Shown: positions 1 through 64,000 of the stretch, piece after piece
How the letters are laid out: the number at the start of each line of letters is the position of its first letter
Numbering within the stretch: the first letter of the stretch is position 1
Assembly (NCBI GenBank): GCA_902472225.1
Contig: CABRNB010000001.1
Location: 29,315-93,314 of the forward strand
Reading direction: 5' to 3'
Origin: an uncultured Anaeromassilibacillus sp.
GTDB taxonomy: Bacteria; Bacillota; Clostridia; Oscillospirales; Acutalibacteraceae
DNA length: 64,000 bases
Notes under the pieces: model-generated
The model's database searches: none
What the model was told of the DNA's origin: nothing
Seen by the model: only the letters and a program-made list of their open reading frames with translations
Program-made: the position numbers and the translations under genes

Positions 1-578
1 TCATCAAGCTTTGCCGCATTGATTTCACCGCTCTGCCCGACGAGCAGTTTGATCCGGCGATGGGCGAGTCCACCGGCGCGGCCGTTATCTTCGGTTCGAC
101 CGGCGGCGTTATGGAGGCCGCGCTCAGAACGGCCGCCGACGTCCTGGAGGGCCGCAGCGTGGAGAACATCGAATACCATGAGGTTCGCGGCGGCGCGGGC
201 ATCAAGGAAGCGGTTTACAAGATCGCCGGTATGGATGTTAAGGTCGCCGTTGTCAGCGGCCTGAACAACGCCAACGAGGTTCTCACGAAGGTGAAGAACG
301 GCGAGGCGGATTACCACTTTATTGAGATTATGTGCTGCCCCGGCGGCTGCGTCAACGGCGGCGGCCAGCCGATCCAGCCCTCCTCTGTCCGCAACTTTAC
401 GGATCTGCGCGCTCTGCGCGCCCAGGCGCTTTATACGCAGGACGAAAATATGCCGCTGCGCAAGAGCCATGAAAATCCGCTTATCAAGAAGGCATACGAG
501 GAGTTCCTCGGCGAGCCCGGCAGCCATAAGGCGCACGAGCTCCTGCATACCACTTACGTGGCGCGCAGCAGATATTGA
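1..578 (+). CDS. hydA: [FeFe]-hydrogenase large subunit, C-terminal part (5' end lies outside the window)
   Basis: In-frame translation from position 3 gives ...LPDEQFDPAMGESTGAAVIFGSTGGVMEAALRTA... and the H-cluster signature IEIMCCPGGCVNGGGQP (MxCxGGCxxGGGQP motif of Fe-only hydrogenases). Stop at 576-578. Confidence 0.8.
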   Translation, partial: IKLCRIDFTALPDEQFDPAMGESTGAAVIFGSTGGVMEAALRTAADVLEGRSVENIEYHEVRGGAGIKEAVYKIAGMDVKVAVVSGLNNANEVLTKVKNGEADYHFIEIMCCPGGCVNGGGQPIQPSSVRNFTDLRALRAQALYTQDENMPLRKSHENPLIKKAYEEFLGEPGSHKAHELLHTTYVARSRY

Positions 579-585
579 TTTTTTC

Positions 586-664
586 GGGCGTTCCCTGCAA
601 AGGGAGCGCCCGTTCTGCTTTCTATAGGAAAAGCGGCGCGGACACCAGGGACCGCGCTTTTTTT
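586..664 (+). terminator. Two consecutive stem-loops after the hydrogenase stop; the second is followed by T7
   Basis: GGGCGTTCCCTgcaaAGGGAgCGCCC (586-611), then GCGGCGCGG...CCGCGC TTTTTTT (633-664). Confidence 0.55.
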
Positions 665-884
665 GTGAAACCGTCCGCCGGAAAGAGTTTGTGGTTTCCA
701 GCCTCACCGGCAGGCGGTACTTCCTGTTGGCGTTCGTGTAAATGCGCGCAGGAGCATCGCTTCGCATCACAGAGGCTCGTCCTGTTTCGAACTTTTTTTG
801 CAAAAATTCACACCTGGTTTACGATCCTCTGGTATGCTTTCCACCAGAGAGAATCTGCACCGTTCAGGAAAAGGAGGGGAAGGT

Positions 885-1652
885 GTGAAAACTGTAATCC
901 GTGGAGTCGTGCTGGCGGCCGGTCTTGTTCTTTGCGCCGTTTATCTGCTGCCTGCCGTTTTTTTCGGCGTATGGAGTTTAGGAACGTGGGTAGGGCTTGC
1001 GGCAGGGGCCGTAATGGCAATCGGAGCGAAGCGGTGGCCCGCGATAACGGCATTTTGCCGGAAAAGGAGAATCCGATGGCTCTCCGGAGGAATCCTGACG
1101 GTTTCTGTTGTCCTTGTATTCTATTCGCTGGCCCTGTGCGGCTGTATGGTTTTCGGTGCGCTGCAGGCTCCGCCGGAGGATCCGGAGGGAACGGTGGTGG
1201 TTCTCGGCAGCAAGGTCAACGGTACGACGCCCAGTGCCGATCTGCAGGCCCGCATTGATCGTGCCGCCGATTATCTGCTGGAGAATCCGGAGCTTTCGGT
1301 TGTCGCCTCCGGCGGTCAGGGGGCGGGGGAGGAGATATCGGAAGCCGAGGCAATCCGCGACGGTCTGATCGCGCAGGGCGTGGAGCCTTCCCGTATTTAC
1401 CTTGAGGATCAGTCGTCGGATACGGAGGAAAATATCGCATTCACGCTGCAGGTCATGGAAGAAAACTCCCTGTCGGAGCCGTTGCTGATTGTTACCGACG
1501 AGTACCACGAATTCCGTGCCAATCTGATTGCACAGCACGCCGGCGCGGAGTCGTATGCAGTATCCGGCGCAACGCCGTTTTATCTGCTGCCCGCCTGCGT
1601 TGCGCGGGAGGTGCTGGCTCTGACAAAGCAGCTCTTTTTTGCCTGGCTGTGA
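885..1652 (+). CDS. DUF218 / YdcF-SanA-ElyC family membrane-associated protein
   Basis: N-terminal TM segments, then GTVVVLGSKVNGTTPSADLQARIDRAADYL, typical of the DUF218 fold. GTG at 885 with RBS AAGGAGGGG (871-879). The listed ORF extends upstream to 798 without an RBS. Confidence 0.65.
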   Translation: MKTVIRGVVLAAGLVLCAVYLLPAVFFGVWSLGTWVGLAAGAVMAIGAKRWPAITAFCRKRRIRWLSGGILTVSVVLVFYSLALCGCMVFGALQAPPEDPEGTVVVLGSKVNGTTPSADLQARIDRAADYLLENPELSVVASGGQGAGEEISEAEAIRDGLIAQGVEPSRIYLEDQSSDTEENIAFTLQVMEENSLSEPLLIVTDEYHEFRANLIAQHAGAESYAVSGATPFYLLPACVAREVLALTKQLFFAWL

Positions 1653-1814
1653 AGCTTTTCGCTTTGTATTGTGAGGTGCGTTCTTCCGATCCGGAGCGCA
1701 CTCCAAGCCTTGTCAATCCTGTACGCCTATTGTATAATGAAAGGACAGTCTCCCGGTGCCCGGCTGCGGCTTGGGCCGTGTGGGGAAGCGCCGCATAGGA
1801 AAGGTTGTGAAACA

Positions 1815-3101
1815 GTGAGCAATATTTTACTGAAGAACGTCAAGGTCTATGATCCCGCCTCCAAGCGGGACGGAGCCGTCGCCGATATCCTTTTGGAGGA
1901 GGGCGTGATCCGCGCTGTCGGGCAGCGGATTGAGATGCGCGACTCGGAGGTCATCGACGGTCAGGGCCGCCTGTGCGCCGCCCCCGGACTGGTGGACATG
2001 CACGTCCACCTGCGCGATCCCGGTTTTACCGCCAAGGAGGACATTCTCACCGGCTGCCGTGCCGCTGCCGCGGGCGGTGTGACGAGTCTTTTGTGCATGC
2101 CGAATACAAAGCCCGCCGTTGATACGCCGGAGACAGTCCGCTATATTCTGGAGAAAGCGGAGCATGCCGATGCGCGTGTTTATGTGGCCGCCGCCATTAC
2201 GAAGGGGCTCGGCGACGCGGCAGAGCTTTGTGATCTCGAAGCGCTGCGGGCCGCGGGCGCCTCTGCTTTCAGCAACGACGGCCGTCCTGTGGTCGATTCC
2301 CGCAAGATGGCTGAGACGCTCAAAACGGCTGCCCGTCTCGGCGTGCCGGTCGTCTCCCACTGTGAGGATCTTTTTCTCTCGGCGGGCGGCTTGATGAACG
2401 AGGGAGCCGTCAGCAGGGAGCTCGGGGTTCCGGGGGTTCCGGCGGCAGCCGAGGACTGCGGCACTGCCCGTGAGATTGCGCTGGCCGCTGCTTACGGCGT
2501 CCCGGTGCACATTTGCCACGTCAGTACCAAAACAAGTGTGGCCATGATCCGTGACGCGCGCCGCCGCGGCGTGCAGGTGACCGGCGAGACGGCCCCGCAT
2601 TATTTCGCTCTCACGGACGAGGAACTGCGCGGCCGCGACGCGGACAAGCGGATGAGCCCGCCGCTCCGTACCGAGGAAGATCGCCTCACGGTGATTGAGG
2701 CGCTGCGTGACGGTACGCTGCAAGCCATCGCGACCGATCATGCGCCGCATACCGTCCAGGAAAAGGCCGACTTTGCGAAGGCCCCCAACGGCAGCATCGG
2801 GATGGAGACGTCGCTGGCCGCGGGCATCACGTATCTTGTGAAGCCGGGTCTGCTCACGCTTTCGGAGCTGATCCGCCTGATGAGTACATCCCCGGCCCGG
2901 CTGCTGCATCTGCACGCCGGAACGCTCGCCGAGGGAGCGCCTGCCGACGTCGTTGTTTTCGACCCGGACGAGGTCTGGACGGTGGATCCGAACGCCCTGC
3001 ACGGCAAAAGCCGCAACGCTGTCTTTAAGGGCCGGGAGCTTACGGGCCGCGTGAAGGCGACTGTTTGCCGCGGCCGCTTTGTCTGGCGCGAGAGTGTGTA
3101 A
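1815..3101 (+). CDS. pyrC: dihydroorotase
   Basis: VDMHVHLRDPGFTAKEDILTGCRAAAAGGVT..., metal-binding His/Asp pattern of the amidohydrolase family, DHAPHT motif. GTG start after GGAAAGG; the upstream part of the listed ORF (1671) looks noncoding. Confidence 0.85.
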   Translation: MSNILLKNVKVYDPASKRDGAVADILLEEGVIRAVGQRIEMRDSEVIDGQGRLCAAPGLVDMHVHLRDPGFTAKEDILTGCRAAAAGGVTSLLCMPNTKPAVDTPETVRYILEKAEHADARVYVAAAITKGLGDAAELCDLEALRAAGASAFSNDGRPVVDSRKMAETLKTAARLGVPVVSHCEDLFLSAGGLMNEGAVSRELGVPGVPAAAEDCGTAREIALAAAYGVPVHICHVSTKTSVAMIRDARRRGVQVTGETAPHYFALTDEELRGRDADKRMSPPLRTEEDRLTVIEALRDGTLQAIATDHAPHTVQEKADFAKAPNGSIGMETSLAAGITYLVKPGLLTLSELIRLMSTSPARLLHLHAGTLAEGAPADVVVFDPDEVWTVDPNALHGKSRNAVFKGRELTGRVKATVCRGRFVWRESV

Positions 3102-3205
3102 AACTTGCATCTGTCCCACGATTTCCGCCCGGAAGGGGCGAAACCATAGAACGGAAAACAAAACAGGGACGGCATGCCGTCCCGCCATGATGGAGGGTAT
3201 TTTGT

Positions 3206-4156
3206 ATGTCTCTTGACAAGATGATCGAAAAGATTGCCGCCCTGCAGAACCCCACGGTTGCGGGTCTCGATCCAAAGCTCGACTATATTCCGCAGTACCT
3301 CAGAGAAGAGGCTTATGCCAGGCACGGCCGGACGCTCGAGGGCGCCGCGGCGGCGATCTTCGCCTACAACAAGGGCCTGATCGACGCCCTGTGCGGCATT
3401 GTGCCTGCTGTCAAGCCGCAGGCTGCTTACTACGAGATGTACGGATGGCAGGGTGTTCGTACCCTGTATGAGACGATCCGCTATGCGCACGAGAAGGGCA
3501 TGTACGTGATTCTCGACGGCAAGCGCAACGACATTGGCGCGACGATGGAATCCTACGCCGCGGCCTGGCTTGGTTTGACGGCGGTGGAAAACGAGCTTGC
3601 CGAGCCGTTCGGCGCGGACAGCCTGACGGTGAACGGTTATCTCGGCAGCGACGGCATCAATCCGCTGCTCAAGGTTTGCGGCGAGCAGGGACGCGGCATC
3701 TTTGTCCTTGTCAAGACCTCCAATCCGTCTTCCGGCGAGCTGCAGGATCAGAAGCTGGAGAACGGTGAGACGATTTACCGCACGATGGGCCGTTTCTGCG
3801 AGAATTGGGGCAAGTCTCTTCCCGGCAAGTATGGCTATTCCGGGGTCGGCGCAGTAGTCGGCGCAACCTATCCGGCACAGCTCGGCGAGCTGCGTGCGGC
3901 CATGCCCTCGACCTTCTTCCTCGTGCCCGGTTACGGTGCACAGGGAGGCGGCGCGAAGGACGTTGCTCCCGGCTTTGACAAAAATGGTCTCGGAGCGATT
4001 GTGAACGCCTCGCGTTCCATTCTCTGTGCGTGGAAAAAGACGAACGCCGCGCCCGAGGATTACGCGAAGGCCGCCGCCGCGGAGGCTGTCCGCATGCGCG
4101 ACGATATCATGAGCGAGGTGGGCGAAATCCGCCTGCCGGTGGGAGGCGCGCTGTGA
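3206..4156 (+). CDS. pyrF: orotidine-5'-phosphate decarboxylase, long (type 2) form
   Basis: 315 aa, N-terminal LDPKLDYIPQY..., DGKRNDIGATM motif. Sits in the pyr gene context. Confidence 0.8.
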   Translation: MSLDKMIEKIAALQNPTVAGLDPKLDYIPQYLREEAYARHGRTLEGAAAAIFAYNKGLIDALCGIVPAVKPQAAYYEMYGWQGVRTLYETIRYAHEKGMYVILDGKRNDIGATMESYAAAWLGLTAVENELAEPFGADSLTVNGYLGSDGINPLLKVCGEQGRGIFVLVKTSNPSSGELQDQKLENGETIYRTMGRFCENWGKSLPGKYGYSGVGAVVGATYPAQLGELRAAMPSTFFLVPGYGAQGGGAKDVAPGFDKNGLGAIVNASRSILCAWKKTNAAPEDYAKAAAAEAVRMRDDIMSEVGEIRLPVGGAL

Positions 4157-4911
4157 AGCAGTATGATGTGCGGCAGTGCTGCGTGACAGACTTTACACAG
4201 CTTACGGCGGACATTTACAGCGCCTGGGTCGATGCGGGAGAGCTGGCCCGTATGGCGCGGCCCGGCCAGTTCGCGCAGATCTATGTTCCCGGCAAGACGC
4301 TGCGCCGCCCGATCTCGATCTGCGACGCGGAGGGCGGCAAACTGCGCTTTGTCTTCCAGATCCGCGGGGAAGGGACGGCCGTTCTTTCTCAAACCCGTGT
4401 GGGAGATTCCTGGGATATTCTTGCTCCGCTCGGACATGGCTTTGAACTCGGTAATACGGCGCGGAAGGCGTGCTTTGTCGGCGGCGGTATCGGCGTGCCT
4501 CCGCTTCTTGCGGCCGCGAAGTCCTTCGGAGCGAACGCTGTGGTTGTGACGGGTTTCCGCAGCAAGAGCGCCGTTATTTTACAGGATGACTTTACGAAGA
4601 AGGGCAACCGCGTCATTCTCGCTACGGACGATGGTTCCGCGGGACATCACGGCCTGGTGACCGAATGCCTGCCTGATGACTGCGAGGTCCTTTTTGCCTG
4701 CGGCCCGACCCCGATGCTCCGTGCCCTGACCGCCGAGGCCGAAAAGCGCGGCATCGAGTGCCAGATTTCGCTTGAGCAGCGGATGGCCTGCGGTATCGGT
4801 GCGTGCCTCGGCTGTGCCGTGAAGCTCAAAACGGAGGACGGCGGCTGGCGGCACGGTCATGTGTGCAAGGACGGTCCTGTTTTTGATGCGCGGATCGTCG
4901 CGTTTGACTGA
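4153..4911 (+). CDS. pyrK: dihydroorotate dehydrogenase electron-transfer subunit (FAD/2Fe-2S)
   Basis: GTG start overlapping the pyrF stop (GTGA). C-terminal CGIGACLGCAV 2Fe-2S cysteine motif. The listed ORF start at 4030 overlaps pyrF and is not the real start. Confidence 0.8.
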   Translation: MKQYDVRQCCVTDFTQLTADIYSAWVDAGELARMARPGQFAQIYVPGKTLRRPISICDAEGGKLRFVFQIRGEGTAVLSQTRVGDSWDILAPLGHGFELGNTARKACFVGGGIGVPPLLAAAKSFGANAVVVTGFRSKSAVILQDDFTKKGNRVILATDDGSAGHHGLVTECLPDDCEVLFACGPTPMLRALTAEAEKRGIECQISLEQRMACGIGACLGCAVKLKTEDGGWRHGHVCKDGPVFDARIVAFD

Positions 4912-4925
4912 GAGGAGGAGCGGAA

Positions 4926-5837
4926 ATGGCGGATTTAAAAGTAACGGTTGCCGGCGTTGAGCTGGCCAATCCCCTGATCGCGGCCTCCGGGACGTTTGGA
5001 TTTGGCCGCGAATACGCGGAATTTTATCCTCTGTCCACGCTCGGCGGCATTTCCTGTAAGGGCATCACGCTTCAGGAGCGCCCGGGCAACCCGCCTCCGC
5101 GCATTGCGGAGACGCCTTCCGGCATGCTCAACGCCGTCGGCCTGCAGAACCCCGGCGTCGATCATTTCATCGAGAAGGATCTGCCGTGGCTGCGGCAGCA
5201 GGGCACGGCTGTGATCGCGAATATCGCGGGCAACACGCCGGAGGATTACTGCGCGATGGCGGAGAAGCTTTCGGATTCCGACGTCGATATGATTGAGATG
5301 AACATTTCCTGCCCGAACGTCAAGCAGGGCGGCGTCCAGTTCGGTACCTCCTGCGAGGGCGTCGGTTCCATTACGGCGGCCGTGCGTAAACACTGTAAGA
5401 AGCCGCTGATGGTCAAGCTTTCCCCGAACGTTTCCGATATCGGCGAGATCGCCGCGGCGGCGGAGGCGGCAGGCGCGGATGCGATCTCGCTGATTAACAC
5501 GCTTACGGGCATGCGCATTGATATTCGCACGCGCCGCCCGATCATCCGCAACAACACCGGCGGCCTGAGCGGCCCGGCTGTTTTCCCGGTTGCCGTGCGC
5601 ATGGTGTGGCAGGCGTCCCAGCGGGTGAAGATCCCGGTCGTCGGCCTCGGCGGCATCGCGACCTGGCAGGATGCGGTGGAGATGCTGCTTGCCGGCGCGA
5701 CGGCTCTGCAGATCGGCACCGTTCTGTTTACCGATCCGTACGCGCCGGTCAAGATTCTCGACGGCCTGAACCGCTTCCTCGACGAGGAGGGGCTTTCCTC
5801 CGTCACGGAGCTGACCGGCGGAATCCGGCCCTGGTGA
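4926..5837 (+). CDS. pyrD: dihydroorotate dehydrogenase, class 1B catalytic subunit
   Basis: MADLKVTVAGVELANPLIAASGTFGFG..., NISCPN active-site region, 303 aa. Confidence 0.9.
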   Translation: MADLKVTVAGVELANPLIAASGTFGFGREYAEFYPLSTLGGISCKGITLQERPGNPPPRIAETPSGMLNAVGLQNPGVDHFIEKDLPWLRQQGTAVIANIAGNTPEDYCAMAEKLSDSDVDMIEMNISCPNVKQGGVQFGTSCEGVGSITAAVRKHCKKPLMVKLSPNVSDIGEIAAAAEAAGADAISLINTLTGMRIDIRTRRPIIRNNTGGLSGPAVFPVAVRMVWQASQRVKIPVVGLGGIATWQDAVEMLLAGATALQIGTVLFTDPYAPVKILDGLNRFLDEEGLSSVTELTGGIRPW

Positions 5838-5857
5838 GCGAAGGAGGCCGTACCGTT

Positions 5858-7615
5858 TTGGATTATCACTTTTATCTTCCCGTCCGGCTGCTCTGCGGAC
5901 GGGACGCGGTGCGCCGCGAGTCGGCGCGTTTTGCCGCTCTGGGGGCGCGATGCCTGCTTGTGACAGGCCGTGCCGCCGCCAGAAAAAGCGGCGCTCTCGC
6001 CGACGTGACGGCTGCTCTCGACTCTCAGGGGATCGCCTGGCGCGTGTTTGACGAGATTGGAGCTAACCCGCTCCTCCAAGACTGTGAGCGCGCCGCACAG
6101 GCGTGCGCCGGCTTTGGTGCGGATTTTGTCGTGGGGATCGGCGGAGGTTCGCCGATGGATGCGGCGAAGGCAGTAGCCGTGCTCGCCGCGAACCCCGGAA
6201 TGAGCGGCGCTTCGCTTTACTCCTCCGCCCCGCGCAAGCGCGCTCTGCCGATCGTCCTTGTGGGGACGACAAGCGGGACGGGCAGCGAGGTCAGCGCCGT
6301 TTCCGTGCTTACGGACGAATCGGGCCGCAAACGTTCGATCAAGGGCGACGATCTCTATGCGGCTTTTGCCTTCGGCGATCCGAAATACACCTTCACGATG
6401 AGCCGTGCGGAGACGATCTCCACCGGTCTAGACGCTTTCTGCCACGCGATGGAGGGCTATCTTTCGCCGCACTGTGACCGGATTTCCGCGTCGCTCGCAG
6501 AGGGGTGCCTGCCCTCGCTGTGGCGTGCGCTTTTAGCTCTGCACGAGGGGGAGCCGCTTACTGAGGCGATGCATGAATCGCTCTATGAGGATTCGCTCAC
6601 GGCCGGTCTGGTGCTCAATACCCTCGGAACTGCCTATCCGCACCCGCTCGGCTATGTGCTGACGGAGCGCTTTGGGATTCCGCATGGGCGGGCCTGCGCC
6701 GTTTTTGCCCCGTCGCTGCTCTATCTTGCGCTTGACCGCGGCTGTACGCATGCTCAGCGCCTGCTCGACCTCCTCGGCGTTCCGCTTCAGCGTTTCTCCG
6801 AGGTGTTTTCCGAGCTTGCCGACTGCGCCTCCATCCGAATGACAGATGAGGAGATTGACGCGCTTCGCAGCCGCTTGACCGGCGTTAAAAACTATGCGAA
6901 TGTTCCCGGAGGCTTTGACGAAGAGCAGGCATTGACACTGCTGCGCCGTCTTTTCGGCAGACAAACGCGGATTCTTCTCGCGCGCCACGGCGAGTCCGTC
7001 GGCAACGACATGGGGATCTTTCAGGGCCACATTGACTGCGATGTGAGTGAGAACGGAAAAAAACAGCTGGATCTGCTCAGCATCCGTCTGCGCAACGTTC
7101 CGCTTGACGCGATTGCGACGAGTCCGCTGCTGCGCGCTCGCCGCACGGCGGAGGGAATCAACCGCTTCCATCATCTTCCGATTGAAACATACGACGATCT
7201 CATCGAGATTGATGGCGGCGACTACAACGGGACGCTTTGGAGCGAACTGCCGGTTCGTTTCCCGGAGCAGAATGATAAGTGGTATCACGATCCGGCTAAC
7301 TTCGAAGCGCCGCACGGCGACACCATGCGCGAGGTTTATGAGCGGATCTGGAGAGGGCTGCTCGCCGTGGTGCGGGATCACCGCGGACAGACGGTCTGCG
7401 TTGTCTCGCATGGCAGCGCGATTCGCAACGCAATCTGCCGGATCCTCTATGGAACGATCGACCGGCTTGGCGATACGCCATGGTCGGACAACACAGGCTT
7501 TTCGACGATCGATTTTGCGGACGACGACACGCCACGCATCGTAAAGCTCAACGATGCGTCGCATCTTACGCCTGAGACGTCGTCGATGGCTAAACAGGAC
7601 TGGTGGGACGCATGA
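5858..7615 (+). CDS. Fusion protein: N-terminal iron-containing alcohol dehydrogenase-family domain (about 375 aa) plus C-terminal histidine phosphatase (phosphoglycerate-mutase-like) domain (about 200 aa)
   Basis: Fe-ADH signature GGGSPMDAAKAVA and a Gly-rich NAD fold. C-terminal RILLARHGESVGN (RHGE catalytic motif) and a later SHGSAIR motif, in one continuous frame. TTG 5858 preceded by AAGGAGG (5841-5847). The long upstream extension to 5606 overlaps pyrD. Confidence 0.7.
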   Translation: MDYHFYLPVRLLCGRDAVRRESARFAALGARCLLVTGRAAARKSGALADVTAALDSQGIAWRVFDEIGANPLLQDCERAAQACAGFGADFVVGIGGGSPMDAAKAVAVLAANPGMSGASLYSSAPRKRALPIVLVGTTSGTGSEVSAVSVLTDESGRKRSIKGDDLYAAFAFGDPKYTFTMSRAETISTGLDAFCHAMEGYLSPHCDRISASLAEGCLPSLWRALLALHEGEPLTEAMHESLYEDSLTAGLVLNTLGTAYPHPLGYVLTERFGIPHGRACAVFAPSLLYLALDRGCTHAQRLLDLLGVPLQRFSEVFSELADCASIRMTDEEIDALRSRLTGVKNYANVPGGFDEEQALTLLRRLFGRQTRILLARHGESVGNDMGIFQGHIDCDVSENGKKQLDLLSIRLRNVPLDAIATSPLLRARRTAEGINRFHHLPIETYDDLIEIDGGDYNGTLWSELPVRFPEQNDKWYHDPANFEAPHGDTMREVYERIWRGLLAVVRDHRGQTVCVVSHGSAIRNAICRILYGTIDRLGDTPWSDNTGFSTIDFADDDTPRIVKLNDASHLTPETSSMAKQDWWDA

Positions 7616-8043
7616 AAATACTGGCAGTCGATCTTGGCAAGGCCCGCACCGGTCTTGCCGTCTGCGACGAAGGGGAAATCCTTGCGAGCCCCGTCGCCGT
7701 CATCACACAGTATAACCGTGAGAAGCTCGCGCAGGAGGTGGCTGCAAAGGCCCGCGAGCTTGCTGTCGGCGAGCTTGTCGTCGGTTTGCCGCGGAATATG
7801 GACGGCAGCGAAGGTGAGAGCGCGCAGGGTGCGCGGGAGTTTGCCGCTGTGCTCGGGGAGCTGACAGGTTTGCCGGTCGTCCTGCGCGACGAGCGCCTGA
7901 CCACGGTGACGGCGCACGGCTATCTCAACGACACGAACACGCGCGGCAAAAAGAGAAAGGCGGTTGTGGACGCGGTGGCTGCTGTCGTGATTCTGGAAGA
8001 ATATCTTTCCTTCCGCCGCCGGCAGCGCGCGAGGGAGAGCTGA
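7612..8043 (+). CDS. ruvX: Holliday-junction resolvase-like protein RuvX/YqgF
   Basis: MKILAVDLGKARTGLAVCDE... RNase-H-like YqgF family. ATG overlaps the stop of the upstream gene (ATGA). Confidence 0.8.
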   Translation: MKILAVDLGKARTGLAVCDEGEILASPVAVITQYNREKLAQEVAAKARELAVGELVVGLPRNMDGSEGESAQGAREFAAVLGELTGLPVVLRDERLTTVTAHGYLNDTNTRGKKRKAVVDAVAAVVILEEYLSFRRRQRARES

Positions 8044-8206
8044 CTTTCATTTTCCTCCCCCTTTTTTCTATGGGGGAAACCGTTTCCGAAGCATGGTTTT
8101 CGGAAGTGAAACGGCGGACCGGGAGAAAGACGGGCGGTGAGAGCCCGCTTCTTTCTCTGGAACGCTTGTATATCAATCGCCCGAAAAGGGCGGGAAAAGG
8201 GAAGAG

Positions 8207-9226
8207 ATGACTATGGCAACCGTTTTACTGGGAAGAACAGGCATTGAAGTGGAAAAAAACGGGTTCGGCGCTCTGCCGATTCAGCGTATCGCGCTTGACG
8301 CCGCCGCTTCCCTGCTGCAAAAAGCCTACGAAGGCGGAATCCGCTATTTCGATACAGCCCGCAGCTATACTGACAGCGAGGAAAAGATTGGCGCGGCCTT
8401 CAGGAACGGACTGCGCCAAAAGCTGTACATTGCGACAAAAACGCCGTCTCAGACGGCGGAGGGGTTCTGGAAGGATCTCGAGACGAGCCTGCGTCTGATG
8501 CGCACGGACTATATTGATGTGTATCAGTTTCACAATCCCTCTTTCTGCCCGAAGCCGGGAGACGGCACCGGCCTTTACGAGGCGATGCTCGAGGCAAAAC
8601 GGCAGGGGAAAATCCGGTTCATCGGTCTGACGAATCACCGCCTGCCCGTTGCACGCGAGGCGGTTGAGTCCGGCCTCTACGACGTGCTGCAGTTCCCGTT
8701 CAGCTATCTCGCGGACGCGAAGGATGTGGAGCTTGTGCACTTGTGCGCGGAGAAGAACGTCGGTTTTGTGGCGATGAAGGCGCTCTCAGGCGGCCTTATC
8801 ACGAACTCCGCCGCAGCGTACGCCGCCCTTGCGCAGTATGAGAATGTGCTGCCGATTTGGGGCGTGCAGCGCGAGAGCGAGCTCAGCGAGTTCCTCTCCT
8901 ATATCGAAAATCCCCCGGTCCTGACGCCGGAGCTTGCCGCTGTGATTGAACGCGACAGAAAGGAGCTCGCAGGAGACTTCTGCCGCGGCTGCGGTTATTG
9001 CCTGCCCTGTCCCGCCGGGATCGATATCCCCACCGCGGCGCGCATGGCTCTGCTTCTTCGCCGTTCCCCGACGGAGAATCTCCTGTCGGAGGAGTCGCAG
9101 GAAAAGATGAAGCGGGTGGAAAATTGCATTCACTGCAACCACTGTGCCAATCATTGCCCTTACGGCCTTGATACGCCCCGTCTTCTCGCGGCAAACTATG
9201 AGGATTACAAAACCTTCCTTCGATAA
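8207..9226 (+). CDS. aldo/keto reductase fused to a C-terminal 4Fe-4S ferredoxin-type domain
   Basis: AKR N-terminus (GALPIQR..YEGGIRYFDTARSY). C-terminal CRGCGYCLPCP and CIHCNHCANHCP cysteine clusters. Confidence 0.75.
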   Translation: MTMATVLLGRTGIEVEKNGFGALPIQRIALDAAASLLQKAYEGGIRYFDTARSYTDSEEKIGAAFRNGLRQKLYIATKTPSQTAEGFWKDLETSLRLMRTDYIDVYQFHNPSFCPKPGDGTGLYEAMLEAKRQGKIRFIGLTNHRLPVAREAVESGLYDVLQFPFSYLADAKDVELVHLCAEKNVGFVAMKALSGGLITNSAAAYAALAQYENVLPIWGVQRESELSEFLSYIENPPVLTPELAAVIERDRKELAGDFCRGCGYCLPCPAGIDIPTAARMALLLRRSPTENLLSEESQEKMKRVENCIHCNHCANHCPYGLDTPRLLAANYEDYKTFLR

Positions 9227-9419
9227 GGAAGAAGAGGAGTTTTCGCCTCGCTGAACCGGCGCGGAGGCCCGCTTCAACAGCGCAGCCTGACGGCGCCCCC
9301 GGATTTTTCAGCATCCAGCCGTTTGTTTTTCGCTTCCTCCTGCGCTCTCACAGGCCCTGGCCTACTTTCGGCAGGCTCGCACGGGACTGCAAAACAGCTG
9401 CGCCAAACAAGAATATATT

Positions 9420-9476
9420 AAAAAACCCGGCCTCAAAAGGAAGCAGGAATCGCTCCTCTTGAGACCGGTTTTTTTG
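9420..9476. terminator. bidirectional rho-independent terminator between convergent genes
   Basis: AAAAAA-CCCGGCCTCAA...TTGAGACCGG-TTTTTTT. Confidence 0.6.
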
Positions 9477-9557
9477 TGGACTTCTGTTCTTTTATGCAGC
9501 TTGCTGTGGCATGTTCATGCCGCGGCCATTCCATTTTGCCGGATGAGGGCAAGCGGT

Positions 9558-10670
9558 TTATGCTCTGTACTTGTCTACAACCGCCTTCATATCGTCCCAC
9601 TGCTGTTCCATGTCAGAGACGAGCTTCAACTGGGTACGGCAGCGGTCGAGATTCTGGCCCTCGCGGTGCGTGCGGAAGTAGTGATCGCCCTCAAGATAGT
9701 CGGTCAGGAAGCGGATGCCGCACTCAAGCGTCATGAGCTTCGCGCCCCAGGGCAGATAATCAAGCTCCGCGTCGGTCAGCGCGCCGGCCGCGCCCTCGAG
9801 GTAGCCCCTCGTGTAGACGTCAAAGAGGGAGATGTCGAAGTTGACCTTCGAGAGATCGCGCTCATCCTCCGCGCTGTGGTTTGCGCCGAAACGGATCGAG
9901 TCGCCGAAATCGTTGATCGAAAGCCCCGGCATGACGGTGTCGAGATCAATGACGCAAACCCCCTTGCCGGTGGCGCGATCGATCAGGACATTGTTGAGCT
10001 TCGTATCGTTGTGGGTGACGCGCAGGGGGAGCTTCCCGTCGCGCAGGGCCTGCAGAGCGACGGAGCAGTCAGCCTCGCGGGCGGCGACAAAATCGAGCTC
10101 GGGCTGTACGTCCTTTACGCGGCCCATGGCGTCGGCGGCCACCGCCGCTTTGAGCTTTCTGAGGCGATCCTCCGTGTCATGGAAATGGGGAATCGTCTCA
10201 TACAGCGTGTCGGCGGGATAGTCCTTGAGCATGCGCTGGAAGTTGCCGAAGGCAAAGGCGGAAGCCTCAAAAAGTTCGGGCGTTTCAGCGGCCTGCAGGC
10301 AGACAGTATCCTCAATGAAGGGGTACACACGCCATGCGCCGCCTTCCGCGTCCGAGTAGAAGCTCTTGCCGTCCTTCGTCTGAATGACCTGCATCGTCTC
10401 GCGGGCCGGGTCGCCGCCTGCAGCGGCAATTTCCTTGCTCAGGAAGGAAGTCACGCCCACGATGTTGGCCATGAGCTGATCCGGATGATGAAACGCGCCG
10501 GAGCTGATCCGCTGCAGGATAAAGCGGCGGCAGGGATCCTCGCCGGGCTGGGTATGGACGCAGAAGGTGTCGTTGATGTGGCCCATGCCGTACCGCACGG
10601 CGCCGACAACTTCTCCGCCGAAATCAAACGCGCTGAGCGCGTCCTGGAGATATTGTTCCGCCTGTCCCAT
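9558..10670 (-). CDS. anomeric sugar kinase of the aminoglycoside-phosphotransferase fold (N-acetylhexosamine / N-acetylmuramate 1-kinase, NahK/AmgK-like)
   Basis: 370 aa. APH/ChoK-fold motifs HNDTKLNNVLID (catalytic HxDxxxxN) and DLD (metal binding). RBS GGGAGGA. Lies directly downstream of a sugar-1-P nucleotidyltransferase. Confidence 0.65.
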   Translation of the reverse strand: MGQAEQYLQDALSAFDFGGEVVGAVRYGMGHINDTFCVHTQPGEDPCRRFILQRISSGAFHHPDQLMANIVGVTSFLSKEIAAAGGDPARETMQVIQTKDGKSFYSDAEGGAWRVYPFIEDTVCLQAAETPELFEASAFAFGNFQRMLKDYPADTLYETIPHFHDTEDRLRKLKAAVAADAMGRVKDVQPELDFVAAREADCSVALQALRDGKLPLRVTHNDTKLNNVLIDRATGKGVCVIDLDTVMPGLSINDFGDSIRFGANHSAEDERDLSKVNFDISLFDVYTRGYLEGAAGALTDAELDYLPWGAKLMTLECGIRFLTDYLEGDHYFRTHREGQNLDRCRTQLKLVSDMEQQWDDMKAVVDKYRA

Positions 10671-10676
10671 TTCTTT

Positions 10677-11603
10677 TCAATCCTCCCAAAGATTGTCGGG
10701 GTACAGCCCGCTCGCGGTCATATCGGCGATCGCCTTGACGACGACCGGTTTATCGTCGCGGTACGTTACGCCGTACCATTTGTCCGTGCTGCGCAGCACC
10801 TTGACGCGCGCTTTATTTTCTTCGAGCAGCTGCGTCACGACACTCGGCAGGAAATATTCGCCCTTGAGCGGATTTTCGACAACCGCCTTATCCAGGAAAG
10901 CGGGGAAGCGCTTTTCCGCCTCGTCGATAAAGCTGCGGGTGAAGCCCCACAGGTTCATCGAAACAATGGTGCTGCCGGGAAGCTCCGTCCAGGTTTTGCC
11001 GTCGTCCTCGGTGAAGCGGGCGTTTTCGCCGTCCTTCTCAATGCGGGTGCGCTCGGTGACGCGTACGAGATAGCCGTTTTCGTCCTCCTCGCACACACCG
11101 CGGGCGACGTGGCCGTTCTCCGTGACCGTGTTGCCCAGAAGATAGGCAACCATCGCAAACTCATAGCAATCCGGCTGGTCGGGGTGCTCCTCCAAGTACT
11201 GATAGATGGTGCGGAAAGCATCCGGGCCGTAATAGTCGTCGGCGTTGATGACGGCGAACGGACCGTTGACGACCTTGCGGGCGGCCAGGATGGCATGCGC
11301 CGTGCCCCAGGGCTTTACGCGGCCTTCGGGGATGGAATAGCCTGCCGGAAGGTCAGCGAGCTCCTGATAGGCGTACTCGACATGGATGATCTTCGAGAGT
11401 CTGTCGCCGATGGCGCTCTTGAAGGTTTCCTCGATCTCATGCTTGATGACGAAGACGACTGTCTCGAATCCGGCGCGGCGCGCATCGTAAATCGAGTAGT
11501 CAATGATGAGCTGGTTGTGGTTTCCCACAGGGTCAATCTGCTTCAGTCCTCCGTAGCGGCTTCCCATGCCCGCGGCCATCACAACAAGAACCGGTTTGCT
11601 CAT
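10677..11603 (-). CDS. sugar-1-phosphate nucleotidyltransferase (MurU/UDP-sugar pyrophosphorylase-like)
   Basis: N-terminal VLVVMAAGMGSRYGG-LKQ, the GxGxR nucleotide-binding signature of the NTP_transferase family. Start at MSKP with RBS GGAGAGGA. 6-nt gap to the kinase gene. Confidence 0.65.
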   Translation of the reverse strand: MSKPVLVVMAAGMGSRYGGLKQIDPVGNHNQLIIDYSIYDARRAGFETVVFVIKHEIEETFKSAIGDRLSKIIHVEYAYQELADLPAGYSIPEGRVKPWGTAHAILAARKVVNGPFAVINADDYYGPDAFRTIYQYLEEHPDQPDCYEFAMVAYLLGNTVTENGHVARGVCEEDENGYLVRVTERTRIEKDGENARFTEDDGKTWTELPGSTIVSMNLWGFTRSFIDEAEKRFPAFLDKAVVENPLKGEYFLPSVVTQLLEENKARVKVLRSTDKWYGVTYRDDKPVVVKAIADMTASGLYPDNLWED

Positions 11604-11718
11604 GAAAACCATCCTCTCCAATCAAAATGTTGAACTTGACTCCCCGGAACGCTTTGCCGCGTTCCCTTCTTTCTGCTTTCATTGTAGCCCGAATGCGCCG
11701 GAAAAGAAATAGACAATC

Positions 11719-12627
11719 TTATCCATTGTTTGTACGATCGTCCACAGACGTTCCCGGCAGCTCCGCGAGTATTTTCACACTGTGCGCATATTCGCTTGGC
11801 GTCATACCGGTAATCAGGTGAAAACGCCGGGAAAAATAATGGATGGACTGATAGCCGAGACGAGAGGCAATCTGTGTGAAATTCAGTCTCCCCTCCCGGA
11901 TCAGACGGCGTGCCGCCTGGATTTTCAGACGGCTGAAATATTCCATGACGCCGCCGCCCGTCTGCGCGTGAAAAAGCTTCTGCAGCTGGCTGCGGCCGAT
12001 CAGATTGTCACGGCAGATCTGTTCCATCGTCAGAGTGTTTTCCACATGCTGTTCCAGATAAGCTGTTACCCGCGCGATGGTTTCATCCTGGGAGCCGGTG
12101 GGCAGCGGCTTGACGGCAGGATGATCGCCGTGGCGGATCAGACGAATCAGCAGTTCCTCGAGCGCGGCACAGATCAGCTGTTCGCTGCCGAAGGGCTGTT
12201 CCGTCCTTCGCTCCATCAGGGTCGTATAAGGAGAATTCAGCGGCGTCGAAAAGGCGGCCCGGCTTTCCTCGATGATGCGGGCGAGCAGGGCGCGTTCTTC
12301 CGCTCCCGCGTGTGTGATGAGGTTCCGGAAGAAATCCATGCATGGACTTTGGCACGCAAAGCTCACCACCACGAGATCGGGGGCGACGCCGAGTGCGGAG
12401 AGCGCATGAAACTCACCGGGCTGATGAAAGATCATCTGCCCGGTGGAAAGTTCCCAGGTGCGTTCCCCCGCCGTGACGCGCAGAATTCCTTTGTCTACAT
12501 AGAGAAATTCCCAGAAATCATGGGTTTCGCCCGGAAAAGCGTAGCTGCCGGAATATTCAAAGTAATGCACGGTATAGAGGGCCTCGACGGAAAGAGGCTT
12601 TTGCGGGTGCAGCGGAGTATACGCCAT
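11719..12627 (-). CDS. AraC-family transcriptional regulator (cupin sensor + HTH)
   Basis: C-terminal AraC HTH (IASRLGYQSIHYFSRRFHLITGMTPSEY). Confidence 0.8.
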   Translation of the reverse strand: MAYTPLHPQKPLSVEALYTVHYFEYSGSYAFPGETHDFWEFLYVDKGILRVTAGERTWELSTGQMIFHQPGEFHALSALGVAPDLVVVSFACQSPCMDFFRNLITHAGAEERALLARIIEESRAAFSTPLNSPYTTLMERRTEQPFGSEQLICAALEELLIRLIRHGDHPAVKPLPTGSQDETIARVTAYLEQHVENTLTMEQICRDNLIGRSQLQKLFHAQTGGGVMEYFSRLKIQAARRLIREGRLNFTQIASRLGYQSIHYFSRRFHLITGMTPSEYAHSVKILAELPGTSVDDRTNNG

Positions 12628-12639
12628 GCGGAGCCTCCT

Positions 12640-13500
12640 TTACTTGTCGGACTTTTCCCGCTCGCCGACGCGCCGGAAGCTTTTGCGGTACTCAAGAGGG
12701 CTGATGCCTTCCATGCGCCGGAAGCTCTGCGAAAAGTAGCTCGGAGATGAGAACCCGAGAATTTGCGCGATTTGGGAGAGCGTATGATCGGTGTTGGAGA
12801 GAAGAAAGCGGCTTTCCTGCGTCCGCCGCGCAATGAGGTAGCTGATCGGCGAGACGTTGTATTCTCTCCGGAATGCGTGGACCAGATAGTATTTATTCAT
12901 GTGGGCCACATCCGCAAGCTGATCAAGCGTGAGATTTTCCTTGAAATGGTTATCGATGTACCGCCGTACCAGGCTGCACTCCTTGCTGATTTTGCGCTCC
13001 GGCGTATCCGAGGCAAGGGAAAGGCCGTCCCGGCGCAACAAACGCAGCAGAATCACGTGCAGCAGATGATTGCAGACCGTCTGATATCCAGTCTGCCCGC
13101 CGCGGGCCTCCTGAGTAATCAGGCGCAGGCACCACATGATTTCCTCCCAGCCGGAGTCGAGATGCAGTTTTGCAAAGCCCTCTGTGTCGGCGAGAATTTC
13201 CAGACCGTCCACGCCGAGAACCGTGTATTCCATCGGAGAACCCGCCTGGCTCAGCTCCGTGTGCGGTACCGTCGCGTTTACCACGAGCAAATCGCCGACG
13301 GATACGGGGAAACTTTCTTCCTGCAGCTGAAAGCGCCCTCTTCCGCCGGTTACAAAGAACAGCTCGGCGCAGGAATGGGTGTGGAGTGTGGAGTTCCATT
13401 CCTGACTGAACTGGGCGCAGCTGATATACAGCAGTCTGGCGTTGGATTCTTCGACGGCCGAGCCGTCAGTGGGAGGCATGATGTAGTGGGTGGAATTCAT
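12640..13500 (-). CDS. AraC-family transcriptional regulator (cupin sensor + HTH)
   Basis: C-terminal HTH (IAQILGFSSPSYFSQSFRRMEGISPLEY). Start at MNST with RBS CAGGAGG. Confidence 0.8.
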   Translation of the reverse strand: MNSTHYIMPPTDGSAVEESNARLLYISCAQFSQEWNSTLHTHSCAELFFVTGGRGRFQLQEESFPVSVGDLLVVNATVPHTELSQAGSPMEYTVLGVDGLEILADTEGFAKLHLDSGWEEIMWCLRLITQEARGGQTGYQTVCNHLLHVILLRLLRRDGLSLASDTPERKISKECSLVRRYIDNHFKENLTLDQLADVAHMNKYYLVHAFRREYNVSPISYLIARRTQESRFLLSNTDHTLSQIAQILGFSSPSYFSQSFRRMEGISPLEYRKSFRRVGEREKSDK

Positions 13501-13895
13501 AGATAGACCTCCTGTTGCGTTCGGGGTCTGTACCTTGGCGCACACCTTTCTGTCAAGTATTTTGGACGCAGAACTTCTCTGTGTAATCTACCCAATATTA
13601 TAATGCTTTTTTTGGGATTGTGCAACTTAATTAAAACAATTGTTAGTTATTTTTTCTTTTTTAGGCAAGAAGAAGGGATTTTGTCAAAAGATTTGTACCT
13701 TTACCGTTTTTGAACAAATGTAAAGGAAGGGACACGATGAAAAATGGCTCTGCTAAGCAGGAATGCACAAAAAACCGGCCCCAAAGCGGAATCGTATCCC
13801 TTTTGAGGCAGGTTTTTGCGTTTGACTTTGATTCCTTTGAGCAGATTGCGATCGGATTTTCCTTTTGCGGCAGTCCCTCTTTGGCGCTGTGTCTG

Positions 13896-15230
13896 TCAGC
13901 GAATGGCCTCGAGAGCCGGAATGCGCACAGCCTTGTTGGCCGGGTAGAATCCGGAACCAACGCCGATCAGGACGGAAAACAAGATGGAAAAGCCGTACAG
14001 CCAGAGGGGAATGACGGAAACACGCGAAATGCTTTCTCCGCCCACGATAGCGGGAAGAAGGTTTTCCACAGCGGGAGGCCCGAGAGAGAAAAAGTTAATT
14101 GACGTGGAAACGAGAAAACTGATGAAGCACCCGGACAGCCCTCCGACGAAACCGATGACGGCGGCCTCGAGGAGAAACAGTTTTCGGACGTCGTACACGT
14201 AGCAGCCGAGCGATTTCATGATTCCAATCTCGCGCGTCCGCTCGGAGATGGACGTCATCATCGTATTGGCGATGCCGAGCGCCGCGACGACGAGGGCGAC
14301 GGCGCCAAGTCCCGCGAGCATGAGCTGCTTTTGCCGTGCTTCCTCCTCCATCGGCTTGCGGATGCTCTCCATGGAGTCGGTGGGAAACCCGAGCGTTTTA
14401 ATCTCCTTCTCGGTCGGCGCGACAGCGTCGAGAGCCGCCGTTTTTACCAGGAGAGAGCCGTAGCCCTGCTTTTTGGTTCCCGGCTTTTGTGTTTTGGAAA
14501 GAACGTCCTGCAAATCGGAAAGTGTCATCAGGATGCCTTCCGTCGTTTCGTAGCCTTTGGAGCTGTCCTCCTTCAAAACGCCGACCACCTTGTACGTAAA
14601 AGGAAAGCTTTGGGTTTCTGTCTCCGCAGTCAGGGTGACGGATTGGGAAAGCGGGGAAAAGTACGGATCAGGAGGATTGGAATAGTTTCCGTTTTCATCC
14701 GGTTCTCCGCTCCATCGATCGATGGTGTCGGATCCTTCCGGGCGCAGTGTGTCCCGGAAGGCGTAGGCAAAGTATTCTCCCACGAGAATTTCACCCTTCT
14801 GCTTGGGCCAGCGCCCTTCCTTGAGCCGGTAGCCCATGGCCTCGAGCTGTGCTGTGTCATATCCGGCAACGGTGGCCCAGTCCGTCCGAAAACGCCCGTT
14901 CGCTCCGGTTTGCAGGGAAACGGACACGCCGTCAAGCTCCTGCTTGGGGGTAACGGCCTGTACGCCGCGCATGGATCGGAGCTTTGCAATGAGCGCGTCG
15001 TCGAGCTGCTGTTTCCCGCGTCCCTTCTGCGGCGGCGTGACGGTAATGATGGTCAGATCTCCCATTTGCGACAGCAGACGTTCCTGGGACTCCCGCATTC
15101 CGAAGCCGATAGACGCCATCACGACGATGGAGCAGCAGCCGATGACAACGCCGAGCACAGTCAGCATGGTGCGCGACTTTCGCCGCAGAAGATTCTGCAC
15201 ACAGGTGCGGATCAGATCGTTTCGGTTCAT
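13896..15230 (-). CDS. ABC transporter permease, FtsX/MacB type
   Basis: 444 aa. N-terminal TM, large extracytoplasmic loop, three C-terminal TMs. Characteristic N-terminus ...LRRKSRTMLTVLGVVIG. Confidence 0.8.
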   Translation of the reverse strand: MNRNDLIRTCVQNLLRRKSRTMLTVLGVVIGCCSIVVMASIGFGMRESQERLLSQMGDLTIITVTPPQKGRGKQQLDDALIAKLRSMRGVQAVTPKQELDGVSVSLQTGANGRFRTDWATVAGYDTAQLEAMGYRLKEGRWPKQKGEILVGEYFAYAFRDTLRPEGSDTIDRWSGEPDENGNYSNPPDPYFSPLSQSVTLTAETETQSFPFTYKVVGVLKEDSSKGYETTEGILMTLSDLQDVLSKTQKPGTKKQGYGSLLVKTAALDAVAPTEKEIKTLGFPTDSMESIRKPMEEEARQKQLMLAGLGAVALVVAALGIANTMMTSISERTREIGIMKSLGCYVYDVRKLFLLEAAVIGFVGGLSGCFISFLVSTSINFFSLGPPAVENLLPAIVGGESISRVSVIPLWLYGFSILFSVLIGVGSGFYPANKAVRIPALEAIR

Positions 15231-15233
15231 ACC

Positions 15234-17363
15234 TCATTCCTCCGTCTTCCCGGGATCTTCCGGTTCGGATTCCGGGTCTTCCCATTCGCTCCATGCAGCG
15301 TCCGTTTCCTGCGGTTTGTTCCTTTTGCGGCGGATCAGGATGGCGGCCGCCACCGCGAGAAAGACCGCCGCTCCGGTGCCGCCGAGAACGGGAAGCCACG
15401 GGAAGCCGCTTTCCTCCGGTTCCTCCTGGGGGGAATCGTTGTCAAGCATGGCGTCGATGGAGGGATCCTCCGCGATCAGCTCCACGGGAAATTCCTTTGT
15501 CTGCACTTTTTCGTTTGCGTCCTCGTACGTCACTTTGATGACCAGCGGGAGCACACCCGCCTCCTGCGGCGTAAACACAAAGCCGATGCTGCCGCTCGCG
15601 CCCGCGCCGATGTTGCCCACATATTGCGTTTTGGACGGCGTCTCGACGCCCTCGCCCTCCACCGTAGCTTCCACGTTGGCGATCTCTCCCTTTCCTTTGT
15701 TGACGTACGGGAGCGTCAAAACGGCTTCCTCGCCTACGGACAGGGACTCAGGCGGCTTCGGCTCGCTGATCTCGAGGCGGTCCGGCTGCACAACGGGCAT
15801 GGAAAGCCGGACGTCTTCGCTTGCCGAAGCCCGTTTTCCCGCATCGACGTATTCGTATTTGAAGGAGAGAGAAACGCTCTGCGCGCCGCTTTTTGCGCCC
15901 GGCAGAGCCTGCAGGGGAAGCGTCTGCTCCTGTTTGGCTCCGGCGGCAAGGGAAGTGTAGAAAAAGCTGCTGGTTCCACCGGAGATGGTGAAGTTTTCTC
16001 CGCCGTCGACCGTCATGAGGACGTTCTCGATGGGGAGCTTTCCCGTGTTCTCAAAGCGGAAGCGAAGTTCGAAATCGCTTCCGGCGTCGACGCTCTCCCC
16101 GCCGAAGGAAAAGTCGGAGACGACCACATGCGGCACCGGGGCTTCCGTGCTCTCTTTTCCCGCGGCGGACGAGGCCGCTGCGGCGGGGATCGTCAGACGG
16201 TCGGAGGAGTCGCCCTGCGTCATCGTGCCGGAAGCGTCATAGGAGTACTTGAGCTCCGTCTGGATCGACTGGTTGGCGGAGGAAATTTCCGGGAGCGCCC
16301 GGAGCTTGAGCGTTACGGAGGCACTCTTGCCCGGCTCCAGGTCGGGAAGGAGGGTGCTGCCCGTGCTGCTCTCGATCAGCAGAGACTCGGATGGGGTGAA
16401 CGAGGCCAGCGGGGAGAGAAGTTTGGTGCTTCCCATGTTGAGGAAGGTTACGGTGAGTTCCGCCGTTTCGCCTGCAGCGATTGGCTTTTTGAGCTCGGAG
16501 CGCGACGCAAGCACGACAGGCGGAGCTGTGCTGCCGGATACGGCGGCCGCCACGGGTAACTTTTCTGAGACGCTCGCCTGCGCGTCCGCGACATTGTTGA
16601 AGTAGGTGAATTTGAGATCGGCCTGGAGGGACTGGTTCGGAGACGAGACGGACGCAAGAGCCCGGATTTTGACTTTGACAGAGCCGGTCTGCTTGCCCCT
16701 GATGGCGTCGAGGAGGAAGGAATACGAACCGCCGGGGATGGTCAGGGAATCCGAGGGGGTGAAGGTAACGACCGGGGAACGCAGCTCGAGGTCGCTCAGG
16801 TTGCGGAAGGAGACGGTCAGCTCCGTTTCCCCGCCGGGGGCGAGAGGCTCCTTCTGTTCGCTGCAGGAGATCAGTACCATCGGCTCGGCCGCGGGGGAGT
16901 CGTTGTCCGTCTTCGGCTTGTCCTCGGTTATGCCTGCTTCCGCGATCGTTAATTCGATGAGCTGCGGAACGCCGCTGTCCCTGGGGGTGATCTGAAAGCG
17001 CAGGGCCTGGCCCGTCCCGGAATATTTGAGTTTGGAGAAGCGTACGCGCAGTTCAAGAGGGTCGGAGCCAGTGGATTTTTTCTCCACGGAGACACTGCCG
17101 CCGGAAAAGCTGTCGATCAGTTTGCTGAAATCGTAGTTGGACGGCTGGAACGTGTCCGCGGTGAGGGAGACGTTCTTGACGAAAACGGTGATGTCCGTGG
17201 CCGCGCCGCGTGTGAGACGGCCCTTGGAGATTGTGTAGCCGGTAGCAAAGAAGGAACCCTCTCCCGATTCCGGGGAATCAGCGAAAACGGGGAGGCACAG
17301 GGAGAACAGAAGAGCGGCGGCGAGCACAAGGGCCGCGGCCTTTTTGAAGATGACAGGACGCAT
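15234..17363 (-). CDS. secreted, C-terminally membrane-anchored repeat protein (CARDB/COG1361-like about 95-aa Ig-like repeats) associated with the ABC exporter
   Basis: Signal peptide MRPVIFKKAAALVLAAALLFSLCLPVFA. At least 4 internal repeats (GETAELTVTFxNxGxxxL...SxTLLPDLEPGKSASVTLKLRAL...). C-terminal TM helix plus acidic tail. RBS AAAGGAGGT. Confidence 0.7.
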   Translation of the reverse strand: MRPVIFKKAAALVLAAALLFSLCLPVFADSPESGEGSFFATGYTISKGRLTRGAATDITVFVKNVSLTADTFQPSNYDFSKLIDSFSGGSVSVEKKSTGSDPLELRVRFSKLKYSGTGQALRFQITPRDSGVPQLIELTIAEAGITEDKPKTDNDSPAAEPMVLISCSEQKEPLAPGGETELTVSFRNLSDLELRSPVVTFTPSDSLTIPGGSYSFLLDAIRGKQTGSVKVKIRALASVSSPNQSLQADLKFTYFNNVADAQASVSEKLPVAAAVSGSTAPPVVLASRSELKKPIAAGETAELTVTFLNMGSTKLLSPLASFTPSESLLIESSTGSTLLPDLEPGKSASVTLKLRALPEISSANQSIQTELKYSYDASGTMTQGDSSDRLTIPAAAASSAAGKESTEAPVPHVVVSDFSFGGESVDAGSDFELRFRFENTGKLPIENVLMTVDGGENFTISGGTSSFFYTSLAAGAKQEQTLPLQALPGAKSGAQSVSLSFKYEYVDAGKRASASEDVRLSMPVVQPDRLEISEPKPPESLSVGEEAVLTLPYVNKGKGEIANVEATVEGEGVETPSKTQYVGNIGAGASGSIGFVFTPQEAGVLPLVIKVTYEDANEKVQTKEFPVELIAEDPSIDAMLDNDSPQEEPEESGFPWLPVLGGTGAAVFLAVAAAILIRRKRNKPQETDAAWSEWEDPESEPEDPGKTEE

Positions 17364-17368
17364 CGGCG

Positions 17369-18085
17369 TTACCTCCTTTTCTGAATTTCATCTCCGACAA
17401 TCGCGCCGTCAATCAGGTGAACGACACGGTCGGCGTATGATGCCATCTCGGGGTCGTGTGTGACGAGTACAATGGTCTGGTGATAGGTTCGTGCAAATCC
17501 GCAGATCATTTCCATGATCTCCACGGTCGTTTTGGAGTCGAGATTGCCTGTCGGCTCGTCGGCGAAGACGACGTCGGGGCGTGCGATAAAGGCGCGGGCA
17601 ATGCCGGCGCGCTGCTGTTGGCCGCCGGATGTCTGACCGGGAAAGTGATCGAGGCGGTGGGCGAGACCCACGCGGCACAGAAGCTGCCGGGCCATTTTTT
17701 CCCTTTTGGCCCGCGGTACGCCGCGGAACATCAGCGGCATCGCCACGTTTTCCGTGATGGTCAGGTACGGCAGAAGATTGTATGCCTGAAACACGAAGCC
17801 GAGATGGTTTTGTCGGAAGGCCGCCAGCTCATTCTCGTTCATGCGGGAGACGCACGCGCCTCCGATCCGTACTTCGCCGCGGGTCGGTTTTTCCATGCCG
17901 GCGAGCTGGTTGAGCAGCGTGCTTTTTCCGGAACCGGAGGTGCCGAAGATACAGCAGATCTCCCCGCGCATGATCTGCAGATTGATGTTTCCGAGTGCGA
18001 CAACCGTCTCGCTTCCGAGCGGATACTCCTTGCGCAGATTGCGCACTTCAATGATAGGTCTGTCACGCGGACTGATGGCTCCCAT
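17369..18085 (-). CDS. ABC transporter ATP-binding protein (MacB/LolD-like)
   Basis: Walker [10 protein letters not shown], signature [14 protein letters not shown], Walker [13 protein letters not shown]. Confidence 0.9.
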
Positions 18086-18305
18086 CGCCCCGCCTCCTTT
18101 TCCGAGCGCTGTTTCTGTGATGTTTTTCCGGGCGGGGGAACAGGCTGTCCGTTATTCCCCGTCCTTTGCACCTATCGTACCTCTTTTCTCTTGCGGGGAC
18201 CTTGAGGAAACCTAAAGATTTGTTAAGGTTCGGAAAAAGAAGGAAGGGATTGTCGAAAAAGAAAAAACCAACATCTGTCTGCGCAAAAGAATAGAAGCCA
18301 ACAAG

Positions 18306-18368
18306 AAAAACCGGCCTGAAAAGGGGCGGTTCGCTTCCTTTTCAGGCCGGTTTTTGTGCTTTTTTTAG
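18306..18368 (-). terminator. rho-independent terminator downstream of the histidine kinase gene (perfect stem, T-runs on both sides)
   Basis: AAAAACCGGCCTGAAAAGG-loop-CCTTTTCAGGCCGGTTTTT. Two further hairpins at 18466-18486 and 18489-18510. Confidence 0.7.
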
Positions 18369-18528
18369 TGCGGCTATTTTGCAGCAGCTTTCGAAGAGAA
18401 ACAGTAAAAGAGAGACCGTAAAACAGAAAAATTCCGAAATGAAATTTTCGGTCAAGCCTTTTATAAAAGGCTTGCGGGTTATCCAAAAGGGCAGCGCCCT
18501 TTTGGTTCTTCGCCGCGCGGCTTGCTGT

Positions 18529-20085
18529 TTACCGTGCTGCGGGAAGGGTAATCAAAAATTCCGCGCCGTGGCCGAGAACGGGGTGCGCGGACAGCGCGAT
18601 CGTTCCGCCGTGCAGTTCGACAATGCGCCGGGTAATGGACAGGCCGAGTCCGCTGCCTCCGCCGCCGCGCGCATCGCTGCCGACAACGAAAGGATCGAAG
18701 ATGGTGCGCGCTTTTTCCCTGGGAATTCCCGCCCCATTGTCCGCGATGCGGATAAGGACGCTGTCTCCGTCGCGCCGAACGGAGACAAGCAGCAGGGTGC
18801 CGAGACGGTTGTGGCGCAGCGAGTTCGTGATCAGGTTATCGAGAGCGCGTCCGAGTTGGAACGCGTCGAGGCGGCAGAAGATCGGCTCCTCGGGAATGCG
18901 GACGTCAAGCCCGAAGCCTGCCAGTTCGATTTCACCGTATTTTCCGGCAAGGTATTCGCGCAGATATTCGCACAGATCCCGCTGCTCCGGATGGAGGACA
19001 AACGCGGGGTGCTCAACCTTTCCGTACTCGTGGAAAGCGTCGGCGAGCTGAGCAAGCGACCGGGAGCGTGAGCGGATGACCTCGAGGCAGCGTGCCTGCT
19101 CTTCGGGAGGAATTTTTCCTGACGCGAGCGCGTCGGCGTATCCGGCAATCACCGTGACGGGTGTTTTCAGATCATGCGAGACGTCCGCAATCATCTGCTG
19201 CCGGGCGCGATCGAGGCGGTCACGTTCCTTTTCGCTCTCCTCGAGGCGGGAGGAGAGAACGTCGAAGCTGCGTCCGATCCGCCGGATTTCCCGCACGCCG
19301 GAGCAATCTCCCACCGTAACGGAGCGGCCCTCCGCTCGGGCGGCGATTGCCTCGCCGAGCCGGTCAAGCGGCCTGCGGATGGCCCGGCTGATCCGTACGA
19401 CAAAGAACACCGCCGCCAGCACACAGAGGGGCGGCAGGAGAAGCCAGATACGCAGGGAGGCCTGATATGCACGGTAGGTTTCTTGTTCGTCGGGATAGGC
19501 GGTTTTCATAAGCAGAATCAGGGACCTGCCGCCGCTCTCGAAGGCTGTGAGGCTGAGATCGGCCTTGGCGGGGAGGATGCCGGCGAGCAGTGCGTACTCG
19601 CGCTGGGTATATTGCGTTTTTCCGTCGCTGAGGCCGCCGGAGACGACGCGGTACGAGGAGTCGAGCACCATTTCCTCCGAGGAACCGTCCGACATATACC
19701 GCGTGACGTGGTATTGTGTCTCGCCGTCTGTCCCGCGGACCGGGTAAGCTTCCACGTGAGAGCCGGAGTCGTATTCGCTGACGCAGGCCAGTTCCCCCGC
19801 CGTCATCCCGCCGAGCGAATCGTCGGACGCCCAAAGCGCCTCGCCTTCCGGCGTGAGAACGGCAAACGCATCCTCTCCGCCGAGATAGGAGCGCAGCGTG
19901 TCAAAGCTCCCTCCCGTGAGCGCGGGATCGGAGACAAGCCCGTCCCAGTCCGTGACGTCATAGATTCGATCGACGCTGGCGTTCCACAGCCAGTAAACGC
20001 CGACTGCCACTGCGGCAAGCGTTACGGCGAACAGGAGGAAGGATTCCGTGAGAAGCGCGGACAGGCCGCGCTCCTTACGCTTCAA
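18529..20085 (-). CDS. sensor histidine kinase (2 TM, HAMP, HisKA, HATPase_c)
   Basis: H-box VSHDLKTPVT, G-box GGSGLGLSI. Confidence 0.85.
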   Translation of the reverse strand: MKRKERGLSALLTESFLLFAVTLAAVAVGVYWLWNASVDRIYDVTDWDGLVSDPALTGGSFDTLRSYLGGEDAFAVLTPEGEALWASDDSLGGMTAGELACVSEYDSGSHVEAYPVRGTDGETQYHVTRYMSDGSSEEMVLDSSYRVVSGGLSDGKTQYTQREYALLAGILPAKADLSLTAFESGGRSLILLMKTAYPDEQETYRAYQASLRIWLLLPPLCVLAAVFFVVRISRAIRRPLDRLGEAIAARAEGRSVTVGDCSGVREIRRIGRSFDVLSSRLEESEKERDRLDRARQQMIADVSHDLKTPVTVIAGYADALASGKIPPEEQARCLEVIRSRSRSLAQLADAFHEYGKVEHPAFVLHPEQRDLCEYLREYLAGKYGEIELAGFGLDVRIPEEPIFCRLDAFQLGRALDNLITNSLRHNRLGTLLLVSVRRDGDSVLIRIADNGAGIPREKARTIFDPFVVGSDARGGGGSGLGLSITRRIVELHGGTIALSAHPVLGHGAEFLITLPAAR

Positions 20086-20749
20086 TTTTGTACCCGAGCC
20101 CGCGAATGGTAACGATATGACGCGGGTTTTTCGGGTCCTCCTCGATCTTGTCGCGAAGCCTGGAGATATGGACCATCATGGTGACGTCGCTGCTCTCAAA
20201 ATATTCGCCCGCAATTCCCTCGTAGAGCTGCACCTTTGTGAAAATCCGGCCGGGTGAGCGCATGAGAAGCGCGAGAATTTTGTATTCCATCGGCGTGAGC
20301 GGGACAAGCTGCCCGTTTTTCCGCAGCTCGCAGCGCGCCGTGTCAAGCGTCAGCTCTCCCACCGTGAGCAGGTTTCCCGCGCCGCGTTCCGTCCGCCGCA
20401 GCTGGGCCTTCACGCGCGCGACAATCTCCATGGGATTGAACGGTTTTGCGACGTAGTCGTCCGCGCCGAGATTGAGGCCGAGAATTTTGTCTACGTCCTG
20501 GCTCTTGGCGGAGAGAATCAGGATCGGAATGTCACTCTGCCGCCGCAGCGCTTTGGTGAGCTCAAAACCGTTCATACGCGGCATCATTACGTCAAGAATC
20601 GCGAGCTGGGGCGAACACTCCTCCGCTTTGCGCAGTGCCTCGGCTCCGTCCGCCGCCTCGACAATTTCAAAGCCTTCGCCCTCGAGATAGAGGCGCAGCA
20701 GGCCGCGAATGTCGGCGTCGTCCTCTGCGATCAGAATTTTCGTCCCCAT
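20075..20749 (-). CDS. OmpR-family response regulator
   Basis: Receiver domain (ILIAEDDADIR...DVMMP) plus winged-helix C-terminus (RHIVTIRGLGYKI). Overlaps the kinase gene by 11 nt. Confidence 0.9.
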   Translation of the reverse strand: MGTKILIAEDDADIRGLLRLYLEGEGFEIVEAADGAEALRKAEECSPQLAILDVMMPRMNGFELTKALRRQSDIPILILSAKSQDVDKILGLNLGADDYVAKPFNPMEIVARVKAQLRRTERGAGNLLTVGELTLDTARCELRKNGQLVPLTPMEYKILALLMRSPGRIFTKVQLYEGIAGEYFESSDVTMMVHISRLRDKIEEDPKNPRHIVTIRGLGYKIEA

Positions 20750-20894
20750 TGTTTCGACCTCCCTGTCGTTTATCTGCCCTTATGCTACACTGCGCGGACT
20801 ATTCTTGTCAACCGGGGCGGAGAAAAGTTCCCCGAAGGAGAAGGAACGCCGTGTTTCTGCTCCCTTTGGGGAGAGGACACGGCGTTCAATGGAC

Positions 20895-21857
20895 TCAGCA
20901 GTTGGGCAGAGTTGCGTTCGAGAGGCAGTTGACGGGCGTGCGGCCCGGAATCAGGCGCTCGCCGTCGGAGTAGCCTTCCTCGGAATCTTTGAGCTCCGCA
21001 ATCAGCAGGCGGCGCAGGTACGCGATCCGCTTCTGTTTGTCCGGATCGCCGATTGCGTTGTGCGTCTCGTCCGGATCGTGCTCGAGGTCGAAATACTGCT
21101 CCTCATTTCGCTCGGGCAGCCAGATATATTTGTCCGTCTTCGTGACGATGAACTGGCTCGACCAGCGGTTGAAGGAGAAGCTGTGCTCGCCGTGCAGATA
21201 GTCGCGCTCGACGGGCCGCAGCATACTTTGCCCGTCCAGGTGCTTCGGGATCGGCGCGCCCGCCAGGTCGAGCAGCGTGGGCATCACGTCGCGCAGCTCA
21301 ACGAGAGAATTGTCCACGCGGCCGCGCGGGCCGATGAAACGCTCCGGGCCGCTGATGAACATGGGGATATGGGCGCTGCCGTTGTAGGGCAGCGATTTGC
21401 GGCACCAGCCGTGATCGGAGAGCATCTCGCCGTGATCGGAGGTAAAGAGGATCACCGTATTATCCATCAGCTTATGCTCGATCAGCGCCTGGAGAATGCG
21501 CCCAATCTGATGGTCGACGTGGGTGATGCAAGCGTAGTAGCCGACCTGCTGCTGGCGGATGAGCTCCGGGTCACGGGAACCGGTGCAGGAATTAAAGACT
21601 ATACCGCGTTTTTCGAGCATCGCCTTGTCATCCCAGTCGCCGCGCACGGGCGGGCGAAGGTTTTTGTCCTTGTAAAGGTCAAAGTACGACTCTTTTTCAT
21701 GCAGTGCTGCTCCTCTCTCAAAACTCCGGGCGGGGCGGTCCCGTTCGGCACATCCGGCCCGGAGAGGTGGCTGCGGGGGAGGGCGGCGTCCGGCGCGCGC
21801 CGGACGCTTTCCCGTGATAGTAGAACAGGGAGGCTCTAAGCCTCCCCGTTCCGTCAT
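20895..21857 (-). pseudogene. 5'-truncated sulfatase (only the C-terminal about 280 aa of an arylsulfatase-family enzyme)
   Basis: FTSDHGEMLSDHGWCRK...SAHIPMFISGP is the C-terminal sulfatase motif. The N-terminal about 150 aa, including the C/S-x-P-x-R formylglycine site, are absent. The upstream part of the ORF translates as non-protein-like sequence and begins right after a hairpin. Confidence 0.6.
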
Positions 21858-21890
21858 GCAAGTATGTTTCCGTTCAGCGGAACGCGCGGA

Positions 21891-22694
21891 TTAATACAGC
21901 GCGTCCATAGCCTCCACAAAGCCCTGACCGTCGAGGCTGCCCTCGAAGAGCTTCGCGGCGGGATCCTGGAAGGCGGTGCCGAGGTCAGCGTTGGCGTTCA
22001 TGCCGCAGTTCCAGTCGTAAACGCCGGTCTGGACGTTGAAGGCCTCACGGACACCGGCCAGCATCTCGGGCCACTCCTCATTGCGGATATCGGCCGGAAT
22101 GCCGTTGCTCGCCATAGCCATCTTGGCGTCATACTCACCGGAGGTGATTTTCACGATGAGATCGAAGGCCTCCTGCGGATGCTCGGAGTAGGAGGGGATG
22201 GCGATCAGCTCGCCGGCCCAGTTGCGCACCGCGGCGGGCAGCGCAGCGACGGCGTAATCCTCATAGCCCACAGCCGCTGCCATGTCCTCGAGGCTCAGGC
22301 AGCTTTTGTTGTACTGCGTGGAAACGCGCTGGAAGTCCTCGTCGAAGAGGTCGATGGAAGTTTTGCTGTCCAGAGCGGCCTGGATGGTCTGCTGCTGGGT
22401 GTCACGGCCGTTCCACTGCACGGTGACCTGAATGCCGGTCTCCGCCGTGTAGGCGTCAATGGTCTCCTGAATGGCGATGGCCTGCGGTTCGGTGGAGTTC
22501 CACATGGACCAGTAGGTCAGCGTGACGTCGCTCGTCGCGCCGCCCTCGGCGTCGTCTCCGGCGTCGGCGACGCTCTCGGTGGTATCACCGGCAGACTCGC
22601 CGCCGGCAGTGCTGGAGGCAGGCGCGGTCTGGCAGGCGCTCAGGGCGCCGGCAACGAGGAGCGCGGCCAGGATGGTGCTGAGAAGCTTTTTCAT
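21891..22694 (-). CDS. extracellular solute-binding lipoprotein (ABC sugar SBP family), probably C-terminally truncated
   Basis: Lipoprotein signal MKKLLSTILAALLVAGALSAC. SBP_bac_1-like N-terminal domain. Only 267 aa versus the usual 400-450. No cognate permease genes adjacent. RBS GGGAGGG. Confidence 0.55.
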   Translation of the reverse strand: MKKLLSTILAALLVAGALSACQTAPASSTAGGESAGDTTESVADAGDDAEGGATSDVTLTYWSMWNSTEPQAIAIQETIDAYTAETGIQVTVQWNGRDTQQQTIQAALDSKTSIDLFDEDFQRVSTQYNKSCLSLEDMAAAVGYEDYAVAALPAAVRNWAGELIAIPSYSEHPQEAFDLIVKITSGEYDAKMAMASNGIPADIRNEEWPEMLAGVREAFNVQTGVYDWNCGMNANADLGTAFQDPAAKLFEGSLDGQGFVEAMDALY

Positions 22695-22954
22695 AAAATA
22701 AACCCTCCCTAAATTGAGCAGGCGGCTGAAGATAAAATTTCTGTACAAAATTTCTATAATTCTTAACCTGTTTCTGTACCTTTAGTATACAGGAAACCAA
22801 AAGAAAAGGAACTGGAATCTTGCTCTATCCTTTATATTTGTTGTGAAAGATGCCTGATTTTTCTAAACTTTGAGGGAAAAATGCTGCTTTTCCTCTTTTC
22901 TTCGGGGAGCGTCAAGGCTTTTTTCGACGCTTTTTGCACTGTTTCCACGCCGAC

Positions 22955-22992
22955 AGGCACGCACCAAAAAAAGCCGGGAGCTCAATCGGTGA
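22955..22992 (-). terminator. rho-independent terminator of dcd
   Basis: GCCGGGAGCTCA-atcgg-TGAGCTCCCGGC, followed on the minus strand by T7. Confidence 0.65.
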
Positions 22993-23016
22993 GCTCCCGG
23001 CTTTCGGGTCGGAATT

Positions 23017-23544
23017 TTATTTTCCTTTTTCAAAATCGCGATACATCATGCTGGGCTGGATTCCGGTGTTGTTCTGATATTTTCCGCTGTGGTACGGTTC
23101 ATAGTCTCCGTGGAGATCATGGTAATAAATCTGGCAGATTTCCACGTTCGGGTAAATGACAATAGGCTGCACGCAGAAAATTTCCAGAGTCCAGTAACCT
23201 GCGAAGCCTACGTCGCCGAAGCCTGCGGTCACATGGATAAACAAGCCGAGCCGTCCGGTGGAGGAACGGCCCTCCAGCATGGGAACAAAGCCCTCTGTCT
23301 TCGTATATTCATTGGTGCGCCCCAGATAAAGCCGGTGCGGCTCAAGCCGCAGTCCGCTTTCGGGGATTTCGATACGGCGGCACGGGTTCGGTACCTTCAT
23401 GTCGAGCACCGTGTTTTCGTAGACGAGCAGCTCCGGCGCAAGCGTCAGATTGTAGCTGTTCGGGTTGAGCCGGCTCTTGTCAAACGGCTCAATGATGATA
23501 TTTCCGCCGATCTGGCGTTCAATTTCCTTTCCGGATAAAATCAT
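23017..23544 (-). CDS. dcd: dCTP deaminase
   Basis: 175 aa, MILSGKEI...IIIEPFD...LHPHRLYLGRT typical of Dcd. Confidence 0.85.
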   Translation of the reverse strand: MILSGKEIERQIGGNIIIEPFDKSRLNPNSYNLTLAPELLVYENTVLDMKVPNPCRRIEIPESGLRLEPHRLYLGRTNEYTKTEGFVPMLEGRSSTGRLGLFIHVTAGFGDVGFAGYWTLEIFCVQPIVIYPNVEICQIYYHDLHGDYEPYHSGKYQNNTGIQPSMMYRDFEKGK

Positions 23545-23567
23545 GAAAGCTCCTCCTGACGGCCGGT

Positions 23568-24458
23568 TCAGCCGCGGTTGCCGCTCAGATAAAAAATGGC
23601 GATGCCGCCCGGGCCGGTGTGGGTGCCGAGAATCGGGCCGAGGTCGTTGACGATGATCTCCTTCGGATGGACGCGGCTTTTCGTCTGCTTATACAGATAC
23701 TTTGCATCCTCCTGAGCGTCGCAGTGCACAATGAACACCGTCTGATTTTCCGGCTGCTGGATGCTCTTTTCCATCTGGTTCAGCAGCGCGTCGAGAGACT
23801 GACGGCGGCCGCGCACCTTCATGGCGGGAATGAGATGACCCTCGTCGTCGATGCGGAGCACAGGCTTGATGCCGAGCATGGAGCCGAACAGAGCGGCAGC
23901 AGCGGAGAGACGTCCGCCGCGCTTCAAATGGTTGAGGTCGTCGACGGTGAAATACTGTGAGAGGCTGAAGCGGTGCACGCTCACCCATTCTGCCGCCTCA
24001 TCCAGGGTGGCTCCGGCTTTTTGCTTGAGGGCGGCGTAATATACGAGCAGGCCCTCGCCCATGGAGACTGCCAGGGAGTCGACCGGAACAACCCGGCGGC
24101 CCGGATATTTTTCCTTGAGCTGTTCAATGGCTTCGAGTGCGCGCTGGTATGTGCCGGACAGGGAGGAGGAGAAGCCGATATACAGCACGTCGAGCCCCTC
24201 GCGCAGATACGGCTCAAAGGTTTCGAGAAAGGTGACGGTGTTGATCTGGTTTGTCTTGGACATTTCTCCGGCGCGCAGGCGGCCGTAGAATTCCTTACTC
24301 GACATCTCACGCGCGTCCGGGTAATTGTGGTAAACCTCGTCGCCGAAGATGAACTCCATGGGAATGACTTCGACGTCGAGCTCCTCGACAAGCTTTGGAG
24401 TCAGATCGCTGGTGGAATCCGTGACAATCTTGTACGTGCAGCTGTTTTTGTTTGCCAT
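23568..24458 (-). CDS. DegV-family fatty-acid-binding protein
   Basis: YKIVTDSTSDL... EDD/DegV fold. ATG at 24458 with RBS GAGAGGAG; the listed ORF start is a TTG further upstream. Confidence 0.8.
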   Translation of the reverse strand: MANKNSCTYKIVTDSTSDLTPKLVEELDVEVIPMEFIFGDEVYHNYPDAREMSSKEFYGRLRAGEMSKTNQINTVTFLETFEPYLREGLDVLYIGFSSSLSGTYQRALEAIEQLKEKYPGRRVVPVDSLAVSMGEGLLVYYAALKQKAGATLDEAAEWVSVHRFSLSQYFTVDDLNHLKRGGRLSAAAALFGSMLGIKPVLRIDDEGHLIPAMKVRGRRQSLDALLNQMEKSIQQPENQTVFIVHCDAQEDAKYLYKQTKSRVHPKEIIVNDLGPILGTHTGPGGIAIFYLSGNRG

Positions 24459-24486
24459 TTCAGGCAGCGCTCCTCTCGACAATCAT

Positions 24487-25362
24487 TCAGTCCTTGTTGT
24501 CCGCCATGAAGAACAGGGCGATGGTGCCGGGGCCGGAATGGGCGCCGATCACCGGACCGATCATATTGATATAGATTTTGGTACCGGGGAACTTTTCGCG
24601 GATCTGGGCCGCGACATATTCGGCGTCCTGCTGGGCGTCGCCATGGCTCAGAAAAACGGTTTTGGCATTTTCCAGCTGAGCGGTTTTACCCATATGCTTG
24701 ACAAGGGCGTCAAGGGACTGGCGGCGGCCGCGCACCTTTTCGACCGGGATCAGATGACCCTCGTTGTCAACGTGAAGAACCGGCTTGATGCCGAGCATGG
24801 TGCCGACAAAGGCCGCCGTGCTGCTGACGCGTCCGCCGCGCTTCAGATGGTTGAGGTCATCGACGGTGAACCAGTGTGCGAGGTGGTTGCGGTTGTCAAT
24901 CACCCACTGCTCGAGCTCCTGCATGGAAAGGCCCGCGCGCTTCTGCTGCACGGCATAGTACACCAAAAGGCCCTCGCCCATGGAAGCGGCAAGCGTGTCC
25001 ACCACGATGATGGTGCGTTCCGGGAAGCGGGTGCGCAGCTCTTCGACCGCCATACAGGCGCTGTTGTACGTGCCGGAGAGGCCGGATGAGAACGCCATAT
25101 AGAAAAGATCATGACCGGCGCTGAGGATGGGGGTGAAGACGTCAATGAAAGTTGCCGTATTGATCTGATTGGTGGTGGAGCTTTCGCCGCTGCGGATGCG
25201 GCTGTAAAACTCTTTGGCACTCATATCACGTTCGTCGGGGTAGTTTCGATAGACCTTCTCGCCCATGACAAATTCCATGGGGATCACCTGGATGTCCAGT
25301 TCATCGATCAGGGCTGGGGTAAAGTCGCAGTTGGAATCGGTAATGATTTTGTAGTCGCTCAT
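24487..25362 (-). CDS. DegV-family fatty-acid-binding protein (tandem paralog)
   Basis: MSDYKIITDSNCDF... RBS GAGAGGAG. Confidence 0.8.
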   Translation of the reverse strand: MSDYKIITDSNCDFTPALIDELDIQVIPMEFVMGEKVYRNYPDERDMSAKEFYSRIRSGESSTTNQINTATFIDVFTPILSAGHDLFYMAFSSGLSGTYNSACMAVEELRTRFPERTIIVVDTLAASMGEGLLVYYAVQQKRAGLSMQELEQWVIDNRNHLAHWFTVDDLNHLKRGGRVSSTAAFVGTMLGIKPVLHVDNEGHLIPVEKVRGRRQSLDALVKHMGKTAQLENAKTVFLSHGDAQQDAEYVAAQIREKFPGTKIYINMIGPVIGAHSGPGTIALFFMADNKD

Positions 25363-25429
25363 AAATGGAAGCTCCTCTCATCTTTTATAGTATATCGGAA
25401 AGGGCCGCCTGGCCGAATTGTTTCATTTT

Positions 25430-25458
25430 ATTATACCTTTTTTTTGCGGATGTGTCCA
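25430..25458 (-). promoter_or_regulatory. sigma-70-like promoter for the DegV pair
   Basis: Minus strand: TGGACA-17 nt-TATAAT, about 65 nt upstream of the DegV ATG. Confidence 0.4.
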
Positions 25459-25482
25459 CCGTTTCCAGAGAAAAGCGGCGCG

Positions 25483-25515
25483 AAAAAAGGCTCCCCTCCT
25501 TGTGAGAGGGAAGCC
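25483..25515 (-). terminator. rho-independent terminator about 200 nt downstream of the DUF1292 gene
   Basis: Minus strand: GGCTTCCCTCTC-acaa-GGAGGGGAGCC TTTTTT. Confidence 0.5.
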
Positions 25516-25717
25516 GTTTTCTCAAAGTACCCCGCCTGGCCGTAATGTGTGAGAATAACCTGCCTACGGAAAGCAGGTGGGTGCCCGCCCAACGGTTTCA
25601 CGCTCCCTTCTTCCGGCAAAGCCGGGAGGTCTGCAATCTGCCGCCGGAGCTAAGCTCCCGATTCAAAAGTGTAGGGTTATCATACGCAAGTCCGCGAACC
25701 AGGCAGGAAAAGTCTTT

Positions 25718-26023
25718 TTATTCCTCTTCGGATTCCTCTGCCTCAAACATCTCGTCGAAGCGCTTTTCAAACTCAGCGGCAAGGCGATCGGCGAGCTCGT
25801 CGTCCTCCACCTCGGCCAGCTGCTGCTCGCCGTCCTCTTCGAAGGCCTGGAAAATATAGTAGGAGCCGTCGGCTTCTACCTGATCCTGCGGATCTTCAAA
25901 GGTGGGGAGCAGGGCGTAGAAGCAGCCCTCGTCGTTTTCTATGATATCCAGGATCTCAAACTCATGCTCCTGGCCGTCCTCGTCCACAAGTGTGAGCAGA
26001 TCCGGGCTGAAATCTTCGTTCAT
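25718..26023 (-). CDS. DUF1292-family small acidic protein
   Basis: MNEDFSPDLLTLVDEDGQEHEFEILD... with acidic C-tail. RBS AAAGGAG. The listed ORF start at 26161 is an upstream extension without an RBS. Confidence 0.65.
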   Translation of the reverse strand: MNEDFSPDLLTLVDEDGQEHEFEILDIIENDEGCFYALLPTFEDPQDQVEADGSYYIFQAFEEDGEQQLAEVEDDELADRLAAEFEKRFDEMFEAEESEEE

Positions 26024-26161
26024 ACCAAAGCATACTCCTTTCTGAAGAACTCTTTCGTATGTATTGTACATGCGATTTGCTCCGAAGTCAACCGAAAAAT
26101 CAATGAAAGAAAAAATAAACAGTTTTTTAAAAGTTTGTTTATATTTTTTCATCAAAAACAC

Positions 26162-26190
26162 TTGACAATACCGCGCCGGTGTAGTATAGT
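26162..26190 (+). promoter_or_regulatory. near-consensus sigma-70 promoter reading into the AT-rich noncoding island
   Basis: TTGACA (26162-26167), a 17-nt spacer, TATAGT (26185-26190), then TATAAT three nt later. Confidence 0.6.
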
Positions 26191-26196
26191 ATAATC

Positions 26197-27456
26197 ACAA
26201 CAAAGGAAGAGATACAAAGAAAGCAGACAAAATATCCGCTGAAAGCAAAAGAAGGAATTTTGCATTAACAAAGTTTTTTCAGCAAGGGAAGCGGATAAGA
26301 AGAATGTGGAAGGAATGTCTGCGAATTGTACCACTCACTTTTGTGCAGATTTAGACAGAAAGGGGTGCAGTCCAATGGACACCAAACCGCAGCAGTATCC
26401 GGCAGACGTTGTTCTGTTGGACGGCGTCTGCTGAGATAAAGAAAACGTGTTCTCTACAAGAGCGGTAAAGCTGATGAATACCAGAGGAATGAGAGCAAAG
26501 GCATAGAGGTATGTATTGCGGATCATTCGGAAAAGGGAAAGGCAGCGAAACCGTAAATATCGTGTAGACCAAAAGCTTTGAGCTGAATTGATGGTTAGCT
26601 CGGATTTTATTGAACCATTTGTACAGAAAGGAACGGGAAGTAAATCCAGTGCAGTTTCTGAGCATGGTCTCAATGAATCGAAGGTTTGCAGAATAGCGTG
26701 ATCTATTTTCAAAAACCCGATTGTAGCTTTTGGAAAAGCTTGAAACATTTTCGTTTCACGAAACAAAGAGTGCGGTAATTCTGGAAAATAGCTAAGCACG
26801 CAGTTGAAATTCTGAAAACTTTTTCTTAGGTGAAGCCCAATGTACAGCATTTGACCCTTCTGAAAAGAAGGAAACGGATATTTCCCTTTCGCGTAGACTT
26901 TTAGAAGTTACAGCAACATTCTTTGGAGATTAAGAATGACTGGAAACAAAATGAATCCCATGCAGTGATAAAGTGGAAGCTCCGGAAAAGGAGTGGATTC
27001 CCCTCAGCGGTGATTTTTAAGTGTTACGGCGACGTTCCGTTTATGGAATGACCGGAAACAAATAAAATTCCATGCAGTGATTCTATAGAAGCTTCGAAGG
27101 AGAAGCGTTGTTCCAAGCGGTGAATTTTAGTAGTTACGGCAACGGTTTTCATCAGAAGACAGACCGGAAACAAACGATTTCCAAGCAGTGAACCTATAGA
27201 GCTTCAAAGAAGAAGCGTTGTTCCCAAGCGGTGAATTTTAGCAGCTCCGGCGACGGTTTGCGGATGCAGGCTGACCGGAAGCACAAGACTCCCAGCAGTG
27301 AACAAAGAAGCTTCGAAGGAGAAGCAGTTTATCACCAGCAGAGATTTATGTAGTTACAGCAACATTTCTCCGGTTTGAGAGAATGACTGTAAACCCTTAA
27401 TCCCATGCACAGATAAAAGTATTACGAGAGCCCCGGCCGGTACCGCCGGGGCTCTC
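26197..27456 (+). ncRNA. candidate long noncoding RNA (about 1.26 kb) containing about 4.5 degenerate tandem repeats of about 110 nt; no credible ORF on either strand
   Basis: Strong promoter upstream and a GC-rich 12-bp hairpin at the 3' end. GC about 42 % versus about 62 % in flanks. Only junk ORFs in the six-frame track. Conserved submotifs in every repeat unit. Confidence 0.45.
26895..27420 (+). repeat. tandem direct repeats, about 110-bp period, roughly 4.5 copies, about 65-75 % identical
   Basis: Recurring blocks TTTTAG-(T/C)AGTTACGGCAACG, GACCGGAAACAAA, CATGCAGTGA, GAAGCTTCGAAGGAGAAGCGTTGTTCC, AAGCGGTGA. GTTAC(G/A)GC recurs at 26907, 27023, 27134, 27245 and 27354. Confidence 0.8.
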
Positions 27457-27460
27457 TTGA
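27426..27460. terminator. GC-rich hairpin closing the noncoding island (possibly bidirectional)
   Basis: GAGAGCCCCGGC-cggtacc-GCCGGGGCTCTC. U-rich on the minus-strand side, TTGATCT on the plus side. A second hairpin GTCCGGA...TCCGGAC follows immediately. Confidence 0.55.
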
Positions 27461-27680
27461 TCTGTCCGGACCACGGATCCGGACGGTGGAAACGCATTTG
27501 CCTTTTCTCCTGCTCTTTGGCGGAGCCCCGTTTTGCAGTTGGTTTCCTGTGAAAAGGAAATGTGAATTAATTGTAAACTTTTGGCTGTTGAGTGAGAAAA
27601 TCACTTTTTTCCTGTTCTGTTTTTGCTATACTGAAAACCACAAGCTCCCTTTTTGGGGCAGCAGAAAGGCGGAATTTTAG

Positions 27681-28604
27681 ATGGATCATAAAATTTGGGA
27701 TGTTATCATCGTCGGAGGCGGTCCCGGCGGCTACACGGCGGCTTTGTACTGCGGCCGTGCGGCGCTTTCCGTTCTTGTCCTTGAGAAAATGGCGCCTGGC
27801 GGTCAGATGGGGACGACGGATCAGATTGACAATTATCCCGGCTTCCCGGAGGGAATTAACGGATTTGATCTTGCCATGCAGATGCAGCAGAGCGCTGAAA
27901 GATTTGGTGCGCAGACGCGCCTTGAGGACGTCGTCCGTCTCTCTCTGGAGGGAGAGATCAAAACGGTCGTCACTTCCTCCGGCGAATACAAGGCGCGCAC
28001 CGTGGTTCTGGCTACCGGGGCGGCTCCCCGTGAGCTGGGGCTGCCTCGGGAACGCGAGCTGCGCGGCCGCGGCGTTTCTTATTGCGCGACGTGCGACGGC
28101 ATGTTTTATCGCGGCAAAGAGGTCGTGGTGGTAGGCGGAGGCAACACAGCGGCCGCCGATGCGCTGTATCTCTCAAAGCTCTGCGGAAAGGTGACGATTG
28201 TGCACCGCCGCGATACGCTGCGTGCTTCGAAAGCATATCTCAAGCCTCTTCAGGAGTGCGGCAACGTGGAAATCCTTTGGGACAGCCTGCCGGACGAGAT
28301 TCTCGGAGAGAACGCTGTTTCCGGCTTGCGGGTGAAAAATAAAAAGACAGGCGAGACGCAGGATGTGCCTTGCGCCGGTATTTTCGTTGCAATCGGAAAC
28401 GAGCCGAATACGGCTCTCTTCGCGGACAGTGTTGCTCTCGACGGCGGCTATGTCGCTGCGGATGAAACGACCCGTACCAATCTTCCGGGCGTTTTTGCGG
28501 TGGGCGATGTTCGCCGCAAGCCGCTGCGCCAGGTGGTTACCGCCGTTGCGGACGGCGCGATGGCTTCCCATTTCATTGAGGAATACCTCTCCGAGGTTCA
28601 TTGA
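27681..28604 (+). CDS. trxB: thioredoxin-disulfide reductase
   Basis: GGGPGG FAD motif, redox-active CATC, GGGNTA NADPH motif. 307 aa. Confidence 0.9.
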   Translation: MDHKIWDVIIVGGGPGGYTAALYCGRAALSVLVLEKMAPGGQMGTTDQIDNYPGFPEGINGFDLAMQMQQSAERFGAQTRLEDVVRLSLEGEIKTVVTSSGEYKARTVVLATGAAPRELGLPRERELRGRGVSYCATCDGMFYRGKEVVVVGGGNTAAADALYLSKLCGKVTIVHRRDTLRASKAYLKPLQECGNVEILWDSLPDEILGENAVSGLRVKNKKTGETQDVPCAGIFVAIGNEPNTALFADSVALDGGYVAADETTRTNLPGVFAVGDVRRKPLRQVVTAVADGAMASHFIEEYLSEVH

Positions 28605-28621
28605 CACATCTCTGGATACAG

Positions 28622-28684
28622 AAAGAGCGCCTCTGCTCCCCGACCGGTTTGCCGGTTGAGGAGGCAGGGGCGCTCTTTTGTGTT
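28622..28684. terminator. bidirectional terminator between trxB and the convergent oxidoreductase gene
   Basis: AAAGAGCGCCTCTGCTCC...GGAGGCAGGGGCGCTCTTT TGTGTT. Confidence 0.6.
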
Positions 28685-28710
28685 CCGAAAGGAAAGATGA
28701 AAGGGGAGAC

Positions 28711-29862
28711 TCAGATCTCCGGGATCTCAATCTCAATCTCGCGGCCCAGTTCAGCGGATTTCTGAATACCGGAGATAATGGCCTGATTGTAGAGAATCTG
28801 GCTGGTCGGGACGGGAGCCTCGCCGCCGTTCTTGACTGCGTCGAGGAAGGAACGGATCTTCTTGTAGAAGAGGCCGCCGAAGGAGTCTCCCTCCGGGCAG
28901 AGCGGGATGGTCGTCTGGGTCTGCTCGCCCGCGACGTCGCGGTACAGCGTCATGGGGCCGCCGACGGTGCCGTTCCAGCACTCCGTGGACGGGATGCGCA
29001 GAGCGCCCTTCGTGCCCATGATGATCGTGTCACCGGGAGTGTCAACATGCATCGCCCATGCGATACGGAAATCGAGAATAATATCACCCTCCAGGCGAAC
29101 AAACGCGGCGGCAAAATCGTCCACATCGAAGCGGGCGGCGTCAGCCGGATTGTTGTAAAGAGGATTGGTGCCGAGGAAGTTGGAGGTGTAGCCCGTCACA
29201 GTCAGCGGCTTCGGATAGCCGATGGCGTTGAGCACCATGTCCAGGGAGTAGCAGCCGATATCGCCGAGCGCGCCGATGCCGGCCGTCTTTTTCTCAATGA
29301 AGGTGCTGTTCGGGATGCCGCGGCGGCGTCCGCCGCCGGTCTGGATGTAATAGATCTTGCCCAGCTCGCCGGACTCGACGATCTTCTTGATCATTTTCAT
29401 GTTGTCGTCCATGCGGGGCTGGAAGCCGATCGAGAGAAGCTTGCCGCTCTCCTTTTCCGCCTTGCAGATGGCCGCGGCCTCTTCCATCGTGACGCACATC
29501 GGCTTCTCCAGAAGCACATTGACGCCCTTCTGGAGCGCGTAAATGGTGCACTCCGCATGCGTGACGTTGTAGGTGCAGACACTCACGGCGTCGAGGTTCT
29601 CCGCCTCGGCGTCGAGCATGGACTTGTGGTCGGGATACAGACGGACGCCTTCAACGCCGTAGCGCTTGAAGAACTTCTCCGCCTTGCCGGGGATCAGGTC
29701 GGCGGCGGCGACGATCTCGACGTCGGGCATCTGCTTGTAGCTCTCAATGTGAGCTTCAGCAATCCAGCCGGTGCCGATGATGCCGATCTTCAGCTTGCGG
29801 GAGACGTCAATCTCTTCTTCTTCGGTGGGAGGGGTAAACTGGTTGAGAACAGTATCAGACAT
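28711..29862 (-). CDS. Gfo/Idh/MocA-family NAD(P)-dependent oxidoreductase
   Basis: Rossmann fold IGIIGTGWIAEAHIESY, EKPM motif. 383 aa. Confidence 0.8.
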   Translation of the reverse strand: MSDTVLNQFTPPTEEEEIDVSRKLKIGIIGTGWIAEAHIESYKQMPDVEIVAAADLIPGKAEKFFKRYGVEGVRLYPDHKSMLDAEAENLDAVSVCTYNVTHAECTIYALQKGVNVLLEKPMCVTMEEAAAICKAEKESGKLLSIGFQPRMDDNMKMIKKIVESGELGKIYYIQTGGGRRRGIPNSTFIEKKTAGIGALGDIGCYSLDMVLNAIGYPKPLTVTGYTSNFLGTNPLYNNPADAARFDVDDFAAAFVRLEGDIILDFRIAWAMHVDTPGDTIIMGTKGALRIPSTECWNGTVGGPMTLYRDVAGEQTQTTIPLCPEGDSFGGLFYKKIRSFLDAVKNGGEAPVPTSQILYNQAIISGIQKSAELGREIEIEIPEI

Positions 29863-29923
29863 GGTACGATTCCTCTCTTTTCAAATTATGATGGGGAAAG
29901 TTATGGCGGGGAAAGACAGCTGC

Positions 29924-30745
29924 TTACAGCAGAGTCTTCAGATATGCGATGCTGATTTCAGCGCATTCCATGGGAGTCTTGTCCATGCTCGGGGCGTCCT
30001 GCTCGACGACAACCCATTCCGCGCCTGCATCCTCGGCGGCAGCCAGGATGGCGGGGAAGTCCTGCAGGCCCTTGCCCAGCGGACGGAACTCAAAGGTTTT
30101 CTTCTCTTCCTTCTTCTCAGACTCAATGCCGATCAGCTCATACATCTGCTCCGGCTTTTCTCCGGAGAGGAAGAAATCCTTAAGGTGAACGACGGGAGCA
30201 CGGCCCGTATACTTGCGCACATAGGCAGCCGGATTCTCGCCGCCGACGTTGACCCAGCAGGTGTCGAGCTCGGTCTGCAGCAGCTCGGCAGGCACGGTGT
30301 CATAGAGAACGTCGAGGGCGTATTTGCCGTCGATCTTCGCAAATTCAAAATCGTGATTGTGATAGAGCAGCGTCATGCCGAGCTTCTTCGCCGTCTCGCC
30401 GAGCAGGCGCGCCCCTTCGATGGTCTTCTGGAACCCGTCTGTGCCGGGACGGTACTCCTCGGTCAGATAGGGGATTGCGACAAAGCGGCAGCCGATCGCG
30501 GCGTATTCGCCGAGGACTTTCTCCGGATCCGCCATCATGTCGACGAACGGAACATGAGCGGAGATCGGGACGAGGCTGTACTTTTCACAAAGCGCCTTAA
30601 CCTCAGCAGGGGCTTTGCCGTAGAGACCGGCGAACTCCACGCCGTCATAGCCGAGCTCCTTCACCTTTTTCAGCGTGCCCTCGAAGTCCTTCTCAAGATC
30701 GTCGCGGACCGAGTACAGCTGGAGCGCGATAGGAAACTTTTTCAT
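29924..30745 (-). CDS. sugar phosphate isomerase/epimerase (xylose-isomerase-like TIM barrel)
   Basis: 273 aa, AP-endonuclease-2/XylA-like TIM-barrel pattern (GYDGVEF...HAKD). Confidence 0.7.
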   Translation of the reverse strand: MKKFPIALQLYSVRDDLEKDFEGTLKKVKELGYDGVEFAGLYGKAPAEVKALCEKYSLVPISAHVPFVDMMADPEKVLGEYAAIGCRFVAIPYLTEEYRPGTDGFQKTIEGARLLGETAKKLGMTLLYHNHDFEFAKIDGKYALDVLYDTVPAELLQTELDTCWVNVGGENPAAYVRKYTGRAPVVHLKDFFLSGEKPEQMYELIGIESEKKEEKKTFEFRPLGKGLQDFPAILAAAEDAGAEWVVVEQDAPSMDKTPMECAEISIAYLKTLL

Positions 30746-30893
30746 GGTGCTGACAACTCCTTTTCCAAAAATCTGTCAATTCTAATTTCTTTTGCGGGGG
30801 AACTGGTCCCTGCGGAACGCAGGCGGGAACGCCATTCGAAGGGGGTTCCCTTCCGCAGAGCAATTCGCCTGTCAGACGGTGAACATGCGGCTT

Positions 30894-31943
30894 TTAGATG
30901 TGAAGCGAGATGGAGCAGCCTTTTTCAGCAGACTCAAAGACAGCGTCGATCACCCGCATCACGCGCAGAGCCTGTTCGGGGGTGACGGCCAGCGGTGCCT
31001 TGCCCTCGTCGGCGTCGCGGAAATTGCGGTAATAGTCGCGGGCGTCGCTTTCCAGCTCGGGCAGGGGCAGCTCCTCGAGGCTTTCCTTCGGGCGGGGGGC
31101 CATTGTGCGGGTTGGTCCGGCCACGGTGTAGACGATACCGGCCTCCCAGCGCATTTCCTCCGTCTTCGCGCGCACGACGCGGCCGGTGCAGGAGAAGTCG
31201 TCAACCTGAGCGGTGCCGCTGTCGCCGGATACATGCCAGCGGGGCAGATTGATAAAGGTATAGGTGTCTACCTCCACGAGAGCGGACAGACCGTTCTCAA
31301 AGCGCATCAGGAGCTTGAAGTTGTCGTCAACGCCGGGGAACTTGACGGAAAGCAGGTGCGCGTAAACCTCCGTAACAGGGCTGTCAACGAGATACATGAG
31401 CTGATCAATCAGGTGCACGCCCCAGTCGAGCAGCATGCCGCCGCCCGCTTCCTTTACGCAGCGCCAGTCGCCGGGGATGCCCTTGCTGCCCTGAACGCGG
31501 GACTCGATGTAGAACGGCTTGCCGATGGTGCCGTTCTCGATCAGCGTCTTGACAATGAGGAAATCCTTGTCCCAGCGGCGGTTCTGATGCACGGAGAACT
31601 GACGTCCCGTCTCCTTCGAGACAGCGATGACCTCCTCAAGCTCAGCGGCGTTCATCATGACCGGTTTTTCGCAGATGACGTTTTTGCCCGCGCGCATCGC
31701 CTGAATCGAGAGAGGCTTGTGAAAGTTGTTCGGAACGGCCAGGAGAACGGTGCGGATTTCCGGGTCGGCGAGCAGCTCGTCGAGCGTCTGGTAGCCGTGG
31801 ATGCCGTCCTGTTCCGCGGCGGCGATCCGCTCCGGGTTGATGTCATAAATGCCCGCGAGCCGGAACTCCTCCGGCAGAGACAGAAGCTGCTTGGCATGGT
31901 AGCCGCCCATACCGCCGTAGCCGATGATGGCAATGGTATACAT
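30894..31943 (-). CDS. Gfo/Idh/MocA-family NAD(P)-dependent oxidoreductase
   Basis: IAIIGYGGMGGYHAKQL, EKPV motif. 349 aa. RBS AAAGGAGGAA. Confidence 0.8.
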   Translation of the reverse strand: MYTIAIIGYGGMGGYHAKQLLSLPEEFRLAGIYDINPERIAAAEQDGIHGYQTLDELLADPEIRTVLLAVPNNFHKPLSIQAMRAGKNVICEKPVMMNAAELEEVIAVSKETGRQFSVHQNRRWDKDFLIVKTLIENGTIGKPFYIESRVQGSKGIPGDWRCVKEAGGGMLLDWGVHLIDQLMYLVDSPVTEVYAHLLSVKFPGVDDNFKLLMRFENGLSALVEVDTYTFINLPRWHVSGDSGTAQVDDFSCTGRVVRAKTEEMRWEAGIVYTVAGPTRTMAPRPKESLEELPLPELESDARDYYRNFRDADEGKAPLAVTPEQALRVMRVIDAVFESAEKGCSISLHI

Positions 31944-31978
31944 GGTGGAAGTTTCCTCCTTTATGATTGACCGGCAGC

Positions 31979-32947
31979 TCAGGCCCAGTACATGCCGCCC
32001 TGACGCTCCTCAAAGATAATGGTGCGCTTGAGCACCTCAATCGCCTTTTCAAGGCCCTCACGCGTCGTCATGAGGCCGTCTTCATGCTCGATGGAGATGA
32101 TGCCGTCGTAGCCGACCTTGCGCAGCTCGCTGAAAATTGCGCGCCAGGTATCCTCGCCGTGGCCGTAGCCGATGGTGCGGAAAACCCACGGACGCTCGGT
32201 GATGCGGTCAAAGGGCGTTGTGTCGAGCACGCCGTTGACGGCGCAGTTGTAAGGATCGATGGCCGTGTCCTTCGCGTGGAAGTGGTAAATGGCGCCCTTG
32301 AGCGCACGGATGGCGGCGACGGGATCAATTCCCTGCCAGAACAGGTGGGAGGGATCAAAGTTCGCGCCGATCACCGGGCCGACGGCCTCGCGCAGGCGCA
32401 GCAGGGTGCCGGGGTTATAAACGCAGAAGCCGGGATGCATCTCGAACGCGATCTGATGCACATTGTGCTCCTCGGCGAACTTGGCTTCCTTCTTCCAGTA
32501 GGGGATGAGCTTTTCGTTCCACTGCCATTCCTTGATCTTCTGGAAGTCGTCCGGCCAGGTTGCGACGACCCAGTTCGGATACTGGGAATTCTCGCAGTCG
32601 CCCGGGCAGCCGGAGAAGCCGACAACCGTCTTGACGCCAAGCTTTTCGGCCAGGCAGATGGCGGCCTCGAACTGCTCATGATAGGCGTTCGCGACTTCCT
32701 TGTTCGGGTGCACCGGGTTGCCGTGGCAGGACAGCGCGGCGACGCCAATCCCATACTTGTCGACGGTCTCCTGGAACTGCTCGATGAGCTCGGGATGCTC
32801 CATAAATTTTATGGCGTCCGCGTGGGCAGTGCCGGGGGTGCCGCCGCAGCCGATCTCGACCTCCTGAACGCCGAGGCTCTTGAGATACTTGAGGGTCTCA
32901 TCCAGGGAAAGATCGCCCAGAAGAACCGTCATTACACCTAATTTCAT
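31979..32947 (-). CDS. sugar phosphate isomerase/epimerase (xylose-isomerase-like TIM barrel)
   Basis: About 322 aa, HAKD...IEHED motifs. Start at MKLG with RBS GGAAAGGAG; the listed ORF begins 7 codons upstream, inside the RBS. Confidence 0.7.
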   Translation of the reverse strand: MKLGVMTVLLGDLSLDETLKYLKSLGVQEVEIGCGGTPGTAHADAIKFMEHPELIEQFQETVDKYGIGVAALSCHGNPVHPNKEVANAYHEQFEAAICLAEKLGVKTVVGFSGCPGDCENSQYPNWVVATWPDDFQKIKEWQWNEKLIPYWKKEAKFAEEHNVHQIAFEMHPGFCVYNPGTLLRLREAVGPVIGANFDPSHLFWQGIDPVAAIRALKGAIYHFHAKDTAIDPYNCAVNGVLDTTPFDRITERPWVFRTIGYGHGEDTWRAIFSELRKVGYDGIISIEHEDGLMTTREGLEKAIEVLKRTIIFEERQGGMYWA

Positions 32948-33132
32948 GACAACATTGCTCCTTTCCAATACACATCAGAATCCACAGTTTTTCTCCGTGG
33001 AACAGTTGACTTACCATATACCTGCATTATAATAAAGAGGAGCTCGTTTGTCGTGCCAACGCGGGCCCATTTTGTGACAAAAATTGCTATGACCTCCGGC
33101 ACGGAATCCAGATAAGCGGAAGGGGAAAAAGG

Positions 33133-34044
33133 ATGGACGGCTACTACGAGCATTCTCGGGATGTGGAAAAATATCCCTCCTGCTGGCATTCGGTGGATAA
33201 CACCTGCTTTCCGCATTTTCACAGCTGCGTGGAGATCACGTATGTGACGGAGGGGGAGATCGATTTTGTTCTTAACGGTCACGGAGGAACGGCTGGGGCG
33301 CGTCAGGTGATTGCCGCGCCGAGCTATACGGTGCATTATTTCAGCACGCCGGAAAGCTCACGGTCGATTGTTCTCACCGTGCCGCTTGATTATGTTCCCT
33401 CCTTCCGCAAGCTGATTGCGCGCAGAACGTTCCGCAATCTTATCTGGACCGATCCCGATCCGGAAAGCGAGCTGCTGCATGGTATGGAAAAGCTGACGGA
33501 GCTTTGCACGGTGCACAGCGACGCGCCCCCTGAGCTGCTGACCAAGGGGTACCTTTATACAGTCCTCGGTATTCTGGCGGATCGGCTGGGGCTGACGGAC
33601 AGCCAGGAGGGGACGGACGCCTTTCTCGCCCGCGATATCCTGCAATATCTCGATCAAAATTACCGCTCCGATGTGACGCTGGAAAAGCTTGCCGCCAGAT
33701 TCGGCTACAGCAAGAGCCGATTTTCGCACCTGTTTCACGCCTATTTCGGCTGCGGTATTCCGGAATATGTCAATACGCTGCGCTGCCGCAGCGCTGCGCT
33801 TCTGCTCACGCAGGAGTCCGCTTCCATGACAAGCGCCGCCATGAATTCGGGGTTTGAGAGCATGCGCACCTTTTACCGCTGCTTCAAAAAGTCCTTTGGA
33901 ATTTCTCCGAGCGAATATCTGCGGGAGCGCCGCGGCCAGGAGCCGGACGATCTGCTTTATAATCCGTTTTATCTCTCCGGAGGCGTCCTGCTGCATCGCG
34001 AGGGCGGCGATCCGCAGGAAAGCGGGGAGGAACAGACAGAATAA
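33133..34044 (+). CDS. AraC-family transcriptional regulator, divergent from the oxidoreductase/isomerase cluster
   Basis: Cupin N-domain and C-terminal AraC HTH (LAARFGYSKSRFSHLFHAYFGCGIPEY). Confidence 0.8.
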   Translation: MDGYYEHSRDVEKYPSCWHSVDNTCFPHFHSCVEITYVTEGEIDFVLNGHGGTAGARQVIAAPSYTVHYFSTPESSRSIVLTVPLDYVPSFRKLIARRTFRNLIWTDPDPESELLHGMEKLTELCTVHSDAPPELLTKGYLYTVLGILADRLGLTDSQEGTDAFLARDILQYLDQNYRSDVTLEKLAARFGYSKSRFSHLFHAYFGCGIPEYVNTLRCRSAALLLTQESASMTSAAMNSGFESMRTFYRCFKKSFGISPSEYLRERRGQEPDDLLYNPFYLSGGVLLHREGGDPQESGEEQTE

Positions 34045-34116
34045 AGCCCCCTTCCGGGGCCCGGTTGGGGCCGCGAAAGAGGGCTTGAAAAAGGGCTTTC
34101 GGAATGGGTGCTTGTT

Positions 34117-34959
34117 TTACTCCGTCGTGGAGGAAGCGCTGTTTGATGTGCTGCCCGCAGACGACGCGGCGCTGTCCAGAATGGAATCGATGTTGAACAG
34201 CGACTGGCCGTCCGACACCACGACGGGAAGCTTGCCGTCCCACTTGTCGATGAACTCCATTTTGAGCATCTGGTCGGTAATTTCCTGCGACTTGAGCCGG
34301 TAGCTCTCGGCTTCCGCCTCAGCCTCGGCGATCTTCTGCTCCGCCTCGACCTTCACACGGGCAAGGTCCTGCTCCGCCTTGAGGGCGTTCTGCTGGGCTG
34401 TCTGTTTGGCTTCGATGGCGGCGTTGAACTCCTCAGAGAACTGAAAATCCACAATATTCACGCTCTGCGTGGAAAAACCGTAGGGGGCGAGCTTGGAGGA
34501 GATCTCCTCCTGAATCTCCGCGCCGACGGTCTGACGCATGGTGATGAGCTCCTCGGCGGTGTATTGAGCCATGACGGACTTGACCGCCTCCTGGATGGCG
34601 GGGATGACGACTACGTTTTCATAGTTTACGCCGATATTCTGATAGACGCTGGCGGCGCTCAGGCTTTCAATGCGGTAGTTGAGCGCTACGGTGCTGTTGA
34701 CGGTCTGCAGATCCTTCGAGGCGCTTGCGGAGACTACCTCGGCCTTTGTCACCTGATTGTTCATGTCGACGACGCGCGTTACAAAAGGAATGACAACGTG
34801 CAGGCCTTCGCTCAGGACGGTGTCATCTACCGCTCCGAAGCGCGTCACCACGCCGGTGTGACCGGCGGGAACGGCGTGCAGCGAGCTGGCACCGACAACC
34901 AGCACGGCCAGTGCTATGACAACAGAGATCACGATTTTTTTAATGTTAAATGTTTTCAT
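34117..34959 (-). CDS. SPFH/band-7 (prohibitin/stomatin-like) membrane protein
   Basis: N-terminal TM, then an SPFH domain (VPAGHTGVVTRFG...) and a coiled-coil Ala/Glu-rich region. RBS GAGGAG. Confidence 0.75.
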   Translation of the reverse strand: MKTFNIKKIVISVVIALAVLVVGASSLHAVPAGHTGVVTRFGAVDDTVLSEGLHVVIPFVTRVVDMNNQVTKAEVVSASASKDLQTVNSTVALNYRIESLSAASVYQNIGVNYENVVVIPAIQEAVKSVMAQYTAEELITMRQTVGAEIQEEISSKLAPYGFSTQSVNIVDFQFSEEFNAAIEAKQTAQQNALKAEQDLARVKVEAEQKIAEAEAEAESYRLKSQEITDQMLKMEFIDKWDGKLPVVVSDGQSLFNIDSILDSAASSAGSTSNSASSTTE

Positions 34960-35272
34960 AAAAGCTTCTCCTCTCAAAACCATTGCGGCGGCGTTTGGGC
35001 CGCCGTACCTGTCGAGTCGCCCGCGCGGCGTTCTGCGTAGGATTTGAGAATATTATACAGAACCGCCGGGAGAAGCGCAATGCCGGAATTCGCCCGTTTT
35101 TCCCGGATTCCGGCTGTTTTGCAGTGCGGCGGAACGCTGTCTCTCCCGCAGGTATCAGGGAAAGACAGGGATTCACCGCGCGACAGCGCTTGCGGAAACC
35201 GGAAGCGCCGGCCTCCGGTTCAAAAACCGGGGCCGGCGCTTTTTCGGCAGGATAGGATACGATCCTCTTTGC

Positions 35273-35623
35273 TTATTCCTCGTGGTCGTGATGATGGTGG
35301 GCGCACAGGGCTCCCTTGTCCTTGAGCTCCCCGGCCAGCCATGCTTCGGCGGCAGTACGGGCAGGGCCCTCGGCTCCCGTGACGATCTCGACGCCGCGCT
35401 CACGGAAAATAGAGGCGGCATGAACGCCCATTCCGCCCGCAATGATGACCTTCGCGCCAAAGTCGGCGACAAGGTTCGGCAGAAGGCCGGGCTTGTGTCC
35501 GGGATTCGGAACGGACTCCTCCTTCGTGATGACGCCGTTCTCGGCGGTAAAGAAGGCAAAGCTCTGGCAGTGGCCGAAATGGCCGGTGACGGCGGAGCCG
35601 TCGCAGGCGACAGCAATGATCAT
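35273..35623 (-). CDS. NifX/NifB-family (dinitrogenase FeMo-cofactor-binding fold) small protein
   Basis: 116 aa, MIIAVACDG...VTGHFGHCQSFAFF..., His-rich C-terminus. Confidence 0.65.
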   Translation of the reverse strand: MIIAVACDGSAVTGHFGHCQSFAFFTAENGVITKEESVPNPGHKPGLLPNLVADFGAKVIIAGGMGVHAASIFRERGVEIVTGAEGPARTAAEAWLAGELKDKGALCAHHHHDHEE

Positions 35624-35878
35624 AAAACTCAGATCCTTTCTTTTTTATGTTGCCTGTGAATATAGTCATGTGTGGGGAATGTGTGGGAAACGCCGGGGCT
35701 GACCCGGCTGCGGCGTTCGGATTCTCCGGTTTCATTGTAGCTCTGCAGGAGGGGAAAAGTCAACTGCCGCCGGTTTTGATTGGGACGGGGCGTATTTGTT
35801 GTGTGAGGCACATCAGACGGAGGACAGCGATAGGCGAAACGCAATTGCCGGTATTCAAAAAAGTGATACGATGGTTTC

Positions 35879-35907
35879 TTGTAATCAGACGAAAATCGAC
35901 TTATAAT
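35879..35907 (+). promoter_or_regulatory. sigma-70-like promoter upstream of hemA
   Basis: TTGTAA-17 nt-TATAAT, about 95 nt before the hemA ATG. Confidence 0.45.
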
Positions 35908-36001
35908 GATACACTGGATATTGTTGTGAGACCGTTTCCGTTTTTCTCGAAAATGTAAAGGAACACCCGGGAGCCTCCCGGTGAAAGAAAGGCGAATCAA
36001 C

Positions 36002-37276
36002 ATGCAGTTTTCCGTTTGGGGCGTCAGCTATCAGGAGACGCCGCTGTGTCTGCGGGACAAAGCGTCCTTCAGCGACACGCAGAAGCTTGAGGCGCTGGAA
36101 GCGCTCGGGGCTGCGGGAGTAACGCAGGCTGCGATTCTCTCCACCTGCAACCGCAGCGAGCTTTATTATATCAACCCGCGGGGAGATGTACAGGCCGACG
36201 AGGCGGTGCGCCGCATTTTTCTGGAGAAGGAGCCGCGGCTGGCGGATACCCTGTTCCACCGGCAGGGCCGCGAGGCGGTCGCTTATCTTTTTGAGGTGGC
36301 GGCGGGGCTTGAAAGCCTTGTTCTCGGCGAGGATCAGATCCTCGGTCAGGTGCAGGACGCGCTCGATTTCGCCCGGGGAGCCGGGTCGGCGGGCAAGGAG
36401 CTCACACGTGTTTTCCTTGACGCCGTGACGGCGGCCAAGCAGATGAAGACGGCGCTGCGCATCAGCGAGAATCCTCTGTCCCTTTGCTCGATTGGCGTGC
36501 ACCGGCTTGCGTCGTGCGGGGCGGTGAGCGGGAAGACGGCTCTGGTGATCGGCAGCGGGAAAATGGCCGTGCTTGCCCTGCGGTACCTGACCGGCTGCGG
36601 TGCGGCGCGTCTCCTCAACTGCAACCGGAGTTTGGAGCATGCGCTTGCGCTGCGGGAGGAATTTCCCGGTCTGGAGGTTCTGCCTTTCTCCGAACGGTAC
36701 GATGCGGCGCGGCAGTGCGACGTGATCGTCTCGGCGACGGCCTCTCCGCATCTCGTGCTGCGGGCGGAGCAGTTCCCGGAGCGGGAGACGCCGCTGTTTC
36801 TGCTCGATCTTGCCGTACCGCGGGACATCGATCCCGATCTTGCGTCTCGTGCCAATCTTACGCTCTTTGACGTGGACTCGCTCCGGCAGACGGCAGAGGA
36901 AAGCATGCGCCGCCGCCGGGAGCTCGAGGAGACGGGACGCGCGATGCTGCGCGGCGGCGTTGGGGAGACGATGGATTGGCTCGCGTCAAGCCGGGTCGAT
37001 TCCACGGTGCAAAGCCTGCAGCAGCTCTGCCGCGAGGCGGAGGAGGATACCTGCGCGCTGCTGGAGCGCAGGCTGACGCTCAATGAGCATGAAAAGCGCG
37101 TTCTGCGCAAGTTTGTTCATGCGGGGATGCGCCGTCTCGTGCGCGCGCCCATTCTCACGCTCAAGGGACTGAGGGACGAAGGAGAGCAGGAGCGATACAT
37201 GCAGGCCGTTGAACGCCTGTTTCAGATGAAGGGGGAGAACGGACATGAAAATCAGACTGGGAACGAGAGGCTCTAA
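36002..37276 (+). CDS. hemA: glutamyl-tRNA reductase
   Basis: LSTCNRSELY active-site motif. About 424 aa from ATG 36002. Confidence 0.85.
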   Translation: MQFSVWGVSYQETPLCLRDKASFSDTQKLEALEALGAAGVTQAAILSTCNRSELYYINPRGDVQADEAVRRIFLEKEPRLADTLFHRQGREAVAYLFEVAAGLESLVLGEDQILGQVQDALDFARGAGSAGKELTRVFLDAVTAAKQMKTALRISENPLSLCSIGVHRLASCGAVSGKTALVIGSGKMAVLALRYLTGCGAARLLNCNRSLEHALALREEFPGLEVLPFSERYDAARQCDVIVSATASPHLVLRAEQFPERETPLFLLDLAVPRDIDPDLASRANLTLFDVDSLRQTAEESMRRRRELEETGRAMLRGGVGETMDWLASSRVDSTVQSLQQLCREAEEDTCALLERRLTLNEHEKRVLRKFVHAGMRRLVRAPILTLKGLRDEGEQERYMQAVERLFQMKGENGHENQTGNERL

Positions 37277-38147
37277 GCTGGCGCTCACACAGACGGAGAG
37301 CGTGGCGCAGCGGCTGCGGGACCGGAATCCGGGCCTTGCGTGCGAGCTGACGGTCATTCATACCACGGGCGATAAGGTGCAGGATAAGGCGCTCGATCAG
37401 ATTGGTGGCAAGGGGGTCTTTGTGCGGGAAATCGAGCAGGAACTGCTCGGAGGCGGGATCGATCTTGCCGTCCACAGCATGAAGGATATGCCGTCTGAGC
37501 CGGCTCCCGGTCTGTGCTTCTGCCGCACGCTTCCGCGTGAGGATCCGCGGGATGCGCTGATTCTGCGCGGCGCTTCTTCTCTTTGGGAGCTTCCGCAGGG
37601 GGCTGTGATTGCCACGGGGAGTAAGCGGCGTGCGTATCAGCTTCTGCAGCTGCGGCCCGACCTTCACATCACCGGCATTCGGGGCAATGTCGACACGCGC
37701 CTGCGCAAGCTCGACGAGGGCGCGGCGGATGGCCTTGTGATGGCGACTGCCGGGCTCAAACGCCTTGGATTAGAGCATCGCATCACACGGTTTTTCGATC
37801 CGGAAACCGAGCTGGTGCCCGCCTGCGCGCAGGGCGCGCTGGCTGTCGAGTACCGTGAGGGAGATGGCGTGATCGGTCCCCTTCTTGACGCCCTGTGCGA
37901 TTCCGAGGCGCATCTGCGCACTGTATGCGAGCGTTCCTTCCTCGCTGCGGTCGGCGGAGGCTGCCATACCCCGGCAGGGGCGTACGCGCGTCTTGACGCA
38001 GGGGAGATTGTACTGACGGCCTTCCTTGCCTCGGAGGACGGAAGCGCGTGCGGGCGGCTGACGCTGCGCGGCGCGCAGGACAAGGCGGAAGCGCTTGCAC
38101 GGCAGGCGGCTTTGGAGCTGCGCGGCCGGATTGGGGAAGGAGAGTGA
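37245..38147 (+). CDS. hemC: hydroxymethylbilane synthase (porphobilinogen deaminase)
   Basis: MKIRLGTRGSKLALTQT... canonical HemC N-terminus. Confidence 0.9.
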   Translation: MKIRLGTRGSKLALTQTESVAQRLRDRNPGLACELTVIHTTGDKVQDKALDQIGGKGVFVREIEQELLGGGIDLAVHSMKDMPSEPAPGLCFCRTLPREDPRDALILRGASSLWELPQGAVIATGSKRRAYQLLQLRPDLHITGIRGNVDTRLRKLDEGAADGLVMATAGLKRLGLEHRITRFFDPETELVPACAQGALAVEYREGDGVIGPLLDALCDSEAHLRTVCERSFLAAVGGGCHTPAGAYARLDAGEIVLTAFLASEDGSACGRLTLRGAQDKAEALARQAALELRGRIGEGE

Positions 38148-38152
38148 ACAGC

Positions 38153-39631
38153 ATGCCGGGAACCGTTTATCTTGTCGGGGCAGGACCGGGAGATCCGGGC
38201 CTCATGACGCAGAAAGGACTTGACTGCCTGCGCCGGGCCGACTGCGTTGTGTATGACCATCTCGCGAACGACTCGCTGCTGCTGGAGACGAAGCCGGACT
38301 GTGAAAAAATTTACGTCGGTAAGCAGGCGGGAAACCATACCATGCCCCAGGAGGAAATCAACCGCCTTCTCGCACAAAAGGCCCAAAGCTGCGAAACGGT
38401 GGTGCGGCTCAAGGGCGGCGATGTGTATGTGTTTGGGCGCGGCGGCGAGGAGGGCGCGTGGCTGCGCCGTGAGGGCGTTCCCTTCGTCGTTGTGCCGGGG
38501 GTGACTTCGGCGATCGCCGGCCTTGCCTATGCCGGTATTCCGATTACCCACCGCGGCGTCGCGCGCGGCTTCCGTGTGATGACGGCTCACGACAAGGGAG
38601 GCGGGCTGACCAATCTCGATTTTGACTCCATGGCGCACACGGACGATACGCTTGTTTTTCTGATGGGACTGTCGCTGCTCGGAGAGATCACTTCCCGGTT
38701 GCTGGCTGCGGGAAAGCCGTCCGGAACGCCTGCCGCCGTCATTTCGGAGGCGACGCTCCCGACCCAGCGCGTGGTGACCGCTCCGCTTTCGGAGCTGGAA
38801 GCGCGCGTGCAGGAAAATCCGCTTCCGTCGCCCGCTCTCATTGTTGTCGGCGAGGTAGTGCGCGAGCGGGAGACGCTCCGCTTCTTCGGGGAGGGGCCGC
38901 TCGGCGGCGTGCGCGTCCTGCTGCCCTGTGTCGGGGAGACGCCCTCGCGCCTCGGCGGGATGCTGCGCGGGAGGGGAGCGTTCGTCACGGAGCTGCCGGT
39001 GCGCCGGATCCGCGAGCTGCCGGGCGTGCTCCGGCGGGACGACGTGGAGTGGGCGGAGACGCTTGTTCTGACGAGCCGCCATGCGTGTGCATTTTTCTTC
39101 GGCCAGCTCTTCGCCCTCGGTCTTGACGTTCGTGCGCTTTCGGGCGTGCGGATCGCGGCCGTCGGCCCCGGAACGGCGGAGAAGCTTTCCCGTTTCGGCC
39201 TGCGCGCCGACCTCGTGCCGGAGCCCCACACCGGGGAGGGAATGGAAGCCCTTCTGCGGCGCGAACTGACGCCGGGAACCCACGTGCTGTATCCGAAGGT
39301 CAAGGATCTCGCCCCGGAGCTTGCCGCTGCGCTGGCGTCGTTCTGTGAGCTGCGTGCACCGGAGCTCTATGAAAATCTGCCGGTCGAGGACGCCGTTCTG
39401 TCTGCGGACGCCTCGTTTGACGCCGCCGTTTTTACCTCCGCGTCGGCAGTGCGCGGCGCGATCGGCGCGCTGCGGGAGAGCGGAGTTTCCGTGAGCTCGT
39501 GCGGCCGCCTGATTTCCATCGGGCCGAAAACGGCACGGGAGCTCAGACAAAACGGTTTTGACACGCTGGAGGCGGCGCATGCCGATCTCGGCGGGATACT
39601 GGAAAAAATGGAGGAGCTGTTTCATGAATAA
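38153..39631 (+). CDS. cobA-hemD: bifunctional uroporphyrinogen-III C-methyltransferase / uroporphyrinogen-III synthase
   Basis: N-terminal VYLVGAGPGDPGLMT (SAM-dependent tetrapyrrole methylase), C-terminal HemD-like half. RBS GGGGAAGGAGAG. The listed ORF start at 38048 overlaps hemC. Confidence 0.85.
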   Translation: MPGTVYLVGAGPGDPGLMTQKGLDCLRRADCVVYDHLANDSLLLETKPDCEKIYVGKQAGNHTMPQEEINRLLAQKAQSCETVVRLKGGDVYVFGRGGEEGAWLRREGVPFVVVPGVTSAIAGLAYAGIPITHRGVARGFRVMTAHDKGGGLTNLDFDSMAHTDDTLVFLMGLSLLGEITSRLLAAGKPSGTPAAVISEATLPTQRVVTAPLSELEARVQENPLPSPALIVVGEVVRERETLRFFGEGPLGGVRVLLPCVGETPSRLGGMLRGRGAFVTELPVRRIRELPGVLRRDDVEWAETLVLTSRHACAFFFGQLFALGLDVRALSGVRIAAVGPGTAEKLSRFGLRADLVPEPHTGEGMEALLRRELTPGTHVLYPKVKDLAPELAAALASFCELRAPELYENLPVEDAVLSADASFDAAVFTSASAVRGAIGALRESGVSVSSCGRLISIGPKTARELRQNGFDTLEAAHADLGGILEKMEELFHE

Positions 39632-40241
39632 CCGGGAAAGAATGCACACCGGCCAGCTGTACGATACGCAGGACAGCGCCATTGTGGAGGAGCAGATCAA
39701 ATGTCTTGAGGTGCTCTATGATTTCAACGCGACGCGCCCGTCGCAGGGTGAGCTGCGCCAGTCGCTGATGAAGAAGCTGTTTGCCGAGGTGGGCGAGGGC
39801 TGCTGCATCGAGCCGCCGCTGCATGCGAACTGGGGCAAGTACACACACCTCGGAGACTTCGTTTATGCCAACTTCAACCTCACGCTCGTCGACGACACGC
39901 ACGTATATATCGGAAATCACGTCATGATCGGCCCGAATGTGACGATTGATACCGGCACGCATCCCGTTTGCCCGGAGCTGCGCTGGCACGCGGTGCAGTA
40001 CAATCTGCCGGTCCGCATCGGGGACAATGTGTGGATTGGGGCCGGAGCGATTCTCCTGCCGGGTGTGACGATAGGGGAGAACAGCGTGATCGGAGCGGGC
40101 AGCGTTGTCACACACGATATCCCTGCGAATGTTGTCGCCGTCGGCACGCCGTGCCGCGTTTTGCGCGAGATTACCGACCGGGATCGGGAGACCTATCACA
40201 AGGGCTGGAAAATAGATATGCCCATGAAGGAAAGGGATTGA
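39624..40241 (+). CDS. hexapeptide-repeat (LbH) sugar O-acetyltransferase, maltose/galactoside acetyltransferase-like, embedded in the hem cluster
   Basis: MNNRERMHTGQLYD... Maa N-terminal motif, left-handed beta-helix hexapeptide repeats. RBS GGAGGAG. Confidence 0.75.
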   Translation: MNNRERMHTGQLYDTQDSAIVEEQIKCLEVLYDFNATRPSQGELRQSLMKKLFAEVGEGCCIEPPLHANWGKYTHLGDFVYANFNLTLVDDTHVYIGNHVMIGPNVTIDTGTHPVCPELRWHAVQYNLPVRIGDNVWIGAGAILLPGVTIGENSVIGAGSVVTHDIPANVVAVGTPCRVLREITDRDRETYHKGWKIDMPMKERD

Positions 40242-40245
40242 TTGC

Positions 40246-41220
40246 ATGTTTTATCGTGGAAGAAGGCTGCGGACCACTCCTGTGATCCGCTCTATGATGC
40301 GCGAGACGGAGCTGTCCGCCCGCGATCTGATTCTGCCGATTTTTGTTGTGGAGGGCGAGGGCGTCTGCCGCGAAATTCCGTCGCTCAAAGGGGTCTGCCA
40401 TTATTCCGTCGATATGCTCGACGGTCTTGTGGATGAGATGCGGGAATGCGGCGTGCTCTCCTGCATTCTCTTCGGCATTCCGGATCACAAGGACGCCTGC
40501 GGCAGCGCGGCGAGCGATGAGAACGGCGTTGTCCAGCGGGCTATGCGCCGTCTGCGCGAGCTTTGCCCGGAGATGTACATCATCGGCGACGTGTGCATGT
40601 GCGAATATACCGATCACGGCCATTGCGGCATCCTCGATGAGCACGGCTACGTGAAGAATGATGAGACGCTCCTGCACCTGAACAAAATTGCTGTGAGCTA
40701 CGCCCGCGCCGGGGCTGACATGGTTGCGCCGAGCGATATGATGGACGGTCACGTGGCCTCGCTGCGCGCTGCCCTCGATGCGGAGGGCTTCGTCAATGTG
40801 GCCATCATGGGCTACAGCGCGAAGTTTGCTTCGAGCTTCTACGGCCCGTTCCGCGACGCGGCAGGTTCCGCTCCGTCCTTCGGTGACAGAAAGTCGTATC
40901 AGATGGATTTCGCCAATGGCCAGGAGGCGCTGCGTGAAATTGCCGCTGATCTCGACGAGGGTGCGGATGTGATCATGGTCAAGCCCGCTCTCGCGTATCT
41001 CGATGTGATCCGTGACGCGAGCCGGGAGTTCAACGCCCCTCTTGCCGCCTACAATGTGAGCGGCGAATACGCGATGCTTCGATCTGCCGTCGATAACGGG
41101 ATCCTTGCCGAGTCTGCGATTTATGAGTCGCTCCTCGCCATCAAGCGCGCCGGAGCGAAGCTGATCATTACATATTTCGCCCTTGAAATTGCGAAAAAGC
41201 TGAAGGAGGGAACGGTATGA
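40246..41220 (+). CDS. hemB: porphobilinogen synthase (delta-aminolevulinate dehydratase)
   Basis: Active-site region with Cys-rich zinc site (DVCMCEYTDHGHCG), 324 aa. Confidence 0.9.
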   Translation: MFYRGRRLRTTPVIRSMMRETELSARDLILPIFVVEGEGVCREIPSLKGVCHYSVDMLDGLVDEMRECGVLSCILFGIPDHKDACGSAASDENGVVQRAMRRLRELCPEMYIIGDVCMCEYTDHGHCGILDEHGYVKNDETLLHLNKIAVSYARAGADMVAPSDMMDGHVASLRAALDAEGFVNVAIMGYSAKFASSFYGPFRDAAGSAPSFGDRKSYQMDFANGQEALREIAADLDEGADVIMVKPALAYLDVIRDASREFNAPLAAYNVSGEYAMLRSAVDNGILAESAIYESLLAIKRAGAKLIITYFALEIAKKLKEGTV

Positions 41221-42512
41221 TCCGCGCAGCTTCCAGAGAAGCCTACGCGCGCGCCTGCGCCCTGATGCCGGGCGGCGTCAATTCTCCTGTCCGTGCGTTC
41301 CGTTCCGTCGGCGTGCCGCCTGTCTTTGCCGCGAGGGCGAAGGGGGACCGCGTTTGGGACGAGGACGGCAATGAATACATTGATTTTATCGGCTCCTGGG
41401 GACCGATGCTTCTCGGCCACTCGCCCGAGTTTCTGAAGGACGGCGCGCTCGAGGCCATTGATCGCGGTTTGAGCTACGGCTTGCCGACAAAGCTCGAAAT
41501 TGAGATGGCGGAACAGATTACCTCCGCCTACCCCGCCGCCGAAATGGTGCGTATGGTCAACTCCGGTACGGAAGCCACGATGAGCGCCATCCGCGTTGCG
41601 CGCGGCTACACGGGCCGCGATAAATTCATCAAGTTCGAGGGCTGTTACCACGGCCACAGCGACTGTCTGCTCGTCAAGTCCGGCTCCGGCACGCTGACGT
41701 ACGGTGTGCCGACGAGCCCGGGCGTTCCCGCGGATGTGGTCAAGCACACCCTTGTGTGCCGTTATAACGATCTCGACTCCGTGCGCGAGACGTTTGCCGC
41801 CAACCGTGGGGAGGTTGCCGCCGTTATCGTTGAGCCCGTCGCGGGCAACATGGGCGTGGTGCCGCCTGTTCCCGGTTTTCTCGAGGGTCTGCGCGAGATC
41901 TGCACGCGGGAGGGAGCCGTTCTCATCTTTGACGAGGTCATTACCGGTTTCCGCCTCGCCTACGGCGGCGCTTCCGAGCGCTTCGGCGTGCGTCCCGACA
42001 TGGTCTGCTTCGGCAAGATCATCGGCGCGGGCATGCCCGTCGGGGCGTACGGCGGACGGCGCGAACTGATGGAGTACGTTTCGCCTGTCGGTCCCGTCTA
42101 TCAGGCCGGTACGCTTTCCGGCAACCCGCTCGCGATGTTCATGGGCCTCAAGCAGCTGCGGTATCTCGAAAGCCACCGCGAGGTCTACGAGCAGGTGGAG
42201 CAGTCTGCGGCCTTCCTGGAAGAGGGAATCCGCGCCGCGCTCCGCCGTCTCCAGCTGCCGTATGAGGTCAACCGCGCCGGATCGCTGATGTCCCTGTTCT
42301 TTACGAAGGGACCGATCCACAGCTACGACGACGTGAAGCACAGCGACCTCGACGCGTTTGGCCGCTATTACCGCTCTCTGCTTGAGCGCGGCATTCTTGC
42401 CGCTCCCGCGCAGTTTGAGGCGCTGTTTGTCTCCGCCGCCCACAGCCGCGCCGATCTGGAGCGCGCTCTCAGCGCGATGGAAGCGGCGCTCGCGGATTCG
42501 ATGGAGGGCTGA
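41217..42512 (+). CDS. hemL: glutamate-1-semialdehyde 2,1-aminomutase
   Basis: MPGGVNSPVRAF motif, 431 aa. Confidence 0.9.
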   Translation: MIRAASREAYARACALMPGGVNSPVRAFRSVGVPPVFAARAKGDRVWDEDGNEYIDFIGSWGPMLLGHSPEFLKDGALEAIDRGLSYGLPTKLEIEMAEQITSAYPAAEMVRMVNSGTEATMSAIRVARGYTGRDKFIKFEGCYHGHSDCLLVKSGSGTLTYGVPTSPGVPADVVKHTLVCRYNDLDSVRETFAANRGEVAAVIVEPVAGNMGVVPPVPGFLEGLREICTREGAVLIFDEVITGFRLAYGGASERFGVRPDMVCFGKIIGAGMPVGAYGGRRELMEYVSPVGPVYQAGTLSGNPLAMFMGLKQLRYLESHREVYEQVEQSAAFLEEGIRAALRRLQLPYEVNRAGSLMSLFFTKGPIHSYDDVKHSDLDAFGRYYRSLLERGILAAPAQFEALFVSAAHSRADLERALSAMEAALADSMEG

Positions 42513-42513
42513 G

Positions 42514-43122
42514 ATGAGCCTTTGTGTCGAGCTCTCTCTGGAGGGTGCGCGGGTCCTGGTTGTCGGCGGAGGAAGGCTTGCGCTGCGCCGCAGTGTGCAG
42601 CTGCAGCAGGAGGGAGCCTCCGTTTGTGCTGTCGCGCCGGAATTCCTGCCGGCCTTTGACCGCCTCCACGGAATCGAGCGCCGCATCGCAGAATATGAAG
42701 CTCCCTTCCTGGACGGCTGCATCCTGGCCGCCGCCGCCGCTACGCCCGAGGTCAACCGCCGCTTGGCGGCCGACGCGGAAGCGCGGGGAATCCTGACGCT
42801 TGCCGCCGCTCCGGAGCAGGGCGCGCGCGCCCATGTGCTCAAGAGCGAACGGGAGGACGGAATTCTTTTGGCCTGCTCGACAGGCGGAGCATTTCCGGCG
42901 CTGAGCGCTTCTCTGCTTGATTCGATGCGGAAAGCGGCTTCTCCGTTTGCGGATCGACTGCCTCTGCTGCGCCGTCTGCGCCGTCTCCTGCTCGACCGTG
43001 GGGATGAGGAATCTCTGATTCTTTTGGCTGAACTGCCGGAAAAGTCAAAGGAAGAGCTGGCAGTTCTTCTCCAGAGTTTGGAAAAAATTAAAAAAAGAAG
43101 AATTTTCCCCGAAAACAGATGA
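42514..43122 (+). CDS. sirC: precorrin-2 dehydrogenase / sirohydrochlorin ferrochelatase (siroheme synthase N-terminal domain homolog)
   Basis: VLVVGGGRLALRR Rossmann motif. About 202 aa from the ATG next to the hemL stop. Confidence 0.65.
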   Translation: MSLCVELSLEGARVLVVGGGRLALRRSVQLQQEGASVCAVAPEFLPAFDRLHGIERRIAEYEAPFLDGCILAAAAATPEVNRRLAADAEARGILTLAAAPEQGARAHVLKSEREDGILLACSTGGAFPALSASLLDSMRKAASPFADRLPLLRRLRRLLLDRGDEESLILLAELPEKSKEELAVLLQSLEKIKKRRIFPENR

Positions 43123-43217
43123 AAGACGTTCCAAAATGTGCTATAGTATTCACTATATCCCTGAGCAGGGGAAATCCGGGACGCCTGCGCAAAGCCGGCA
43201 GTCCCGGAAGATGAGGA

Positions 43218-43808
43218 GTGAAGGCTTTGCAGATTCAGGACTTCTTCAGGGAGCATTTTCAGATGGAAAACGAGGAAATGCTCCGGGCCTTGGAAGCCAT
43301 TGCCCGTTTGTCTGCCACAAAACGAGGCGAGCTTTTGATCCGGGAAAATGAACGTCCCCGCGATCTCTTTTTGCTTGTCGACGGCGTGTTCCGCGGGTAC
43401 TTTTATGATGATAACGGCAGGGATATCACGGAGTGCTTCGCTTACCGTCCCGGCACTCCGGTCATGGCCTGCACGGAGCTCGGAATGCCGTCGACCATCA
43501 ACCTTGCGGCGCTGAATGACAGTGTATGCCTGGCTTTGCCGATTGACGAGCTTCGGGTGCTGATGGTGCTGTATCCGGACCTGCTCAAGCTCAGCAACAA
43601 GCTGCTGCTTGACTCGCTTCAATATCATTGGATGGTGAAATCGCTGCTGTACAAATATACGGCCAAACAGCGTTATCAATGGTTTTGTCAGACGCATCCC
43701 GGGCTGACCGAGCTTGCAGGGGCCAAATATGTGGCGTCCTTTCTCAATATGACCCCGGTGACGCTCAGCCGTCTTCGCCGTGAGCTCAAGGAGGGAGAGG
43801 ACGGATAA
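43218..43808 (+). CDS. Crp/Fnr-family transcriptional regulator
   Basis: cNMP-binding beta-roll plus C-terminal HTH (AKYVASFLNMTPVTLSRLRREL). Start uncertain: GTG 43218 has too short an RBS spacing, TTG 43227 is better. Confidence 0.65.
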   Translation: MKALQIQDFFREHFQMENEEMLRALEAIARLSATKRGELLIRENERPRDLFLLVDGVFRGYFYDDNGRDITECFAYRPGTPVMACTELGMPSTINLAALNDSVCLALPIDELRVLMVLYPDLLKLSNKLLLDSLQYHWMVKSLLYKYTAKQRYQWFCQTHPGLTELAGAKYVASFLNMTPVTLSRLRRELKEGEDG

Positions 43809-43933
43809 CGGGATAGGCCGCAGCCGTTAAAGCGGGCGCCGAAGAATGTTCCGCACCAAAGGGATTCAGTAGTGCAGGGTTCACGGCTGTGTGCGGATCA
43901 CGTCCTGCTTGTTCCCGGGGAAAATAATTTGTG

Positions 43934-43996
43934 TTTTTTCTGAAAATGCCTCGAAGCCGCAAGAAATGCTCCTGCGGCTTCGAGGCATTTTCATGA
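43934..43996. terminator. bidirectional terminator: perfect 20-bp inverted repeat with T-runs on both sides
   Basis: GAAAATGCCTCGAAGCCGCA-agaaatgctcc-TGCGGCTTCGAGGCATTTTC (43942-43992). Confidence 0.75.
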
Positions 43997-44164
43997 GAAA
44001 AAATCAGGCTCTTTGATACGGATGGAAAAATTACTGTGCTTTGTCATTTCTGCGCTTCGTTTGTGAAGGCTTTTCACGCGGGGATACTCCGGCGTTTTTC
44101 AAGCACTCCTCCGGAGAAAACGACGGACGGTTTCCGGCGCAAGCGTTACCGTTTTTGCGGTTGA

Positions 44165-44776
44165 TTATTCGAGCGAAGAAGGCTGAACGCCGCATGAGGC
44201 CAAAACGCTGCCGCTCAGTGCGGGAAACGCAATGGGCGCGGCTGGGGAGCCGTCGTGCGGACCAATCCATTTTTCCATCCAGGCCAGATCGTACCACCGC
44301 CCGAATTTGTATCCGCATTTGCGGAATTTTCCGATTTGCCGGAAGCCCATATGCTCATGGAAGAGAATGCTGGCCCGTGTCAGGTATTCGTCTTCCTCGT
44401 CCGCGCAGGCGACGCTTGCGTTGAGGTTCACAAGATGCAGCGCCCTGCATACGGTCTCAAGAGCCCCGTACAGTCTGCGCCCCAGTCCGGCCCTGCGGCA
44501 GTCCCCGCGCAGATAGATCGACGCTTCCGCCGCCCAGTCGCAGGCGGAACGGCCGATAAACGTTCCCGCATACGCATAGCCGAGAATTTCACCGTCCTGT
44601 TCCGCTACCAGGTATGGATACTTTTCGAGCGTGTGCGTGATTCTCCCGCGAAATTCTGTGAGAGACGGCGTGTCGTATTCAAAGGTAATGGCCGTGTGAG
44701 CAATATAGGGGGCATACACGGCGAGAATCTGCTCCGCGTCTTTCTCCTCCGCTACTCTCACGACAGGATTCTGCAT
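44165..44776 (-). CDS. GNAT-family N-acetyltransferase
   Basis: 203 aa, acetyl-CoA-binding motif region (RRAGLGRRLYGAL). Confidence 0.7.
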   Translation of the reverse strand: MQNPVVRVAEEKDAEQILAVYAPYIAHTAITFEYDTPSLTEFRGRITHTLEKYPYLVAEQDGEILGYAYAGTFIGRSACDWAAEASIYLRGDCRRAGLGRRLYGALETVCRALHLVNLNASVACADEEDEYLTRASILFHEHMGFRQIGKFRKCGYKFGRWYDLAWMEKWIGPHDGSPAAPIAFPALSGSVLASCGVQPSSLE

Positions 44777-45089
44777 ACTTTTCCTCCTTCTCCGCCGGTT
44801 GAACTTTCTGACCGGTGAATGGATGTCCTTCTTTGTTTTCCGTATGGCATTCGCAGGATTGCTGCTTTATTCTTTATACAATGCAGTGTGATGTTTGTCA
44901 ATCCCCGCATTCCTGCTTCGGTTGCAGAAGGGAAACGGCAATCATAGGAATGGTCCTGATGAGAAAAAGGGAGCTGATTTTTTGACCGCGGCGGACAGAA
45001 AAAGACCGCCGCACAGATCATACGCTGTGTGACAGTCTTTTGAAACGTACCGGCTGTTTACCGGTGTTTCTTTTGGATTTATTGTGTTT

Positions 45090-46025
45090 TTAACAGCTTG
45101 CGCCGCCGATGGTTTCCTGCTCCAGGATCTCTTCCTTGCGCTTGAGGAGATTGTCGGAAACGAGCATTTTCTCGACCTTCTGAATGCCGAGACGTTCCAC
45201 CGTGGAACCAAAGCGTTCCCCGGTTTCTCCCTTGCTCTTGAAGAGAAGGATAGCCTTCTCAACAATGTCGAGGACCTCTTCACGGGTGAAGAGACGGTTC
45301 AATGGCGTACCCATGCGTATCTGCTTGCCCCAGCGGCCGCCGACGTAAACCTTGTACAGGGTTTCGGTCTCTTCCATGGCGCCGAACGGGCAGGCCTTCA
45401 GGCAGCGGCCGCAGTTATTGCAGACGGAGCTGTCAAATACCGGCTTGCCGCCTTCCGCGGAGACGCACTTCATCGGGCAGCTTGTTTCCACAGAGCATTT
45501 CTTGCAGGAACGGCATTTTTCCGGGTTGAACTTCGGTACGCGCTGGCCGACGATGCCGAGATCGTTGAGGTCGGGCTTCATGCAGTTGTTCGGGCAGCCG
45601 CCGACGGCAATCTTGAACTTGTGCGGCAATGTCACACCGGCATAGCCGACATAGAAGCGCTCGTGGATTTCCTTTGCAAGAGCCTGGGTGTCGTAGAGGC
45701 CGAATACGCAGGTGGTCCCCTTGCAGGCGACGACAGGACGCACGCGGGAACCGGTGCCGCCGGTCACCATGCCTTCTTTTGCGATAAAGGCTTTGAAGTC
45801 CTCAATTTTCTCATACGGAATACCGGGCAGCTCCACCGTCAGGCGGGAGGTGAAGGTCAGCGTGCCGCTGCCGAAGGTTTGGGCAGCCTCGCTCAGGCAG
45901 CGCATCTGCGCGGCGGTGAGCACGCCGTTTTCCGTGATGACGCGGCCGGAAAAATTGTCCGTGCCGCGGTTGAGCAGGAAGCCCTGCCCCTTGACGCGCT
46001 TAATATCGGTAGGGGATACAGCCAT
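45090..46025 (-). CDS. nitrite/sulfite-reductase-like siroheme/4Fe-4S protein with ferredoxin domain (AsrC-like), orphan
   Basis: CPNNC siroheme/Fe-S cysteine motif, plus CRSCKKCSVETSCP and CNNCGRCLKACP ferredoxin clusters. 311 aa. Confidence 0.6.
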   Translation of the reverse strand: MAVSPTDIKRVKGQGFLLNRGTDNFSGRVITENGVLTAAQMRCLSEAAQTFGSGTLTFTSRLTVELPGIPYEKIEDFKAFIAKEGMVTGGTGSRVRPVVACKGTTCVFGLYDTQALAKEIHERFYVGYAGVTLPHKFKIAVGGCPNNCMKPDLNDLGIVGQRVPKFNPEKCRSCKKCSVETSCPMKCVSAEGGKPVFDSSVCNNCGRCLKACPFGAMEETETLYKVYVGGRWGKQIRMGTPLNRLFTREEVLDIVEKAILLFKSKGETGERFGSTVERLGIQKVEKMLVSDNLLKRKEEILEQETIGGASC

Positions 46026-46278
46026 TGTTACATAACCTCCATAATCCGCGGGCGGACGAACGCGGGCACGCCGTCCGCCGCGGGAATAAAATCACGCAAG
46101 GACGCGCCTCTCCGAAAGCGGCGTCTTGAAAATTGAACGAAAGTAGTGTATCGTGAAATCAGCCGGGATGCTTAAACGGAACGCCGCTTTCAGAGGAAGA
46201 ACGCTGTTTCGCCGTCAAACGTTCTTCCGGCTTGTCATGCGGCGGCTTTCAAAATGGAATACAGAGGAGGAACGGCGT

Positions 46279-47166
46279 ATGACGATTCGCCATCTGCAAA
46301 TTTTTATCGCGGTTGCCGAGACGGGCTCCATGAGCGCGGCGGCCAAGCGTCTTTACATTTCGCAGCCGACCGTCAGCCAGGTGATTGCCGAGATGGAAGA
46401 GGAGTACGGTGTGCTCTTCTTTGAACGGCTTGCCAAGCGGCTTTGCATCACGGACGCAGGGAGCCGCCTGCTCGGCTATGCGCGCCACGCCGTCGCTCTC
46501 TTCGATGAGATGGAGGACGCTGTGGGCCGCGCCGCCCGCCGCCGTCAGCTGCGCGTCGGCGCAAGCATTACGGTGGGCGCCTGCTCGCTGACGGAGATTG
46601 TCCGCCGCTTTGAGGAGAAAAATCCGGATTCCGAGGTCACCGTCTTTGTGGATAACACAAGCGTGGTAGAGGCCAAGGTGCTTGACAGCTCTCTGGATCT
46701 CGGTCTGGTGGAGGGACACGTCAGCAGCGACCGCCTTGTGGTGCGGCCCGTCATTCATGATGAGCTGGTATTGGTCTGTACGCCGGATCATCCCTTTGCG
46801 GGGCGCGGCAAGGTGGCTGTGCGCGATTTGGACGGCCAGCCTTTCCTGCTTCGTGAGGCGGGCAGCGGTACGCGCGAGCAGCTCGACAGCATCCTGCGCG
46901 ACCGGAATGTGCACGTCAGGCCGAAATGGATCTGTCACAGCTCCGACGCCATCCTCAGCGCCGCGATTGGCGGTCAGGGTCTGGCTGTGCTCTCCCGCCT
47001 TCTTGTGCGGGAGGCGGAAGCGCAGGGACTGCTGTCCGTCCTCACGCTCGAGGACGCGAAGCTGGACCGCAGCTTTCAGATCATCTATCACCGGAACAAA
47101 TATCTTTCCGTTCAGCTGCAATCGTTTCTGCGGGAGATTGAGCTCTCGGCTCAGACGGGCTCGTAG
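46279..47166 (+). CDS. LysR-family transcriptional regulator
   Basis: MTIRHLQIFIAVAETGSMSAAAKRLYISQPTVSQ HTH. RBS GAGGAGG. The listed ORF start at 46153 is an upstream extension. Confidence 0.8.
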   Translation: MTIRHLQIFIAVAETGSMSAAAKRLYISQPTVSQVIAEMEEEYGVLFFERLAKRLCITDAGSRLLGYARHAVALFDEMEDAVGRAARRRQLRVGASITVGACSLTEIVRRFEEKNPDSEVTVFVDNTSVVEAKVLDSSLDLGLVEGHVSSDRLVVRPVIHDELVLVCTPDHPFAGRGKVAVRDLDGQPFLLREAGSGTREQLDSILRDRNVHVRPKWICHSSDAILSAAIGGQGLAVLSRLLVREAEAQGLLSVLTLEDAKLDRSFQIIYHRNKYLSVQLQSFLREIELSAQTGS

Positions 47167-48827
47167 CAGGGGTGATCAGCGGCCTTCTTCTCGTTGACGA
47201 CGAGGTTGTAGAAGCGCCAGCCGCCCGTCAGATTGTAGCAGTCGAAGCCGTAGCCCGCAAGAATGCGGCAGGCAATATAGCTGCGCAGGCCGCTTTGGCA
47301 GTGGACGTAGATGGGCTTCTTCGGATCCAGCTCGCCGATGTGCTCGCGCAGCTCGTCCACCGGGATGCCGATAAAGCCGTCGATGCAGCCGTTTGCGCGC
47401 TCCGCGGCGGTGCGCACGTCGAGAAGTGTTACACTGCCGTCGCGCGGCAGGGAGGCAACCTCGTCCCAGTGGAAGGTCTTGATCTTGCCGGTCAGCACGT
47501 TCTCAATCGCGTAGCCCGCATAGTTGACCGGATCCTTTGCGGAGCCGAACGGCGGCGCGTAGCACAGCTCCAGCTCGGTCAAATCGGACGCTGTAAGACC
47601 GGCGCGGATCGCCACGGCGAGTACATCGCAGCGCTTGTCCACGCCGTCGTAGCCGACGAGCTGCGCGCCGAGCAGGCGGCCCGTGCCTTTCTCATAGAGC
47701 ACCTTCATTGAAATTCCGTGTCCGCCGGGATAGTAGGAGGCGTGGGACTGGTTATAGGTGTACATTCTGTCGTAATGGAGACCGGCAGCCTTCGCCGTGC
47801 GCTCGTTGACGCCCGTCATCGCGATGGTCATGTCGAAGAGCTTCAGGACGGAGGAGCCCTGCGTCTGCTTGTATTCGCTCGGAATGCCGCAGAGGTTGTC
47901 CGCCGCAATACGGCCCTGCTTGTTGGCCGGGCCCGCCAGCGGGATATAGCCTTTCTGCTTTGTCACAAAGTCGGTGATTTCCACCGCGTCGCCGACAGCG
48001 TAGATATCGGGGTTCGAGGTGAGCATGTGGGCGTCCGTGAGGATCGCGCCGCGCGCGTTGAGCGCGAGCCCGGCGTCCTTCGCAAGTGCCGTGTCAGGCC
48101 GCACGCCGACGGAGAGAATGACCATGTCCGTCTCAAGTTCGCCGTTCGAGAGCTTTACGCAGAGCTTGCCGCCCTTTTCCTCGATGGCCGTCACGCCGTT
48201 GTTCAGAACGAGATTCAGGCCCTGGCTTCTCGCGTATTGATGCACCTCGCATGCCATATCGTAGTCCAGCGGGGCGATGAGATGATCGCTCAGCTCGACA
48301 ATCGTTGTTTCCACGCCGGATTTCTTGAGGTTTTCGGCCATCTCCACGCCGATGTAGCCGCCGCCGATGACGACGGCACTGTCCGGGAATTCCTCCTCGA
48401 CATATTCGCGGATCTTCTCCGTGTCGGGGATGTTGCGCAGGGTGAAGACGCGCTCGTTGTCCACGCCGGGCAGCGGCGGCACGATCGGGGCCGCGCCGGG
48501 AGAGAGAATCAGCTTGTCATAGCTCTCTTCATACTCGCCCTCGGCTGTGCGGACCGTCACGGTCTTTTCCGCCGTATGGATCGCCGTGACCTCACTGTTC
48601 ACGCGCACGTCCACGTTGAAGCGGCTCTTGAAGCTCTGGGGAGTCTGTAAGGTGAGCGCCGATTTCTTCTTGATCTCGCCGCCAATGTAATACGGCAGGC
48701 CGCAGTTTGCGAAGGAAATGTACGGGCCGCGCTCGAGCATGACGATCTCCGCCTTCTCGTCGAGTCTGCGCAGCCTGGCAGCCGCCGACGCGCCGCCGGC
48801 CACTCCACCGACAATGACCACTTTCAT
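47151..48827 (-). CDS. CoA-disulfide reductase / NAD(P)H persulfide reductase with C-terminal rhodanese domain
   Basis: MKVVIVGGVAGG FAD motif, redox Cys in SFANCGLPY, C-terminal rhodanese YVHCQSGLRS. RBS AAAGGAGG. Confidence 0.8.
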   Translation of the reverse strand: MKVVIVGGVAGGASAAARLRRLDEKAEIVMLERGPYISFANCGLPYYIGGEIKKKSALTLQTPQSFKSRFNVDVRVNSEVTAIHTAEKTVTVRTAEGEYEESYDKLILSPGAAPIVPPLPGVDNERVFTLRNIPDTEKIREYVEEEFPDSAVVIGGGYIGVEMAENLKKSGVETTIVELSDHLIAPLDYDMACEVHQYARSQGLNLVLNNGVTAIEEKGGKLCVKLSNGELETDMVILSVGVRPDTALAKDAGLALNARGAILTDAHMLTSNPDIYAVGDAVEITDFVTKQKGYIPLAGPANKQGRIAADNLCGIPSEYKQTQGSSVLKLFDMTIAMTGVNERTAKAAGLHYDRMYTYNQSHASYYPGGHGISMKVLYEKGTGRLLGAQLVGYDGVDKRCDVLAVAIRAGLTASDLTELELCYAPPFGSAKDPVNYAGYAIENVLTGKIKTFHWDEVASLPRDGSVTLLDVRTAAERANGCIDGFIGIPVDELREHIGELDPKKPIYVHCQSGLRSYIACRILAGYGFDCYNLTGGWRFYNLVVNEKKAADHPCYEPV

Positions 48828-49017
48828 GGGAAAGCCTCCTTTTTGAACGGGGCGCAAACGTCCCGTGTTTCCATTTTCTGTCTCTATCAGCGTACCATGA
48901 AACGCAGGATTTGTAAAATATTTTGTTCGGATAAAATTTATAGGGAAAATACAATGAATGACATTGCCGCCGGCGCCGCGAAGCGCGGAATTTTGCCCGG
49001 CGGAGGAAGGAGATCAC

Positions 49018-49992
49018 ATGAATGCTGAGCTGCTGCGCCGCCTGCGGGAAATCACGGACGAAGAGCGCGCCTTGCTTCAAAAAAAGGACGGCATCCGGCG
49101 AGAGCGGTATTCCTCGGACGGAGAATTTCTGGTGGACAGCGGGCGCGTTATCGGGCCGGGACGTTTGATGGACGTTTCCACGCATACCCGTTTTGCTTAT
49201 TTTCCACGCCACCGCCATAATTATGTGGAAATCATGTATGTTTGTGAGGGAAGCATCACGCACATCCTCGAGGGGGAAAAAACAGTCGTCCTTCATGAGG
49301 GGGATCTGCTCTTTCTCAATCAGTCGTGCCGTCATGAGATTCTCCCGGCCGGGGAGGGCGATATCGGCGTGAACATCATTGTGCTGCCTCAGTTTTTTCA
49401 TACGGCTTTTGGAATGCTGGGCGAGGGGAATATCATGAGCGATTTCCTTCTGCACAGCCTCACGCGCGAGTATCCCACCCCTCTTTCGCTGCAATTCCAC
49501 ACCGCCGACCTTGTCCCCGTGCAGAATCTGATTGAAAATCTCATCTGGTCCGCCGTTTACCGCGATGAGCCGGACGGAAGGCTCAACCAGCTTACGATGG
49601 GGCTGCTGCTTCTGCAGCTGCTGCGCCACACGGAGAGCCTTTCCGCCGAGAGCGTCGGCATGGACAAGTGTGTTCTGCGGGCTCTGCGCTATATTGAGGA
49701 GCATTACGCTCTTGCCAGTCTGGAGGAATTTGCGCTGTCCGAAAGCCGGCCGATGGCGGAGATCAGCCGCGCGATTCACCGTGAAACAGGCTCCACCTTC
49801 AAGGAGCTTCTGCAGAAAAAGCGGTTTCAGGAGGCTGTGGCCATGCTGCAAAACACGTCCATTCCCGTGGCGGACGTCGCCTTTGCCGTGGGCTACAGCA
49901 ACACGAGCTATTTTCACCGCCGTTTCCGAGAAATCTACGGAATGAGTCCGCGGGACTGCCGCCTGCACGCGCGGGAGGCCCCCCACAAATAA
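49018..49992 (+). CDS. AraC-family regulator, likely rhamnose operon activator (RhaR/RhaS-like)
   Basis: Cupin domain plus AraC HTH. Directly upstream of rhaB-rhaA-rhaD. RBS GGAGGAAGGAG. Confidence 0.7.
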   Translation: MNAELLRRLREITDEERALLQKKDGIRRERYSSDGEFLVDSGRVIGPGRLMDVSTHTRFAYFPRHRHNYVEIMYVCEGSITHILEGEKTVVLHEGDLLFLNQSCRHEILPAGEGDIGVNIIVLPQFFHTAFGMLGEGNIMSDFLLHSLTREYPTPLSLQFHTADLVPVQNLIENLIWSAVYRDEPDGRLNQLTMGLLLLQLLRHTESLSAESVGMDKCVLRALRYIEEHYALASLEEFALSESRPMAEISRAIHRETGSTFKELLQKKRFQEAVAMLQNTSIPVADVAFAVGYSNTSYFHRRFREIYGMSPRDCRLHAREAPHK

Positions 49993-50136
49993 GGACGCTG
50001 TTTTTCACAAGCAGCGTCCTTTTCTTCTTTTCCGTTTCCGCCTACAATGAAAAGGAAGGGGAGCGGCAAAACGTTCCCGAGCGAAAGCGAACAAGCGGAT
50101 ACGATCCGCCTTCCCGGGCGGAGAAGGGAGAGGAGT

Positions 50137-51540
50137 ATGGAAACATATTATCTGGCCGTTGATATCGGAGCGTCCAGCGGGAAAATGGAGCTTGGCTGGA
50201 TGGAGAACGGCAAGCTTTGCCTGGAAGAGGTCCGGCGCTTCCCCAATGGGGCGAAGAAGAAAAACGGACGTCGCTGCTGGGATACGGACGCGCTGTTTTC
50301 CGAGATCAAGGCAGGACTGCGCCGCTGTGCCGAGATCGGCAAGATTCCGTCGAGTATGGGCGTGGATACCTGGGGCGTCGATTTCGTGCTTTTGGATGAG
50401 GACGGAAACCGCCTCGGTGACGCTGTGGCCTATCGCGATGACCGCACGGCAGGGATGGACGAGCACCTGCGGGAGTTTCTCACCGAAGAGGAGCTCTACG
50501 CGCGCACCGGCATTCAGAAACAGATTTTCAACACCGTTTATCAGCTGCTCGCGGTGAAGGAACAGGAGCCCGAGCTTCTCAGCCGTGCCGCGCATCTGCT
50601 CATGATTCCCGACTATCTGCACTATCTTCTGACGGGAAATATCGCGGCGGAGTATACGAACGCGAGTACCACCCAGCTCCTCGACGCGAGGACGCGGAAT
50701 TGGGATGATGACCTTATCAGCCGTCTCGGCCTGCCGCGTCGTCTTTTCTCCGAGCCGAAGCAGCCCGGATTCTGTCTCGGCACGCTGCGTCCGGAGATCC
50801 GGGATGAGGTCGGTTTTGACTGCCGCGTCGTTCTCCCTCCGACCCACGACACCGGTTCCGCCGTGCTGGCCGTTCCCGCCGAGGAGAAAGATTTTCTCTT
50901 CCTGAGTTCCGGCACCTGGTCGCTTTTCGGCATGGAGCGTCCGGAACCGGACTGCTCCGAGGCGAGCCGCCGGGCGAATCTGACGAATGAGGGCGGCTTC
51001 GGCGGCACGATCCGTTACCTCAAAAACATTATGGGCTTGTGGATGCTCCAGTCCATCCGCTCCGAGCTCGGCGATGCGTACAGCTTTGCCCGTTTGAGCG
51101 ACGAGGCTGAGACTGTCGGACGTTTCCCCGCCGAAATTGATGTGGACGATCCCTCCTTCCTGGCTCCGCAGAGCATGATCGAGGCAGTGCGGGAATATTG
51201 CGGGCGTACCGGTCAGCCTGTCCCCCAGACGCCGGGTGAGCTTGCCTCCTGCGTCTACTACGGTCTTGCCGCCCGTTATCGCGACGCGGTCCGTGAGCTC
51301 GAATCGCTCACCGGCGTGTCCTGCCCGAGGCTGTACATTGTCGGAGGCGGCAGCAAGGATGGCTACCTCAACCGCCTGACCGCGTCGGCCATCGGCAAAG
51401 AGGTCTCAACCGGTCCCTCTGAGGGAACGGCGGTGGGAAATCTTCTCTCCCAAATGATCGCAGACGGCATTTTTGCCGATGCTGCCGAAGCCCGCGCCGC
51501 TGTGCGCCGCTCGTTCCCGATCGGCCTGATTCAGCCGTAA
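50137..51540 (+). CDS. rhaB: rhamnulokinase (FGGY family)
   Basis: YYLAVDIGASSGK FGGY N-terminus, about 467 aa, followed by rhaA and rhaD. Confidence 0.75.
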   Translation: METYYLAVDIGASSGKMELGWMENGKLCLEEVRRFPNGAKKKNGRRCWDTDALFSEIKAGLRRCAEIGKIPSSMGVDTWGVDFVLLDEDGNRLGDAVAYRDDRTAGMDEHLREFLTEEELYARTGIQKQIFNTVYQLLAVKEQEPELLSRAAHLLMIPDYLHYLLTGNIAAEYTNASTTQLLDARTRNWDDDLISRLGLPRRLFSEPKQPGFCLGTLRPEIRDEVGFDCRVVLPPTHDTGSAVLAVPAEEKDFLFLSSGTWSLFGMERPEPDCSEASRRANLTNEGGFGGTIRYLKNIMGLWMLQSIRSELGDAYSFARLSDEAETVGRFPAEIDVDDPSFLAPQSMIEAVREYCGRTGQPVPQTPGELASCVYYGLAARYRDAVRELESLTGVSCPRLYIVGGGSKDGYLNRLTASAIGKEVSTGPSEGTAVGNLLSQMIADGIFADAAEARAAVRRSFPIGLIQP

Positions 51541-51681
51541 AGCGGGGAAGAGCGAATTGAGCAGGAAGAGTAAATTGAGCAAAGAAAGAGCTTCCATTCC
51601 GCACGACGCTTCCTGTCCCAGCGGCAGGCAAGCTCGTACCGGAGAGCGGGGCCTCACAATCAACGACAGGAGGAAACAAAC

Positions 51682-52926
51682 ATGAAATGCTATGACGCAG
51701 CGAAAGAACGATACGCCGCCCTCGGCGTCGACACCGAGGAGGCCCTGCGCCGTCTCGCGGACATCAAAATCTCCATGCACTGCTGGCAGGGCGACGACGT
51801 GAAGGGCTTTCTCTTCCGCGACCGCGAACTCTCCGGCGGCATCCAGGCCACGGGTGATTATCCCGGTGCGGCACGCACGCCGGACGAGCTGCGCGCCGAT
51901 ATGGACGAGGCGTTTTCTCTGATCCCCGGCAAGCACAAGGTCAACCTCCATTCCACCTATGCGGACACCGATGAGAAGATCGACCTGGACGGAATTGAGT
52001 CCCGCCATTACGCCTCCTGGGTACAGTGGGCGAAGGAGCGCGGCCTCGGCCTGGACTTCAACCCCACCTGCTTCTCTCATGAGAAGGCCGAGACGGGCTA
52101 CACGCTCTCGAGCGCGGATGAGGGGATCCGCTCCTTCTGGGTGGAGCACTGCCGCCGCAGCCGCCGCGTCGGCGAGTATTTCGGCAGGGAGCTCGGTCAG
52201 AAGTGCGTGACGAACGTCTGGATTCCCGACGGCAGCAAGGATATTCCCGTGGATCGTTACGCGCCGCGCCTGCGCCTGAAGCAGTCCCTCGACGAGGTTT
52301 TTGCGGAGAAGCTTGACCCCGCCGCCAATCTCGACGCTGTGGAGAGCAAGCTTTTCGGCATCGGCTCGGAGAGCTACGTTGTCGGTTCCCACGAGTTTTA
52401 TATGGGCTACGCCATGAAAAACAACGTGGCCGTCTGCCTTGATGCGGGGCATTTCCATCCGACGGAGGTCATCAGCAACAAGCTCTCGTCCCTGCTGCTT
52501 TTCAGCGACGAGATGCTGCTGCATGTTTCCCGACCCGTTCGCTGGGACAGCGACCATGTCGTCATCCTCGACGACGAGCTGCAGGAGATCGCGAACGAGG
52601 TGATTCGAGGCGGTCTGCTTGACCGTGTGCACATCGGTCTGGACTTTTTCGACGCGAGCATCAACCGCGTCGCGGCCTGGGTGATCGGCATGCGCAGTAT
52701 GCAGAAGGCCCTGCTGCGCGCTCTCCTCGAGCCTACCGCAAAGATGAAGCAGCTCGAGCTCGACGGCGACTACACGGCCCGCCTTGCCTTCCTGGAGGAG
52801 ATGAAGGCGATGCCGTGGCAGGCCGTCTGGGAGGAGTTCTGCGGTCGGGCCAACATGCCCGCCGGTCTGGAATGGCTGACCGAGGTCCGCGCCTACGAAA
52901 AGAAAATTTTGTCTGAGAGGGCCTGA
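51682..52926 (+). CDS. rhaA: L-rhamnose isomerase
   Basis: 414 aa, [12 protein letters not shown]-terminal signature of RhaA. Confidence 0.85.
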
Positions 52927-52943
52927 GAAGGAGGAACCAGAGC

Positions 52944-53759
52944 ATGAACAATATTTTTGAAGCGCCTTTTGTGCGCGAGATGTGCCATATCACCGCCAAC
53001 ATGTACCGCATGGGCTGGGACGAGAGAAACGGCGGCAACATCAGCTGGATTCTCGAGCCGGAGGCCGTTGAACAGTACCTTGACCCCTCCCATGTGCTGC
53101 GCACGCTTCCGCTGAGCTTTGACGCTTCCGCGCTCGCGGGCCGTTATTTCATCGTGACGGGTACGGGCCGGTATTTCCGCAATGTCGAGCGCTGCCCGCA
53201 GGACAACATGGGCGTGATCCGCATCGCGGAGGACGGCAAAAGCTACGATATCCTCTGGGGCTTCGAGAACGGCGGCCGCCCGACAAGCGAACTGCCCGCC
53301 CACTTGATGAACCATATCGCCCGTCTTGCCGTCGACCCGGCGCACCGCGTCGTGATGCACTGCCATCCGGCCAACACGCTGGCTATGACCTATGTCCACG
53401 ACCTCGACGATCGCGCCTTTACGAAAACGCTGTGGCAAATGTGCACCGAATGCATTGTCGTATTCCCGGAGGGTGTTTCCGTGCTTCCGTGGATGGTCTG
53501 CGGCACGAACGCCATCGGAGAGGCGACGGCGGAGAAAATTCGCGATACCCGCGTGGTCCTCTGGGCGGCCCACGGCATCTTCGGCACCGGCCGCGATATG
53601 GACGAGGCCTTTGGTCTTATCGAGACGGTCGAGAAAGCCGCCGAGATCTACATCAAGATCATGAACACCCCCTGGAAGCAGTCCATCACCGACGCCGAGC
53701 TCGCCGCGCTGTGTGAGGAATTTAAACTCACTCCGCGCGAAGGGTATCTTGATCTCTGA
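52944..53759 (+). CDS. rhaD: rhamnulose-1-phosphate aldolase
   Basis: 271 aa class II aldolase. MGWDERNGGNISW motif. Confidence 0.85.
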   Translation: MNNIFEAPFVREMCHITANMYRMGWDERNGGNISWILEPEAVEQYLDPSHVLRTLPLSFDASALAGRYFIVTGTGRYFRNVERCPQDNMGVIRIAEDGKSYDILWGFENGGRPTSELPAHLMNHIARLAVDPAHRVVMHCHPANTLAMTYVHDLDDRAFTKTLWQMCTECIVVFPEGVSVLPWMVCGTNAIGEATAEKIRDTRVVLWAAHGIFGTGRDMDEAFGLIETVEKAAEIYIKIMNTPWKQSITDAELAALCEEFKLTPREGYLDL

Positions 53760-53847
53760 TTTTCATGCTGCCGCGCTGCATTGCGCGGAATATTTTCAAG
53801 GGAAGGGTTTGTTGCAAAATAGCCCCTCCCGAAGTAATACGCAAAAA

Positions 53848-53894
53848 CAGACCTCAAGAGAGCACAAATTCGCTCCTTTTGAGGTCTGTTTTTG
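53848..53894 (+). terminator. rho-independent terminator of the rha operon
   Basis: CAGACCTCAA...TTGAGGTCTG TTTTT. Confidence 0.6.
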
Positions 53895-54051
53895 TTGACA
53901 GGTCTATTTTGGTGCAGGCAGCGGTTGAGCTTTTATCTTGCCCACAGCCTCTTCCTGATCTTGAAGGAGTATGGCGGAGGTTTTTCTTAATTTTTAGGAG
54001 TTTTTTGGGCCAGCTGAGGCGGCTCCCTGTTTTGAGCAGGCTTTTTCAGCC

Positions 54052-55536
54052 TCACAGATTCGTATACCCCATCAGCGATTCGTCGACGGCGCGGGCGGCT
54101 GCTTCACCCTCCGCAATGGCCCACACCACGAGCGACTGACCGCGCCGCATGTCGCCCGCGGCAAAGACGCGCGGAACGTCCGTCAGATAACCGCCGGGAG
54201 CAGTCTGTGCGTTACCCCGGCCGGTGCGGGAGACGCCGAAGGTTTCAGCGGCATAAGGTTCGCAGCCGGTGAAGCCCGCCGCGATAAGCACGAGGTCGGC
54301 GGGGACCTCCTCCTCGCTGCCCTCGACGGGTACCATGCTGAGCCGCCCCGTCTTTTCGTCCTTTTCGGGGCGCAGCGAGATGAGCACGGCGGCGCGCACG
54401 GAGCCGTCCTCGTTCGCGAGGAACTCCTTGACCGTCGTCTGATAGCGGCGCGGGTCGCTGCCGAACACAGCGGCGGCTTCCTCCTGGCCGTAGTCGGTTT
54501 TCTTTACGCGCGGCCATTCGGGCCACGGGTTTGAGGGCAGACGCTCTTCGGGCGGCTCGGGCATCATCTCGAGCTGCAGAACGCTTGCCGCGCCGAGACG
54601 CACCGAGGTGCCGACGCAGTCGTTGCCCGTGTCGCCGCCGCCGATGACAAGGACATGCTTGCCCTGTACTTCATCCTCCGGCGTCTGCAGAAAGTCGCTG
54701 TCAAGAAGGACTTTCGTTACATGACCGAGGAAGTCGACCGCGAAGGAAATGCCCTTCGCCTCGCGGCCGGGAACGTTCAGATCGCGAGGCTGGGATGCGC
54801 CGCACGCGAGGATCACACGGTCGTACTGGCTCAGCAGCGCTTCGCCGGTGACGTCCCGGCCCACGTCCACGCCGCAGACGAACCGCACGCCCGATTGTTC
54901 CATCAGATGGATCCGGCGATCGATGACGCTTTTTTCCAGCTTCATGTTCGGGATGCCGTACCGCAGCAGGCCGCCGGGACGATCGCTGCGCTCGTACACC
55001 GTGACGCTGTGGCCGCGGCGGTTCAGGCAAAGAGCCGCCGCAAGGCCGGCCGGACCGCTGCCGACCACGGCAACGGTCTTTCCTGTGCGGACCGGCGGAG
55101 GATCGCCGGAGACAAGGCCGTTCGCGAACGCATACTCAATCACGCGGCGCTCGTTTTCCTTTGTGGAGACGGGGCCGTCGTGAAGACCGCAGGTGCACGC
55201 CGCCTCACAGAGGGCAGGGCAGACCCGCGAGGTGAATTCCGGCAGGCAGTGCGTTGCGCTCAGGCGGACATATGCCTCCTTCCAGTTGCCGTGATAGACG
55301 AGATCGTTCATCTCCGGGATGAGGTTGTGCAGCGGGCAGCCCGAGGCCATACCCGCAATCATCATCCCTGCCTGGCAGAACGGGACGCCGCAGTCCATGC
55401 ACCGCGCGGCCTGTCTCTGCTGCTCCTCGACCGGGAGGAGGGCGTGGAACTCATGAAAATGTTTGATGCGCTCGAGCGGCGGCGTGACACGTCCCTCTTT
55501 GCGCTGAAATTCCAGAAATCCTGTCGCTTTTCCCAT
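54052..55536 (-). CDS. gltD: glutamate synthase (NADPH) small subunit
   Basis: MGKATGFLEF... N-terminus, Fe-S Cys motifs, FAD/NAD(P) Rossmann folds (VAVVGSGPAGL). RBS GAAGGAGGAG. Confidence 0.9.
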   Translation of the reverse strand: MGKATGFLEFQRKEGRVTPPLERIKHFHEFHALLPVEEQQRQAARCMDCGVPFCQAGMMIAGMASGCPLHNLIPEMNDLVYHGNWKEAYVRLSATHCLPEFTSRVCPALCEAACTCGLHDGPVSTKENERRVIEYAFANGLVSGDPPPVRTGKTVAVVGSGPAGLAAALCLNRRGHSVTVYERSDRPGGLLRYGIPNMKLEKSVIDRRIHLMEQSGVRFVCGVDVGRDVTGEALLSQYDRVILACGASQPRDLNVPGREAKGISFAVDFLGHVTKVLLDSDFLQTPEDEVQGKHVLVIGGGDTGNDCVGTSVRLGAASVLQLEMMPEPPEERLPSNPWPEWPRVKKTDYGQEEAAAVFGSDPRRYQTTVKEFLANEDGSVRAAVLISLRPEKDEKTGRLSMVPVEGSEEEVPADLVLIAAGFTGCEPYAAETFGVSRTGRGNAQTAPGGYLTDVPRVFAAGDMRRGQSLVVWAIAEGEAAARAVDESLMGYTNL

Positions 55537-55552
55537 GGGTGTCTCCTCCTTC

Positions 55553-58500
55553 TCAAGAGCGGATGCTCGCGTAGAACGCTTCGATCTGCGCTTCCTCACG
55601 GCTCATGCCCTGCTCCTCAAACTGGGCGGAGAGCTGCATGAGGCGCTTGTAATCCTCGGGGATGATTTTCTTGAACTTCGGCAGATAGCTTTCGAAGTCC
55701 TCGAGGATGCGCTTTCCCTTTGCGGAGCCGGTATGGCGGACGTGCGCCTCAATCAGGCGGCGTAGCTCCTCGCGGTCGGCCTTCGACTCCACCTTCTCCA
55801 TGCTGACCATGCTCTTGTTCAGATTGCGGTACAGGGCGTTGTGCTCGTCAAGGACGTATGCCACGCCGCCGCTCATGCCCGCGGCGAAGTTCTTGCCCGT
55901 CGGGCCGAGGATGACAGCGCGTCCGCCCGTCATGTATTCGCAGCCGTGCTCGCCGACGCCTTCGACGACGGCGACGGCTCCGGAGTTGCGCACACAGAAG
56001 CGCTCGCCCGCAACGCCGTTGATGTAGGCTTCGCCCGAGGTCGCGCCGTAGAGGGCGACGTTGCCGACGATGATGTTGTCCTCGGGGACGAAGCGCGCCG
56101 CCGGGGAGGGGTGCACAATGAGCTTGCCGCCGGAGAGGCCCTTGCCGAAGTAGTCGTTGCTGTCGCCGCACAGGTCAAGCGTCAGGCCCTTCGGCAGGAA
56201 CGCGCCGAAGCTCTGACCGCCCGCGCCGGTGCAGGCCACGGTGACGGTGTCGTCCTCCATGCCCTCGGGGTGGCGGCGGGTAATTTCCGCGCCGAGCAGC
56301 GTGCCGAAGGTGCGGTCGGTGTTCGTCAAAGCGACGCGGAAGGTGCGCTTTTTGCCGCCCGCGAGCGTGTCGAGAAGGCCCTTGTCGCGCAGCAGGACGG
56401 CTTCGTCCTTCGTCTTTTCCAGCTCGAAATCGTAAGCGTGATCGGGCGAGAAGGTGACGTTCTGCGCGCAGCCGGGGCAGAGGATGCGGCTCAAATCAAG
56501 CCGTGCCGCCGCGCCGGTCAGGTCGGTGCGCTGGCGAAGCAGGTCGGTGCGGCCGACCATCTCGTCCACGGTGCGCACGCCGAGCCGCGCCATGTACTCG
56601 CGCAGCTCCTCGGCAATAAAGCGCATGAAGTTTTCGACGTACTCGGGCTTGCCGCAGAAGCGCTTTCTCAGCTCCGGGTTCTGCGTCGCGATGCCCATGG
56701 GGCAGGTGTCGAGGTTGCACACACGCATCATTACACAGCCGAGCGTCACCAGCGGGGCGGTGGCGAAGCCGAACTCCTCCGCGCCGAGCAGGGCGGCGAT
56801 GGCGACGTCGCGGCCGCTCATCAGCTTGCCGTCCGTCTCAATGACGACACGGTCGCGCAGGCCGTTCTGCAGCAGCGTCTGGTGCGTCTCGGCCAGGCCG
56901 AGCTCCCAGGGAAGGCCGGCGTCGTGGATGGAGCTCAGCGGAGCCGCGCCCGTGCCGCCGTCGTAGCCGGAGATGAGCACGACCTGTGCGCCCGCCTTGG
57001 CCACACCCGCCGCCACAGTGCCGACGCCCGCTTCGGAGACGAGCTTGACGGAAATTCGCGCATTCTTGTTCGCGTTTTTCAAATCGTAAATCAGCTGGGC
57101 GAGATCCTCAATCGAATAAATGTCGTGGTGCGGCGGGGGAGAGATGAGGCTTACGCCGGGGGTGGAGTGGCGCGTTTTCGCGATCCACGGGTAGACCTTG
57201 CGTGCGGGCAGGTGGCCGCCCTCGCCGGGCTTCGCGCCCTGCGCCATCTTGATCTGGATCTCCTTCGCGCTGACAAGGTAACGGCTCGTCACGCCGAAGC
57301 GGCCGCTTGCGACCTGCTTGATGGCCGAGCTGCGGTCATGGTCTGTTCCTGCGGAGGCGAGGCGGTCGTCGCTCTCGCCGCCCTCGCCGCTGTTCGATTT
57401 GCCGTGGAGGTGGTTCATCGCAAGCGCCAGCGCCTCGTGCGCCTCCTGCGAGATGGAGCCGTACGACATCGCGCCCGTCTTGAAGCGGCGCACGATCGAC
57501 TCGACCGGTTCGACCTCCTCGAGCGGTACGCCGTGCTCAGGGTAGGCGAACTCCATCAGGCTGCGCAGGTAGCCGGTTTGCTCCGCGTCGACGAGTTTCG
57601 TGTACTCCTGGAACAGCTCATAGCTGCCTTCGCGGGTGGCCTTCTGCAGCAAATGGATGGTCTGCGGGTTATAGCGGTGCGTTTCACCGCCGCTGCGCAG
57701 CTTGTGGCGGCCGGGGGAGGCGAGCGTCAGGTCGGTCTCGAGGCCGAGCGGGTCAAACGCCTTCGAATGCTGATCATCGGTGCGCTTCGCGATGTCGGCG
57801 AGCGTAATGCCGCCGATGCGGCTGACGGTGCCGGTGAAATATTTGTCCACGACCTCCTGTGAAATGCCGAGCGCCTCGAAAATCTGGCTGCCCTGATACG
57901 ACTGGATGGTTGAGATGCCCATCTTCGACGCGATCTTCACAATGCCCTGCAGAATCGCGTTGTCGTAGTCGTCGACGGCGGCATAGTAGTCCTTGTCAAG
58001 CAGGCCGTCCTCCACGAGAGAGGCGATTGCCGCGTGGGCAAGGTACGGATTGACGGCGCATGCGCCGTAGCCGAGCAGGGCGGCGAAGTGATGCACGTCG
58101 CGCGGCTCGCCGGACTCAAGGATGATCGAGAGGGCGGTGCATTTCTTCGTCTTGACGAGGTGCTTGTGCACGGCGGACACAGCCAGCAGCGAGGGGATCG
58201 CCACGTGGTTTTCGTCCACGCCGCGGTCGGAGAGAATGAGGATATTCGCGCCTTCGCGGTACGCCTTGTCGACGGCGACAAAGAGGGGCTCAAGCACGCG
58301 ATCCATCGGCGTGCTCTTGTAGAACACGATCGGCACGGTCGTTACCTGGAATCCGGGTTTCTGCATTCCCTTGATCTTGAGCAGATCGAGATCGGTCAGA
58401 ATCGGATTGTTGATTTTGAGCACGTGGCAGTTTTCCGGCGACTCCTGCAGCAGGTTGCCGTTCTTGCCCGCGTAGACGGTGGTGGAGGTGACAATTTTCT

Positions 58501-60085
58501 CGCGGATGGCGTCGATTGGCGGGTTGGTCACCTGGGCGAACATCTGCTTGAAGTAGTGGAACAGCGGCTGATACTCGCCGGAGAGAGCCGCGATCGGCGT
58601 GTCAACGCCCATTGCGCCGATTTGCTCGCTGCCGCCGAGCGCCATGGCGCAGATGGCTCCGCGATACTCCTCATAGGTATAGCCAAACGCCTTCTCGAGG
58701 CGGGCGGCCTGCTCGCGGGAGAGAGGCGGGACCTTGCGGTTCGGAATCTTGAGATCGCTGAGAGAAACGAGATTGCTGTCAAGCCACTCGCCGTAAGGCT
58801 CCTTCTTCGCGTACCGTTCCTTGACTTCCTCGTCGGTGAGCACCTTGCCCTGCACGGTGTCGACGAGCAGAAGCTTGCCGGGATGCAGCCGCTCCTTCCG
58901 GAGGATCTGATCCTCGGGCAGGTCGAGAACACCGACCTCCGAAGAAAGAATGAGTCTTCCGTCCGCCATGATATAGTAGCGCGACGGACGCAGGCCGTTG
59001 CGGTCGAGAACCGCGCCCATGAGGTCGCCGTCGGAGAACAGGATCGATGCGGGGCCGTCCCATGGCTCCATCATCGTCGCGTAATACTGATAGAAGTCCC
59101 GCAGCTCCTGCGAGATGGTGTCATTGTGGTTCCAGGGCTCGGGAATCGCGATCATAACGGCGAGCGGCAGCTCCATCCCGCTCATCACGAGGAACTCGAG
59201 CGTGTTGTCGAGCATCGCGGAGTCGGAACCCGACGTGTTGACGACGGGCAGCACCTTCGTGATGTCGTCGGCGCTGAATGCCGGGGCACGCATGGTCTCC
59301 TCACGGGCGAGCATCTTATCGGCGTTGCCGCGGATGGTATTGATTTCGCCGTTGTGGACGATAAAACGGTTCGGGTGGGCGCGTTCCCAGCTCGGGTTGG
59401 TGTTGGTGGAGAAGCGAGAGTGCACAATCGCGATCGCGGAGTCGTAGTCCTCGTCCTGCAGATCGCAGAAGAAGGTGCGCAGCTGGCCGACAAGGAACAT
59501 TCCCTTGTAGACAATGGTACGGCTCGAGAGCGACGGCACGTAGGTGTTGTCGTTGCTCTGCTCAAAGACGCGGCGCGCAATATAGAGGCGGCGATCGAAG
59601 GGGAGGCCCTTCTCCACGTCCTCCGGCTTTTTCACAAAGGCCTGACAGATGACCGGCATACAGGCGAGAGCTTTGTGGCCGAGCACCTCCGGGCAGGTTG
59701 GTACATCGCGCCAGCCGAGAAACTCGAGACCTTCCTTCTGCAGGATGATCTCGAACATCTTCTTTGCCTGACTGCGGCGCAGCTCGTCCTGCGGGAAGAA
59801 GAACATTCCCACGCCGTATTCGCGCTCCCCGCCGATGGCAATGCCCGCCTCGGCACAGACCTTCGCGAAGAAACGGTGGGAGATCTGTGTGAGGATGCCG
59901 ACGCCGTCGCCCGTCTTACCTTCCGCATCTTTACCGGCGCGGTGCTCCAGGTGTTCCACGATTTTAAGGGCGTCTGCCACCACCTGATGGCTTCTGACGC
60001 CTCTGATATTCACGACGGCTCCGATGCCGCAGTTGTCGTGCTCGAGCTCGGGGCAGTAGAGCGTCTGCGGATTGTTTGCGTTCAT
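55553..60085 (-). CDS. gltB: glutamate synthase large subunit
   Basis: 1510 aa. N-terminal Ntn amidotransferase (CGIGAV), FMN/3Fe-4S central domain, C-terminal GXGXG domain. Confidence 0.95.
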   Translation of the reverse strand: MNANNPQTLYCPELEHDNCGIGAVVNIRGVRSHQVVADALKIVEHLEHRAGKDAEGKTGDGVGILTQISHRFFAKVCAEAGIAIGGEREYGVGMFFFPQDELRRSQAKKMFEIILQKEGLEFLGWRDVPTCPEVLGHKALACMPVICQAFVKKPEDVEKGLPFDRRLYIARRVFEQSNDNTYVPSLSSRTIVYKGMFLVGQLRTFFCDLQDEDYDSAIAIVHSRFSTNTNPSWERAHPNRFIVHNGEINTIRGNADKMLAREETMRAPAFSADDITKVLPVVNTSGSDSAMLDNTLEFLVMSGMELPLAVMIAIPEPWNHNDTISQELRDFYQYYATMMEPWDGPASILFSDGDLMGAVLDRNGLRPSRYYIMADGRLILSSEVGVLDLPEDQILRKERLHPGKLLLVDTVQGKVLTDEEVKERYAKKEPYGEWLDSNLVSLSDLKIPNRKVPPLSREQAARLEKAFGYTYEEYRGAICAMALGGSEQIGAMGVDTPIAALSGEYQPLFHYFKQMFAQVTNPPIDAIREKIVTSTTVYAGKNGNLLQESPENCHVLKINNPILTDLDLLKIKGMQKPGFQVTTVPIVFYKSTPMDRVLEPLFVAVDKAYREGANILILSDRGVDENHVAIPSLLAVSAVHKHLVKTKKCTALSIILESGEPRDVHHFAALLGYGACAVNPYLAHAAIASLVEDGLLDKDYYAAVDDYDNAILQGIVKIASKMGISTIQSYQGSQIFEALGISQEVVDKYFTGTVSRIGGITLADIAKRTDDQHSKAFDPLGLETDLTLASPGRHKLRSGGETHRYNPQTIHLLQKATREGSYELFQEYTKLVDAEQTGYLRSLMEFAYPEHGVPLEEVEPVESIVRRFKTGAMSYGSISQEAHEALALAMNHLHGKSNSGEGGESDDRLASAGTDHDRSSAIKQVASGRFGVTSRYLVSAKEIQIKMAQGAKPGEGGHLPARKVYPWIAKTRHSTPGVSLISPPPHHDIYSIEDLAQLIYDLKNANKNARISVKLVSEAGVGTVAAGVAKAGAQVVLISGYDGGTGAAPLSSIHDAGLPWELGLAETHQTLLQNGLRDRVVIETDGKLMSGRDVAIAALLGAEEFGFATAPLVTLGCVMMRVCNLDTCPMGIATQNPELRKRFCGKPEYVENFMRFIAEELREYMARLGVRTVDEMVGRTDLLRQRTDLTGAAARLDLSRILCPGCAQNVTFSPDHAYDFELEKTKDEAVLLRDKGLLDTLAGGKKRTFRVALTNTDRTFGTLLGAEITRRHPEGMEDDTVTVACTGAGGQSFGAFLPKGLTLDLCGDSNDYFGKGLSGGKLIVHPSPAARFVPEDNIIVGNVALYGATSGEAYINGVAGERFCVRNSGAVAVVEGVGEHGCEYMTGGRAVILGPTGKNFAAGMSGGVAYVLDEHNALYRNLNKSMVSMEKVESKADREELRRLIEAHVRHTGSAKGKRILEDFESYLPKFKKIIPEDYKRLMQLSAQFEEQGMSREEAQIEAFYASIRS

Positions 60086-60665
60086 CGTTCATCCTCCTTG
60101 TGCGGTTTTGGGCGGAAAAAAGGCGCCAAAGACCATGCCGCGCACTGCGGCATACGGTCTTTGACGCCTTTGTCAAATCCGAAGCTCAAAATCCTGATTT
60201 CTTTCTCTACCACTATACGCTATTTTCGTCTGTTTTGCAAAGCTTTTTTTGCCTGTTTCCGCCGAATTGTCGTTGTGGGAAAAAATTGTGTGAGAAATGC
60301 TCGTCTTTCCATCAAAATGCAATAAAAACATTCACAAGATTTATATTTTCTTTCTTCCAACTTCTGCAAACAGCCTGAAATTCCGGAATATTCCTGGAAA
60401 AACCTGAAAACGCAAAATTAACAAAGAGATTGATTTTGAAGGAAACTTGTGAGAAACTTTCAAAAAGCTGTTTCCATAAAGAGAAGGGGAAGGACTTGCC
60501 GCTGATCGATTTTCTTTGCTTTTTTCTCTGATCTGGTATATGATAGAAGCAAAATATAGAAGCGGAACAGGCCGAATGGCCTTTGGCGGAAACATTGGCT
60601 TCCCGGCGTCCACGGGAGGCTCGAAAACGATATTTTCAAAAATCGGATAAAAAAGGAGAAGTGAT

Positions 60666-61607
60666 ATGGCAAGAAGAGTTAAATATCTGATTGATACGGA
60701 AAATGTAGGGAGCTCCTGGACGGAGCTGCTTCCTTTCCTTGGCAAGAATGACGAGATTCTGCTTTTTTACACGACCAATTCACCCGGCATCCCTTACCGG
60801 GATTTGCAGATGATTATGGAACATCCGTTCCAGCTTGAAATGATCCCGTGCAACACGGGGAAAAACGGTCTAGACTTTCAGCTTTCAAGCTATCTCGGTT
60901 ATTTGCTCCGCTCCTCCGCGAAGGCGCGGTACGTGATCCTTTCCAAGGATATGGGCTATGATCCGCTTGTCCAGTTCTGGAAGGAGCGCGGGGCGGAGAT
61001 CACACGTGAGAGTGCGCAGGAGGTTGTGAAGGCCGTTCGCGCTGCCGCTGAGCAGAAAACCGTTCAGGAGGAGCAGCAGCTCCCGGCGCAGGCGGAGCTT
61101 ACGGGAAGGAAGCAGCCGGAGCTTGCAGCGCAGGGAGAACCCACAGAAAAGAAGCAGCCGGAGCTTGCAGAAAAAGTGCAGCCCTCCGTAAACAAGCAGC
61201 CGGCTCTCCCGGTATGGGCGGAGTCTGCGGCAAACAAACTGCCGGAGCCGGCAAGAGCGGCCGAGACAGTAAATTTGGCACAGGCAGAGGCAGCAGATAA
61301 AGCTCCGAATGCGGCTGCGGAGCAGCAGGCTCCCGCGAAGAAGGGCCGCGGCCGGAGAAGAAAGGCGAAGCCTGCTCCTGCGCTGGAGCAGAGGGTCGAA
61401 GAGCTTGTTCCCGAGACCTTCCGCAGTCCGGAGAATATCCGCGACGTGGTAAGCATTGTGCGTGAGAATTATCCAAGCGGCCTGCAGGAGGTCAATAAGG
61501 CCCTGACCTCCCGTTTCGGTCAGGAGGGCGGGAATGACCTGTACCGTGCCCTTAAACGTTCCTTCCGCGCCATTTGCGCCGCGGAGCAGGGCAGTGAAAC
61601 AACATAA
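60666..61607 (+). CDS. hypothetical protein: N-terminal PIN/NYN-like domain, central low-complexity Q/A/E/K/P-rich repeats (KQPELA), conserved C-terminal domain
   Basis: N-terminal 110 aa (VKYLIDTENVG...YVILSKDMGYDPLVQ) with acidic residues placed as in NYN/PIN nuclease folds. Tandem peptide repeats GRKQPELAAQGEPTEKKQPELAEKVQPSVNKQPALP. Basic stretch KKGRGRRRKAKPAP. RBS AAAGGAGAAG. Confidence 0.5.
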   Translation: MARRVKYLIDTENVGSSWTELLPFLGKNDEILLFYTTNSPGIPYRDLQMIMEHPFQLEMIPCNTGKNGLDFQLSSYLGYLLRSSAKARYVILSKDMGYDPLVQFWKERGAEITRESAQEVVKAVRAAAEQKTVQEEQQLPAQAELTGRKQPELAAQGEPTEKKQPELAEKVQPSVNKQPALPVWAESAANKLPEPARAAETVNLAQAEAADKAPNAAAEQQAPAKKGRGRRRKAKPAPALEQRVEELVPETFRSPENIRDVVSIVRENYPSGLQEVNKALTSRFGQEGGNDLYRALKRSFRAICAAEQGSETT

Positions 61608-61697
61608 GCAGCGCCCCCGGACATTCCGTTAACAACGGAGTGCCCGGGGGTTTTTCCTTTTCGGCGTTCTGCGGGGTGTGCAAGGTTACCGGCGGGC

Positions 61698-63113
61698 TCA
61701 GTCCGGGAAATGGCGGTGGCAGCTGATGCCGAGGTACTTTGCGGCCTCCTCGAGAATGTCGGCCACATGACCGCGCACAAAGCAGACATGGTGCTCAAAA
61801 CCGTTCTCGCACAGGTAACGCAGAAGCTTCTGTAATCCCGGCACGCGGCAATTCGCGACGCCGCCTTTTGTCGGGATTTTTTCAGCCTCAAACGAGCCCT
61901 CGCCCACGTACATTTTGAGCTCGCCCCGCGCGTCGTCGGTCGAAAAGCGAACAAAAGTCATCGGACCGGGAGCTACCTGTCCCTTGCACGCGCCGAAGGT
62001 GCGCTCGCGGCCAAGTGTGCTGCCGAGTACGTCAAGGCATTCGATCTCGATCTGAGGCGCGGCAAAGAAGCTCTTCGGAAAGTTTGAACAGTGCAGCGAC
62101 ACACAGCAGTCACGGTCGTCGCGGATGTTGTTGTTCCAGTCCATGAGAGCGGGGGCGCTCTGCGCGGCGAGCTGTGCCGCAAGCATGGAGACCGCGCCCG
62201 TCACGTCGCTCTCGCAGGCGCTGGGCAATCCCTTTTCGCCCATCATGCTCATCGCAAGGCAGGCGGCGCAGCCATAGTTGTTCTCAAGGCTGTCCCAGCA
62301 CTGCACGGTGGAGGCGCTGCAGTCGAGCTTCCTCACAAAATCCTCCAACGCGAGGCACAGCCGCGCCTGCCGCGTGATTTTATAGTCCTCGATGGATGCC
62401 GGAATGGAACCGTACGCGCGGATCTCGGCTTCCTTCGCCCGCACGGCTTCCCCGTCCGTCATCGATTCCGCCGCCGCGATCACTTCACTGAGGTCGACCG
62501 TCTGCACGGCAATGCCGTGCTTTTGCAGGATTTTCTCGGAGAAACGAACAGTGTTGAACGCCACGGGGCGTGCGCCGAGCATTGCGATCCGTGCGCCGCG
62601 CAGGCCGTTGACCACGCGGCAGACCCCGGCGAAGCGGAGCAAATCGGCCTCGAACTCCGGACCGTCGATCGGACAGGTGTGCAGCTGCGTAAGGCTGAAC
62701 GGGATGCCGCGCTGGTACAGGTTGTTGCACAGGCTCAGCTTGCCGCAGAACGCGTCGCGGCGGTTCGCCATGTCGAGCTTGTCGAAGTCGTCGTCGCATG
62801 CCTGCACGAGGACGGGGACGTTCAGCCCGGCCAGCGAGATGGCCTCGGCCACGCCCAGCTCTTCGCCGAAGTTCGGCAGGATGCAGAGAATGCCGTCAAT
62901 CTCGTCCGCGTGAGCCCGGAAGAGCTTTGCGCATGTCTTTGCTTCCTCATATGTCAGCACCGCACCGAATTCGGTATCCTCCTCGGAGACCATCACACAG
63001 CCGAAGCCGAGCCGGTTGAGCAGTGCGGTGATTTTTTCACGCGCCGTTTTGACAAGGTGAGACGGGAAAAAGCTTCGCGTGGTCACGATGACGCCGAAGG
63101 TTTGCTTTGTCAT
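61698..63113 (-). CDS. L-fucose/L-arabinose isomerase-family protein
   Basis: 471 aa. Similarity pattern to the FucI/AraA C-terminal and central domains. RBS GGGAGGAAAG. Confidence 0.6.
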   Translation of the reverse strand: MTKQTFGVIVTTRSFFPSHLVKTAREKITALLNRLGFGCVMVSEEDTEFGAVLTYEEAKTCAKLFRAHADEIDGILCILPNFGEELGVAEAISLAGLNVPVLVQACDDDFDKLDMANRRDAFCGKLSLCNNLYQRGIPFSLTQLHTCPIDGPEFEADLLRFAGVCRVVNGLRGARIAMLGARPVAFNTVRFSEKILQKHGIAVQTVDLSEVIAAAESMTDGEAVRAKEAEIRAYGSIPASIEDYKITRQARLCLALEDFVRKLDCSASTVQCWDSLENNYGCAACLAMSMMGEKGLPSACESDVTGAVSMLAAQLAAQSAPALMDWNNNIRDDRDCCVSLHCSNFPKSFFAAPQIEIECLDVLGSTLGRERTFGACKGQVAPGPMTFVRFSTDDARGELKMYVGEGSFEAEKIPTKGGVANCRVPGLQKLLRYLCENGFEHHVCFVRGHVADILEEAAKYLGISCHRHFPD

Positions 63114-63450
63114 TTTTTCTTTCCTCCCAATCGATTTGTTTTGCCGTCAGAAAGCCGCCCATCCGTCTGCGCGTCAGCTGCCGGAAAACGGGATCGCGCG
63201 GCTATCAGGCTGTTATCAGAAAAATATGGTTTCTTACAGTGCGGGCAGTGCAGGATGCTTCCGGTACGTTCTCGGGAGCAGAAGGCTGCGCGCTGCGGAA
63301 CGCAATGCTTCAACGAAGCTCTCGTTCTCGGTGATCCGCACAGTGATCAGCACAGGAAACAGGGGGGCACCGTGAGCTCCTCACAACGAGCCGGATCAGC
63401 CTATTTTCGCTGTTCCGCACAGGAAACAGGGGCTTCAGCAGAGGGCCAAA

Positions 63451-64000
63451 CTACTTTCCGGCCACGGCAGCAACAGCCTCTCGCCAGCCCCGCAGAAGCT
63501 TGCCGCGTTCTGTGTTCTCCATCTCCGGCAGAATTTCGCGCTCGTGCAGACCCGCAAAGATCTGCTCTTCGGAGACAAGTCCCGCGCCGATCGCGGCGCA
63601 GTATGCCGCCCCGGCTCCGGAGAGTTCCTCCGTTTCGCTTACGAGCAGGGGCATGCCGAGCAGACCGGCTTGAAAGCGCATCAGGAAGCGGTCGCGCGTC
63701 GGGCCGCCGTCGGCGCACAGACGGGAGAGCGGTCTTCCCGCCGCTTCCGTTACGCTCTCCACCACATCTCGGATCTGGTAGGCAATGCACTCCTCCGCCG
63801 CGCGCACAAGATGAGCGGGGCGTGTCGAGCGGTCCATCCCAATGATGGCCGCGCGTGCCTTATCGTTGAAATACGGCGCGCCCAGACCGCTGAAAGCCGG
63901 TACAAGATAGACGCCGCCGTTGCCGCTCAGCGAGGCGGCGATGCTTCCCGACAGAGACGGCTTTTCAAGCAGCCCCATCTCCACGAGCCAGGTGATCACT
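63451..64000 (-). CDS. FGGY-family carbohydrate kinase, C-terminal part (5' end outside the window)
   Basis: FGGY_C motifs (YLVPAFSGLGAPYF...GGPTRDRFLMRFQAGLLGMPL). Confidence 0.7.
   Translation of the reverse strand, partial: VITWLVEMGLLEKPSLSGSIAASLSGNGGVYLVPAFSGLGAPYFNDKARAAIIGMDRSTRPAHLVRAAEECIAYQIRDVVESVTEAAGRPLSRLCADGGPTRDRFLMRFQAGLLGMPLLVSETEELSGAGAAYCAAIGAGLVSEEQIFAGLHEREILPEMENTERGKLLRGWREAVAAVAGK

Follow-up and report, generated by a model that had tools for sequence, protein, structure and literature searches.

The window analysed here (the whole 64,000-nt stretch of clostridial DNA) encodes a polypeptide in which an iron-containing alcohol dehydrogenase (ADH) is joined to a histidine phosphatase (HP). 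This domain architecture is genuine, undescribed and narrow. We read it, with a probability of roughly 0.6, as a real lineage-specific fusion of two pre-existing neighbouring genes that was most likely opportunistic. The two activities would not be obligatorily consecutive in one pathway, and the fusion may have been fixed as harmless or mildly convenient. It is real but young and narrow, belonging to one genus of gut Clostridia.

The fused gene lies in a transcription unit whose upstream part consists of the pyrC-like, pyrF, pyrK and pyrD genes. The features of this region are as follows.

About 1779-3101, + strand: pyrC-like dihydroorotase (Pfam and ORF)
3206-4156, + strand: pyrF, OMP decarboxylase (Pfam and ORF)
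About 4150-4911, + strand: pyrK, electron-transfer subunit (Pfam and ORF)
4926-5837, + strand: pyrD, dihydroorotate dehydrogenase (Pfam and ORF)
5840..5847, + strand: strong Shine-Dalgarno sequence GAAGGAGG, 10 nt upstream of TTG 5858
5858..7615, + strand: fused CDS, a single ORF with TTG start, 585 aa plus TGA
7612..8043, + strand: ruvX, YqgF-family nuclease (Pfam), its ATG overlapping the fusion TGA

The frame runs through 585 codons without an internal stop, and the two signatures that the earlier note had placed in one such frame, GGGSPMDAAKA and RHGE, were located at residues 95–105 and 376–379. Its claim that no internal ribosome-binding site separates the halves also held: the stretch from residue 330 to 385 offers no in-frame start codon except TTG 340 and TTG 359, neither with a good Shine-Dalgarno sequence, and no credible internal start was found around the junction. 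An in-frame GTG at 5834, overlapping the pyrD stop, was rejected as the start in favour of TTG 5858 on Shine-Dalgarno spacing and on the N-termini of the fused homologues, all of which align within one residue of the TTG 5858 position; this shared position makes the GTG an unlikely start. The placement between pyrD and ruvX was confirmed. Coupling by overlapping stops and starts had been claimed for both neighbours; it applies to ruvX (gcATGAaa, 7612–7615) but not to pyrD, which ends at 5837 and is followed by a 20-nt spacer carrying the fused gene's own Shine-Dalgarno sequence. The upstream pyr gene order is repeated in loci L001, L005, L086 and L089, the context pyr...fusion...ruvX...AKR is common to L001, L002 and L006, and in all the related loci examined the phosphatase is followed by ruvX. 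Elsewhere in the window, an AT-rich gap at 26.2–27.7 kb matched nothing in Rfam and resembled none of the other loci.

A domain search, as the earlier note had proposed, placed Fe-ADH, ADH_Fe_C and His_Phos_1 all far above their gathering scores, and both halves are complete. By sequence, motif and fold, the N-terminal half belongs to the group III (iron-containing) alcohol dehydrogenases, with PF00465 reaching 150.6 bits (cut-off 31.3) and PF25137 61.3 bits over residues 186–308 (cut-off 27).

5879..6382, + strand: Fe-ADH N-terminal domain (Rossmann-like, NAD(P)-binding), residues 8–175 (Pfam PF00465)
5966-5968, + strand: Gly37, with Gly also at the aligned TM0920 position (VTGK vs VTGR)
6140-6172, + strand: GGGSPMDAAKA, residues 95–105, with the dinucleotide-binding GGGS at G95–S98
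6413..6958, + strand: Fe-ADH C-terminal helical domain, residues 186–367 (Pfam PF25137 and TM0920 alignment)
6431-6433, + strand: metal ligand D192, aligned with TM0920 Asp189
6443-6445, + strand: metal ligand H196, aligned with TM0920 His193
6641-6643, + strand: metal ligand H262, aligned with TM0920 His256
6683-6685, + strand: metal ligand H276, aligned with TM0920 His270

The best solved relative of this half is TM0920 of Thermotoga maritima (1O2D/1VHD; E = 4e-60, residues 3–367), a group III iron-containing, NADP-bound ADH annotated as a putative 1,3-propanediol dehydrogenase; the alignment reaches residue 367 and sets the end of the ADH domain near there. The two proteins share the GGGS motif, the Gly aligned with Gly37, and four identically spaced Fe ligands, which in TM0920 are Asp189, His193, His256 and His270 (PMC12821551). 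TM0920 is a stand-alone protein of 359 aa, whereas the window protein continues into a C-terminal phosphatase, and identity is only about 35%. No physiological substrate is given in the TM0920 papers. The GGGS and the Asp-His-His-His ligands are invariant among 37 family members, and the half is predicted to be a metal-dependent oxidoreductase. NAD-specific enzymes such as FucO have Asp at the position of Gly37, and the Gly found here suggests that the ADH half is probably NADP(H)-linked. Specific equivalog identities (FucO, PsrA, SarD, ErcA, sulfoacetaldehyde reductase, EutG and others) were all rejected under the NCBIfam cut-offs: the five top ADH equivalogs and 4-hydroxybutyrate dehydrogenase scored 116.9–138.4 bits against cut-offs of 423.7–700, and EutG 105.3 bits against 556.

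Judged from sequence, the C-terminal half falls within branch 1 of the histidine phosphatase superfamily by both its score (PF00300, cut-off 21.7) and its catalytic core. It is a predicted phosphomonoesterase that would act via a phospho-histidine intermediate (Arg-His ... Arg ... Glu ... His).

6971..7555, + strand: His_Phos_1 domain, residues 372–566 (Pfam PF00300, 165.1 bits)
6983-6994, + strand: RHGE catalytic motif, residues 376–379
6983-6988, + strand: catalytic R376 and H377, invariant in 8/8 fused proteins
7409-7411, + strand: catalytic H518, invariant in 8/8 fused proteins

The catalytic residues N383, R426 and E450 are likewise invariant in all eight fused proteins; the Gly of the RHG motif varies among fused orthologues (G/A/S/C). 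The closest solved relative is PspA/iPSP1 of Hydrogenobacter thermophilus (4IJ5; E = 2e-29 over 200 residues), a histidine-phosphatase-type phosphoserine phosphatase with the same catalytic Arg-His/Arg/Glu/His set, and the half is akin to the broader PhoE/CobC-like branch of His_Phos_1. PspA has His85 (EIDHG) where the window protein has Gly454 (EIDGG); Chiba et al. 2013 reportedly found His85 of iPSP1 to be important for phosphoserine activity. The PspA model (NF045917) was the top NCBIfam phosphatase model for the window protein, and this identity was rejected on its score (131.1 bits against a cut-off of 350) and on Gly454. CobC alpha-ribazole phosphatase (TIGR03162; 120.9 bits against 162.9) and the dPGM and GpmB identities also fell under their curated cut-offs.

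The fused frame was found in seven protein clusters (P0001–P0007, 64–98% identity) with about 500 member sequences from ENA and Logan assemblies (187, 9, 28, 158, 1, 98 and 21). The window protein is 98% identical to P0001 and alignable over its full length to all seven, and two species named in GTDB, Ca. Caccousia avicola and Ca. C. avistercoris, carry the fusion. Its recurrence across independent assemblies and species marks the fusion as genuine and contradicts a frameshift, which the earlier note had raised as a possible undoing of its claim. Nor is it a common annotated architecture: among the best 150 of 1.84 billion representatives, P0001 was the only cluster spanning both domains, and there was no second fused cluster. 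A literature search combining iron-containing alcohol dehydrogenase, histidine phosphatase and fusion found nothing, and no name for the fused proteins was found in the sequence sources; with P0001 alone among those representatives, the earlier view that the architecture is not recognised as characterised stands. The dN/dS values of 0.13–0.34 were similar in both halves, pointing to purifying selection on each. Among fused genes dS was about 1–1.7, with synonymous divergence at or beyond saturation, and over this span the fusion was retained and the halves evolved at an equal rate.

The AlphaFold model of the 585-aa chain had a pLDDT of 94.5 and a pTM of 0.81. This pTM is above the expectation for freely hinged domains, which hints at a fixed interface between the halves in the model. 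With Foldseek, the ADH half matched 1o2d/1vhd at a target TM of 0.92–0.94 (rmsd 2.1–2.2 Å, 34–35% identity); the architecture with both domains was not found in the PDB among the best 50 matches, which were all ADH-only.

Related loci show how the fusion arose. Outside the fused lineage, ADH–HP pairing was found only as adjacency in three sister-clade loci (L005, L008 and L025) with the split arrangement pyrD-ADH(371)-HP-ruvX, and adjacency and fusion together are restricted to a single small clade. Of the three split loci read, L008 and L025 have an ADH stop that overlaps the HP start (GTGA). An ADH-free pyrD-HP-ruvX arrangement occurs in L086 (Caproiciproducens faecalis) and in L089–L093, spanning HP orthologues at 54% down to 37% identity, and no ADH was present in five HP locus types. 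The position that the earlier note had called unexpected for either family is so for the ADH half but is the rule for this phosphatase subfamily. Around more than 70 other ADH orthologues, phmmer and the family HMM found no His_Phos_1 gene within ±8 kb. These stand-alone ADH orthologues recurrently have apbE, a NusG_II-like gene and rnfC/D/G nearby, divergently transcribed, and in a few loci a yaaO-like decarboxylase downstream; no pathway clue could be drawn from these neighbours.

6953..6973, + strand: fusion junction ...LFG-RQT-RIL..., effectively linker-free (split-gene comparison and alignment)

The order of events shown by comparing these loci is a resident phosphatase, then ADH insertion, then deletion and fusion. 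The ancestral resident between pyrD and ruvX was a histidine phosphatase of ~220 aa. In one Oscillospiraceae sub-branch, a TM0920-type iron ADH gene was inserted between pyrD and the phosphatase. In the lineage of Ca. Caccousia, ~90 nt, a length not divisible by three, were then lost, and with them the last ~10 ADH codons, the ADH stop, the phosphatase start and its N-terminal extension of ~20–30 codons, which joined the frames at ...RRLFG|R(Q/K)T|RILLVRH...; the junction is ~90 nt shorter than in the split genes of L005, L008 and L025. The product would be a bifunctional polypeptide giving 1:1 expression of both halves from the pyr-ruvX operon.

Fusions of this phosphatase with other partners are consistent with an opportunistic origin. 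HP is joined to RuvX in P0135 (one contig) and to a GNAT domain in P0368 (one representative protein), a pattern that points to opportunistic fusion within a tightly packed operon. A precedent is offered by Rv2228c/MSMEG_4305 of Actinomycetales, in which RNase HI is fused to a CobC-like His_Phos_1 domain; RNase HI-CobC-type proteins (P0224 and P0229) match the window HP domain, as does the model NF005567 at 101.6 bits. There, as in the window, a single lineage has joined His_Phos_1 to an unrelated enzyme, although the partner is a nuclease rather than an ADH and a variable linker is present where the window fusion has none. In the reading of its authors (PMC7466739), the domains of Rv2228c/MSMEG_4305 are functionally dissociated in vivo, and the RNase HI-CobC fusion was probably fixed by drift.

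The strongest competing explanation, which we nevertheless regard as doubtful, is a dedicated two-step enzyme: redox of a phospho-carbonyl or phospho-alcohol combined with phosphate removal, in either order, leading as in MtlD in one direction to a neutral alcohol or polyol. MtlD provides a functional precedent, since it holds a dehydrogenase and a phosphatase in one polypeptide and has been demonstrated to catalyse the consecutive steps fructose-6-P to mannitol-1-P to mannitol (PMC9168451). It is a model for reduce-then-dephosphorylate catalysis, but it is built from unrelated families, a HAD phosphatase and a mannitol-1-P dehydrogenase, in the reverse order with the phosphatase N-terminal. 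Both active sites of the window protein are intact and under equal purifying selection, and the absent linker and the whole-chain pTM would also suit such an enzyme. The persistence of the fusion across the synonymous divergence given above, with its halves evolving at one rate, and the hint of a fixed interface speak against the opportunistic reading. K158 and R339 of the ADH, basic and invariant family-wide, may be compatible with an anionic substrate. The sister-clade adjacency, with translational coupling in L008 and L025, fits as well, and this placement of the ADH immediately before the phosphatase could be a sign that co-expression was selected for, a further point against the opportunistic reading. 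Against this stand the occurrence of the pairing in a single small clade only, the lack of a nearby histidine phosphatase at more than 70 ADH orthologues, the HP orthologues that hold the pyrD-HP-ruvX position without an ADH, the fusion of HP to the functionally unrelated RuvX, and the failure to reach an equivalog model of any phospho-substrate enzyme. The earlier note had inferred a dehydrogenase-phosphatase pathway from the covalent link. That inference is unsupported by the separate gene histories, because the phosphatase is the old pyrD-HP-ruvX resident and the ADH family normally resides elsewhere, with no phosphatase nearby.

A broader proposal seems to us unlikely. Fe-ADH and His_Phos_1 might form a 'reduce and dephosphorylate' module of novel domain make-up that, in Oscillospiraceae of chicken and other guts, irreversibly converts a phospho-carbonyl to a free alcohol or polyol, and/or the pyrD-phosphatase-ruvX arrangement might mark an unrecognised phosphatase step in pyrimidine nucleotide metabolism or RuvX-type RNA processing. 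That His_Phos_1 is repeatedly paired with an RNase-H-fold nuclease (Rv2228c type; P0135) fits the RNA-processing or pyrimidine phosphatase idea.

It is quite improbable that one half is a regulatory or pseudo-enzyme module, either an ErcA-like regulator or a phosphatase-fold ligand sensor modulating the other half. 'Alcohol dehydrogenase-like regulatory protein ErcA' was among the top NCBIfam ADH matches, but its 136 bits fell below a cut-off of 550 and were no better than the scores of catalytic ADHs, and the four metal ligands, the GGGS and the full phosphatase catalytic set are all invariant. The variable Gly of the RHG motif could likewise suggest a lost activity, but Ala or Cys at this third position also occurs in active PspA (RHAES) and in stand-alone orthologues (RHCE).

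An assembly or sequencing artefact merging two genes by a frameshift or a lost stop has a negligible chance of being correct: single-contig, chimeric-looking proteins do exist in metagenome collections (ADH with an aminotransferase fragment, ADH with PspC, NUDIX with ADH), but here the same frame and junction recur in all seven clusters down to 64% identity, from different assemblers and sources and in two named species, and the ~90 nt missing relative to the split genes exclude a one-base error.

Returning to the opportunistic fusion of neighbouring genes, its main value on current evidence is as a clean, datable case of a new multidomain protein arising from a compact operon with overlapping stops and starts, by insertion and then deletion of about 90 nt. 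It also warns against taking 'Rosetta-stone' fusions for evidence of a pathway link. Many Firmicutes have no identified phosphoserine phosphatase in a published reconstruction (PMC9026213), and a more general by-product of this analysis is the conserved pyrD-histidine phosphatase-ruvX unit. Should the two halves act in sequence, the protein would represent a bifunctional reductase-phosphatase of a new type and would offer a handle on the substrate of the very widespread clostridial TM0920-type ADH family.

The fused gene lies in an operon-like setting: the pyrC-like, pyrF, pyrK and pyrD genes precede it, and ruvX and then a gene for an aldo-keto reductase with an Fe-S domain come after it. Its coding sequence begins with TTG, 20 nt past the pyrD stop (5837). 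An in-frame GTG at 5834, which would overlap that stop, was rejected as the start because the N-termini of all fused homologues match the TTG position to within one residue. The features are as follows; all three Pfam scores are far over threshold.

Features of the fused gene
5840–5847 (+): strong Shine-Dalgarno sequence, GAAGGAGG, 10 nt upstream of the TTG start
5858–7615 (+): fused coding sequence, one open frame of 585 codons then TGA, no internal stops
Residues 8–175: Fe-ADH, the iron-type alcohol dehydrogenase (ADH) domain (Pfam, 150.6 bits)
Residues 186–308: ADH_Fe_C (Pfam, 61.3 bits)
Residues 372–566: His_Phos_1, the histidine phosphatase domain (Pfam, 165.1 bits)
7612–7615 (+): ATGA overlap of the fusion stop with the ruvX ATG

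The earlier note had described a single frame without a stop or internal ribosome-binding site, and indeed no plausible internal start with such a site was found near the junction; GGGSPMDAAKA (residues 95–105) and RHGE (residues 376–379) are located where it had placed them. The overlap coupling that it proposed for both neighbours holds for ruvX but not for pyrD. No convincing terminator was found among pyrD, the fusion and ruvX. The aldo-keto reductase (8207–9226, +) carries a C-terminal 4Fe-4S dicluster domain, and its position after ruvX is kept in fused-clade loci L001, L002 and L006; DegV genes occupy it in loci with split genes or without ADH.

Searching 5.8 billion protein clusters brought up seven that align full-length (582–586 aa) with the fusion at 64–98% identity, comprising about 500 sequences from ENA and Logan assemblies. 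Contigs of a 68%-identical member have the identical order pyrC-pyrF-pyrK-pyrD-fusion-ruvX-aldo-keto reductase. Nearest in the GTDB species set were the genomes of Candidatus Caccousia avicola, at 78% across the ADH part, and Ca. C. avistercoris, at 64%; both belong to an Oscillospiraceae genus known from chicken gut metagenomes, and the fused frame is continuous in each. The dN/dS values among four fused genes (Nei–Gojobori) were 0.13–0.34, alike in the two halves, at a saturated dS of about 1–1.7. A frameshift or an assembly or sequencing artefact is ruled out by the same frame in independent clusters, assemblies and two Caccousia species, together with the conserved gene order and the dN/dS values. 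Alignment of eight fused proteins gave the junction consensus RRLFG-R(Q/K)T-R(I/L/V)(L/I/Y)L(V/I/A)RH. Residue 367 or so, which aligns with the last part of the TM0920 crystal structure, closes the ADH domain, and the first phosphatase beta-strand starts at residue 370–371; the junction is therefore essentially linker-free. In locus L088 (1–7534), the phosphatase half occurs as a copy that lacks its 5' end (P0121, 177 aa, 69% identical) and starts directly past a conjugative-element-like block (two ArdA-like genes, DUF4314, DUF3849 and a D12 methyltransferase), and a mobile element may have interrupted the fusion gene in that strain.

We scored an eight-protein fusion profile against 1.84 billion 50%-identity representatives. 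Among the best 150 matches, only one representative (P0001) matched both domains, and the other 149, down to 224 bits, were ADH-only or phosphatase-only; distant independent Fe-ADH/His_Phos_1 fusions may exist below 224 bits. A literature search found nothing on such a fusion, in line with the earlier view of an uncharacterised architecture. The combination appears to be undescribed and limited to Ca. Caccousia and close relatives. Other long proteins among the best matches, with one representative each, joined ADH to an aminotransferase fragment, NUDIX to ADH, an ADH fragment to PspC, and the phosphatase to GNAT. These one-off metagenome proteins (P0353, P0382, P0297 and P0368) provide a baseline for the frequency of single-contig fusions and probably include both assembly chimeras and a few genuine, rare events.

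In the ADH half, the GGGS motif and D192, H196, H262 and H276 are invariant among 37 family members, and these four residues align with the Fe ligands Asp189, His193, His256 and His270 of TM0920, the closest solved relative (PDB 1O2D/1VHD, E = 4e-60). The AlphaFold model of the fusion (mean pLDDT 94.5, pTM 0.81) superposed on TM0920 with a target TM of 0.92–0.94. The TM0920 crystal was obtained with NADP+. Position G37 (VTGR) is Gly in the fusion, as in TM0920, instead of the Asp of NAD-specific enzymes (as in FucO), and from this we infer that the ADH half would prefer NADP(H). In the phosphatase half, R376, H377, N383, R426, E450 and H518 are invariant across the fused proteins. Among relatives of known structure, PspA of Hydrogenobacter thermophilus, a phosphoserine phosphatase of the histidine-phosphatase type, is nearest (4IJ5, E = 2e-29); its His85 aligns with Gly. 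Catalytic decay on account of the variable third RHG residue (G/A/S/C) was rejected, as PspA itself has RHAES and stand-alone orthologues have RHCE. By every testable criterion each half belongs to its superfamily (group III Fe-ADH; His_Phos_1 branch 1), and neither reaches a functionally defined equivalog: the best NCBIfam scores of the ADH half were 116.9–138.4 bits against cut-offs of 423.7–700, and the phosphatase half missed those of PspA (131 vs 350) and CobC (121 vs 163).

Eighty-five loci were compared for the arrangement of ADH and phosphatase (first three rows below); the remaining rows give loci of stand-alone phosphatase orthologues.

Arrangement of ADH and phosphatase genes at the loci
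L001, L002, L006, L007: ADH and phosphatase fused
L005, L008, L025 (sister clade): pyrD-ADH-phosphatase-ruvX as separate genes, ADH 55–58% identical
More than 70 others: ADH, histidine phosphatase absent within ±8 kb
L086 (Caproiciproducens faecalis): pyrD-phosphatase-ruvX without ADH
L089, L090 (Ruminococcaceae MAG): pyrD-phosphatase-ruvX without ADH
L091, L092: pyrD-phosphatase-ruvX without ADH
L093: pyrD-phosphatase-ruvX without ADH, differing upstream pyr genes (carA-carB-pyrK-pyrD)

Stand-alone orthologues of the ADH domain (about 366–375 aa, 42–58% identity) are very numerous in Clostridia, Acutalibacteraceae and Oscillospiraceae. At the more than 70 other ADH loci, neither phmmer nor a family HMM built from 112 homologues detected a histidine phosphatase within ±8 kb; recurrent neighbours were apbE, NusG_II-like and rnf genes (divergent), or a yaaO-like decarboxylase gene downstream. 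Stand-alone phosphatase orthologues (about 216–230 aa, 37–54% identity) lay between pyrD and ruvX, without ADH, at each of the loci examined for them (L086, L089–L093). The phosphatase stop overlaps the ruvX start in L089–L092, with gaps of 2 nt in L086 and 40 nt in L093. The genomic distributions of the two families are independent, and the stable partners of the phosphatase are pyrD and ruvX, not ADH.

The ADH stop overlaps the phosphatase start (GTGA) in two of the three split loci (L008 and L025), and the phosphatases of all three have an N-terminal extension of about 20–30 residues ahead of the KTKILL strand. The ADH tail and stop, the phosphatase start and the extension, all present in the split genes, are missing from the fused ones; relative to L008, about 90 nt are lost, and the same loss corrects the frame. 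Given that pyrD-phosphatase-ruvX stands without ADH at the stand-alone phosphatase loci L086 and L089–L093, this arrangement came first; ADH was then inserted upstream of the phosphatase, and the two finally fused through the ~90-nt loss.

We favour (probability about 0.6) a recent fusion, confined to one lineage, between genes that were adjacent in the operon; the two halves would have independent activities and be expressed 1:1 from the pyr-ruvX operon. The earlier note had instead proposed a two-step dehydrogenase-phosphatase enzyme. Consistent with such an enzyme, the fusion was retained through saturating synonymous divergence under equal constraint in both halves, two sister-clade loci show translational coupling of ADH to the phosphatase, and the whole-chain pTM of 0.81 without a linker suggests that the predicted inter-domain packing would be fixed; MtlD is a true reductase-phosphatase fusion (PMC9168451). 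We nevertheless consider a genuine two-step enzyme unlikely, because the families are distributed independently, the phosphatase keeps the company of pyrD and ruvX, the same phosphatase is also joined to RuvX, and there is a published precedent for drift. P0135 (378 aa; L087 1845–2981, directly after pyrD) has His_Phos_1 then RuvX in one frame, both as Pfam domains; it is known from this single Logan contig, in which an error is possible. Metabolic coupling of the phosphatase with RuvX is not plausible. The precedent, RNase HI-CobC (MSMEG_4305/Rv2228c), carries a related His_Phos_1 domain; the authors of that study found its domains functionally dissociated in vivo and ascribed the fusion to drift (PMC7466739). 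P0135 and Rv2228c-type RNase H + His_Phos_1 proteins (P0224, P0229) suggest that this phosphatase branch is recurrently associated with RNase-H-fold nucleases.

Elsewhere in the window, a full-length 6S RNA match (25525–25712, −; Rfam RF00013, 66 bits) lies directly downstream of a DUF1292-like ORF (25718–26161, −). Between the latter and a thioredoxin-reductase-like gene (27681–28604), about 1.5 kb (~26160–27680) has a G+C of 0.30–0.51 against ~0.60 elsewhere and lacks a convincing ORF. Rfam gave no match for it at E ≤ 1, and none of the compared loci resembled it; gene-less gaps of ~1–1.4 kb also adjoin DUF1292 in L005 and L086. A convergent pair (9558–11621, −) encoding an APH-family kinase (369 aa) and an NTP_transferase (313 aa) presumably resembles anomeric sugar kinase/uridylyltransferase salvage pairs.

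A gut-microbiome pathway reconstruction listed about 450 Firmicutes genomes without any recognised phosphoserine phosphatase and proposed PspA-like His_Phos_1 proteins for that role in some of them (PMC9026213); the missing PspA His85 equivalent calls for caution in carrying this idea over to the pyrD-ruvX phosphatase. The fusion itself is real, made of ordinary parts in a new combination. The broader lead is the conserved pyrD-histidine phosphatase-ruvX unit (window 5858–8043), in which a ~220-aa His_Phos_1 protein lies between pyrD and ruvX in L086 and L089–L093, and also in L005, L008 and L025, and which is kept among orthologues at 37–54% identity, including the locus that has other pyr genes upstream.

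Follow-up and report, generated by a model that had tools for sequence, protein, structure and literature searches.

The predicted RNA encoded at positions 26197-27456 (+) belongs to an apparently undescribed family of long, folded RNAs, mostly non-coding as judged from sequence alone, that lies next to the 6S RNA gene in many gut Clostridia. The window analysed is a stretch of 64,000 nucleotides from an uncultured Anaeromassilibacillus sp. (GCA_902472225.1, contig CABRNB010000001.1, positions 29,315 to 93,314 of the forward strand). The initial annotation had described here a 1.26-kb candidate noncoding RNA with a near-consensus promoter, a GC-rich terminal hairpin and no credible ORF, in an AT-rich island. 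This observation is confirmed. The interpretation attached to it, a novel large RNA, a scaffold or sponge built from repeated modules, or a decayed mobile element, is only partly supported. The unit is discrete, conserved and strand-specific, and it is built partly from repeated modules as had been suspected, but it is not strictly ORF-free, the modules are not the conserved part of the family, and the mobile-element alternative is contradicted by the conservation pattern.

Features of the predicted RNA and its conserved neighbours. Positions are those of the window; R1 is the covariance model of the 111-nt module.
Position	Strand	Feature	Description
25525-25712	-	6S RNA gene	Rfam RF00013, 66 bits, E = 4.5e-12; between DUF1292 and DegV
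25718-26023	-	DUF1292 gene	6S lies downstream; the pair is divergent from the long RNA
26162-26190	+	Sigma-70-type promoter	TTGACA-17-TATAGT, 11 of 12 matches; predicted transcription start about 26197
26197-27456	+	Predicted 1.26-kb RNA	A 33%, G 25%, U 24%, C 18%; GC 43.3%
26233-26297	+	Predicted 5' leader hairpin	UAUCCGCU ... AGCGGAUA, inner GCAAAA/UUUUGC stem
26357-26378	+	M1 element	AGAAAGGGGUGCAGUCCAAUGG; strong Shine-Dalgarno-like run, spacer, AUG
26366-26375	+	5' strand of long-range pairing (pseudoknot or alternative structure)	GUCCAA (26370-26375) with UUGGAC (26417-26422), flanking pairs on both sides
26375-26434	+	19-codon small ORF	MDTKPQQYPADVVLLDGVC, stop UGA
26396-26438	+	Hairpin inside the small ORF	Loop carries UCUGUUGGAC (26413-26422); stop codon in 3' base; dG -28.6 kcal/mol, z = -6.0
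26696-26801	+	Central P1 domain	GCGUG-AU-CUAUUUUC with GGAAAAUAG-CUAAG-CACGC; encloses two small hairpins (AGCUUUU/AAAAGCU, GAAAC/GUUUC)
26828-26854	+	M4 element	AGGUGAAGCCCA-AUG-UAC-AGC-AUU-UGA; RBS-like motif, 4-codon ORF at 26840-26854
26890-27003	+	Module 1	R1 97.5 bits; most diverged copy
27006-27115	+	Module 2	R1 107.2 bits; linker GCGGUGA, long hairpin A (GUUACGG ... CCGGAAAC, variable inner hairpin), linker YCCAUGCAGUGA, hairpin B (GCUUC-6 nt-GAAGC)
27116-27225	+	Module 3	R1 116.9 bits
27227-27334	+	Module 4	R1 99.6 bits
27337-27461	+	Terminal half-module	R1 38.6 bits; hairpin A and linker kept, terminator hairpin in place of hairpin B
27426-27456	+	Terminator-like 3' hairpin	GAGAGCCCCGGC (27426-27437) / GCCGGGGCUCUC (27445-27456); 12 bp, 7-nt loop CGGUACC
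27624-27632	+	TGnTATACT element	Extended -10-like element before trxB, by eye only

The promoter is kept at the same place in all 29 homologous loci listed, in the form TTGAC(A/T/C)-16/18-TAnnnT, with TATAAT in most. The U-tail of the terminal hairpin is weak (CUUGAUCU), so that the terminator scan did not report it. However, related lineages carry the same hairpin followed by U-runs, and GGUACCGCCGGGGCUC is invariant in the clade. The terminator loop GGUACCGC is complementary to the module linker GCGGUG. The GC content of the RNA compares with 59.1% for the whole window and about 57-59% for the flanks; the difference is therefore 16 points rather than 20, and the flanks are not at 62% GC, as had been stated in the initial annotation. 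Another AT-rich dip, at 22700-23000, is an ordinary intergenic region.

The longest sense ORF is 42 aa, and the longest ORFs in other lineages look random. An antisense ORF of 171 aa at 26335-26850, currently predicted by gene callers as a protein, matched only three clusters among 5.8 billion proteins, itself and two partial neighbours, all from this same locus type. This ORF is spurious and is explained by the purine-rich sense strand. Indels between lineages are not multiples of three, and neither a conserved long reading frame nor translated homology was found. However, the earlier statement that no credible ORF exists is too strong, since it overlooked the 19-codon ORF behind a very strong RBS and the 4-codon ORF of M4. 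The adjacent 6S RNA gene had also been missed. The claim that trxB has its own promoter was not borne out by the promoter scan, which called none between the RNA and trxB. Independence from trxB is better shown by lineages in which other genes lie between the two.

The RNA is syntenic and 98-99.7% identical in same-species contigs and 65-80% identical in five related lineages, whereas four-fold sites of the neighbouring trxB are only 41-47% identical, indicating purifying selection. The same promoter-to-terminator unit, with an ORF-poor, A-rich and C-poor stretch in between, lies divergent from a DUF1292-6S RNA pair in all 29 loci tested, spanning at least 23 lineages with DUF1292 identity of 55-100%. 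6S follows DUF1292 in all 9 other loci scanned. Predicted lengths range from about 0.45 to 1.45 kb. The initial annotation had set a search of Rfam as a check. Covariance-model scans against Rfam 15 of positions 25000-28500 at E <= 1, and of the whole window at gathering score, returned only 6S on the opposite strand, and permissive scans (E <= 1) of seven distant family members gave no hit inside the RNA. No match was found in viral contigs. Literature searches by topic, by DUF1292 and by sequence strings found no prior description, and the conserved strings are absent from the first 200 of 408 supplementary files of Fremin & Bhatt 2021 (PMC8040213), although an unnamed prediction elsewhere is not excluded.

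Folding of the three parts of the RNA gave z-scores of -5.5 (26197-26460), -2.7 and -3.9. The 5' leader hairpin is known only from the minimum-free-energy fold of the first part. The M1 element forms a duplex of -14.7 kcal/mol with the 16S 3' end, of which it is a near-full complement, and is the strongest such site in the RNA. It is kept in all 24 members examined and is mostly unpaired in most of them. Sequestration of its SD by an upstream anti-SD mimic is seen in the window fold but not across lineages. A 15-32 codon ORF starts at the same AUG in all 24 members (GUG in L035; L numbers designate the lineages and loci compared), and in five close lineages the ORF keeps its length, including a UGA-to-UAA change. 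"Noncoding" is therefore unproven. An equivalent of the hairpin inside the ORF, with unrelated stem sequences, is present in nearly all 24 members (mean z = -3). The pairing between M1 and the hairpin loop has duplex energies averaging -12.7 kcal/mol, and 16 of 24 members beat 95% of shuffles. When the register was anchored by hand on the CC-GG pair, 83% of cells were paired against 13-41% in slid controls, with compensatory UA/GC/CG changes and 16 cells with double changes against 6.9 +/- 1.9 in shuffles.

The central P1 domain includes a 24-nt invariant block, and its RNAalifold structure shows compensatory changes in L051/L048 and in the L026 group. An element of the M4 type, GGUGA-N-YCC-AUG-UAY followed by a stop within 0-2 further codons (UAA, UAG or UGA), is found in most lineages. 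Short SD+AUG ORFs number 33 against 14.7 +/- 3.8 in shuffles.

The 3' part is an array of 4.5 modules of 107-116 nt, preceded by about 690 nt of unique conserved RNA. The unit number varies from 3 to 6 across strains and lineages, and one unit is missing in another strain of the same species (L003, GCA_003343645.1). Across 21 units, 96.6% of cells are paired against 30-51% in slid controls, the covariation score is 0.386 against 0.22 in shuffles, and 42 cells carry double changes against 14 +/- 3.5. The 25 G.U cells fit only the + strand. Homologous sequences and repeat units are related to one another, so that the covariation statistics overstate independence. The 111-nt modules are confined to one clade and cannot carry the core function of the family; L051 has no repeats, and no further copy of the module occurs in the window. 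Other lineages amplified different modules carrying the same motif: L036 has six units of about 63 nt and L035 two of about 105 nt.

Our preferred reading, held with no more than even confidence, is that of a functional structured RNA with an RBS switch and a multivalent 3' platform, acting as scaffold or decoy, kept at a fixed chromosomal position in Oscillospiraceae-type gut Clostridia. The comparisons themselves establish the conserved promoter and terminator, the selection on the sequence, the strand-specific covarying helices, the conserved 5' core, central domain and M4 element, and the lineage-specific array of variable unit number. Transcription as a discrete and abundant molecule, its ends, translation of the small ORFs and the whole mechanism are inferred. 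In this view the RNA would act mainly as RNA. With M1 free, a ribosome would load and read the 19-codon ORF, melting the hairpin and stopping at its base; alternatively M1 would pair with the hairpin loop in a pseudoknot and occlude the start. The state of this switch would decide how the downstream RNA folds or how long it lives. The array would present 9-10 copies of a conserved single-stranded linker (YCC-N-GC-NNN-GA), held between covarying hairpins, as a platform for many copies of one trans-acting partner, a protein or the small ribosomal subunit, much as CsrB binds CsrA or the neighbouring 6S binds RNA polymerase. However, no partner protein is evident in the neighbourhood, and anti-SD-binding sites are not enriched overall in the window RNA (13 against 14.3 +/- 2.3 in shuffles), which argued against a general SD sponge.

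Only a handful of large structured bacterial RNA classes are known, each of which has proved to be either an essential machine or a long-standing puzzle. The present family, from uncultured or little-studied human-gut Clostridia, combines features not usually seen together: a very strong RBS-like element gated, in our reading, by a covarying pseudoknot, tiny ORFs, and lineage-specific tandem amplification of folded modules. If expressed, it offers a tractable case of a dual-function or decoy RNA in Firmicutes, a phylum in which CsrB-like sponges have not been found.

The main rival, which we consider unlikely but cannot exclude, is a micro-peptide mRNA whose product is the 15-32 aa peptide (here MDTKPQQYPADVVLLDGVC), the roughly 1 kb that follows being a long structured 3' UTR giving stability or regulation. 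The strong and accessible RBS and the conserved AUG and ORF length are consistent with this. The N-terminus follows a loose M-[GDVN]-x-x-E-P-Q-[HNQ] pattern with synonymous changes (GAA/GAG, CCG/CCA/CCC/CCU, CAG/CAA, GUU/GUA), codon position 3 varies most (variable sites at positions 1/2/3 of 10/5/16, a small and only weakly coding-like signal), and the stop sits at the base of the hairpin although the frame relative to the hairpin differs between lineages. However, the C-terminal half is not conserved as peptide, the conserved loop UCUGUUGGRCU being read in three different frames, the stems covary as RNA, and most of the conservation, including the longest invariant block, of 24 nt, and several of 12-17 nt, lies far downstream of the ORF. 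A ribosome (30S) decoy is less likely still. Here the recurring GGUGAGUCCAAUG-type elements, each with an immediate stop codon, would capture small subunits or initiating ribosomes as a translational counterpart of 6S. The strength of M1, the enrichment of short ORFs, the use of all three stop codons by recurring 2-4 codon ORFs (six in tandem in L036) and the constant linkage to 6S are compatible with this model. Against it, besides the lack of SD-site enrichment, only about half of the window-clade modules keep AUG-NNN-UGA, copies M2 and M3 of the motif have no AUG, and the most invariant part of M1 is the spacer GAGUCCAA rather than the GGAGG core, which is explained by the pairing with the loop. 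In its boldest and equally doubtful form, such a mimic of translation-initiation regions, gated by the start-site pseudoknot, would be a new class of regulatory RNA working through the translation machinery, and one locus would encode decoys for both RNA polymerase and the ribosome.

The remaining alternatives are very unlikely. A leader or read-through 5' UTR of trxB is suggested by the shared orientation, the start of trxB 225 nt downstream, the weak U-tract and the absence of a called promoter. However, other genes intervene in the L009/L014/L026 lineage, where the gap reaches 2.6 kb, in many lineages trxB is not the neighbour at all whereas DUF1292-6S always is, the terminator hairpin is conserved, and no riboswitch family matches. 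A non-functional remnant (pseudogene, decayed mobile element or DNA-level repeats such as protein-binding iterons), suggested by the AT-rich island and the variable repeat, is contradicted by conservation far above neutral sites and by compensatory changes and G.U pairs fitting only one strand. Repeat units as small peptide genes were rejected because frames are not kept between lineages. A K-turn in hairpin A, integron attC sites and DGR template/variable repeats were dismissed on reading the sequence, as the required sequence features or neighbouring genes are absent. The promoter, tandem direct repeats and terminator recall the ToxI antitoxin RNAs of type III toxin-antitoxin systems, but no toxin gene follows: the next gene is trxB with its full set of Pyr_redox domains, and in other lineages an HTH gene and an unrelated ORF. 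ToxI repeats are moreover about 34-45 nt, three times shorter than the present units, a large unique 5' domain precedes the array, and family members outside the clade have no repeats.

Among known systems, OLE, ROOL, GOLLD, raiA and HEARO are likewise hundreds of nucleotides to more than 1 kb long, independently transcribed as is predicted for the present RNA, with many covarying helices separated by invariant blocks, limited to certain lineages and carrying variable insertions. The present RNA matches none of their covariance models, occupies a fixed locus next to 6S rather than prophages or the oap genes, and carries a conserved RBS plus small ORF and a tandem array. 6S is a strongly expressed non-coding RNA at the same locus, from which the idea of mimicking a nucleic-acid substrate of a core machine is borrowed, but the two share no sequence or structural similarity. 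As in CsrB/RsmZ-type sponges, a short motif is repeated between or within hairpins, repeat number differs between species and strains, and promoter and terminator are its own. However, the conserved motif lies in the linkers and not as GGA in hairpin loops: hairpin B loops vary (GGAAAA, GAAGGA, AAAGAA, GAUGAU), several lack GGA, as do M1 variants such as AGAGGUGA and GGGGUGA, no CsrA link was found, and the RNA is much longer with a unique 5' half. In the rpsO/S15 operator and the preQ1-II or SAM-II riboswitches, a hairpin loop pairs with the translation start region, which alternates between free and sequestered states; here the ORF concerned has only 19 codons and is not followed by a gene, and no Rfam riboswitch model matches. 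Finally, in dual-function RNAs such as Staphylococcus aureus RNAIII (hld) or Bacillus SR1, a small ORF near the 5' end precedes a long multi-hairpin regulatory body ending in a terminator hairpin. The present RNA has no agr-type neighbours, its putative peptide is even shorter and poorly conserved in its C-terminal half, and it is 2-3 times longer and includes tandem modules.

The stretch is as the initial annotation described it, and that observation holds: a TTGACA-17-TATAGT promoter matching 11 of 12 positions is followed, at the far end, by a perfect 12-bp GC hairpin, and the longest sense-strand ORF between them is 42 aa. GC is 43.3% against 59.1% for the window, which is 16 points lower rather than the 20 that had been claimed. 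The predicted RNA strand is purine-rich and C-poor (A 33%, G 25%, U 24%, C 18%), which explains the long, stop-poor antisense ORF of 171 aa. This ORF is called as a gene in several public assemblies, but in a collection of 5.8 billion proteins it has only three clusters, all from this same locus type, and is therefore spurious, an artefact of the purine-rich sense strand. Three further details of the initial annotation need correction. A 6S RNA gene (RF00013, 66 bits) that it did not notice lies directly downstream of DUF1292, between DUF1292 and DegV; two tandem DegV-family paralogues and then a dCTP deaminase gene follow 6S. The terminal hairpin has a weak U-tract here and was not called by the terminator scan. 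Finally, the region is not free of plausible ORFs. The interpretation as a long noncoding RNA without a credible ORF is only partly supported. The coordinates of the features are collected below.

Positions of the features in the window and in other loci
Sequence	Feature	Position	Strand
Window	dCTP deaminase gene	23017-23544	-
Window	DegV-family paralogue	23568-24482	-
Window	DegV-family paralogue	24487-25362	-
Window	6S RNA gene	25525-25712	-
Window	DUF1292 gene	25718-26023	-
Window	Promoter TTGACA-17-TATAGT	26162-26190	
Window	Anti-SD-like run and the M1 Shine-Dalgarno run predicted to pair with it	26319-26333 with 26357-26369	
Window	Spurious 171-aa ORF	26335-26850	-
Window	M1 element	26357-26378	
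Window	Small ORF of the 5' core	26375-26434	
Window	Central domain	26696-26801	
Window	M4 element	26828-26854	
Window	111-nt array	26890 to the terminator	
Window	Module linker and complementary part of the terminator hairpin	27111-27126 and 27440-27452	
Window	12-bp GC hairpin	27426-27456	
L003 (GCA_003343645.1, QAKT01000015.1)	Locus lacking one 111-nt unit	4455-5924	
L009 and L010	Contig ends with discordant DUF1292	6001-6449	
L017 (Mucilaginibacter sp. SMC90 chromosome)	Chance match of the 20-nt pattern	743-762	
L036	Locus with six modules of about 63 nt	691-1652	-
L051	Locus with an insertion of about 680 nt	2315-3733	-

The element is conserved and under selection. Contigs carrying the identical DUF1292 protein show the same gene order (6S, DUF1292, the RNA, then trxB), and in them the RNA is 98-99.7% identical. 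Another strain of the same species (L003, an NCBI genome) lacks exactly one 111-nt unit of the array, so that the copy number changes within the species. Using the spurious ORF as bait, together with a 20-nt invariant block as a DNA pattern, we recovered five further lineages, including MAGs named uncultured Oscillospiraceae bacterium and Anaeromassilibacillus sp. The single exact match of this pattern outside Clostridia, on the Mucilaginibacter chromosome, showed no other similarity to the RNA and is a chance hit. The RNAs of the five lineages are 65-80% identical to the window, with invariant blocks of up to 24 nt, whereas four-fold degenerate sites of the adjacent trxB are only 41-47% identical in the same comparisons. 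Indels between lineages are not multiples of three, and the promoter and the terminator hairpin are kept in all of them. In two contigs (L009 and L010) the DUF1292 protein is 100% identical to that of the window, but the adjacent RNA and trxB are of the type found in locus L014, whose own DUF1292 is only about 79% identical. Both contigs end just after DUF1292, which suggests a chimeric assembly or a recombination point at the conserved DUF1292-6S segment.

The family is much wider than the repeat array. A metagenome scan with the DUF1292 protein returned 80 loci, with 54-100% protein identity, and a profile of the 5' 570 nt found full homologues in several more lineages as well as weak but colinear matches in the loci L048, L049, L051 and L035. 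We read those loci and then scanned every locus with enough upstream DNA. Lineage boundaries, promoters and terminators in the distant loci rest on our own pattern and energy scans. All 29 tested loci, spanning at least 23 lineages, share the same layout: a TTGAC(A/T/C)-16/18-TAnnnT promoter (TATAAT in most) lies 123-315 nt from the DUF1292 start in the divergent orientation, followed by a 430-1436 nt A-rich, C-poor stretch containing only short, random-looking ORFs, and a strong terminator ends the unit. 6S follows DUF1292 in every locus scanned, including all 9 loci other than that of the window. Neither the window nor seven distant members match any Rfam 15 family inside the RNA. Literature searches by topic and by sequence string found no description, although we cannot exclude an unnamed prediction of parts of this RNA in large-scale screens.

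All 24 members examined share an element of the 5' core that we call M1, AAAG(R)GGUGAGUCC(N)AUG, in which the start is GUG in L035. In the window M1 reads AGAAAGGGGUGCAGUCCAAUGG. It is close to the full complement of the 16S rRNA 3' tail and, at -14.7 kcal/mol, is by far the strongest anti-SD partner in the RNA. M1 is mostly unpaired in the predicted ensembles of most lineages. In the window and in the locus L022, however, an upstream anti-SD-like run (UGUACCACUCACUUU) is predicted to pair with the M1 Shine-Dalgarno run, a pairing that is not predicted in most other lineages. The AUG opens an ORF of 15-32 codons, which in the window would encode MDTKPQQYPADVVLLDGVC. In favour of a functional peptide, the N-terminus follows a loose M-[GDVN]-x-x-E-P-Q-[HNQ] pattern with synonymous changes, and variable sites at codon positions 1, 2 and 3 number 10, 5 and 16. 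Against it, a conserved loop within the ORF is read in three different frames in different lineages, and the C-terminal peptide is therefore not conserved.

The 3' half of this ORF is a hairpin present in nearly all 24 members examined, with a mean z-score of -3 and with unrelated stem sequences, such as GCAGACG/CGUCUGC, GGCAGCUGC/GCAGUUGCC, AGCGGC/GCCGCU and GUCUGCGGA/UCCGCAGAC. The stop codon sits at or within the 3' base of the hairpin. The loop (UCUGUUGGRCU, or GCGGACUCAC in another group) is complementary to the spacer and start of M1 (GUGAGUCCAA). Duplex energies average -12.7 kcal/mol, and 16 of 24 members beat 95% of shuffled controls. On an alignment that we anchored on the invariant CC-GG pair, 83% of cells pair, compared to only 13-41% with the partner slid, although the sequences used for covariation are related to one another. 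Compensatory exchanges are present (U-A to G-C or C-G, G-C to C-G, and A-U to G-C). The window clade has GCAGUCCAA pairing with UUGGRCUGC, while other clades have UGAGUCCAA pairing with UUGGACUCA. On these predictions, the start region can therefore be either free or tied into a pseudoknot that competes with the inner part of the hairpin.

The central domain is closed by GCGUG..CUAUUUUC pairing with GGAAAAUAG..CACGC and holds two small hairpins. Distant members keep it through compensatory changes. Downstream lies M4, which in the window reads AGGUGAAGCCCA-AUG-UAC-AGC-AUU-UGA. The same element recurs in most lineages as GGUGA, a short spacer, YCC, AUG and usually UAY, followed by a stop after 0-2 more codons, using UAA, UAG or UGA. 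Across 23 lineages there are 33 SD+AUG sites with ORFs of four codons or fewer, compared to 14.7 +/- 3.8 in dinucleotide shuffles (maximum of 27 in 200). The distant family member L036 has six tandem modules of about 63 nt, each reading GGUGAGUCCRAUG-NNN-UAR, that is GGUGAGUCC(A/G)AUG, one sense codon and then UAA or UAG, followed by a small hairpin and CCAAAAUA, which forms a strikingly regular array of two-codon ORFs. However, other copies of the GGUGAGUCC motif, which we call M2 and M3, have no AUG, and the motif is therefore not simply a start site.

The 111-nt array of the window consists of four full units and a terminal half-unit, in which the terminator replaces the last hairpin. Each unit comprises, in order, the linker AGCGGUGA-AUUUUAG; hairpin A, GUUACGG ... 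CCGGAAAC, enclosing a variable inner hairpin; the linker AAA..YCC(A)UGCAGUGA..UAUAG; and hairpin B, GCUUC-6 nt-GAAGC. Across 21 units from five lineages, 96.6% of cells pair, against 30-51% when the partner is slid, and 42 cells show changes on both sides, against 14 +/- 3.5 in shuffles, although these repeat units too are related to one another. Examples are GUU/AAC changing to GCU/AGC and CGG/CCG changing to CAG/CUG. The inner hairpin is almost free in sequence. Twenty-five cells are G.U pairs, which would be mismatches on the other strand. The invariant residues lie in the linkers, as GC-NNN-GA twice per unit. In addition, the module linker GCGGUG is complementary to the invariant loop and 3' shoulder of the terminator hairpin (GUACCGC), with a duplex energy of -13.3 kcal/mol. 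This is the best partner in the RNA and could be an intra- or intermolecular contact. A covariance model of the unit finds 3-6 units per RNA in the close clade, and none elsewhere in the window or in distant family members. Other lineages carry large insertions of their own: L051 instead has about 680 nt inserted between M1 and the central domain, and the lineage of L026 and L014 has a very purine-rich insertion of about 260 nt in the leader, with many GGAA/AGGG runs. Predicted folding energies are lower than those of shuffles for all three parts of the RNA (z = -5.5, -2.7 and -3.9).

Taken together, the analysis establishes from sequence a conserved, strand-specific, structured unit with a predicted promoter and terminator that belongs to no catalogued family, and that has a conserved core and lineage-specific expansions. 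Its transcription, its translation and its mode of action are inferred, and all functional statements remain hypotheses. We infer that it acts mainly as RNA, and two features point to a mechanism. The 5' core looks like a translational switch, in which an exceptionally strong RBS and start codon, predicted to be accessible, could be captured by the loop of the hairpin that the ORF itself traverses; in this view ribosome loading and RNA folding would be mutually exclusive states. Moreover, different lineages have independently amplified modules carrying the family motif, and copy number varies even within a species. That is typical of RNAs that work by offering many binding sites, such as scaffolds, sponges or decoys, and is not typical of single-site machines.

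As a putative partner, the ribosome or 30S subunit is an attractive candidate, given M1, M4 and the constant pairing with 6S RNA. However, SD-like sites are not enriched in the window RNA and only about half of the window-clade units keep AUG-NNN-UGA, and we therefore rank that specific version lower. The main rival is that the peptide is the product and that the rest is a long structured tail. A trxB leader, a type III antitoxin, a CsrB-like sponge, a pseudogene and a DNA-level repeat each fail a defining feature.

Long structured and dual-function bacterial RNAs are already known, and we consider what is described here to be a new family among them. In size and style it resembles the large ornate ncRNAs OLE, ROOL, GOLLD and raiA, but it matches none of their models. 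In logic it resembles CsrB-type multivalent RNAs and dual-function RNAs such as RNAIII, and its predicted start-site pseudoknot resembles RBS-occluding operators and riboswitches, although it is not a member of any of these.

Follow-up and report, generated by a model that had tools for sequence, protein, structure and literature searches.

Between a gene for a DUF1292 protein and trxB, the window (by which we mean the whole 64,000-nucleotide stretch of DNA that was analysed) contains ~1660 nt without credible genes; and it is within this island that a set of degenerate tandem repeats is found. The question these raise is whether they represent a neutral duplication of DNA or copies of a folded RNA module and, if the latter, to what kind of RNA they belong and what such an RNA might do.

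Extent and register of the repeats

The sequence-only reading had described about 4.5 copies of a ~110-nt unit at 26895–27420, a description confirmed both by profile search and by Tandem Repeats Finder. The latter reports an array of period 111 at 27050–27325 (2.5 copies, 78% matches, score 325), whilst a profile of five units matches at 26890–27004, 27006–27116, 27116–27226 and 27227–27335, and partially at 27337–27429 (E 1e-14 to 1e-29), with no further match below E = 1 in the 64-kb window. The mean column identity of the five units in this register is 72%; in a model-based alignment, pairwise identities range from 49 to 82%, with ~80% being reached only by the adjacent units 3 and 4.

Individual units are 106–120 nt long (period ~111 nt) and their lengths are not multiples of three; together with a six-frame check over 630 nt, in which the longest open stretch is at most 59 codons, this upholds the earlier view that the repeats are non-coding. 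A coding reading of either the array or the larger RNA described below is likewise rejected, the antisense ORFs found in public gene calls having no Pfam match and not being conserved. Public gene calls also put spurious ORFs of 171–175 aa on the large RNA. Two further judgements of the sequence-only reading hold: the array is not a CRISPR, as the entire 111-nt period is homologous between copies, with no alternation of a 24–48-nt repeat and unique spacers; nor, in the sequence covered, does it appear to be REP-like, there being no other copy in the window or in 95 other loci (820 kb). We also rejected a tRNA/tmRNA-like array, ARAGORN finding no genes in 25400–27700.

When the array is recut in a register based on structure, with each unit starting at the motif YCCNWGCRGTGA, we see five full periods (26836–27400) followed by a terminal half-period (Table 1), so that the periodicity starts within the ‘core’ of the RNA, at 26836; in the half-period that ends the array, the terminator hairpin substitutes for the hairpin here called P3. 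The arrangement of the terminal motif A copy recurs in two related loci, L123 and L118. Judged by comparison of sequences, period 5 is the orthologue of the last unit in related species.

Table 1. Positions of the RNA, its repeat periods and the neighbouring genes, counted from the first letter of the window
Feature	Position	Strand	Basis or remark
6S RNA	25525–25712	-	RF00013, 66 bits; just downstream of DUF1292
DUF1292 gene	25718–26071	-	Pfam match
Promoter-like site (TTGACA, 17-nt spacer, TATAGT)	26162–26190	+	11/12 consensus positions
Core of large RNA	26197–26835	+	Purine-rich; nhmmer homology
Period 1	26836–26955	+	R1 covariance model 76.6 bits, E 1e-13; most diverged unit
Period 1, motif A	26836–26848	+
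Period 1, P3	26856–26860/26867–26871	+
Period 1, motif B	26884–26896	+
Period 1, P1	26907–26913/26940–26947	+
Period 1, P2	26917–26923/26932–26938	+
Period 2	26956–27067	+	R1 96.8 bits
Period 2, motif A	26956–26968	+
Period 2, P3	26979–26983/26990–26994	+	GCTCC/GGAGT
Period 2, motif B	27002–27012	+
Period 2, P1	27023–27029/27052–27059	+
Period 2, P2	27033–27039/27044–27050	+
Period 3	27068–27178	+	R1 107.4 bits
Period 3, motif A	27068–27080	+
Period 3, P3	27091–27106	+	GCTTC-GAAGGA-GAAGC
Period 3, motif B	27113–27122	+
Period 3, P1	27133–27139/27164–27171	+	GTTACGG/CCGGAAAC
Period 3, P2	27143–27149/27156–27162	+
Period 4	27179–27288	+	R1 102.9 bits; recent duplicate of period 3, ~80% identical
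Period 5	27289–27400	+	R1 83.4 bits; best matches L112_p6, L123_p5
Terminal motif A copy, TCCCATGCACAGA	27401–27413	+	Regex scan; opens sixth, truncated period
Terminator hairpin GAGAGCCCCGG...CCGGGGCTCTC, tail TTGATCTGT	27426–27465 (hairpin 27426–27456)	+	11 bp, GC-rich; inverted repeat; in P3 position of last period
trxB	27681–28604	+	307-aa Pyr_redox_2 thioredoxin reductase

Secondary structure of the unit

To analyse the fold we used an alignment of 23 non-redundant units drawn from five species, for which RNAalifold predicts three helices—P3, P1 and P2—with 18 pairs in total. P3 is a 5-bp hairpin with a 6-nt purine-rich loop, whilst P1 and P2 together make a long irregular hairpin; P1 (GYTNCNG/CNGNAARC) includes a 1x2 internal loop (A versus GA), and P1 meets P2 at a junction with CAA in one strand and A in the opposite one. 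Conservation covers the P1 stem and the two internal loops (A versus GA, CAA versus A), the sequence of P2 being free and yet paired.

Double changes are found at 13–14 of the 18 pairs, and paired cells make up 92.4% of the total in the alignment given to RNAalifold and 93.9% in the model-fitted alignment. Column shuffles give 82–83%, with none of 500 equalling the observed pairing, though as the 23 units are related by descent this control overstates significance; slid controls, in which pairing partners are displaced by 1–3 columns, are free of such weakness and give 30–53%. Doubly changed cells number 54–57 against ~18 expected. P1 is 99.3% paired, with swaps between GC (14) and AU (9) at one pair and between UA (19) and CG (4) at another; the P1 of period 4 (GCTCCGG/CCGGAAGC) shows compensatory changes with respect to that of period 3. 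All seven pairs of P2 covary, with sequence and loop free.

The suggestion that each unit takes up the same RNA fold, as opposed to being a neutral duplication, is thus strongly supported, alignment and folding of the units giving a shared structure (P3, P1 and P2, 92–94% paired) with compensatory changes; but the helices concerned are other than the one originally put forward. That stem, CGTTG...CAACG, pairs in 55.7% of cells over 24 units, the same as in shuffled controls (55.6%), and shows no covariation. A second hairpin, between GGAA in the 3′ strand of P1 and UUCC in the next motif A, was also rejected, with 61–78% pairing at three of its four pairs, 96% at an invariant G-C and no compensatory changes; as was a K-turn or loop-E in the internal loops of P1, the consensus nucleotides being absent by eye. 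An all-against-all scan for column covariation, within units and between neighbouring ones, gave no more stacked helices or pseudoknots.

We can also assign the strand. There are four times as many G·U as A·C cells (40 versus 10), and the 93.9% pairing read on the plus strand would be 86.7% on the minus strand, which identifies the plus strand as the one that folds; the covariance model R1 gives the units of the window 77–107 bits when read on the plus strand, with no minus-strand score above 9.9 bits. Thermodynamic folding does not distinguish the two (z = -3.9 versus -3.7).

Flanking the helices are conserved motifs predicted to be single-stranded, namely the 12–13-nt motif A/B, which occurs twice per period, and an A-rich linker, GGAAACAAA. 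A loose regex for motif A/B gives 12 matches on the sense strand of the RNA and none on the antisense, with 43 on the plus strand of the other 62.7 kb. Taken as a whole, we consider it very probable that the repeats are an array of selected, structured RNA modules within a larger non-coding RNA.

The larger RNA and its relatives

What the sequence-only reading had overlooked is that the array makes up no more than the 3′ half of a conserved RNA of much greater length. We predict one plus-strand non-coding RNA of ~1270 nt (~26197–27465), with the array as its 3′ domain; from the features that follow we infer a single, abundant transcript, both ends of which are predictions. Transcription is predicted to start near 26197, and a TTGAC(A/T)–17 nt–TAtAnT site lies at an equal relative position in 10 of 10 homologous loci examined, as it does, read by eye, in L244 (L021 outside this set). 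The core, found as a single copy in the window, has conserved blocks such as GTCCAATGGAC, several of them common to all homologues, one of these being a hairpin with a TCTGTTGG loop and three covarying pairs in its stem, and three to four copies of a purine-rich AAAGGnnTGAGTCCAAWGnACAGTTT-like motif, of which motifs A and B of the units look like derivatives; from promoter to terminator, the plus strand is rich in purines. The terminator hairpin is conserved in L112, L115, L116, L118, L119, L123 and L003, and distant homologues have canonical hairpin and T-run terminators on the same strand. A consensus scan of the plus strand of 26836–27400 found no internal promoter or terminator.

Contigs with an identical TrxB represent the same species, and here the island is 98.8–100% identical with equal copy number, polymorphism within the species amounting to too few differences to be informative. 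A search anchored on TrxB gave 80 loci (TrxB identity ≤70%); the repeat unit is absent from all of them and the core is present only in L043 and L021 (Ruminococcaceae UBA5397), so synteny with trxB is not a conserved anchor. L043 has the same DegV–DegV–6S–DUF1292 neighbourhood, with a ~800-nt non-coding stretch that has its own consensus promoter and canonical terminator, blocks in common with 26340–26890 of the window, and no repeats. Taking DegV as a second anchor gave the intermediate relatives: core plus six units in L112/113 (DegV 93%), five in L123 (91%), four in L115–117 (85%; a protein cluster that includes Candidatus Caccousia avistercoris) and three in L118/119 (83%). The core alone is seen in L120/121 (DegV 69%; ~785 nt in L120) and L122 (65%; 620 nt), as it is in L021 and in L244, the cultured Caproiciproducens galactitolivorans (~480 nt, read from sequence); in core-only relatives it spans 480–800 nt. 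Homology of the core by nhmmer has E values of 1e-51 to 1e-119 for L112, L123, L115–117 and L118/119, and of 1e-5 to 1e-41 for L043, L120, L122, L244 and L021.

Looking for the unit in the window and in relatives, a check proposed in the sequence-only reading, we find a copy number of 3–6 between species, with all unit-bearing contigs carrying the array at the same locus; the R1 model finds no unit in the rest of the window, in the array-less homologues or in the 95 other Clostridia loci (820 kb). As far as available sequence shows, the unit appears specific to one locus and one clade. In Rfam 15, 6S RNA is the only match in the window, and relaxing E to 10 brought up nothing for either the island or a short homologue; phage and plasmid collections gave no match by BLAST, a loose pattern search of viral contigs gave single chance matches only, and the pattern GTCCAATGGACA...TCTGTTGG retrieved from metagenomes only the same species and chance matches. 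No description of the large RNA was found in the literature searched. What we see is an apparently undescribed RNA family of Oscillospiraceae/Acutalibacteraceae-like gut Clostridia, located beside DUF1292 and 6S RNA, from both of which the RNA is always divergent in homologues.

Within the array, units are closest to their positional counterparts in other species (p1 to p1, p2 to p2, p3 to p3, last to last) and have not been homogenised; the array is therefore older than the species splits. Unit 3 departs from this pattern, having undergone independent re-duplication in the window (p3/p4, ~80% identical), in L112 (p3–p5) and in L123 (p3/p4), and it is through internal duplication of this unit that copy number would have been adjusted between 3 and 6. 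The units have diverged to 50–65% identity, with each still foldable. Relatives lacking the array end in one recognisable motif A (CCAATGTAC) at the same position, consistent with an array that grew from the single terminal module of a shorter ancestral RNA; and, as these relatives manage without it, the array elaborates the RNA without being an essential part of it.

Possible functions and comparison with known RNAs

The explanation we favour overall, with slightly less than even confidence, is that of a separately transcribed non-coding RNA of ~1270 nt whose 3′ module array serves as a multivalent platform. The mechanism itself, that of a multivalent sponge or scaffold, is argued by analogy and we put it forward more tentatively: at least ten copies of one short single-stranded motif would be displayed on rigid hairpin spacers, allowing the RNA to bind, sequester or organise an RNA-binding factor that recognises the motif—a logic comparable to that of CsrB or the eukaryotic NORAD—with copy number (3–6) tuning capacity. 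The DUF1292 protein encoded next to the RNA is acidic; it is unlikely to be an RNA binder.

It is highly improbable that the repeats are instead a neutral or selfish tandem duplication, or protein-binding sites in DNA (iterons), with no function at the level of RNA. Slippage readily makes tandem duplications, and unit 3 has clearly been re-duplicated independently in several lineages; against this, compensatory double substitutions maintain three helices, the excess of G·U over A·C is strand-specific, orthologous units are kept across species that are 83–93% identical in DegV whilst the sequence of P2 is wholly turned over, and the array fits precisely into the interval that a conserved promoter and a conserved terminator delimit. 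Neutral duplication would not easily account for the retention of an array of foldable, diverged units. We give very little weight, too, to a cis-regulatory leader of trxB, in which tandem sensing modules would control read-through of the terminator at 27426–27456. The gene does lie on the same strand ~220 nt past the terminator in the window, L112, L115, L120, L122 and L123, but it is not next to the RNA in L118/119, L043 or C. galactitolivorans (L244); a conserved promoter-like region separates terminator from trxB, no alternative anti-terminator pairing was seen, and it is DUF1292 and 6S RNA, on the opposite side, that are the conserved neighbours. With promoter and terminator kept, the RNA always divergent from DUF1292/6S and the gene on its other side varying (trxB, an HTH gene, MatE or an unnamed 270-aa ORF), the repeats are better described as the 3′ domain of a transcription unit than as a leader.

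The regular periodicity could also reflect a precursor from which an endoribonuclease, cutting each period once, would release ~111-nt sRNAs that act singly, in the manner of ToxI or of polycistronic sRNA/tRNA arrays. The conserved single-stranded motif at unit boundaries is a possible cleavage site, the unit has a size typical of sRNAs, and the order of promoter, repeats, terminator and gene resembles a type III TA layout. We nevertheless think this unlikely: what follows the array here is a thioredoxin reductase gene, which has a conserved promoter region of its own and whose place is taken by other genes in L118, L043 and L244; the locus has no ToxN-like gene; the units are 111 nt, not 34–45 nt, and 50–65% identical where ToxI-type repeats are near-identical; and core and first unit are fused, as are last unit and terminator. 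Still less probable are modules that recruit no protein, being tertiary-structure blocks packed pseudo-symmetrically or else small-molecule aptamers. Freely varying helices combined with conserved nucleotides in junctions and loops (GC at the P1/J boundary, CAA, GA) do make a riboswitch or ornate-RNA pattern, and OLE, ROOL and GOLLD, other large Bacillota RNAs, form multimers; yet the column scan gave no more helices or pseudoknots, the GGAA/UUCC hairpin is unsupported, no Rfam aptamer matches, and a copy number of 3–6 in close species argues against a fixed closed architecture.

A broader proposition, on balance doubtful, is that these large modular RNAs form a bacterial class of their own, having a family-wide core (480–800 nt) that occurs across Acutalibacteraceae-like Clostridia, invariably next to DUF1292 and 6S RNA, and, in one clade, a 3′ array of 3–6 individually conserved 111-nt modules; the array would be a repeating RNP body or a self-organised RNA architecture without parallel in known bacterial RNAs, its copy number tuning the stoichiometry of a housekeeping partner. 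Large structured bacterial RNAs are rare, and nearly every one studied has given unexpected biology. Here the hosts are abundant, poorly studied human-gut Clostridia, the promoter is near-consensus and natural variants offer 0, 3, 4, 5 or 6 modules; the short form in cultured Caproiciproducens galactitolivorans makes the RNA experimentally approachable. Were the array to serve as a multivalent scaffold or decoy, it would give this phylogenetic group its first example of CsrB-like logic, with a different and much larger module, and would be a clean case of a bacterial non-coding RNA growing by module duplication under structural selection.

Among known systems, CsrB, CsrC, RsmY and RsmZ are alike in being stand-alone non-coding RNAs with their own promoter and terminator, repeated stem-loop units that present one short motif many times over, and a copy number that varies between species. 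They differ in module, ~20-nt GGA hairpins there against 111-nt two-hairpin modules here, and in the density of GGA. CsrB has about one GGA per 17–20 nt, mostly in hairpin loops; the ~1270-nt RNA has 32 against 25.8 expected from composition (one per 40 nt, with homologues similar), and inspection of the alignment by eye finds GGA in ~13 of 23 P3 loops. With GGA not enriched, and in roughly half of P3 loops, the logic of a CsrA sponge is ill-fitting. The Rfam models for CsrB, CsrC and RsmX/Y/Z give no match to the RNA even at E up to 10, and to our knowledge there is no CsrB-type RNA in Clostridia.

ToxI-type repeats are 34–45 nt long, near-identical and processed by an adjacent toxin of the ToxN family. 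Their arrays share with ours the succession of one promoter, tandem RNA repeats, terminator and then a gene, whereas our units are of 111 nt and 49–82% identical, and the gene that follows is trxB or another housekeeping gene, with none of ToxN, CptN or TenpN type. ToxI is mentioned in PMC8040213. OLE, GOLLD, ROOL, raiA/ModT and HEARO resemble the RNA in exceeding 500 nt, in occurring in anaerobic Bacillota with their own promoter and terminator, and in having conserved nucleotides interspersed with covarying helices. The covariance models for OLE, GOLLD, ROOL, HEARO and raiA give no match, sub-threshold hits included, and we know of none of these RNAs with an internal tandem array of paralogous modules.

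In Listeria, LhrC1-4 are tandem intergenic RNA units of ~110 nt, each gene having its own promoter and terminator. The size of the units and their tandem intergenic position are shared; here, by contrast, the units abut without spacers, and no plus-strand promoter or terminator was found among them. The mammalian NORAD is built of about five diverged repeat units of several hundred nt, with short protein-binding motifs beside a conserved hairpin, and acts as a multivalent decoy for PUMILIO. It serves as an analogy only, in that both are long non-coding RNAs of diverged repeat units with short motifs next to a hairpin; NORAD is eukaryotic, unrelated in sequence and has a known partner. Tandem riboswitches (glycine, c-di-GMP-I) likewise place at least two structured modules of ~90–110 nt head to tail, but theirs form the 5′ UTR of a regulated gene and match known aptamer models, whereas the RNA described here has up to six modules, ends in a terminator, and has no dependent ORF and no known model. 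A tandem riboswitch aptamer pair is present in L244.

Motifs, hairpin and expansion within the large RNA

The core of the large RNA (the predicted + strand ncRNA) is marked by a purine-rich motif, (AAAGGnnTGA)GTCCAAWGnACAG(TTT), which occurs three to four times per core across the whole family; judged by their sequence, motifs A and B (YCCNWGCRGTGA), the conserved single-stranded motifs of each ~111-nt unit in the 3' array, look like derivatives of it. A second site of expansion by duplication in this RNA family is the GA-rich insertion carried near the RNA 5' end by L118 and L119 (loci of related species), within which we see short tandem duplications with periods of 11-32 nt. The core also contains a terminator-like hairpin that is probably a structural helix rather than a terminator, since L112, another related locus, retains the hairpin but has no T-run.

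Public gene calls place ORFs of 171 aa (window) and 175 aa (L112) antisense to the large RNA. Neither has a Pfam match, the portion of the RNA covered differs from species to species, and such ORFs are missing from the gene calls of the related loci L115-117; they are probably spurious annotations.

Coordinates of features in the window and in related loci
Feature	Position	Strand	Remark
Antisense ORF, 171 aa	window 26335-26850	-	
Antisense ORF, 175 aa	L112 2199-2726	+	
Purine-rich core motif	26355-26380, 26495-26530, 26825-26848		equivalents in all homologues
Core hairpin	26577-26604	+	GAGCT...AGCTC, then T-run
GA-rich insertion, ~350 nt	L118 about 2180-2540	minus strand of locus	5' part of RNA
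6S RNA	25525-25712	-	RF00013 match, 66 bits
Two tandem DegV paralogues	23568-25362	-	ahead of 6S/DUF1292 block
Two tandem c-di-GMP-I aptamers	L244 1059-1286	-	65 and 69 bits
Second hairpin, GTCCGGAccacggaTCCGGAC	27464-27484	+	small; immediately 3' of terminator tail (seen in window)
Box GAGAAAATCACTTTTTTCC	27594-27612	+	about 70-85 nt 5' of trxB start

The interval before trxB

Between the terminator and trxB, the box, followed by TTTTTGCTATACT, is kept in L112, L115 and L123 (all loci with core and unit array), and may represent a trxB promoter or operator.

The 6S RNA, DUF1292 and DegV neighbourhood

On the other side of the large RNA, the 6S RNA of the window lies directly 3' of the DUF1292 gene and on the same strand, with the large RNA always divergent from the pair. 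The same DUF1292-then-6S order is also found in the core-only loci L043 and L244 (Caproiciproducens galactitolivorans). The DegV paralogues of the window share ~57% identity, and DegV worked better than trxB as a synteny anchor for finding the large RNA. In C. galactitolivorans, the riboswitch aptamer pair has a peptidase A24 / Flp pilus region downstream.
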